IMG/VR virus record: IMGVR_UViG_2651869781_000009
Length of the DNA stretch: 6,014 nucleotides
Reading direction: 5' to 3' (one strand)
Source: a virus
Lineage: Duplodnaviria > Heunggongvirae > Uroviricota > Caudoviricetes
The notes under the pieces were generated by a model. The model searched no databases. It had not been told where the DNA came from and saw only the letters and a program-made list of their open reading frames with translations. Made by a program: the position numbers and the translations under genes. Below are positions 1-6,014 of this stretch, piece by piece. Positions within the stretch are counted from its first letter, which is position 1. Every line of letters begins with the position of its first letter.

Positions 1-30
1 ACTGCCATCCTGAATTTACCTTCCCTTAAT

Positions 31-129
31 GAAATAACAATAAAAAACAAACCACGCAAAAACAATAAAACAACACACAAAAAAAACTAAATAATAAACA
101 AAAATAATCACCTTATTTTATTATTTTTT
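31..129. other. G-depleted low-complexity tract: A/C-rich (approx. 32-110) then T-rich (111-129), with a single G (pos 56) in about 98 nt; 10-bp direct repeat aacaataaaa at 37-46 and 61-70
   Basis: Direct base-composition reading; no ORF of 60 aa or more in 1-442 on either strand. Confidence 0.5.
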
Positions 130-442
130 GAGGGAGCAATTACTGAACAAAAAACGCTGACTATATACTCAAAACCAAACAACTATTCTGCCAATCAGGT
201 ATCATGGCAACACACGGAATTACCGTGTTTTTGCCTTCTCTGCCCATACAATACGGGCATATACTTCATACTCTATTGTAATATTTCTATCCATGCGCCC
301 CACTCCATTTACCTGTAAATAATATTCAAAATATTTATCACAGAAATCGTTTTTGTCCATGAACTGAGCACACTATAAAGTCCGGAACTGACTCTTTGTT
401 AAATTAACTTAACGTTACCAGTAACACCTTCATAACAAAACA

Positions 443-910
443 TTACGGTATACACTGGGTACGGATATATTCCTGTGCTCCTTCCAGTTGCTTCTGCATT
501 GCTATCAGCCGTTCTCTGAGGATGAAATAATCCCGTTCAGCGGCTTCTGCCAGTCGGGGACCGGTTGCATTATCCACGCCGGAGGTGATGGGGGCTTTAC
601 GCAAGGAGCCTGGACAGTTGGCGTTGATGCGCAGGCGCTTACGACCAGCGGCAACATCAGCACGCAGAGTTTCATTTTCAGCTCTCGCATCGGCTAATTC
701 CCTCGAGTATCTGGCATCAAGTGCAGCGACATCACGCTGGCGTACCTGCATATCAGTAATTGTCACGTTCGCCAGCTTCAGCTCACTGGCTTTTTTATCG
801 CGTTGCGCTTTGTAGGTAATGGCGTTATCGAGGTAATGATTCAGCCCCAGACTAAGCACACCACAGGCTACCAGCAGGACAATAATCACCACACACAGAA
901 CACGGTTCAT
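443..910 (-). CDS. Rz: Rz-family i-spanin (inner-membrane spanin subunit)
   Basis: 155 aa; N-terminal TM segment ([16 protein letters not shown]), then motifs recalled from lambda Rz ([46 protein letters not shown]); ATG at 908-910 preceded by GAGGGGG; last gene of a holin-endolysin-spanin cassette. Confidence 0.9.
505..690 (-). CDS. Rz1: Rz1-family o-spanin lipoprotein, wholly embedded in Rz in the +1 frame
   Basis: 61 aa; signal peptide with lipobox (LVVSAC), proline-rich mature part ([30 protein letters not shown]) resembling lambda Rz1 from memory; ATG 688-690 preceded by GAGGGA about 8 nt upstream. Confidence 0.85.
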
Positions 911-1061
911 ATCCCCCTCACCCCACCAGCCATGACAAAGTTAAGACGCGCCAGGCAGTGGAAAAGCAAATAGCAACCAGCATTAGTGAAAATGAAATGC
1001 CGACGATTACACAGAGGATCTTCGCCAGCGTTATGAGCTTGTCTGACATGCTTAATCCTCT

Positions 1062-1244
1062 TCACGATTTCAACGCAATGACCAGTTTTGCCAGCCCATA
1101 CAGCATCGGAGACACAGCAATACCGACCGCCACCCACTTAATAGCAAAAGCCAGCGCTCTGCTGACGTCATCAGTTACAGGCGCTTTCAGTTCAAGGCCG
1201 TTTTTCATAGTCAATCTCAACAGAATTCGTTTATACTTTCCCAT
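1062..1244 (-). CDS. hypothetical 60-aa tail-anchored small membrane protein (basic N-terminus, C-terminal TM helix)
   Basis: ATG 1242-1244 preceded by AAGGGAGAAC (SD-like, short 3-nt spacing); TGA at 1062-1064; product MGKYKRILLRL...AFAIKWVAVGIAVSPMLYGLAKLVIALKS. The 86-aa form in the ORF track begins at GTG and reads through the terminator hairpin, so the internal ATG is preferred. No family recognised. Confidence 0.35.
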   Translation of the reverse strand: MGKYKRILLRLTMKNGLELKAPVTDDVSRALAFAIKWVAVGIAVSPMLYGLAKLVIALKS

Positions 1245-1277
1245 GTTCTCCCTTGCCTTACTCAAGGTCAGAAACAC

Positions 1278-1320
1278 AAAACCCCGTTTGCGGCCAACAA
1301 ACGGGGTTTTACTTTTATTC
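1278..1320. terminator. strong intrinsic terminator hairpin, potentially bidirectional
   Basis: 13-bp perfect stem AAAACCCCGTTTG (1278-1290) / CAAACGGGGTTTT (1298-1310) with 7-nt loop, then ACTTTTATT on + strand; the complement is also followed by a T-rich run (TTTTGTGTTTCT). Confidence 0.6.
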
Positions 1321-1399
1321 ACTTAGTTTTTGCCAGTTCGCAGGATTTCGTGTTATCCGCCCGCGTTGGCCAACGTCATTTTTCAGCAAAATATTCTGC

Positions 1400-1933
1400 T
1401 TATCTGTCAATTCCCCAGCACGCCAGTGCACTTTCCTGGTCTCGCCGGGATACCTGACCGTAGCAATTATTTGAGCGGATACGGCAGTCTCTGCCACCGT
1501 CCTTAATCCACCAGCGAATCGCTTCGCAGGCACCTTTTCGATCACCTGCATTAATCCGTCTGTAAAACGTAGACGGGAAACACTTACCGGGGCCAATGTT
1601 ATAAGGACAAAATGACGCGATACCCGCCTTCTGGGGTTCGGTCAGCGGTACTTTAATATTGCGCTCCACCCACTCCAGCGCCTTATCACGTTCAATGGCG
1701 TTAACCTGGTCGCACTTTTCCTTCGATAACTTCATACCCGGGACGACAGGCTTACCATCCACTCGGGTGGCACCGCGGCAGATGGTCCAGATCCCCGCAC
1801 CATCACGGTATGCCGTGGTGTGGTTACCTTCTTTTTCGTCAAGAAACTGGTCGAGGATTTCAGGCGCAGACGTCCCTGCACCAATCAGCGCCAGAACGGC
1901 AGCCGACAGGCCGTATCTGATTTTTGCGTTCAT
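1400..1933 (-). CDS. R: SAR endolysin (T4-lysozyme-like muramidase, GH24) with N-terminal signal-anchor-release domain
   Basis: 177 aa; Gly/Ala-rich weakly hydrophobic N-terminus (YGLSAAVLALIGAGTSAP) typical of SAR domains; catalytic triad spacing E-x8-D-x5-T (EGNHTTAYRDGAGIWT) as in T4 lysozyme and phage 21 R; resembles Qin-prophage lysozyme from memory. No SD-like sequence upstream of ATG 1931-1933. Confidence 0.9.
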   Translation of the reverse strand: MNAKIRYGLSAAVLALIGAGTSAPEILDQFLDEKEGNHTTAYRDGAGIWTICRGATRVDGKPVVPGMKLSKEKCDQVNAIERDKALEWVERNIKVPLTEPQKAGIASFCPYNIGPGKCFPSTFYRRINAGDRKGACEAIRWWIKDGGRDCRIRSNNCYGQVSRRDQESALACWGIDR

Positions 1934-2058
1934 GGATATTTATCAGGATTTATCGGTTCCGGCCCCCTGGATATGTTAAGTCTTCAGCCCGCCGGTGGTG
2001 GGCACTGGCGTAAACCCAACAATGTGAGATGGCTGCCTCGCAAAGATAATGAACAGAT

Positions 2059-2322
2059 ATGAATGAAGAAAATACAGCGCTTTTTGACAGAATTTTCACT
2101 CTTGAGTTACAGGTCGGTTTTCTTCTCCCAAAGATAATCAAAGCCATGGATGCACTTGGTAAGAATAACGCTGTGTCAGATTACCTGATCGCCGAAATGG
2201 AACATCTCATTAAAGAAATACCAAAGACCGATGCTCGTGATGATAAAAGATTCCTCAGGGCTGCTGAAAATGCTCTTTCGACCGTGAAGCGCAGCTTAGA
2301 CGCGCCGCAAGATCAAGAATAG
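2059..2322 (+). CDS. hypothetical 87-aa acidic, predicted helical protein on the opposite strand to the lysis cassette (candidate moron)
   Basis: Only long open frame in an AT-rich segment visibly lower in GC than the flanking lysis genes, where stop codons are frequent; ATG 2059-2061, TAG 2320-2322; no clear SD; GATAAT at 2045-2050 could be a -10 giving a near-leaderless transcript. Converges on the 148-aa gene with a 15-bp gap. Confidence 0.4.
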   Translation: MNEENTALFDRIFTLELQVGFLLPKIIKAMDALGKNNAVSDYLIAEMEHLIKEIPKTDARDDKRFLRAAENALSTVKRSLDAPQDQE

Positions 2323-2337
2323 TTTCTTTCATTTCGT

Positions 2338-2784
2338 CTAATGCAAGTACCTCATCTTTTGTTGGGGTGCTTTTTTCAATTCAGAGATATAGCACTCCAG
2401 TTGTTCAATACGTGATTCAATATCATCTTTTTCTGACCGCAATGCCGTCGGTGGCGTCTTCAGAGAACCAGTAATTCTTCCCGGTAGCTTTCCTCTGTAG
2501 GTTATCAACACGTCCTGCGCCTCTAAAATGATGGGCCGCTTTTCCGGCAACGGACCATCCCCTTCACATAACCCGGCAGCAACATCCATGAAAAACTGCT
2601 TCGCCTGCTTTTTCGCCTCAGCTTCGTAAAACTCCAGCGTGGCTCCTTCAGTACGGTCAAGACTAATCGCCACATCTGGCAACAACAGTGACGGATACCC
2701 ACCAATTTCCGGTGCCACAGTAACAGTAATCTTATCCGGGTAATTATTTATCCCTTTAACAACCAGTTCGTATTTTTTCTTCAT
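2338..2784 (-). CDS. hypothetical 148-aa protein translationally coupled to the holin; possibly YdfR/DUF1327-like (family name from memory, unverified)
   Basis: ATG 2782-2784 lies 4 nt after the holin stop, with SD GGGGAGAG inside the holin 3' end; soluble protein with a C-terminal coiled-coil-like segment (DDIESRIEQLECYISELKK); sits between holin and endolysin, as ydfR does in Qin. Confidence 0.7.
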   Translation of the reverse strand: MKKKYELVVKGINNYPDKITVTVAPEIGGYPSLLLPDVAISLDRTEGATLEFYEAEAKKQAKQFFMDVAAGLCEGDGPLPEKRPIILEAQDVLITYRGKLPGRITGSLKTPPTALRSEKDDIESRIEQLECYISELKKAPQQKMRYLH

Positions 2785-2788
2785 CGCT

Positions 2789-3004
2789 TTACTCTCCCCG
2801 CGCCGCCTTACGACGGTCCTCTCTGATTTTGAAATACAGGTTAGTCAGATACGTCAGCAGGCCAAACAGCAGACTCCCCAGCACACCTATCGCCACCCAC
2901 TGGGACGGAGAGACTTTGTCCAGCAGCTGCAGTAACCAGTATCCCGTCCCCACCGCTGACGTGGTGTATGACACACCCGTTGTGATTTTTTCCATCTGGT
3001 ACAT
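2789..3004 (-). CDS. S: class II pinholin (phage 21 S-like) with dual-start motif
   Basis: 71 aa; MYQMEK... gives Met1 and Met4 starts; two TMDs (TMD1 Gly/Ala-rich SAR-like, TMD2 [23 protein letters not shown]); C-terminus [15 protein letters not shown] matches recalled S21 (YFKIKEDKRKAARGE); SD GGGAGA 6 nt upstream of Met1. Confidence 0.9.
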
Positions 3005-3079
3005 ACCCCGTCTCCCGCAATCCGGAAGCTCACAACAACAGGAGGGGCATCAGCTCACACCGACAGCCCCTGCGTATGG

Positions 3080-3349
3080 TTACATCATCATTTCGCCGCC
3101 AGGCTGAGGCTCACTGCTACCGTCAGGCTGAGACACAACGCCATCTGAAACAGCACTGTCACCCGCGCCGTCTTCAGGCTCAGGAGCAGCCGGTCCCCCC
3201 AGCAGCTCATCCAGAATGGCATCCACTTCAGCATCAAGACGCGCCTCAAGATTCTGGCGGAGTTGCTGTTTCAGTGCGCTTCTGACTTCTTCAGAGCGCA
3301 GGACGTCCTTCACTGCTTCAGCAGTGACCAGAGATTTTATTTCTGACAT
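3080..3349 (-). CDS. hypothetical 89-aa acidic protein with low-complexity C-terminus
   Basis: Internal ATG 3347-3349 of track ORF 3080..3505 (the long form starts at GTG and overlaps the upstream small ORF); weak SD (GAGAAAA); TAA at 3080-3082; product MSEIKSLVTAEAVKDVL...EPQPGGEMMM. Confidence 0.4.
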   Translation of the reverse strand: MSEIKSLVTAEAVKDVLRSEEVRSALKQQLRQNLEARLDAEVDAILDELLGGPAAPEPEDGAGDSAVSDGVVSQPDGSSEPQPGGEMMM

Positions 3350-3386
3350 AGGATTTTCTCGTTGAAAGGTGTTGTTAAGAAAGTTG

Positions 3387-3569
3387 CTACGAAATGAGAG
3401 GCTCTTCGGGTTTTGTTCCGGCTGACTGGCTGGCGCTGATTTTTTCCGCCGCCGCGGCATCAATCTTTTTGCGTATATAGTTCCGGATAACCTTATACCC
3501 GCCACTTACCAGATATAACGTGCACACCACCGTGCAGAAATACAATAAAATAAGCTGTACAAATCTCAT
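3387..3569 (-). CDS. hypothetical 60-aa small membrane protein (N-terminal TM helix, charged C-terminus)
   Basis: ATG 3567-3569 preceded by a strong SD (GGGAGGG, about 4-5 nt spacing); TAG at 3387-3389; product MRFVQLILLYFCTVVCTLYLVSGGYK... Confidence 0.5.
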   Translation of the reverse strand: MRFVQLILLYFCTVVCTLYLVSGGYKVIRNYIRKKIDAAAAEKISASQSAGTKPEEPLIS

Positions 3570-3663
3570 TATCCCTCCCGGTTATTGATATGGTGTTGAC
3601 ATCGTTAATACCTGTTGGTTAAAAAAGTGTCCTGCATGTTTTGCTTTGGATATAACGACATTT

Positions 3664-3711
3664 GCCGCCGGTTCTGGCTCCTTGTTTTCCCTGCCCCGGC
3701 GGCCTTTTTTT
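3664..3711 (+). terminator. GC-stem hairpin plus T7 tract (terminator-like on + strand; the same hairpin is a 3' stem-loop on the nanS-p mRNA)
   Basis: 8-bp all-GC stem GCCGCCGG (3664-3671) / CCGGCGGC (3696-3703) with a large 24-nt loop, followed by C + TTTTTTT (3705-3711); on the minus strand it is preceded by A7 and not followed by U's. Confidence 0.35.
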
Positions 3712-3716
3712 CCTGC

Positions 3717-5654
3717 TTACGGGTTATTCACTTCCACTGTTATACTTTCAATCAGCACCGGATATGTCGCACCGCTAGTGATATCGGTCACGCGCAATTT
3801 GTCTGCCGTAAACGTGCCGACCGGTGACTGTGACAGCATGAACGGCGTCCCGTCCTTACCATCAATGACCGGCGTCACCTCAATACTGTTGTTACCGGCA
3901 AAACGGAAGCCCAGCGTATGCCATTCGTTATCAAATGCGCCGAATGACCCCAGCTTCGTGTTCTGACCAGCATTTCCCTTGTGGTACATCACATTAAGGT
4001 CTGTGGCATCGCTCTGTACGTAAAACGACGCCAGCAGGTTATGACCGGCATTACCTTCCAGTGTGACGCCCTGAGGCAGTGAAGAAACCGGCCAGTACAG
4101 CGCCAGTGCGTACTGATTAGCTGTCAGTGTGCCATCAACTTTAAAACGACAACTGATAAGCCCGCCCTTCTCCAGCAGGTCTGCGCCATTACCGACATCA
4201 TGCTGCATAAACCACGAGGAACTTCCTGTCTGTTTGGTCCACCTCAGCGCCTTACCTCCTGCAGCACCTGCATCATCAACTACCAATGCACGCCCTCCTT
4301 CAGCTCCCCATCCCTGCGGATTCAGTAAACCACCTGACTCTGTTGCACGGTAATAAAGCAGCGTTGTCACTGATTTCCCGTCCGTTGACGGTGTTGATGG
4401 TGTGTCCGGTGACGGCTTCTCATCCGGCGGCATCACAACCTGTTCCCCACCCACCAGTTCAGCCGTCCGTCCTGCATGGAGAAGAATCGCTGAGGCAAGA
4501 CGGTCAGAAATAATCCCCCTGCGTGCCCATGAGCTGAAATGGCTCGCACGGTCTGCTGACGTCCAGTTTGCCGACGTCCGGGAGGCCGCACCGTAATATC
4601 CTGATGCCGGAATATCCGGGTCTTCTTCCGGTTTGTTCGTCGGGACATTTGCTCCGTTCTCATCGGTCATGAACGGCACAAAGTGAATATTCTTTTCCGT
4701 TTTGTTTTTGTAACTGCCGTACACCGTCTGGTAAGTGGATTCGCTCTTCTGCTTCCAGAAATAAGTTGTGTCTCCACATATCCAGGGAACACCGTCAGCA
4801 GAACCACCAGCGCACTGTCCCACCATATCTGCAAGGTCCGTACGATATTGTTCCACTACTTCTGTAAAACGGGCTGTGTGATTTGCTGGCGTTCCGTCAA
4901 AGTCAAATTCCCCCTGCATCCACACCACGGCAAGCAGCACATTTTTCGGGTTCTTTGCCAGCGCGGCTTTTGTACGACCGATGAGATCCTTATACAGCGG
5001 CCTGCCCACACCCCAGCGGGTAGAACTCTCTGAGGCACCGGTCACGTCACTGTATGTTCCATCTGCCCCGGTGGTGAAAGCTGAACCACCACGGCAGCAC
5101 GGAACCAGAAGAATACCCGCATTCGCCGGTATAAACGGCAGCAGCTTTTTGGCAATATGCAGCCCCTGCCCCACGGTTCCGTACTGACCTTTCGACAGGT
5201 CAGCTTTCGGATGGTTAAGACGGCTCATGTCCTGTACATCATGCAGACAGTGGTCTGCCGGAATAATGTCGTTATATTTACAGGGAGCGCCATCCGGCGT
5301 CACTGTGCTGCGACGAGCCAGTTGCTTTATACGCGGGTCAGGACGGTCATATGTCTGCGGCAGAGGAAGCCCCTCACCGTAAGCCATGCCGTTCGACTGC
5401 CCGGCCAGTGGAATAACGTAGTAATAATCTGGCTCCGTGGTGACCACTCCCGGATAGCCACCATCCCCCGTGCCGGGCACAACCACTGGCGTGGTCACAT
5501 CCCCCTCCGCGGCAATCGCCTGCATCAGGGTATAAGGGGTTATGGCCACAGGACTACCAAACGGCTGCCAGCCCTCTTTCAGTTTGTGTGTCAGCTTTTC
5601 CGCAAGATCTGACGGCGACGCCGCCCTGACAACATCATAATGTTTAATCGACAT
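3717..5654 (-). CDS. nanS-p: prophage-encoded sialate O-acetylesterase, NanS-p-like (SGNH/SASA esterase)
   Basis: 645 aa; GQSN SGNH-hydrolase block I motif (IPLAGQSNGMAYGEG); length and position (after late promoter, before S) match NanS-p/yjhS homologues of O157 lambdoid prophages as recalled; ATG 5652-5654 preceded by GGGAGA at 6 nt. Confidence 0.85.
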   Translation of the reverse strand: MSIKHYDVVRAASPSDLAEKLTHKLKEGWQPFGSPVAITPYTLMQAIAAEGDVTTPVVVPGTGDGGYPGVVTTEPDYYYVIPLAGQSNGMAYGEGLPLPQTYDRPDPRIKQLARRSTVTPDGAPCKYNDIIPADHCLHDVQDMSRLNHPKADLSKGQYGTVGQGLHIAKKLLPFIPANAGILLVPCCRGGSAFTTGADGTYSDVTGASESSTRWGVGRPLYKDLIGRTKAALAKNPKNVLLAVVWMQGEFDFDGTPANHTARFTEVVEQYRTDLADMVGQCAGGSADGVPWICGDTTYFWKQKSESTYQTVYGSYKNKTEKNIHFVPFMTDENGANVPTNKPEEDPDIPASGYYGAASRTSANWTSADRASHFSSWARRGIISDRLASAILLHAGRTAELVGGEQVVMPPDEKPSPDTPSTPSTDGKSVTTLLYYRATESGGLLNPQGWGAEGGRALVVDDAGAAGGKALRWTKQTGSSSWFMQHDVGNGADLLEKGGLISCRFKVDGTLTANQYALALYWPVSSLPQGVTLEGNAGHNLLASFYVQSDATDLNVMYHKGNAGQNTKLGSFGAFDNEWHTLGFRFAGNNSIEVTPVIDGKDGTPFMLSQSPVGTFTADKLRVTDITSGATYPVLIESITVEVNNP

Positions 5655-5740
5655 CGAATTTCTCCCGTGTACAGGAACAGAGTTAAAAAGCCGGAACCGG
5701 AATCAAATCACAGGATGACCATCTGCCAGTGGCTGGTCGT

Positions 5741-5767
5741 AAAAAAAAGGCCGCGCCATGCGCAGCC
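5741..5767 (-). terminator. intrinsic terminator on minus strand, candidate tR' of the late operon
   Basis: Minus-strand reading GGCUGCGC-AUG-GCGCGGCC (8-bp stem, one G.U pair) followed by U8 (plus-strand A8 at 5741-5748); about 87 nt upstream of the nanS-p start. Confidence 0.55.
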
Positions 5768-5879
5768 GGAAATAAAGGGATAACGATGATAGTTTGAGAA
5801 AAACAGAAATAACACTTTTGTGGCAAAGCATGGTGCCGGGTGCCTCCCGGTGAATTCAGTACCAGCACCTGAATCCGCG

Positions 5880-5888
5880 ATTATCCCA
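5880..5888 (-). promoter_or_regulatory. candidate extended -10 promoter element (TGGGATAAT on minus strand); possible late promoter pR'
   Basis: Minus-strand TGnGATAAT about 115-130 nt upstream of the tR'-like terminator, the right spacing for a short 6S-like leader; no good -35, acceptable for extended -10 promoters. Weak call. Confidence 0.25.
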
Positions 5889-5920
5889 TATACCTGGTTG
5901 CTGATTGCCCCTCCGCACAG

Positions 5921-5939
5921 CTGTCTCTTATACACAAGT
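5921..5939 (+). other. isolated 19-mer CTGTCTCTTATACACAAGT, 18/19 identical to the IS50/Tn5 outside end (17/19 to the mosaic end)
   Basis: Direct reading; only position 4 (T for A) differs from the recalled OE CTGACTCTTATACACAAGT; flanks do not match IS50 interior or Nextera adapter continuation; no inverted copy found in window. Confidence 0.3.
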
Positions 5940-5965
5940 CCCCGAATCCGGGGATTTGTTATTTC
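5939..5965 (+). terminator. short GC hairpin plus T-rich tail (terminator-like on + strand), directly abutting the OE-like 19-mer
   Basis: TCCCCG-AATC-CGGGGA stem-loop (5939-5954) followed by TTTGTTATTT. Confidence 0.3.
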
Positions 5966-6014
5966 AGCCAAACTGCTTTCAGTTGTTGCGTGTGGCTACG
6001 CTTTCCATTCGGTA
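5959..6014 (-). CDS. possible 3' end of a gene running off the right edge (C-terminus ...PNGKRSHTQQLKAVWLK); could be the Q antiterminator by synteny only
   Basis: Open minus-strand frame from the window edge to TAA at 5959-5961; only 17 codons visible, no homology recognised. Confidence 0.2.
   Translation of the reverse strand, partial: PNGKRSHTQQLKAVWLK

Follow-up and report, generated by a model that had tools for sequence, protein, structure and literature searches.

The interval between the endolysin gene R and the i-spanin gene Rz in the phage DNA analysed here (6,014 nt in all, hereafter the window) contains two independent small genes. One of these, encoding a 60-residue tail-anchored membrane peptide, is a real gene under purifying selection and forms, together with a leader and a hairpin that precede it, a portable cassette. 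The other, a conserved gene in its own right that is linked to Rz, encodes a 43-residue membrane protein. The hairpin is a selected, conserved structure that moves together with the 60-aa ORF, and its position appears suited to terminating a short RNA that would start at a conserved antisense promoter motif within that ORF. This arrangement suggests, with what we judge to be somewhat less than an even chance, that an antisense RNA of 75–80 nt covers the ribosome-binding site and start codon of the peptide, forming a type-I-TA-like module that would be read through by Q-antiterminated late transcription.

Organisation of the R–Rz interval

The gap extends over 489 bp (911–1399), from the R stop codon (1400–1402, minus strand) to the Rz start (910, minus strand), in agreement with the initial annotation, which had described an insertion of about 490 bp at this point; Rz1 is embedded in Rz at 505–690. 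The gap holds a 13-bp hairpin, the 60-aa ORF and a second conserved ORF of 43 aa, which the initial annotation had missed (Table 1). Both ORFs share their strand with the lysis genes and each has its own Shine–Dalgarno (SD) sequence; 12 nt separate the two, and 7 nt separate the 43-aa ORF from Rz. The G+C content of the insert (0.43–0.51) is slightly lower than that of the flanks (0.51–0.56), a difference that is not informative.

Table 1. Features in and around the R–Rz interval of the window
Feature	Position	Strand	Basis and remarks
Rz i-spanin gene	443..910	minus	Pfam Phage_lysis 1.7e-46; marks the insert's downstream boundary
43-aa gene, single strongly hydrophobic transmembrane segment	918..1049	minus	ORF list, PGAP, own SD
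60-aa tail-anchored membrane peptide gene	1062..1244	minus	dN/dS, PHROG, PGAP annotation
Sigma-70-like promoter antisense to the 60-aa ORF	1208..1237	plus	-35 TAGTCA, 18-nt spacer, -10 TATACT
Predicted cis-antisense RNA, ~75–80 nt	1243..1320	plus	Promoter/terminator geometry and fold
SD AAGGGAG of the 60-aa ORF	1248..1254	minus	Read from the sequence; partly in a local stem CCUUG/CAAGG
Hairpin, 13-bp stem, 7-nt loop, T-rich tails on both strands	1278..1310	none	Fold, covariation; 5' boundary of the cassette
Spacer, 89 bp, from the R stop codon to the hairpin	1311..1399	none	R flank, outside the cassette
Endolysin R (177 aa)	1400..1933	minus	ORF list; Pfam Phage_lysozyme 1.9e-25; marks the insert's upstream boundary

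The lysis cassette of the window already includes a P21-type holin at 2789–3004 (PF04971, 1e-32), and R is likely to be a SAR-type endolysin paired with it, since its N-terminus is Gly/Ala-rich and hydrophobic. The spacer that follows R is assigned to the R flank because it is also found downstream of R in Stx phages that carry neither the hairpin nor the 60-aa gene, for example Ss-VASD L002; among 37 unique E. coli copies, variation is seen at 24 of the 89 positions.

The initial annotation had set the separation of R and Rz against their adjacency in lambda-type cassettes; in this phage group, the separation is nothing out of the ordinary. Of 5426 complete E. coli genomes, 990 (~18%) contain 80% or more of the insert, with up to 10 matching places per genome, and most Stx phages have a larger insert in the same slot, consisting of ant and the 43-aa ORF. 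In K-12 Qin, rrrQ and rzpQ are adjacent, giving R and Rz without an insert, and in L003/L005 a row of three or four small transmembrane ORFs lies between the two genes. Nor is a terminator out of place in a late operon under Q antitermination; the window has a strong tR'-type terminator elsewhere, at 5767–5749 on the minus strand. An STnc100-like element is also present in the window, at 5836–5923.

A conserved 60-residue membrane peptide

The 60-aa ORF, whose counterpart in the Sakai prophage Sp14 is ECs_2740 (WP_001303555.1), has the properties first ascribed to it: an SD sequence, AAGGGAG, that is kept in Sp4, L093, L105 and L110, a basic N-terminus with a net charge of +4 over the first 30 residues, and a C-terminal transmembrane segment, the best 19-residue hydrophobic window being residues 38–56 (Kyte–Doolittle mean 1.9). 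AlphaFold places helices at residues 3–15 and 22–59 with modest confidence (pLDDT 68), and the peptide is accordingly modelled as a basic N-terminal helix, a linker and a C-terminal transmembrane helix. It ends in ...ALKS, with no charged tail. Met13 (1208–1206), which has a GAGG SD of its own, is a possible second start. The conserved core of the family is AFAIKWVAVGIAVSPxLYGLAKLIIAL, and the transmembrane domain that is conserved lies outside the predicted antisense RNA.

The minus-strand ORF is intact in 13 of 13 contexts, with dN/dS values of 0.05–0.46; the corresponding dS values, 0.66–2.7, are saturated. Two, two and ten variable sites fall on codon positions 1, 2 and 3, respectively. 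The check on purifying selection proposed in the initial annotation thus came out in favour of the gene. The same source had raised the possibility that the plus-strand frame 958–1326 (122 aa) is the conserved one, but this frame contains internal stops in L100, L101, L102 and L110, while the minus ORF is open in every context; periodicity is unable to separate the two frames because their third codon positions coincide. An 86-aa GTG-extended form (1062–1322) was likewise rejected, as its translation would have to cross the hairpin, beyond which, on the upstream side, the other contexts carry unrelated sequence.

In the relatives Sp4, L093 and L105 the gene is preceded by an 8-codon leader ORF, the stop codon of which overlaps the main GTG start (GTGA), and a stem sequesters the second SD. 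In the window copy a deletion of ~24 nt has removed this leader ORF.

The statement that no family is recognised holds for Pfam and NCBIfam, where the 60-aa protein has no match at E ≤ 1, and for PADLOC, again with no match, but not for PHROGs, which recognises both small proteins, in each case in families of unknown function (phrog_1115, 6.6e-42, phrog_4493 and phrog_3246 for the 60-aa protein; phrog_4906, 7e-24, for the 43-aa protein). An exhaustive profile search with a threshold of E ≤ 1e-3 gave just 29 cluster representatives, so that the 60-aa family must be considered narrow. Among species-representative genomes, a protein-pattern scan for the family found no match, and a DNA pattern found one genome, that of Lelliottia wanjuensis. 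The described type I toxin families (Hok, Ldr, TisB, Ibs, ShoB, Zor, DinQ and others) gave no match by Pfam or NCBIfam. The peptide is nevertheless small and membrane-targeted, as type I toxins of less than ~70 aa are, and the likeness to small membrane toxins that had been pointed out at the start holds and is strengthened by the comparative data. Literature searches by locus tag, WP accession and PHROG identifier returned no papers on either small gene, and the 60-aa family is not mentioned in the main text of Fozo et al. 2010 or of the 'Cryptic Bacterial Microproteome' paper.

The hairpin and the mobility of the cassette

The stem pairs 1278–1290 with 1298–1310, giving 13 pairs of which six are G–C, and the tails are T-rich on both strands (plus strand, TTTTACTTTTATT; minus strand, TTTTGTGTTTCTG). 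The description of a perfect 13-bp stem with T-runs on both sides was therefore accurate. The stem-loop is followed directly by a U-tract, as in intrinsic terminators, and we propose that it may serve as a bidirectional one; the scanning tool called a terminator on the plus strand only, that is, antisense to the lysis genes. The plus-strand RNA 1243–1322 (80 nt) folds into two stem-loops at -24.6 kcal/mol (z = -3.9), and none of 200 shuffles folds as well. Covariation gives the same picture of a selected structure, with 89.5% of cells paired, five pairs changed on both sides, and a score of 0.143 compared with 0.074 in shuffles (0/500 shuffles as high).

Where the description fell short was in taking the hairpin for a plain terminator that follows R. 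It belongs instead to the 60-aa gene, whose ATG is only 34 nt away in the window, and it moves with that gene into unrelated phage modules, in which the core AAAACCCCG..CGGGGTTTT precedes the family members; in L097 a different hairpin sequence occupies the same place. The T-tract on the antisense side (TTTT-N2-3-TTTT) is kept across contexts and marks the cassette boundary.

The cassette occurs at six or more different types of junction, in mutually unrelated prophages from Escherichia, Salmonella, Klebsiella, Serratia and Lelliottia. It follows the endolysin gene in E. coli and Salmonella (the window, Sp4, L093, L103 and L105), lies beside a DUF2514 Rz-like gene in L110, precedes baseplate genes in Klebsiella (L100) and Serratia (L101), and is located between tail-tube and tail-chaperone genes in L102. 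In L108 and L109 it is found just upstream of a J-like tail gene, in L109 after a Lambda_tail_I-like gene, and in L097 it comes after tail-fibre genes; L104 is a copy in Lelliottia. In about half of the contexts the cassette is part of a lysis module or immediately precedes an Rz-type gene; family members also occur in tail and baseplate modules of myovirus-like and P2-like prophages, far from lysis genes.

Could the interval be no more than non-functional mosaic debris at a recombination junction, with chance ORFs and a leftover terminator? The junction does have several alternative fillings, and frameshifted copies exist (the C-terminus of the 43-aa ORF in 8 of ~80 loci, and P0100). This explanation is, however, extremely improbable, being already contradicted by the dN/dS values, which imply strong purifying selection on both ORFs; in addition, ORF length is conserved, the hairpin covaries, and the cassette persists in five genera and among the plaque-forming PhiR12 phages.

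The presence or absence of the cassette among otherwise collinear phages is characteristic of morons. Genes of this type (lambda bor and lom, and HK97 gp15; the concept is that of Juhala and Hendrix) have an upstream sense promoter and a downstream terminator and are expressed in the lysogen. The cassette resembles them as an extra small membrane-protein gene between conserved late genes, missing from close relatives. It differs in that its terminator is upstream and its only promoter points the opposite way, leaving the gene with no promoter of its own: no sense sigma-70-like promoter was found in the window (400–3100 scanned) or in six relatives. A protein made in the lysogen that protects the host through superinfection exclusion or membrane-level defence, like HK97 gp15, lambda Bor/Lom or Cor, would suit a small membrane protein at junctions where morons are typically found (R/Rz, upstream of J, after tail fibres), its variable presence in similar phages and the up to 10 matching places per genome. 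We nevertheless think such a role very unlikely, given the absence of a sense promoter in 7/7 contexts scanned, the one terminator (two in L097, L104 and L108) that stands between upstream transcription and the ORF, and the lack of a PADLOC match. A terminator downstream of the 60-aa gene is found in L097 and L108 only.

An antisense promoter motif and a predicted antisense RNA

The sigma-70-like promoter on the plus strand sits within codons 3–13 of the 60-aa ORF and points at the hairpin. It is weak, with 9 of 12 matches and an 18-nt spacer, but the motif is conserved, and the homologous site is the only or main promoter-like match in L100, L102, L104, L097, L108 and L093. Among ~98 copies the -10 box is TATACT in 95, TATAAT in two and TACACT in one, and the -35 box stays promoter-like where residues differ (TAGTCA, TGGTCA, TTGTCA, TGGACA, TTATCA, TTGGCC). 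The codons beneath the promoter (AAG TAT AAA, AGG TTG and ATG AAA AAC) show no synonymous variation; by contrast, the second conserved Tyr of the family is encoded by TAT seven times and TAC four times. Synonymous sites under the -10 and -35 boxes are thus frozen although dS exceeds 1 elsewhere. When the same protein is recoded synonymously, an antisense promoter-like motif still arises in ~25–41% of trials for most members, so that part of the signal follows from the protein sequence and the recoding test is only suggestive. An internal ribosome-binding site (GAGG-N7-ATG) is another possible reason for the invariance of the codons around Met13.

A transcript from this promoter would be able to base-pair with the SD and start codon of the 60-aa ORF and would stop at the hairpin and its U-tract. 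The same layout is predicted in 13/13 contexts, with RNAs of 74–113 nt over the SD and AUG. The RNA body between promoter and hairpin is not conserved, the leaders being unrelated in L100, L101, L102, L104 and L108. The variant in L003/L005 consists of the transmembrane part of the protein only, with no promoter region, which speaks against antisense control being needed by the peptide in every case.

Published data for EHEC strain Sakai offer a weak hint of such a transcript, in the form of XECs106, an RNA-seq/RIBO-seq signal listed by Hucker et al. 2017 (PMC5597208), which maps to the antisense strand immediately 3' of the hairpin in Sp4. The small-gene list of the same Ribo-seq study has no entry at Sp14, and the Hfq-CRAC list (PMC4104026, Table S2) has no peak at Sp14 2,691.7–2,692.2 kb or at the Sp4 copy. 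Rfam gives no match at 1243–1320. Comparison with published EHEC sRNA coordinates showed no EcOnc entry at the Sp14 or Sp4 cassette; EcOnc11 and EcOnc12, considered as candidates on account of their distance, lie downstream of Rz, are now HnrS and are absent from the window, and EcOnc33 is located inside nanS-p.

Could the main payload instead be a trans-acting prophage sRNA, the overlap with the peptide start being secondary? The known examples AsxR, AgvB and HnrS are EHEC prophage RNAs of 50–80 nt with a sigma-70 promoter and an intrinsic terminator (PMC4104026, PMC13502914). The predicted RNA is oriented against the late operon, as they are, at moron sites of the same lambdoid prophages, the late regions of EHEC prophages being known hot spots for short sRNAs in this orientation, and the antisense direction has the full layout of an sRNA gene, from promoter through 75–110 nt to intrinsic terminator; the STnc100-like element of the window would also be in keeping with this. 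Those RNAs, however, are intergenic, Hfq-bound and trans-acting, with conserved seeds, whereas the predicted RNA overlaps a protein start, has neither a crosslinking peak nor a described RNA family, and has a body that differs between contexts and therefore offers no shared seed. What is conserved is the transmembrane domain of the peptide, outside the RNA. A trans-acting sRNA accordingly seems to us highly improbable. HnrS itself is found downstream of Rz in Sp9, Sp10 and Sp12.

A simpler explanation, possible though in our estimate rather unlikely, is that both proteins are plain accessories of the late operon, expressed only by Q read-through and acting in lysis, for instance by adjusting the pinholin, the release of the SAR endolysin or the spanins; the hairpin would be a terminator or stability element, and the promoter a by-product of the codons for K-Y-K...L-T-M, with no functional RNA. 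The shared strand, tight spacing and separate SDs of the two genes favour this, as do the missing sense promoter, the many contexts close to lysis genes, the 43-aa ORF beside Rz in 276 phage records and the row of small transmembrane ORFs in L003/L005. The recoding frequencies and the absence of a reported Hfq-CRAC peak point the same way. On the other hand, the family also occurs in tail and baseplate modules, the hairpin travels 5' of the ORF, where a simple terminator would only lower expression of its own gene, the antisense-side T-tract is kept across contexts, and the synonymous sites beneath the promoter boxes are frozen.

A possible antisense-gated peptide

The reading that we tentatively prefer is the antisense-gated one. 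We infer from the arrangement of the cassette the existence of the antisense RNA, repression of translation, a membrane activity or toxicity of the peptide, and Q-dependent read-through. In the lysogen, sense transcription would be stopped at the hairpin, while a constitutive sigma-70 promoter in codons 3–13 would produce an RNA of 75–80 nt in the opposite direction, ending at the same hairpin; being perfectly complementary to the start codon and SD, this RNA would keep any leaky message silent. Once the prophage is induced, Q-modified RNA polymerase would pass the hairpin, the late mRNA would come to exceed the antisense RNA, and the 60-aa peptide would be made together with the 43-aa protein and Rz/Rz1.

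A close parallel is with SymE/SymR, a type I system of E. coli. There, the antisense promoter lies inside the 5' coding region of its target and yields a constitutive RNA of ~77 nt, SymR, that is fully complementary to the symE start codon and SD; symE codes for a soluble protein of 113 aa and has its own promoter, under LexA control. The cassette matches this in the position of its antisense promoter and in the predicted cover of start codon and SD. It differs in that its product is a transmembrane peptide of 50–66 aa, without a sense promoter, inside a phage late operon, and in that the hairpin where its antisense RNA would stop is one that sense transcription meets as well; the two systems share no sequence similarity. 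A classical type I toxin gene comes with a promoter of its own, which the 60-aa gene lacks.

The likeness to hok/mok/sok lies in the small membrane-targeted peptide and, in Sp4, L093 and L105, in a leader ORF overlapping the main start with its stop codon and in a stem that hides the main SD, as in mok/hok. In these relatives an antisense RNA over the leader would act indirectly, as Sok does through mok. In Hok, by contrast, the transmembrane segment is N-terminal and the tail periplasmic, and hok is transcribed from a promoter of its own into an mRNA with long-range folding; the window copy is without a leader ORF, and no match to Pfam Hok/Gef was found. Copies of mokC/hokC are present upstream of Q in Sakai Sp6, Sp12 and Sp14.

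The two potential starts, Met1 and Met13, each with an SD, recall the dual starts of holin and antiholin (lambda S105/S107, phage 21 S68/S71). Holin genes, however, lie upstream of the endolysin, are required to trigger lysis and encode a charged, hydrophilic C-terminus, whereas the 60-aa gene lies downstream of it, encodes a single C-terminal transmembrane segment with no charged tail, occurs in tail modules as well and, in the window, accompanies a P21-type holin.

A bolder extension, which as a whole we consider quite unlikely, would make the cassette a fuse for phage lysis, in which the constitutive antisense RNA sets a threshold for late transcription to overcome; with late mRNA in excess after Q antitermination, the accumulating peptide would depolarise the inner membrane, trigger the pinholin and so free the SAR endolysin. 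The same proposal would have the fuse spread among unrelated temperate phages of Enterobacterales, and the 43-aa protein act as a further lysis component of Stx phages.

Both small genes are widespread in pathogenic E. coli prophages, and neither has a name or a described function. If the antisense-gated model is true, the cassette would represent a new family of type-I-toxin-like modules that reside inside phage late operons and move as a cassette, and it would be of consequence for the biology of Stx phages, in which the release of toxin depends on when lysis occurs.

The 43-residue protein encoded next to Rz

The 43-aa ORF, which corresponds to ECs_5740 (WP_001280929.1) in Sakai Sp14, encodes a transmembrane segment with a Kyte–Doolittle mean of 2.86. 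It is confined to E. coli, with a length that is mostly constant at 43 aa and dN/dS values of 0.03–0.5. The phage records that carry it include most Stx phages, in which it is found just upstream of Rz; in many reference Stx-phage records it is unannotated, which matters for studies of lysis in these phages. It keeps its place beside Rz even where ant replaces the hairpin and the 60-aa gene.

Gene organisation of the late region

The relevant genes of the window all lie on the minus strand, in the late region of a lambdoid, Stx-phage-like Escherichia coli prophage. The STnc100-like element and the terminator that follows it resemble the late operon's PR'-proximal short transcript and its tR', in a position of the StxS/PasD type. 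Given this tR'-type terminator, the operon depends on Q antitermination, whose processive nature is established lambda biology. Within the lysis cassette, the 87-aa ORF is another insert of the moron-like kind. The Pfam domain of the adjoining DUF1327/YdfR-family ORF spans only residues 1-112; the Sakai and K-12 equivalents, between holin and endolysin, are about 104-115 aa long, and strain 2014C-3011 carries in this place a YdfR-family gene listed as an incomplete pseudogene.

Features of the window
Feature	Position	Strand	Remarks
STnc100-like element	5836-5923	minus	Rfam RF02076, 41 bits (below the gathering score of 47), E 1.7e-6
Strong tR'-type terminator	5767-5749	minus	8 pairs, 7 G-C, T8
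645-aa ORF	3717-5654	minus	Sakai Sp6 counterpart of equal length, ECs_1527, annotated 9-O-acetyl-N-acetylneuraminic acid deacetylase
DUF1378 and DUF826 genes		minus	Between 645-aa ORF and holin in transcription order
P21-type holin	2789-3004	minus	
DUF1327/YdfR-family ORF	2338-2784	minus	148 aa; between holin and 87-aa ORF
Terminator-like hairpin	2345-2372	plus	Follows 87-aa ORF
87-aa ORF	2059-2322	plus	WP_001001501.1; phrog_18136 (no functional annotation); between YdfR/DUF1327 gene and R, opposite to its neighbours
Lysozyme gene R	1400-1933	minus	
Insert	911-1399	minus	
Region matching XECs106	1346-1457	plus	Equivalent 35-aa frame 1350-1457
R-to-hairpin spacer motif	1341-1366	minus	
Cassette hairpin	1278-1310		1278-1290 pairs with 1298-1310; 6 G-C, 7-nt loop
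Plus-strand frame	958-1326	plus	
Antisense promoter-like site	1208-1237	plus	TAGTCA, 18 nt, TATACT
60-aa ORF	1062-1244	minus	WP_001303555.1
43-aa ORF	918-1049	minus	WP_001280929.1
Rz	443-910	minus	Rz1 embedded at 505-690

Two independent units between R and Rz

The initial annotation had put the gap between R and Rz at about 490 bp (it measures 489 bp) and presented it as a departure from the lambda-type order; a survey of the junction shows that it is no exception in this phage group. At least 80% of the insert occurs in 990 of 5426 complete E. coli genomes, at up to 10 matching places per genome, with 100% identity in strain 2014C-3011 and 98.6% in several O157:H7 strains. The Sakai Sp14 copies, ECs_2740 and ECs_5740, are flanked by endolysin ECs_2741 and Rz ECs_2738, and plaque-forming phages of the PhiR12 and PhiR5 series share the arrangement. 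R and Rz immediately adjoin in K-12 Qin, and the antirepressor gene ant occupies the slot in most Stx phages and in Sakai Sp6, Sp9, Sp10 and Sp12. Since the insert is common and has ant as an alternative, R and Rz genes that stand apart are the norm here, and their junction is a hot spot of mosaicism.

When the junction variants are aligned, those with ant are seen to retain the 89 bp after R and carry ant in place of the hairpin and the 60-aa gene, yet still have the 43-aa ORF directly before Rz. The insert is thus made up of two independent units, the 60-aa cassette and the 43-aa ORF. Another junction variant, at loci L003 and L005, has a 642-bp gap filled by a row of small transmembrane ORFs: the hairpin, an unrelated tail-anchored ORF of about 44 aa, the 43-aa ORF, a 38-aa fragment of the 60-aa family that has only the transmembrane part and overlaps the stop before it with its own start (GTGA), and a similarly reduced 28-aa fragment of the Sp4-type paralogue.

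The 43-aa ORF, overlooked initially, has its own Shine-Dalgarno (SD) sequence and a very hydrophobic segment, begins 12 nt past the 60-aa ORF and stops 7 nt short of Rz. It was found by tblastn in 276 phage records, mainly Stx-converting and often unannotated; its carriers include most Stx1- and Stx2-converting phages, among them 933W-like phages, BP-4795, Min27 and P13374. The family is limited to E. coli, with most full-length members exactly 43 aa long at identities down to about 60%; its dN/dS is 0.03-0.5, and the protein matches phrog_4906, a PHROG family without assigned function. In 8 of about 80 IMG/VR copies the last 17 C-terminal residues are frameshifted.

The 60-aa gene and its hairpin form a portable unit

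The SD sequence (AAGGGAG), basic N-terminus and C-terminal hydrophobic helix described for the 60-aa ORF are all present. In 37 unique close copies, variable sites at codon positions 1, 2 and 3 number 2, 2 and 10, and across 13 diverged contexts dN/dS is 0.05-0.46 at a dS of 0.66-2.7. The plus-strand frame, which had been considered as possibly the conserved one, has its third codon positions in common with the minus frame; stops interrupt it in four relatives, whereas the minus ORF is never interrupted. The 60-aa gene is real. In view of these substitution patterns, junk DNA is a less likely reading. PGAP calls both ORFs hypothetical proteins, and tblastn finds the 60-aa ORF in just 14 phage records.

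An exhaustive profile search for the family gives only 29 cluster representatives, and the homologues, all "hypothetical", come from Escherichia, Salmonella, Klebsiella, Serratia, Lelliottia and an unclassified Enterobacteriaceae isolate. The earlier statement that no family is recognised holds for Pfam, NCBIfam and PADLOC, but phrog_1115, phrog_4493 and phrog_3246, none with an assigned function, do match. Conservation centres on the C-terminal transmembrane helix, and in some members the N-terminus is swapped or absent. The protein falls in none of the described toxin families, and any toxicity is putative only.

The perfect 13-bp stem reported for the hairpin is confirmed, with T-rich tails on both strands; a scanning tool calls a terminator only on the plus strand, antisense to the lysis genes, where an 80-nt RNA containing the hairpin has a predicted folding energy of -24.6 kcal/mol (z = -3.9). 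When genomic contexts are compared, diverged members always have the same kind of hairpin 30-70 nt upstream of the ORF (34 nt from the ATG in the window), of the form AAAACCCCG, four variable bases, loop, four complementary bases, CGGGGTTTT. The neighbouring genes are unrelated between loci. The cassette follows the endolysin in other lysis cassettes (Salmonella L093 and L103, metagenomic L105, Sakai Sp4), adjoins a DUF2514 Rz-like gene (L110), and lies ahead of sheath-initiator/baseplate genes (Klebsiella L100, Serratia L101), between tail tube and tail chaperone (L102), immediately upstream of a J-like tail gene (L108 and L109, in L109 after a Lambda_tail_I-like gene) or past a tail-fibre-associated gene (Salmonella L097, with a different hairpin sequence of the same form); a further copy is from Lelliottia (L104). 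In a set of 19 distinct hairpins, pairing holds for 89.5% of cells and five pairs are altered on both sides; covariation scores 0.143, compared with 0.074 for shuffles, none of 500 of which scored as high. Because it covaries and precedes the ORF amid unrelated neighbours, the hairpin is a selected structure, part of the peptide gene rather than of R.

Outside lambdoid contexts, the family hairpin has a further terminator, in sense orientation (...GGTTTTTT-A/G-TACCC), about 10-20 nt upstream of it (L097 2897-2918, L104 6879-6896, L108 2368-2385), and the peptide gene is therefore insulated there by two consecutive terminators. The R-to-hairpin spacer has a conserved motif, GGCGGATAACAC(A/G)AAATCC (in L093, 2857-2878), which in the Salmonella copy forms a 7-bp inverted repeat flagged as terminator-like; 10 nt of it match the core of the lac operator (GCGGATAACA), probably by chance.

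A candidate antisense promoter

Every member has an opposite-strand promoter-like site within codons 3-13 of the peptide gene, the only or main such match at six other loci. K/N-Y-K codons, in reverse complement, supply the -10 box, which is TATACT or TATAAT in 97 of 98 copies, and the -35 box stays promoter-like despite differing residues (TAGTCA, TGGTCA, TTGTCA, TGGACA, TTATCA, TTGGCC). Codons beneath either box show no synonymous variation and those downstream have 2-5 synonyms; TAT encodes the first Tyr in 12 of 12 sequences, and the second conserved one is split between TAT (seven) and TAC (four). The promoter is weak (9-10 of 12 matches, 18-nt spacer), and when the same proteins are recoded synonymously, a promoter-like antisense motif still turns up in about 25-41% of trials for most members. 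The motif is thus favoured by the protein sequence itself, and the statistics are no more than suggestive; an internal start at Met13 (GAGG-N7-ATG) could instead account for some of the invariant codons. In the L003/L005 variant the transmembrane part stands alone and the promoter region is absent. The main rival to the model proposed below, which we put well below an even chance, takes both peptides for plain late-expressed lysis accessories and the antisense motif for incidental; the recoding speaks for it, the invariant codons against.

A transcript from this site would start near 1243-1245, pass over the peptide gene's start codon and SD sequence and stop at the hairpin, with a predicted length of 75-80 nt in the window and 74-113 nt at other loci; the antisense-side T-tract, TTTT-N2-3-TTTT, is conserved across contexts. 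Counting against such an RNA, the published Sakai Hfq-CRAC list records no peak for either the Sp14 or the Sp4 copy, and Rfam has no match at the antisense-RNA position. A trans-acting sRNA is a less likely reading. The sole experimental hint for the antisense RNA is XECs106, a plus-strand small ORF antisense over the R 3' end (Sakai 1,184,893-1,184,994), which in the Sp4 copy has a low RNA-seq and RIBO-seq signal on the antisense strand just past the hairpin (Hucker et al. 2017, PMC5597208).

Proposed function

As the best-supported model we tentatively propose, at somewhat below an even chance, a portable cassette in which a tail-anchored peptide is controlled by an antisense RNA and by Q read-through. 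The RNA, from the embedded promoter, would cover the ribosome-binding site; the hairpin would terminate it and also stop sense transcription lacking antitermination, and after induction Q-modified polymerase would read past the hairpin so that the peptide is produced. A scan of the sense strand in the window and in six relatives detected no sigma-70-like promoter, and the cassette there lacks the promoter of its own that a type I toxin gene would have. An exclusion protein expressed in the lysogen, which a small membrane peptide could be, is less likely. The cassette probably joins the antisense-controlled small membrane peptides.

The element itself is common and already carries a hypothetical annotation. 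New are the hairpin, leader and ORF as a mobile unit, the conserved candidate antisense promoter and the Rz-linked 43-aa gene of Stx phages; a literature search found no published work on the mobility, the promoter or this gene.

The leader itself varies. In Sp4 (L089, about 8700-8950), Salmonella L093 (2930-3000) and L105 (1080-1150), an 8-codon leader ORF (MGREVLSL, MCREVYSL or MYREVCSL) precedes the peptide gene, its stop overlapping the GTG start (GTGA), and an AGGGA/TCCCT stem hides the second SD sequence, features that resemble mok/hok coupling. In the window copy about 24 nt are deleted, which fuses the leader start to the peptide, so that the leader SD sequence and ATG now serve it directly.

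Follow-up and report, generated by a model that had tools for sequence, protein, structure and literature searches.

The 87-codon open reading frame (ORF) on the plus strand between the endolysin gene and a 148-aa DUF1327/ydfR-like gene is most likely the cargo gene of a self-contained moron cassette, inserted in a lambdoid prophage antisense to the late genes, within the lysis operon. The window, by which we mean the whole 6,014-nt stretch of DNA that was analysed, is the late region of an Stx-type lambdoid prophage with its late genes on the minus strand (Table 1). A moron is understood as an accessory prophage gene with its own promoter that is expressed in the lysogen (Cumby et al. 2012, PMC3594210). 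The cassette proposed here would consist of a promoter region in which TAnnnT is invariant, a 5' leader some 75 nt long, the 87-codon ORF, and a terminator that is active on the plus strand only. An earlier note on this DNA, made from the letters alone, had already read the ORF as a moron, and that reading is now upheld by a real gene, extra DNA at the site, deviating composition, own orientation, and an own terminator.

Table 1. Positions of the putative cassette, its signals and its neighbours in the 6,014-nt window
Feature	Position	Strand	Basis or remark
Rz	443-910	minus	
Endolysin R	1400..1933	minus	Pfam Phage_lysozyme
-10-like hexamer TATGTT	1972..1977	plus	TAnnnT invariant across 45 aligned leaders
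Structured 5' leader	1984..2042	plus	RNAalifold and pair counts; the ~75-nt leader precedes the ORF
P1 5' strand TCAGCC	1984-1989	plus	
Direct repeats CCGCCGGTGG (1989-1998) and CCGTCGGTGG (2445-2454)	1989..2454		bracket the 456-nt segment; 0/200 shuffles give two matches
P2 hairpin CGCCGGTG / loop GTGGG / CACTGGCG	1990-1997 / 2003-2010	plus	
Leader linker	2011-2025	plus	
Degenerate 20-mer copy GAGATGGCTGCCTCGCA	2026-2042	plus	consensus GAGGGATGGCTGATTACCTC
P1 3' strand GGCTG	2031-2035	plus	within the degenerate 20-mer copy
Mutated Shine-Dalgarno region GATAATGAAC	2045..2050	plus	91-aa E. coli relatives: GATAAGGAAC; other leaders: TAAGGA
87-aa putative cargo gene, ATG start	2059..2322	plus	PHROG 18136; RefSeq WP_001001501.1, hypothetical protein
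DUF1327/ydfR-like gene, 148 aa	2338..2784	minus	convergent partner of cassette
Intrinsic terminator, stem AAGTACCTCA...TGGGGTGCTT then TTTTTCAATTC	2345..2372	plus	antisense within the last codons of the 148-aa gene
S21-type holin	2789-3004	minus	
SASA/nanS-like esterase	3717-5654	minus	ORF list and Pfam
DUF1378 and DUF826 genes	late region of window	minus	

The layout described in the earlier note holds at the level of coordinates. The gap on the lysis strand, given there as about 400 nt, measures 404 nt (1934-2337); the 87-codon frame is present in the ORF list with an ATG start; and its stop and that of the convergent 148-aa gene are 15 nt apart, as had been said. The AT-richness reported for the ORF is real and only moderate, with 42.4% G+C against 48-54% in the adjoining genes (R, 53.7%; holin gene, 54.2%; DUF1327 core, 48.4%) and 49.9% in the window overall. 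Residues 1-112 of the 148-aa protein form the DUF1327 core, its tail is encoded at 2338-2445, and the last ~13 codons of the gene are the antisense of the cassette terminator. The 5' flank of R at 1934-1985 coincides with the putative promoter region of the cassette and is retained in canonical loci that have no cargo. Several longer spurious antisense ORFs occur in the window.

The decisive support for coding is comparative. From its dN/dS, the openness of its frame and the occurrence of homologues in unrelated contexts, we judge that the ORF is a real coding gene under purifying selection. The length of the frame, which the earlier note had thought unlikely to arise by chance, is indeed unusual, in that mononucleotide shuffling of the 404-nt gap yields an ORF of at least 87 aa in 119 of 5000 trials (2.4%), but length alone is only suggestive. 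Pairs of homologues at dS 0.25-1.6 have dN/dS values of 0.11-0.28, those at dS near 1-1.5 falling at 0.1-0.27, and the value between the 87-aa form and a 91-aa form found in E. coli is 0.16; these two forms differ by 12 nt, a change that preserves the reading frame. Differences among homologues fall most often at codon position 3, then 1, then 2, and frame +1 is the sole frame open in all six diverged homologues, such that conservation of the reading frame among homologous regions, raised in the earlier note as a synonymous-site question, is borne out. At least 11 genomes have the ORF intact with the same or almost the same sequence, and at the DNA level it is 100% identical to annotated genomes carrying WP_001001501.1, the hypothetical protein that PGAP calls as a CDS with exactly these boundaries. 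Further PGAP variants are WP_024246813.1 (87 aa) and WP_021565043.1 (91 aa).

A search of 5.8 billion proteins returned 30 relatives, mostly from E. coli and including a Citrobacter protein at 68% identity; tblastn located a 61%-identical gene in phage CharmingMan; and a profile search of 1.84 billion representative proteins gave only 9 clusters, some with members 26-53% identical. Homologues at 26-68% identity thus occur in Citrobacter, phage CharmingMan and other prophages. PHROG 18136 is matched over its full length (E 9.5e-55, residues 1-87 on profile positions 1-87). Some homologues have no endolysin gene beside them, for example one adjacent to terS (L011) and another to a methylase gene (L014). 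The opposite reading, that the segment is a non-coding spacer or a structured leader of the endolysin gene in which the open frame is accidental, could appeal to the 2.4% of shuffles with a frame of such length, to the missing Shine-Dalgarno (SD) sequence in the window and the absent Pfam family match, and to the conserved structured RNA element that adjoins R. We give it very little credence, since it conflicts with purifying selection on +1 as the sole open frame in the six homologues, with the homologues that have no adjacent endolysin gene, with the good SD found in relatives, and with wobble pairs in the RNA element that fit the plus strand only, as described below.

In the canonical O157:H7 locus R comes straight after a ydfR of 114 aa; compared with this locus, the window contains 456 extra nt. 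Of 5426 complete E. coli genomes, 42-44 have the segment in full and thousands have its flanks, so that the ydfR-R junction exists with and without the insertion, a point on which the earlier note had proposed to look. Read on the opposite strand, the 5' end of the cassette leader supplies the last codons and stop of canonical YdfR (...PPLA*), and on this ground the common short ydfR looks like a deletion derivative that would have arisen through microhomology between the direct repeats bracketing the segment. The PGAP label for the homologous 148-aa CDS in near-identical genomes is incomplete YdfR; the ydfR of the window is not simply truncated.

Other strains carry different genes at the same junction. 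Phage PhiR5_1 has an unrelated 86-aa plus-strand gene in place of the ORF, strain JNEC-KY174 has a 95-aa plus-strand gene, and GN06667 and 2014C-3061 have a 161-aa minus-strand reading frame. A remnant made up of the last ~24 codons of the 87-aa gene plus its terminator persists in PhiR5_1, GN06667 and 2014C-3061, and the cargo was therefore swapped by recombination inside the gene. Judged from these genomes, the site between ydfR and R is a hot spot of cargo exchange.

What accompanies the cargo is a structured 5' leader RNA. It was first recognised in the 130 nt upstream of six homologues from five genomic contexts, where it is better conserved than the protein, and it is shared with the unrelated cargo of JNEC-KY174. 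In an alignment of 45 diverse copies, the window copy included, the order of elements is TAnnnT; 6 nt on, TCAGCC; P2, a hairpin of 8 bp; a variable linker with GAGGGAT at its end; GGCTGA; TTACCTC; the SD TAAGGA; and the start codon. In the RNAalifold structure, TCAGCC and GGCTGA form an outer helix, P1, around P2. Of all cells, 97.5% are paired, against 19-43% in slid-register controls, and 0/500 shuffles reach the observed pair counts. All 8 pairs of P2 have changed on both sides in a compensatory manner (55 cells). Variation in P1 is limited to C-to-U changes that give U-G pairs, and P1 is so nearly invariant that covariation cannot prove it. P2 is likewise rich in U-G. On the endolysin strand every such U-G wobble would turn into an A-C mismatch, which assigns the structure to the mRNA of the plus-strand cargo. 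The possibility, allowed for in the earlier note, that the segment is a conserved structured leader of the endolysin gene thus holds in form only: a conserved structured leader is there, but it lies on the plus strand and serves the ORF.

The leader also varies among its carriers. In the window copy the UCAGCC/GGCUGA helix of P1 keeps 5 of its 6 pairs and P2 has 8 pairs, one of them G-U, and the covariance model R1 scores this copy at 70 bits, the copy itself being part of the training alignment. Leaders of Xenorhabdus and Photorhabdus keep P1 and the 20-mer that contains its 3' strand, with P2 absent. Leaders from 6 sources gave no match to Rfam 15 at gathering score, and a search of Rfam 15 at E up to 5 gave nothing relevant for the window leader or for the canonical copy L010. 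Nor did a full-text search of the searchable literature find mention of the leader by name or sequence. Modelled folds suggest that the leader probably tunes translation by letting P1 compete with a GAGG/CCUC hairpin, whose CCUC could otherwise cover the SD; such competition would explain the invariance of the leader core. The anti-SD/SD pairing in the minimum free energy (MFE) folds amounts to only 3-4 bp. We also considered the 20-mer, with its ARGGAUG, together with the GGA of the SD as a candidate CsrA site.

Because TAnnnT ends 6 nt before the invariant TCAGCC, we place the probable transcription start at ~1984. A sigma-70 consensus scan upstream of the ORF called no promoter, and no good -35 is present there; by eye, neither a CII-type nor a P2 Ogr-type promoter motif was seen. 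A LexA box in the upstream palindrome was rejected, also by eye, on its spacing of CTG-N9-CAG rather than N10. As the earlier note had said, an AGGA-type SD is absent from the window and GATAAT stands at 2045-2050. The near-leaderless transcript that it had derived from this hexamer is not sustained, in that GATAAT is an SD mutated from G to T and a leader of ~75 nt is found in all relatives. As a -10 element GATAAT was accordingly discarded: a single change in the SD creates the hexamer, and relatives read GATAAGGAAC. At the other end of the cassette, the terminator hairpin is kept in CharmingMan, L029, L010 and PhiR5_1 with at least one compensatory change of A-T to G-C. Late transcription should pass this terminator because there is no U tail on the minus strand.

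These elements can be assembled into a provisional mechanism. The cassette would be transcribed from its own promoter in the repressed prophage, by analogy with other morons. The leader transcript would fold with the outer P1 (UCAGCC with GGCUGA) enclosing P2 and the purine-rich GAGGGAU, the anti-SD-like UUACCUC following and the SD next to it, and would tune translation of the cargo through mutually exclusive pairings. The cargo product would be a small binding protein. After induction, Q-modified late transcription would overrun the cassette head-on and silence the cargo.

The copy in the window is, by comparison with its relatives, a derived one. Its SD core reads AATGA against AAGGA in the 91-aa E. 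coli relatives, where this type of cassette is defined by AAGGA some 6-10 nt ahead of the start codon, and its 20-mer, GAGATGGCTGCCTCGCA, has lost GG and ATTA, a form common to all E. coli copies at the ydfR-R site. The two small deletions in the 20-mer favour a GAG/CUC hairpin, and in the MFE fold of the window leader a 6-bp UGUGAG/CUCGCA hairpin replaces P1. With the SD mutated and the 20-mer shortened, expression from the window copy may be altered or weak. One may go further and see in this copy a cassette that used to function and is now decaying into a pseudogene, citing the change of the SD from AAGGA to AATGA, the 12-nt N-terminal deletion relative to the 91-aa form, the two deletions in the 20-mer, a sister variant (L002) whose C-terminus is scrambled to SSGAQLIQE, and the survival of only the last ~24 codons in PhiR5_1, GN06667 and 2014C-3061. 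We hold decay to be rather unlikely, because at least 11 genomes share the intact frame with little or no change, the leader still has P1 and P2 and the cassette its terminator, and the two E. coli forms, of 87 and 91 aa, differ with a dN/dS of 0.16. Within the SD-mutated 87-aa lineage there are just 9 differences among members (dN/dS 0.54), which weighs weakly either way.

Cassettes with the same leader are widespread among prophages of Enterobacterales. The near-invariant 20-mer, GAGGGATGGCTGWTNACCTC, matched at least 120 IMG/VR stretches and, in a one-genome-per-species collection, 84 stretches, 54 of which were confirmed by the covariance model; all 54 confirmed copies are in Enterobacterales, with hosts that include Enterobacter, Citrobacter, Pantoea, Erwinia, Pectobacterium, Xenorhabdus and Photorhabdus. 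The leader precedes gene 23 'srb' of HK022, gp65 of HK633 and gp25 of ES18, and it is also present in mEp213, mEp043, SPN3UB and Oslo, where no annotated feature lies under the match. The HK633 and ES18 copies, both outside the training set, score 107 and 98.9 bits with model R1. The ORFs behind the leader form at least 23 BLAST clusters, most of 63-99 aa and almost all without a known family, the exceptions being one DUF1883 and one DUF6602 cluster. The 87-aa unit itself (leader, ORF and terminator) is found complete in five prophage contexts unrelated to one another. For CharmingMan, an operon of two plus-strand genes was considered and rejected: the 193-aa 'gene' annotated upstream is interrupted by stops in its homologue L029 and runs antisense to a gene on the minus strand.

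The genomic setting of these cassettes was surveyed in 90 non-redundant viral examples. The adjacent gene has the opposite orientation in 69/81 cases upstream and 71/77 downstream; homology to a small reference set places 37 of the 90 cassettes beside tail-tip genes and 14 near lysis genes. The place of the ORF, which the earlier note had called unusual, is therefore not so, in that cassettes with the same leader sit antisense in late operons generally and the lysis site is one of several. The survey bears equally on whether the product is a lysis regulator, either antiholin-like or a modulator of endolysin or spanin, which would explain its location in the lysis cassette and would agree with the fact that all five contexts of the 87-aa family are within ~2 kb of lysis genes. 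We regard such a role as quite improbable. Cassettes of this kind are commoner among tail genes than near lysis genes, the neighbouring holins differ in family (S21-type, holin_2_3, holin_3_1) as do the neighbouring endolysins (lysozyme or GH19), the protein has no membrane segment, and a gene antisense to the late operon would be shut off head-on when the lysis genes are made. The lysis-timing modulator put forward in the earlier note is weakened by the same 37/90 to 14/90 distribution and by the lack of a transmembrane segment.

An AF2 model of the 87-aa protein built with a deeper alignment is a soluble three-helix bundle (helices 3-33, 38-56 and 63-81; mean pLDDT 81) of an acidic polypeptide (pI 4.97) with no cysteine and no hydrophobic span; no transmembrane segment was predicted, the highest 19-residue Kyte-Doolittle mean being 1.30. 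No Pfam family, and no holin family, was matched, PADLOC-DB 2.0 gave 0 families at E up to 0.1, and structure searches returned generic helical matches only. The entries for PHROG 18136 and WP_001001501.1 give no function, and the accessions, the PHROG identifier, the 20-mer and HK022 'srb' were not found in the searchable literature. A weak link connects the family to the 95-aa, ES18 gp25-like cargo family (hhalign probability 74%, E 2.8e-5). The product most likely acts by binding a partner protein. The only hint of a role in conflict between phages or between phage and host, whether exclusion, defence or counter-defence, is the rapid swapping of cargo behind a leader that stays constant.

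The link to the 95-aa family raises a further alternative, namely that the ORF and the convergent DUF1327 gene are a module that moves together, either as partner proteins or under mutual antisense control through overlapping 3' ends. The distantly related 95-aa family converges on a short DUF1327 gene at 8/8 sampled sites, a count to which neither ES18 nor L231, a further site with a convergent DUF1327 gene, belongs. In ES18, gp25 and gp24 (DUF1327) are the same pair inside tail genes, and the arrangement in the window is alike, the DUF1327 tail there containing the terminator. According to a recent report (PMC13232886), K-12 YdfR binds the catalytic half of RNase E, and RNA co-purifies with it. 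No DUF1327 gene is detectable next to the homologues in Citrobacter, CharmingMan, L011 and L014, however, and ydfR is common without the ORF, and we therefore consider a co-moving module unlikely and prefer the self-contained cassette.

The ORF alone would be one more uncharacterised moron in an Stx-type prophage, and its recognition mainly corrects the picture of this locus. The unexpected result is a leader of ~75 nt, absent from Rfam, that marks morons with many unrelated cargos in dozens of Enterobacterales species. We tentatively propose, as a conjecture with a reasonable prospect of being right, that the leader is an undescribed class of cis-regulatory RNA, a portable expression platform for a hypervariable set of small prophage proteins, of at least 23 families and with the 87-aa protein among them, placed antisense in Enterobacterales late operons. 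As part of that same tentative proposal, the core would be kept invariant by three sequences that pair in mutually exclusive ways: a pseudo-SD, an anti-SD resembling the 3' end of 16S rRNA, and the real SD. If this is true, the set of cargos would be a reservoir of factors for conflict between phages or between phage and host that can be mined by searching for the leader. The leader offers a handle on moron expression, comprising promoter, leader and terminator, and a search key for small prophage accessory proteins to be entered into functional screens for exclusion, defence, counter-defence and virulence.

Morons were reportedly described by Juhala et al. in 2000, and several have been placed in or beside late genes. 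Lambda bor, HK97 gp15 and lambda lom are accessory genes of this kind with their own promoter and terminator, and lambda bor adjoins the lysis genes in the orientation opposite to late transcription, much as the ORF does here. Known phenotypes attach to Bor, which is a lipoprotein, and to gp15, which is a membrane protein, whereas the 87-aa product is soluble, with neither a signal peptide nor a transmembrane segment; a shared structured leader is not a described feature of the bor, gp15 and lom morons. Closer parallels are found among the phages that have the leader. HK022 gene 23 'srb' (NP_037683.1, annotated 'moron gene product') has the same leader, a training copy that scores 109 bits with R1, and resembles the 87-aa gene in being a lone gene antisense to the late operon, a small cargo ORF (73 aa) with its own terminator. 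It differs in that its cargo is unrelated to the 87-aa protein (separate BLAST cluster; hhalign probability 0.2%), in its position between tail genes I and J rather than in the lysis cassette, and in its intact 20-mer and SD. In ES18, gp25 and gp24 ('possible morons') share with the window both the leader and a cargo that converges on a DUF1327 gene, and the gp25 family is probably related, at a distance, to the 87-aa protein (hhalign 74%). The ES18 pair is distinguished by its location between tail genes M and L, a DUF1327 gene of 86 aa, and a cargo of 95 aa.

In Enterobacterales prophages, at least 23 small cargo ORFs that are unrelated to one another are preceded by the same conserved, structured 5′ leader, roughly 75 nt long. 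The leader consists of an invariant TAnnnT, an outer helix P1 (UCAGCC/GGCUGA), a covarying inner hairpin P2 and an invariant 20-mer, GAGGGATGGCTGATTACCTC, and it is absent from Rfam. Its UUACCUC portion is similar to the 3′ end of 16S rRNA (GAUCACCUCC). Farther 5′, beyond a -10-like element, two conserved features occur at most loci, one an inverted repeat and the other often a strong hairpin with an A/T run. Minus-strand transcripts would be expected to terminate at the hairpin, and the two features could represent an operator and an insulator. The window keeps the right half alone of the inverted repeat, adjoining the start codon of the endolysin gene R.

In the window, 10-bp direct repeats bracket the 456 nt that are missing from canonical (O157:H7-type) ydfR-R loci. 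In canonical YdfR (114 aa), the final codons, stop included, are read from the strand opposite the cassette leader, so the common short form of ydfR appears to have arisen by deletion. In two long DUF1327 proteins, PHROG 1085 (296 aa) and PHROG 2091 (183 aa), the middle part is encoded antisense to what survives of the 3′ end of the 87-aa gene, the plus-strand cargo of the window's cassette; in PHROG 1085 this part runs on into the adjacent 161-aa cargo frame. Both may be read-through fusions. The long DUF1327 frame of E. coli GN06667 is split by a 1-nt deletion, and PGAP labels ydfR genes with long DUF1327 frames as incomplete.

A short DUF1327 gene is convergent with the 95-aa cargo family at all eight sites in the sample, and also in phage ES18. 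Since this pair lies within the tail genes of ES18 and in the lysis cassette of E. coli JNEC-KY174, it appears to move as a unit of two genes. The 87-aa gene itself has a sister allele whose C-terminal end reads SSGAQLIQE versus SLDAPQDQE, with the frame regained for the last residues, which looks like a compensated double frameshift.

Several ORF calls in these regions are doubtful. The 65-aa minus-strand ORF that overlaps the leader and the 5′ part of the 87-aa gene is probably spurious, because a search for a family match to it found none and the minus-strand frames across homologues of the 87-aa ORF contain stops. The same probably holds for CDS0001 of phage CharmingMan, which opens the record and is annotated 'hypothetical protein'; its homologue in a related locus contains stop codons, and the region is covered by a minus-strand ORF of 196 aa. 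For the DUF826 gene, the mechanically called ORF begins with GTG, and the true start is probably internal, given that the Pfam match is confined to residues 53-125 and that PGAP versions in relatives are roughly 89-96 aa.

Coordinates of the features discussed (L-numbers denote related loci)
Feature	Location	Detail
Leader copies compared	window 1972-2058; L010, L011, L014, L029, L152-L154, L032-L151	
Inverted repeat	5′ of -10-like element, e.g. L152 2440-2490	ACTGATCGAATATCAGG (CTGAT-N5-ATCAG); most loci
Strong hairpin + A/T run	5′ of -10-like element	GCCACC...GGTGGC; often present
Right half of inverted repeat	window 1941-1949	TATCAGGAT
Direct repeats	window 1989-1998; 2445-2454	CCGCCGGTGG; CCGTCGGTGG
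Long DUF1327/87-aa gene overlaps	L005 2433-3068; L006 1545-2533; L009 995-2027; window 2251-2340	
95-aa cargo/DUF1327 loci	L154 2611-3163; L008 1625-2144; L045, L067, L069, L105, L109, L114, L127, L128	L154: ES18 gp25/gp24
Sister allele	L002 2160-2423	
65-aa ORF	window 1950-2147	minus strand; probably spurious
CharmingMan CDS0001	L004 1-582	plus strand, 193 aa; homologue in L029
DUF826 ORF	window 3080-3505	141 aa
Rfam matches, Citrobacter prophage	L010 6527-6728; 9178-9365	

In the Citrobacter prophage with a homologue of the 87-aa gene there are also Rfam matches to STnc100, isrK, C4 antisense RNA and the cspA thermoregulator, elements that are typical for Gifsy-like cryptic prophage regions.

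Follow-up and report, generated by a model that had tools for sequence, protein, structure and literature searches.

A frameshift-shortened DUF1327/YdfR gene in the lysis region of a lambdoid prophage and a candidate mobile cassette around it

A holin-coupled ORF in the late region

The window, a stretch of 6,014 nucleotides from IMG/VR record IMGVR_UViG_2651869781_000009, holds the late region of a Stx-phage-like lambdoid prophage, with its genes read on the minus strand. Between the holin and the endolysin lie a 148-aa ORF, which is the subject of this study, and a smaller ORF that runs toward it on the opposite strand. The principal features are as follows.

5654 to 3717, minus strand: SASA/DUF6645 sialate esterase
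3505 to 3080, minus strand: DUF826 ORF
2789..3004, minus strand: S21-type class II holin (pinholin family), 71 aa; Pfam Phage_holin_2_1 (P21 holin S family), 1e-32; phrog_9876 and phrog_20
2785..2799, minus strand: coupling junction GGGGAGAG-TAA-AGCG, immediately 5' of the DUF1327 ATG
2338..2784, minus strand: DUF1327/YdfR-family ORF, 148 aa, a frameshift-truncated allele of a 176-aa class
2345..2376, plus strand: terminator-like hairpin and T-run 3' of the 87-aa ORF, overlapping the frameshift site
2059..2322, plus strand: convergent 87-aa cargo ORF; phrog_18136, 9.5e-55; hypothetical protein in PGAP
1942..2058, plus strand: structured leader of the convergent ORF; nhmmer match 1926-2036, E 1e-18
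1400..1933, minus strand: R21-type SAR endolysin, 177 aa; Pfam Phage_lysozyme, 1.9e-25
443..910, minus strand: Rz i-spanin; Pfam Phage_lysis, 1.7e-46; from the ORF list
505-690, minus strand: Rz1 ORF embedded in Rz; from the ORF list

The queried part of the window, 1934-3004, is 100% identical to E. coli DCE7 record NZ_CP090612.1. This 420-kb record is labelled 'plasmid pDCE7-1' and contains late genes of a lambdoid prophage (terminase, Q, lysis genes); possible explanations are a phage-plasmid, a prophage integrated in a megaplasmid, or a mis-assigned replicon. A recent preprint (10.64898/2026.05.13.724894) describes two Hfq-bound sRNAs, PasA and PasC, in the interval that separates the holin from the sialic acid esterase in such prophages, and DUF826 and DUF1378 ORFs are annotated at the place where it puts them (3005-3716 in the window). 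Downstream, two small minus-strand ORFs between R and Rz (918-1049 and 1062-1244) are both hypothetical proteins in PGAP. The one of 43 aa (MSDKLITLAKILCVIVGISFSLMLVAICF...) is strongly hydrophobic and may encode a small membrane protein within the lysis cassette.

The 148-aa ORF starts with the ATG at 2784-2782, directly behind the holin ORF. Its minus-strand sequence across the junction is CGGGGAGAG TAA AGCG ATG, leaving a 4-nt gap between the holin stop and the DUF1327 start, and a GGAG-type Shine-Dalgarno (SD) sequence, GGAGAG, sits in the last holin codons ahead of that start. The 4-nt junction is kept in all eight related E. coli-type loci, including homologues whose tblastn identity is as low as 41-56%. 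An earlier, sequence-only reading had described the same ORF boundaries, the same gap and an SD within the holin 3' end, and had taken the start to be coupled to the holin stop; the junction sequence and its conservation agree with each of these points. That reading had also named DUF1327 and suggested an HMM search, which indeed returns DUF1327 at 152.7 bits against a cutoff of 25 (E 3.2e-45), with residues 1-112 spanning positions 1-92 of the 93 in the Pfam profile. The ORF further matches PHROG 2091 (1.7e-79), as well as PHROG 1085 and 406, all three being unannotated as to function. Taken together, the Pfam score, the PHROG 2091 match and a core dN/dS of 0.2-0.47 argue that this is not a chance ORF.

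None of the familiar lysis proteins is represented by this ORF. It contains no transmembrane segment, the top Kyte-Doolittle 19-residue mean being 0.89 versus 1.83 for the holin, and neither Pfam nor PHROG gives a holin-family match. Muralytic domains (lysozyme, amidase, transglycosylase, peptidase) are absent in Pfam, PHROG and NCBIfam searches, the NCBIfam scan giving no match of any kind, and the transmembrane segment and lipobox of spanins are both missing. Its earlier description as neither holin, endolysin nor spanin is therefore sound, as is the remark that ydfR occupies the same slot in Qin, at least for Qin-type prophages (PhiR42_1; PMC13232886). The ORF is a genuine but frameshift-shortened member of the DUF1327/YdfR family.

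Conserved core and variable C-terminus

The coding region can be divided into the following segments, of which only the first is shared by the whole family.

2569..2784, minus strand: core domain, aa 1-72 (β5-14, β18-27, β38-43, α50-74), the sole segment conserved family-wide
2449..2568, minus strand: linker or second segment, aa 73-112, in E. coli lysis-cassette forms only; pLDDT 31-43
2371..2448, minus strand: helix, aa 113-138; homologous helix at the N-terminus of a separate module of 186-213 aa
2371..2376, minus strand: A6 homopolymer, the frameshift site; A7 in relatives
2338..2370, minus strand: out-of-frame tail APQQKMRYLH and stop codon; identical tail in P0004
2255..2371, minus strand: remnant of the original frame (-1 frame), STPTKDEV...HFQQP and stop; 176-aa class P0007 and P0013

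AlphaFold2, run on the core alignment (A3), predicts a β-β-β-α fold with a pLDDT of 89.3 and a pTM of 0.77; Y53 and E54 are invariant in that alignment. The structure prediction that the sequence-only reading had recommended thus succeeds for the core, while the full-length model is poor beyond residue 73, with a helix at 121-138 predicted at low confidence. The same reading had seen a coiled-coil-like C-terminus; there is indeed a helix in that place, but it is the first helix of a second module, cut off by the frameshift. Searches for a structural or functional relative return little. A PDB sequence search with the 148-aa protein and the core profile gives no match, Foldseek of the full-length model against PDB reaches a best E of only 0.05, to designed or NTF2-like sheets, and the best E among BFVD viral structures is 0.04, with all matches uncharacterised. 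PADLOC models of anti-phage defence give a best E of 0.03 for DUF1327 and no match for the second module. The predicted core bears a resemblance to the dsRBD (α-β-β-β-α), in that a long helix comes after a three-stranded antiparallel sheet and begins with A-K-K-x-A-K, which recalls the dsRBD KKxAK motif. It differs from the dsRBD in lacking helix α1 and has no Pfam dsrm match, so the likeness is a resemblance only.

A word-indexed search yields 260 clusters of 86 to 256 aa, from Escherichia or Shigella wherever a source is named, and an exhaustive profile search of 1.84 billion representatives finds just 97 DUF1327 proteins. As far as these searches reach, DUF1327/YdfR is a narrow family of enterobacterial prophages. 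Its distant homologues, 72-76 aa long, align over the first 72 residues alone; two of them lead back by tblastn to cultured E. coli phages, and the homology is confirmed. Lengths across the family vary from 72 to 330 aa, and all of this variation is C-terminal to the 72-aa domain. To illustrate, the segment of aa 73-112 is missing from K-12-type YdfR, from phage Evi and from the forms in tail operons. We propose that the N-terminal 72-aa β-β-β-α domain is the functional unit.

Long DUF1327 proteins carry a C-terminal extension that has homologues elsewhere. In two IMG/VR contigs (L049, 1829-2470, and L050, 1910-2470), a standalone ORF of 186-213 aa homologous to this extension stands immediately after the holin, followed in order by a 75-aa DUF1327 gene of the distant type, a convergent partner, and R. 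In Stx2_95, this module is fused to DUF1327 for a total of 329 aa. Its occurrence both alone and fused identifies the 'extension' as an independent gene that is sometimes fused. A different kind of lengthening is seen in P0001 (207 aa, NCBI), an internal tandem duplication in which residues 13-106 are repeated in frame. At the other extreme, natural short forms of 113-116 aa and of 72 aa occur in plaque-forming or inducible phages (BP-4795, YYZ-2008, Evi). The 114-aa allele of the BP-4795 type resembles a deletion between short repeats, CGGTGG/GTCTTCAG (window 1980-1999 versus 2447-2463), an event that would have taken the DUF1327 tail, the cargo ORF and half of the leader.

DNA alignment of the window with Stx2_95 (329 aa), PhiR5_1 (211 aa) and three E. 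coli chromosomes (L005, L006, L007) shows a run of six A residues at 2371-2376 (T6 on the plus strand) where all five relatives have seven. With A6 in place of A7, residues 139-148 are out of frame, and the -1 frame reads on from 2371 to 2255 as STPTKDEVLALDEMKETILDLAARLSCASRSKEHFQQP and a stop, 38 codons homologous to the 176-aa class. By this comparison the native C-terminus is absent, and the window allele is truncated by a 1-nt deletion in the A-run. PGAP labels the identical gene in NZ_CP090612.1 'YdfR family protein, incomplete, missing C-terminus' and calls it a pseudogene. The exact 148-aa product is nevertheless present on 69 contigs, which makes it a genuine allele rather than an isolated sequencing error, and P0004 carries the same out-of-frame tail in a 93%-identical background.

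A decaying pseudogene, with a 148-aa product that is unstable or irrelevant, would account for the frameshift and the PGAP call, for the weakening of the SD of the partner ORF as well (AAGGA to AATGA), and for the frequency with which prophages of this kind are defective. We nevertheless find this doubtful, because the core and all of aa 1-138 are intact, the core dN/dS stays below 0.5, the allele recurs on other contigs as described, and the naturally short forms belong to phages that form plaques or can be induced. Since the core domain is intact, its activity is probably retained in the window allele, as in the 114-aa forms of inducible Stx phages.

The A6 run could also permit -1 ribosomal or transcriptional slippage, giving both 148-aa and 175-aa products from a shift site AAA AAA G that leads into the open -1 frame, 38 codons long and homologous to the 176-aa class. 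This is extremely improbable: the heptamer G AAA AAA falls outside the canonical X XXY YYZ register, a stimulatory structure was not found, efficient transcriptional slippage needs a run longer than A6, and most relatives simply have A7. Programmed frameshifting was rejected on the grounds of the register and the A7 relatives. The T-run at the frameshift doubles as the U-tract of the terminator-like hairpin for the 87-aa ORF (2345-2376, plus strand), so changes in run length hit DUF1327 and the 87-aa ORF together.

The S/R slot, the convergent partner and its leader

A conserved gene in this slot had been put forward in the sequence-only reading as a candidate fourth lysis component. The comparison with other phages does not support it: the slot holds R in 933W, presence of the gene is optional, and homologues are found elsewhere. 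In the case of 933W, which has no DUF1327, S occupies 3831-4046 and the endolysin R begins at 4051, at the same junction (GGGGAGAG TAA NNNN ATG), to which it is coupled via GGGGAGAG TAA GCTG ATG. Use of the identical 4-nt junction by R implies that the coupling is a property of the slot, not of DUF1327. The family is encoded by 101 phage records, as against 361 that match the S-to-R region, or about a quarter of similar cassettes; it is neither present in all cassettes of the type nor confined to lysis cassettes. Every E. coli-type copy examined has an S21-type holin before it and an R21-type 177-aa endolysin after it. Distant homologues occur in lambda-like tail operons and elsewhere: between the tape-measure gene and gpM (L017), between gpM and gpL (L018, L020), immediately 5' of gpL (L013), after gpI at the I/J junction (L012, L019, L021, L022, L016), after Rz (L015, L038), and after large unidentified ORFs of 760-796 aa (L045, L051). 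That the domain is kept while moving between lysis and tail operons makes a dedicated lysis factor unlikely.

These observations bear on a lysis regulator, the form that the sequence-only reading had given as an example of this idea, in which the protein, made stoichiometrically with the pinholin, modulates pinholin triggering or SAR-endolysin release in the manner of an antiholin or an endolysin chaperone. Such a role would fit the invariant coupled junction and the fixed neighbours of all E. coli copies, and an indirect change in lysis timing is possible where insertion strips R of its SD. It fits poorly with a protein that has no transmembrane or signal sequence, that is absent from 933W and from most similar cassettes, that has homologues in tail operons and after Rz, and whose C-terminus is freely shortened or lengthened. 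We rate it as quite unlikely, and the DUF1327 ORF is probably not a fourth lysis protein. The endolysin gene itself is affected by the arrangement. In the window, R is displaced from the holin-coupled slot, and no SD-like sequence lies upstream of its ATG at 1933 (..GATAAATCCTGATAAATATCC-ATG; 1934-1975, minus strand). R of the window thus lacks an SD where R of 933W is coupled to S, and insertion should therefore lower or change R translation. This loss of the coupled start and SD in insert-bearing cassettes may alter lysis timing in Stx-type prophages.

The second gene of the insert, the convergent 87-aa ORF, is also under selection. Exact copies of its protein occur on 570 contigs, its dN/dS is 0.16 against L006, and the cargo or partner ORFs in general are under purifying selection (dN/dS 0.09-0.16). 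An hhalign comparison with the phrog_10490 partner family gives a probability of 74.5% and an E of 2.7e-5, with the N-termini in register, and a remote homology of the 87-aa ORF to that family is probable on this evidence. Cargo proteins of Evi (Evi_98/L017_99) and of L018 (L018_70) were considered as further phrog_10490 relatives and rejected, there being no detectable relation. At least five families, without detectable mutual sequence similarity, can be distinguished among the cargo ORFs. PADLOC finds no match for any of the four partner proteins scanned.

A small ORF that converges on DUF1327 within 4-28 nt is present in most non-E. coli loci and in loci of the window type, the short E. 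coli forms being the exception. Approached from the partner side, with the phrog_10490 family, DUF1327 lies convergent directly behind the partner in 21 of 23 loci; the other two, from Serratia bockelmannii (L054) and L068, have the partner alone, adjoining gpI. At these two loci (2350-2830 in L068), the leader and a phrog_10490-type cargo without DUF1327 are convergent with gpI and have an ordinary terminator hairpin, which indicates that the cargo unit can exist alone. Conversely, DUF1327 stands without the partner in BP-4795, Qin and mEp460, and since each gene occurs alone, neither depends obligately on the other. A toxin-antitoxin reading was rejected because the genes are convergent, have no toxin or antitoxin domains, and are each found alone.

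Lambdoid morons such as bor and lom are extra genes that lie between conserved late genes and have their own promoter and terminator. The DUF1327 insert shares with them presence or absence at a precise gene junction, occurrence at many late-operon junctions, and flanking hairpin terminators; 933W bor is, like the cassette cargo, a reverse-oriented gene. Insertion is precise between genes that are adjacent elsewhere, such as S and R in 933W, and at least six different junctions are used. Hairpins bracket the insert, one at the DUF1327 stop and another upstream of the partner leader. The 76-aa group ends in a conserved ...EAA, which is explained by the GC-rich hairpin frequently present across the DUF1327 stop codon. 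Four terminator-like sites were found versus 1.2±1.5 expected, which is weak evidence for the hairpin at 2345..2376 in the window. Unlike the lambdoid morons, this is a two-gene convergent unit in which DUF1327 would rely on late-operon transcription in place of a promoter of its own, and its cargo gene has a conserved structured 5' leader common to unrelated cargo ORFs. A sigma-70 consensus scan found no site before DUF1327 or before the cargo gene. We suggest that DUF1327 is the late-operon-sense half of a mobile insert made up of DUF1327, the stop-codon hairpin and the convergent cargo ORF with its leader. In E. coli lambdoid prophages the insert would have landed exactly at the S/R junction, and DUF1327 would there have acquired the holin-coupled start that serves R in 933W.

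The leader, about 130 nt upstream of the cargo ORFs, is conserved whichever ORF follows, and nhmmer finds this element in 66 of the 76 sources searched. Its parts are a palindrome (CTGATCAAATATCAG), a TATGTT-like hexamer, an invariant TCAGCC able to pair with a downstream GGCTGA, a hairpin with compensated sequence change, GAGG...CCTC around the GGCTGA, and an AAGGA SD. The hexamer, TATGTT or TATGGT, is seen in alignment A10 to be conserved about 10 nt before TCAGCC. The parts located in the window are the following.

1972, plus strand: TATGTT, a -10-like hexamer
1984-1989, plus strand: TCAGCC, pairing with GGCTG at 2031-2035
1990-1997 with 2003-2010, plus strand: leader hairpin P1

The window leader has the long-range helix and the hairpin intact, together with a degenerate GAGG/CCTC part and the altered SD noted above. 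Counting of pairs across the alignment supports the structure. Paired cells amount to 94.4%, as opposed to 87.6% in shuffles, and pairs changed on both sides number 9 versus 2.6, with 0 of 500 shuffles reaching the observed value in either case; when the partners are slid, just 28-46% of cells pair. Covariation is seen in six of the eight pairs of the hairpin. The G·U pairs are compatible with the cargo-sense strand alone, an indication that the element is an RNA. At the gathering threshold, Rfam has no family on the leader in the window or in seven loci. A permissive Rfam search of four leader-bearing loci gives chance-level matches only (E 0.38-0.62); two of these, both on the opposite strand, overlap the leader region. 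In phage Evi (L010), an STnc100 sRNA match (119.9 bits) and three tRNA genes lie upstream of the holin (1641-1827 and 622-862). Five exact sequence motifs of the leader have no match in the literature searched. We regard the leader as a candidate new cis-regulatory RNA, and both it and the cassette appear to be previously undescribed.

RNase E, RNA and a possible function

Functional data for the family come from K-12 YdfR alone in the literature searched, where 'DUF1327' has a single mention. A BACTH screen baited with RNase G recovered residues 1-72 of K-12 YdfR, a fragment that binds the N-terminal half of RNase E more strongly (PMC13232886; RNA Biol 2026). According to the same report, an interaction of full-length YdfR with Rne1-597 is seen, Rne1-598 co-purifies with it, nucleic acid resistant to DNase is present in the eluate, and overexpression alters few transcripts and is not toxic; its authors could not exclude a contaminating RNA binder. 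They cite Paradis-Bleau 2014 for an envelope phenotype of ydfR. The gene is absent from the main text of Paradis-Bleau 2014, so this phenotype carries no weight here; a Keio insertion between essQ and rrrQ could also be polar.

Qin YdfR (P76160; PF07041, DUF1327) is the nearest of the characterised proteins to the window ORF. The two belong to the same Pfam family, share the β-β-β-α core, and occupy the same slot, that of YdfR being between an essQ-type S holin and an rrrQ-type R endolysin. They differ in that the cores are about 45% identical in the core alignment, that YdfR has 103 aa with an unrelated C-terminal helix, that the window form has the extra segments of aa 73-138 and a frameshifted end, and that the convergent ORF and the leader have been lost from the Qin-type locus. 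A second likeness is to RapZ, which falls with YdfR in a BACTH group that contacts only those Rne constructs containing the catalytic domain (PMC13232886). YdfR also co-purifies with Rne1-598 and brings down RNA in that report. YdfR and RapZ have no relation in sequence or fold.

The RNase-interacting fragment, residues 1-72, coincides with the conserved core, and this favours an accessory protein that binds RNA or RNase E. We hold with moderate confidence that the DUF1327 ORF is an accessory late-operon gene of the moron type, encoding a small cytoplasmic RNA/RNase E-binding protein; for the window allele itself, such binding and any phenotype are inferred from K-12 YdfR. The soluble, cytoplasmic product would be made with the holin late in lytic growth, and would most likely act on host RNA metabolism via the catalytic N-terminal half of RNase E, RNA, or both.

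A more specific role would have DUF1327 act on the cargo gene, either as a RapZ-like adaptor delivering the leader to RNase E or as a protein antagonist, so that a cargo expressed in the lysogen would be shut off upon late transcription. The close pairing of the two genes (21 of 23 loci), a structured leader conserved across at least five sequence-unrelated cargo families, and the YdfR data (binding to the RNase E N-terminal half in the assay class of RapZ, with RNA pulled down; PMC13232886) are all in keeping with this idea. Against it, Qin and mEp460 have DUF1327 without leader or cargo, cargo and leader are also found without DUF1327, and K-12 YdfR pulled down RNA in a strain with no known leader in cis. 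We consider a partner-directed action of this kind unlikely. A similarly low probability attaches to the fuller proposal that DUF1327, the stop-codon hairpin, the leader RNA and the swappable cargo form one mobile regulatory cassette in which DUF1327 recognises the leader; there, DUF1327, as a late-made binder of RNA and of the RNase E N-terminal domain, would pass cargo mRNA expressed in the lysogen on to RNase E, or would shield it. Were this true, the cassette would amount to a RapZ-like adaptor carried by the phage, switching accessory genes between lysogenic and lytic expression.

The ORF on its own is ordinary, a damaged member of a DUF family already catalogued; it is the cassette and the leader that are worth keeping. 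The cassette recurs in E. coli, Citrobacter and Serratia as well as on IMG/VR prophage contigs, where the 72-aa domain travels with a convergent small gene, the cargo coding sequence is swapped under a constant 5' leader, and the pair inserts at many late-operon junctions. This context, in conjunction with the YdfR report, provides a testable hypothesis for a protein family that has been without a function for 20 years.

Follow-up and report, generated by a model that had tools for sequence, protein, structure and literature searches.

The window, that is, the whole stretch of 6,014 nucleotides analysed here, consists up to position 5920 of lambdoid prophage DNA with its genes on the minus strand, comprising a nanS-p-type SASA esterase gene, DUF1378, DUF826, holin, lysozyme and Rz (the later names are taken from the annotated genes of near-identical relatives). 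An ORF of 148 aa belonging to the DUF1327/YdfR family (2338-2784, minus strand) is situated between holin and lysozyme; it is open in the window and in the chromosome contig L156 described below, and the most closely related complete genomes have it annotated as an incomplete pseudogene. Scans for Rfam families and tRNA genes gave no matches in the window. The features around the end of the prophage DNA are as follows.

3717 to 5654, minus strand: nanS-p-type gene for a SASA carbohydrate esterase of 645 aa, with which the late genes downstream of the insertion begin (ORF; DUF1737, SASA and DUF6645; annotation in relatives).

5655 to 5920, minus strand: leader of the late operon upstream of nanS-p, including a terminator-like hairpin at 5767-5749 (minus strand); the prophage homology ends at 5920, and the site homologous to the hairpin is annotated 'terminator' in phage 434.

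5908 to 5912, no strand assigned: CCCCT, left arm of the palindromic target CCCCT-CCGCACAG-GGGG(A), based on the empty-site sequence and on the excess of C-runs at -13 to -10; the right arm is found on the far side of the element.

5913 to 5920, no strand assigned: left copy of the 8-bp target-site duplication CCGCACAG; the same 8 bp follow the right end of the element in L156 and in E. coli E2348/69, and the empty site has one copy.

5921 to 5939, plus strand: left 19-bp terminal inverted repeat of OE type, ISEc13 family (18 of 19 positions as in the Tn5 OE; identical at the left terminus of the 1564-bp copies in the plasmid record L001 and in L156).

5921 to 6014, plus strand: first 94 bp of an insertion sequence, up to the window edge (all 94 bases identical in 55 plasmid records; in L156 the full element follows without a break).

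5936 to 5962, plus strand: inward-facing hairpin resembling a terminator, AAGT-CCCCGAATCCGGGG-ATTTGTTATTT, which shares 4 nt with the end of the inverted repeat (fold -6.7 kcal/mol, z = -2.6).

The 19-mer at 5921-5939, CTGTCTCTTATACACAAGT, was the single match to the outside end (OE) of Tn5 in the window at up to three mismatches, and the same search in 200 dinucleotide-preserving shuffles retrieved none. The sequences used were CTGACTCTTATACACAAGT for the OE and CTGTCTCTTATACACATCT for the mosaic end (ME), both of which agree with the oligonucleotides printed in PMC3347997. The 19-mer shares 18 of 19 positions with the OE (position 4 is T, not A), 17 with the ME (mismatches at positions 17 and 18) and 13 with the inside end (IE). 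A resemblance to the OE at 18 positions and beyond chance had been pointed out in the preliminary description and is reproduced here, as are two further points made there: with the terminal C at 5921 the body of the element extends to the right, an orientation that recurs in full copies, and the window holds no inverted partner, neither of OE nor of IE type. The bases that follow, CCCCGAATCCGGGG..., are indeed unlike adapter sequence and the IS50 interior, which in native IS50 continues with AGCGTCCTGAACGG... (oligonucleotide CW5 in PMC3347997).

All prophage matches among 5,426 complete E. coli genomes, phage records and PLSDB plasmid records end exactly at 5920, including that of one relative which matches the window from 1 to 5920 at 99.9%. 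In relatives the site is empty: CCCCTCCGCACAG is directly followed by GGGGATTCACC (in the longer reading, by GGGGATTCACCATGC), and there is a single copy of CCGCACAG. None of the complete E. coli genomes, phage records and plasmid records spans the 5920/5921 junction, and an exact search for 32 nt across it in genome, viral and metagenome contigs also found nothing. An exact look-up of the nanS-p protein, in turn, led to a 4.47-Mb chromosome contig (GCA_976941965.1, L156), which is 99.98% identical to the window from 717 to 6014, a match that includes the junction and runs on to the end of the window, interrupted by a single mismatch at 3497. The element in L156 is whole, comprising 1564 bp with 8 positions different from the plasmid copy, and its right end is directly followed by CCGCACAG and then by the sequence of the empty site. 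The window itself contains 94 bp of the element, whose completeness is deduced from L156, differing at that one base. The duplication had been proposed to be 9 bp long (TCCGCACAG, 5912-5920), but the one seen in L156 is the 8-bp CCGCACAG at 5913-5920.

The sequence from 5921 to 6014 is 100% identical to the left end of an element on 55 Salmonella Kentucky and E. fergusonii plasmid records, whose gene is named 'IS4-like element ISEc13 family transposase' by NCBI. In the plasmid record L001 this element measures 1564 bp; its transposase gene starts about 180 bp into the element on the plus strand (position from L001 3180-4553), with the stop codon falling within the right end, and the element terminates on the right in the reverse complement of CTGTCTCTTGATCAGATCT, which is exactly the inside-end 19-mer of IS50. 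The far end thus carries this inside-end sequence and not an inverted copy of the same 19-mer, for which the preliminary description had suggested looking. Terminal repeats of about 19 bp starting with 5'-CTGTCTCTT and of the Tn5 OE/IE type are present, the left one in the window and the right one in L001 and L156. Perfect matches to the IS end of the window were confined to the Salmonella Kentucky and E. fergusonii plasmids and L156, and the best match among the 5,426 complete E. coli genomes reached 93.6%; an exact search for 40 nt of the IS end in genome contigs (one genome per species) found no copy.

The name of the element rests on the NCBI annotation and on an overall identity of 95.7-97.3% to E. 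coli copies annotated as ISEc13 family (e.g. in EPEC O127:H6 E2348/69); by the convention of ISfinder, isoforms share at least about 95% nucleotide identity with the reference. Chromosomal ISEc13 copies in E. coli, which occur for instance at 30 places in E2348/69, are 1550 bp long as against 1564 bp, and the two forms differ by indels of 2 bp and 12 bp and by several substitutions, concentrated in the first ~95 bp. Their right ends are the same, their left repeats are one base apart (AAAT in ISEc13, whose left end reads ...ACAAAT, vs AAGT), and both have the 457-aa layout of the transposase. The element, in all likelihood an isoform of ISEc13 (IS4 family, IS50 type), is a known one, and its insertion is ordinary. 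Among the options of the preliminary description, the end of an IS4-family element was therefore the right one, 5921-6014 being the left end of an ISEc13-family element that is complete in L156.

The transposase, encoded beyond the window, comprises 457 aa and matches the structures of the Tn5 transposase over its full length (e.g. 4dm0 and 1muh; E = 5e-83), with 42% identity and conservation of D97, D188, E326, Y319, R322 and K333 (DDE, YREK). It scores 508 bits against NCBIfam NF033590 (cut-off 160), and Pfam Tnp_DNA_bind and DDE_Tnp_1 are also matched. L156 and L001 both possess a single Tn5-homologous DDE transposase with the YREK signature; the L156 protein is intact (454/457 residues identical to the plasmid copy), so that the DDE transposase ORF anticipated to the right of the window does exist. 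On the strength of 42% identity and the conserved catalytic residues a Tn5-like cut-and-paste chemistry is expected, and the element may well be active at present. The transposase, read from the plus strand of the window, would bind the OE-like left end, with 5921-5939 as its predicted binding and cleavage site, and the IE-identical right end. It would then excise the element and integrate it with staggered cuts 8 bp apart, duplicating CCGCACAG, within a target that corresponds to a short GC-rich palindrome, CCCCT-N8-GGGG, as apparently preferred by elements of the ISEc13 group.

IS50 and Tn5 are the obvious systems for comparison. The element shares all 19 positions of its right end with the IE of IS50, including both GATC sites, and 18 of the 19 positions of its left end with the OE; the Tn5 transposase is a full-length homologue with conserved DDE and YREK residues, but its identity is only 42%, and the interior DNA of IS50 is unrelated to that of the element. 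The target duplication of IS50 is 9 bp long, in contrast to 8 bp for the element and 8-11 bp for its group, and the ISEc13-type group differs from IS50/Tn5 also in its marked preference for palindromic targets. IS50/Tn5 itself was rejected as the identity of the element on the basis of T at position 4, the unrelated interior, the 8-bp duplication and the 42% identity of the transposase.

Three other origins of the 19-mer have to be considered. Its similarity to ME (17/19) and OE (18/19), the end of the window soon after it and the lack of a match for the junction in three large contig collections would be in line with a Nextera/tagmentation ME adapter or a laboratory Tn5/EZ-Tn5 joined to phage sequence. 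However, exact ME is absent, the 19-mer deviating from ME at positions 17-18 and from OE at position 4, and the sequence downstream is that of a natural IS: the next 75 bases are 100% identical to the element on the 55 plasmids and resemble neither IS50 interior nor adapter. In addition, the junction is contiguous within the 4.47 Mb of L156, with the matching 8-bp duplication at the far end, and the position of the window edge is unsuspicious, as many IMG/VR contigs end 77-119 bp inside ISEc13, a normal assembly break at a multicopy repeat. The contiguous junction and its matching duplication refute assembly or library contamination as listed in the preliminary description, and we regard a laboratory artefact as highly improbable. 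A motif native to the lambdoid late region, the alternative under which the same 19-mer should recur at the same place in lambdoid prophages, could be invoked because the flank up to 5920 is a block widely conserved in lambdoid and Stx phages; yet related prophages carry the empty site, continuing with GGGGATTCACC... and never with the 19-mer, and an IS end is found here in only 4 of 5,426 genomes, each time as a full ISEc13. The chance that the 19-mer is native phage sequence is negligible.

A solo or truncated relic, of which only the left end survives in the source genome as in the rluA remnant of K-12, would account for the 94 bp seen in the window, and decayed relics of such elements occur in about 2,000 E. 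coli genomes. These 94 bp are, however, 100% identical to intact copies, whereas the K-12 relic shows 91.5% identity and a degenerate repeat, and L156, with its identity of 99.98%, has the whole element with an intact ORF. A solo relic end, likewise among the earlier options, is thus unlikely, if somewhat less so than an artefact. Judged from these sequence comparisons, we hold with high confidence that the 19-mer is the inverted repeat at the left terminus of an ISEc13 isoform of 1564 bp, complete and probably active, which inserted by cut-and-paste into a lambdoid prophage.

Genuine relics of such elements are widespread. In E. coli K-12, between rluA and yabQ/yabP (L002 2501-2860), a degenerate ISEc13-like left end, CTGCCTCTTGTACATAAAT, with 91.5% identity over 94 bp is found alongside a frameshifted N-terminus of the transposase, the two having the appearance of an old, fixed relic. 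The 94 bp are matched over their full length, at about 91-94% identity, in some 2,000 complete E. coli genomes, apparently by the same rluA relic (location checked only in K-12). A palindromic miniature element of 50 bp, made of two OE 19-mers back to back that share a central CCCC-loop-GGGG hairpin, occurs at the same palindromic site in two gut-metagenome contigs (L045 1471-1520 and L052 1603-1652), with the loop inverted (TCCC vs GGGA); no clean direct duplication was found around it in either contig.

Several loci have unusual flanks. In contig L043 (OKPF01000826.1), where the IS extends from about 3361 downward, the left flank is that of the plasmid site (as in L006) and the right flank that of the prophage site (CCGCACAG-GGAGATTCACC), to be explained either by two IS copies having recombined or by a chimera of the metagenome assembly. 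Full-length ISEc13 copies without matching duplication are present in L012 (E2348/69, 680532-682081), L023 and L030, each flank carrying half of a different palindrome, as might result if IS copies had rearranged with one another. Of the viral contigs with this IS end (L015-L035), more than half stop 77-119 bp inside the element, the window after 94 bp, and the right edge of the window is thus probably a short-read assembly break at the IS repeat.

The insertion site appears to have been used more than once. Canonical ISEc13 of 1550 bp is located at the identical nucleotide position, with the same orientation and duplication, in the E2348/69 lineage (the 4 of 5,426 genomes mentioned above) and also at this position in the IMG/VR contig L029, in a prophage backbone strongly unlike that of the window. 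That two isoforms occupy one and the same nucleotide position suggests that the site was hit independently at least twice. The palindrome of the empty prophage target can also be read at L004 10908-10927.

Target choice was surveyed at 63 unique flanks of elements with this OE, taken from viral and metagenome contigs (L001-L151). A 4-nt window with at least three C residues at -15 to -7 was present at 95% of the 63 sites compared with 16% of random positions, and one with four C residues at 46% compared with 1.5%. The C-run sits 9-13 nt from the junction; in the first 21 sites C was found at -13 to -10 in 15-18 of 21, with a mirror G-run on the opposite side. Among 12 duplications, six of 8 bp, three of 9 bp, one of 10 bp and one of 11 bp were clean, and a further one of 9 bp contained a mismatch; inspection of the flanks revealed inverted arms of 4-8 bp directly flanking 10 of these 12. 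The length of the duplication, 8-11 bp, follows the spacing of the arms in CCCC(T)-N8-11-(A)GGGG targets. A fixed 9-bp duplication of the Tn5 type was rejected on the observed flanks; shifting the element boundary by one base (G...C), which would save a duplication of 9 bp, works for L011 but fails for L013 when the flanks are inspected. Several environmental relatives reside inside classic terminator hairpins consisting of A-run, GC stem and T-run. The hairpin of the prophage target palindrome folds weakly by itself (DNA fold -5 kcal/mol, z = -0.7); as it is followed by a T-run on neither strand, it was rejected as an intrinsic terminator at this site.

One tentative explanation of these patterns is that ISEc13 and its OE-sharing relatives choose GC-rich palindromes or hairpins, often intrinsic terminators, cut them at the base of the arms and carry a terminator of their own, the prophage palindrome being a hot spot. 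Cutting at the arm base would result in duplications of 8-11 bp and not of a fixed length as in Tn5. A precedent for symmetric GC-rich targets within the IS4 family is IS231A, which prefers a target of the GGG(N)5CCC type and generates duplications of 10-12 bp; it differs from the ISEc13 group in its subgroup, its ends and the polarity of the motif, which is CCCC...GGGG in the latter. In the searchable literature we found no description of palindrome-directed targeting or of the left-repeat hairpin; ISEc13 appears there only in lists of mobile elements, and a search for targeting of terminators by IS4-family elements gave nothing relevant.

With respect to late gene control, the position of the insertion can be read from L156, where, in phage sense, Q (which lies outside the window) ends at 350 and is followed by a TerB fragment (804-950), DUF3927 (947-1114), the IS (1171-2734) and the start of nanS-p at 3001. 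About 820 bp thus separate the Q stop codon from the beginning of the element, and 266 bp its end from the nanS-p start; its transposase gene is antiparallel to the late genes. Relatives show terminator-like hairpins 35-100 nt downstream of Q, and the curated record of phage 434 places a terminator at the same relative position after a Q82-like gene. From these terminator positions it follows that the Q/pR'/tR' module is some 0.8 kb upstream of the element, which lies within the antiterminated late unit. A search for sigma-70-like promoters in 5500-6014 and within the element yielded none, so that neither a late promoter next to the 19-mer nor a promoter directed outward is supported; the initial placement of the insertion between Q and the late promoter, and beside the latter, does not hold, the element starting ~820 bp after Q with no promoter-like site near.

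The surroundings of the site vary between phages. In Stx1 phage 75/02 the Q-to-nanS-p segment holds stx1, and stx1B lies ~120 bp upstream of the same site, which is empty there; in E2348/69 the genes before it are Q-tRNA-tRNA. As indicated by these different neighbours, the site marks where the Q-to-nanS-p segment, variable in its genes between phages, ends on the downstream side. A strong terminator-like hairpin also occurs in the leader, ~95 nt upstream of the nanS-p start in the late sense (5767-5749, minus strand; GGCTGCGCATGGCGCGGCC, then T8), and the homologous site bears the annotation of a terminator in phage 434.

The element brings in hairpins of its own. The one at 5936-5962 adjoins the left repeat and is followed by a T-rich tract; it probably shields the transposase gene from read-in transcription off the flank. 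Inspection of the left ends of L011-L151 showed that a hairpin at this repeat (AAAT/AAGT-CCCC...GGGG-ATTT) is kept in divergent relatives, with compensatory changes in the stem (AAGC/GCTT, CAG/CTG, GGCA/TGCC) and a T-run after it. Two more terminator-like hairpins (L001 3945-3927 and 4008-3990) are found on the strand antisense to the transposase gene, the one along which late transcription crosses the element. Lambda Q-modified polymerase is resistant to terminators. Because it reads through them, induced late expression should largely survive, and the effect of the insertion on it is probably small, while read-through by unmodified polymerase into nanS-p and the lysis genes would be expected to fall.

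For the annotation of this prophage, the right edge of the window has to be taken as the end of an IS and not as phage regulatory DNA, and the late promoter has to be sought elsewhere. The insertion in the window is in itself of small importance, as a known IS in a prophage is common. A site that lies near stx1B in phage 75/02 and was hit by two ISEc13 isoforms in different backbones could, however, serve as a marker or influence the expression of late or moron genes. The palindromic target preference and the prophage hot spot represent modest leads, and a natural relative of Tn5 with a strong preference for palindromic targets may be useful for studies of how Tn5-type transposases choose their targets.
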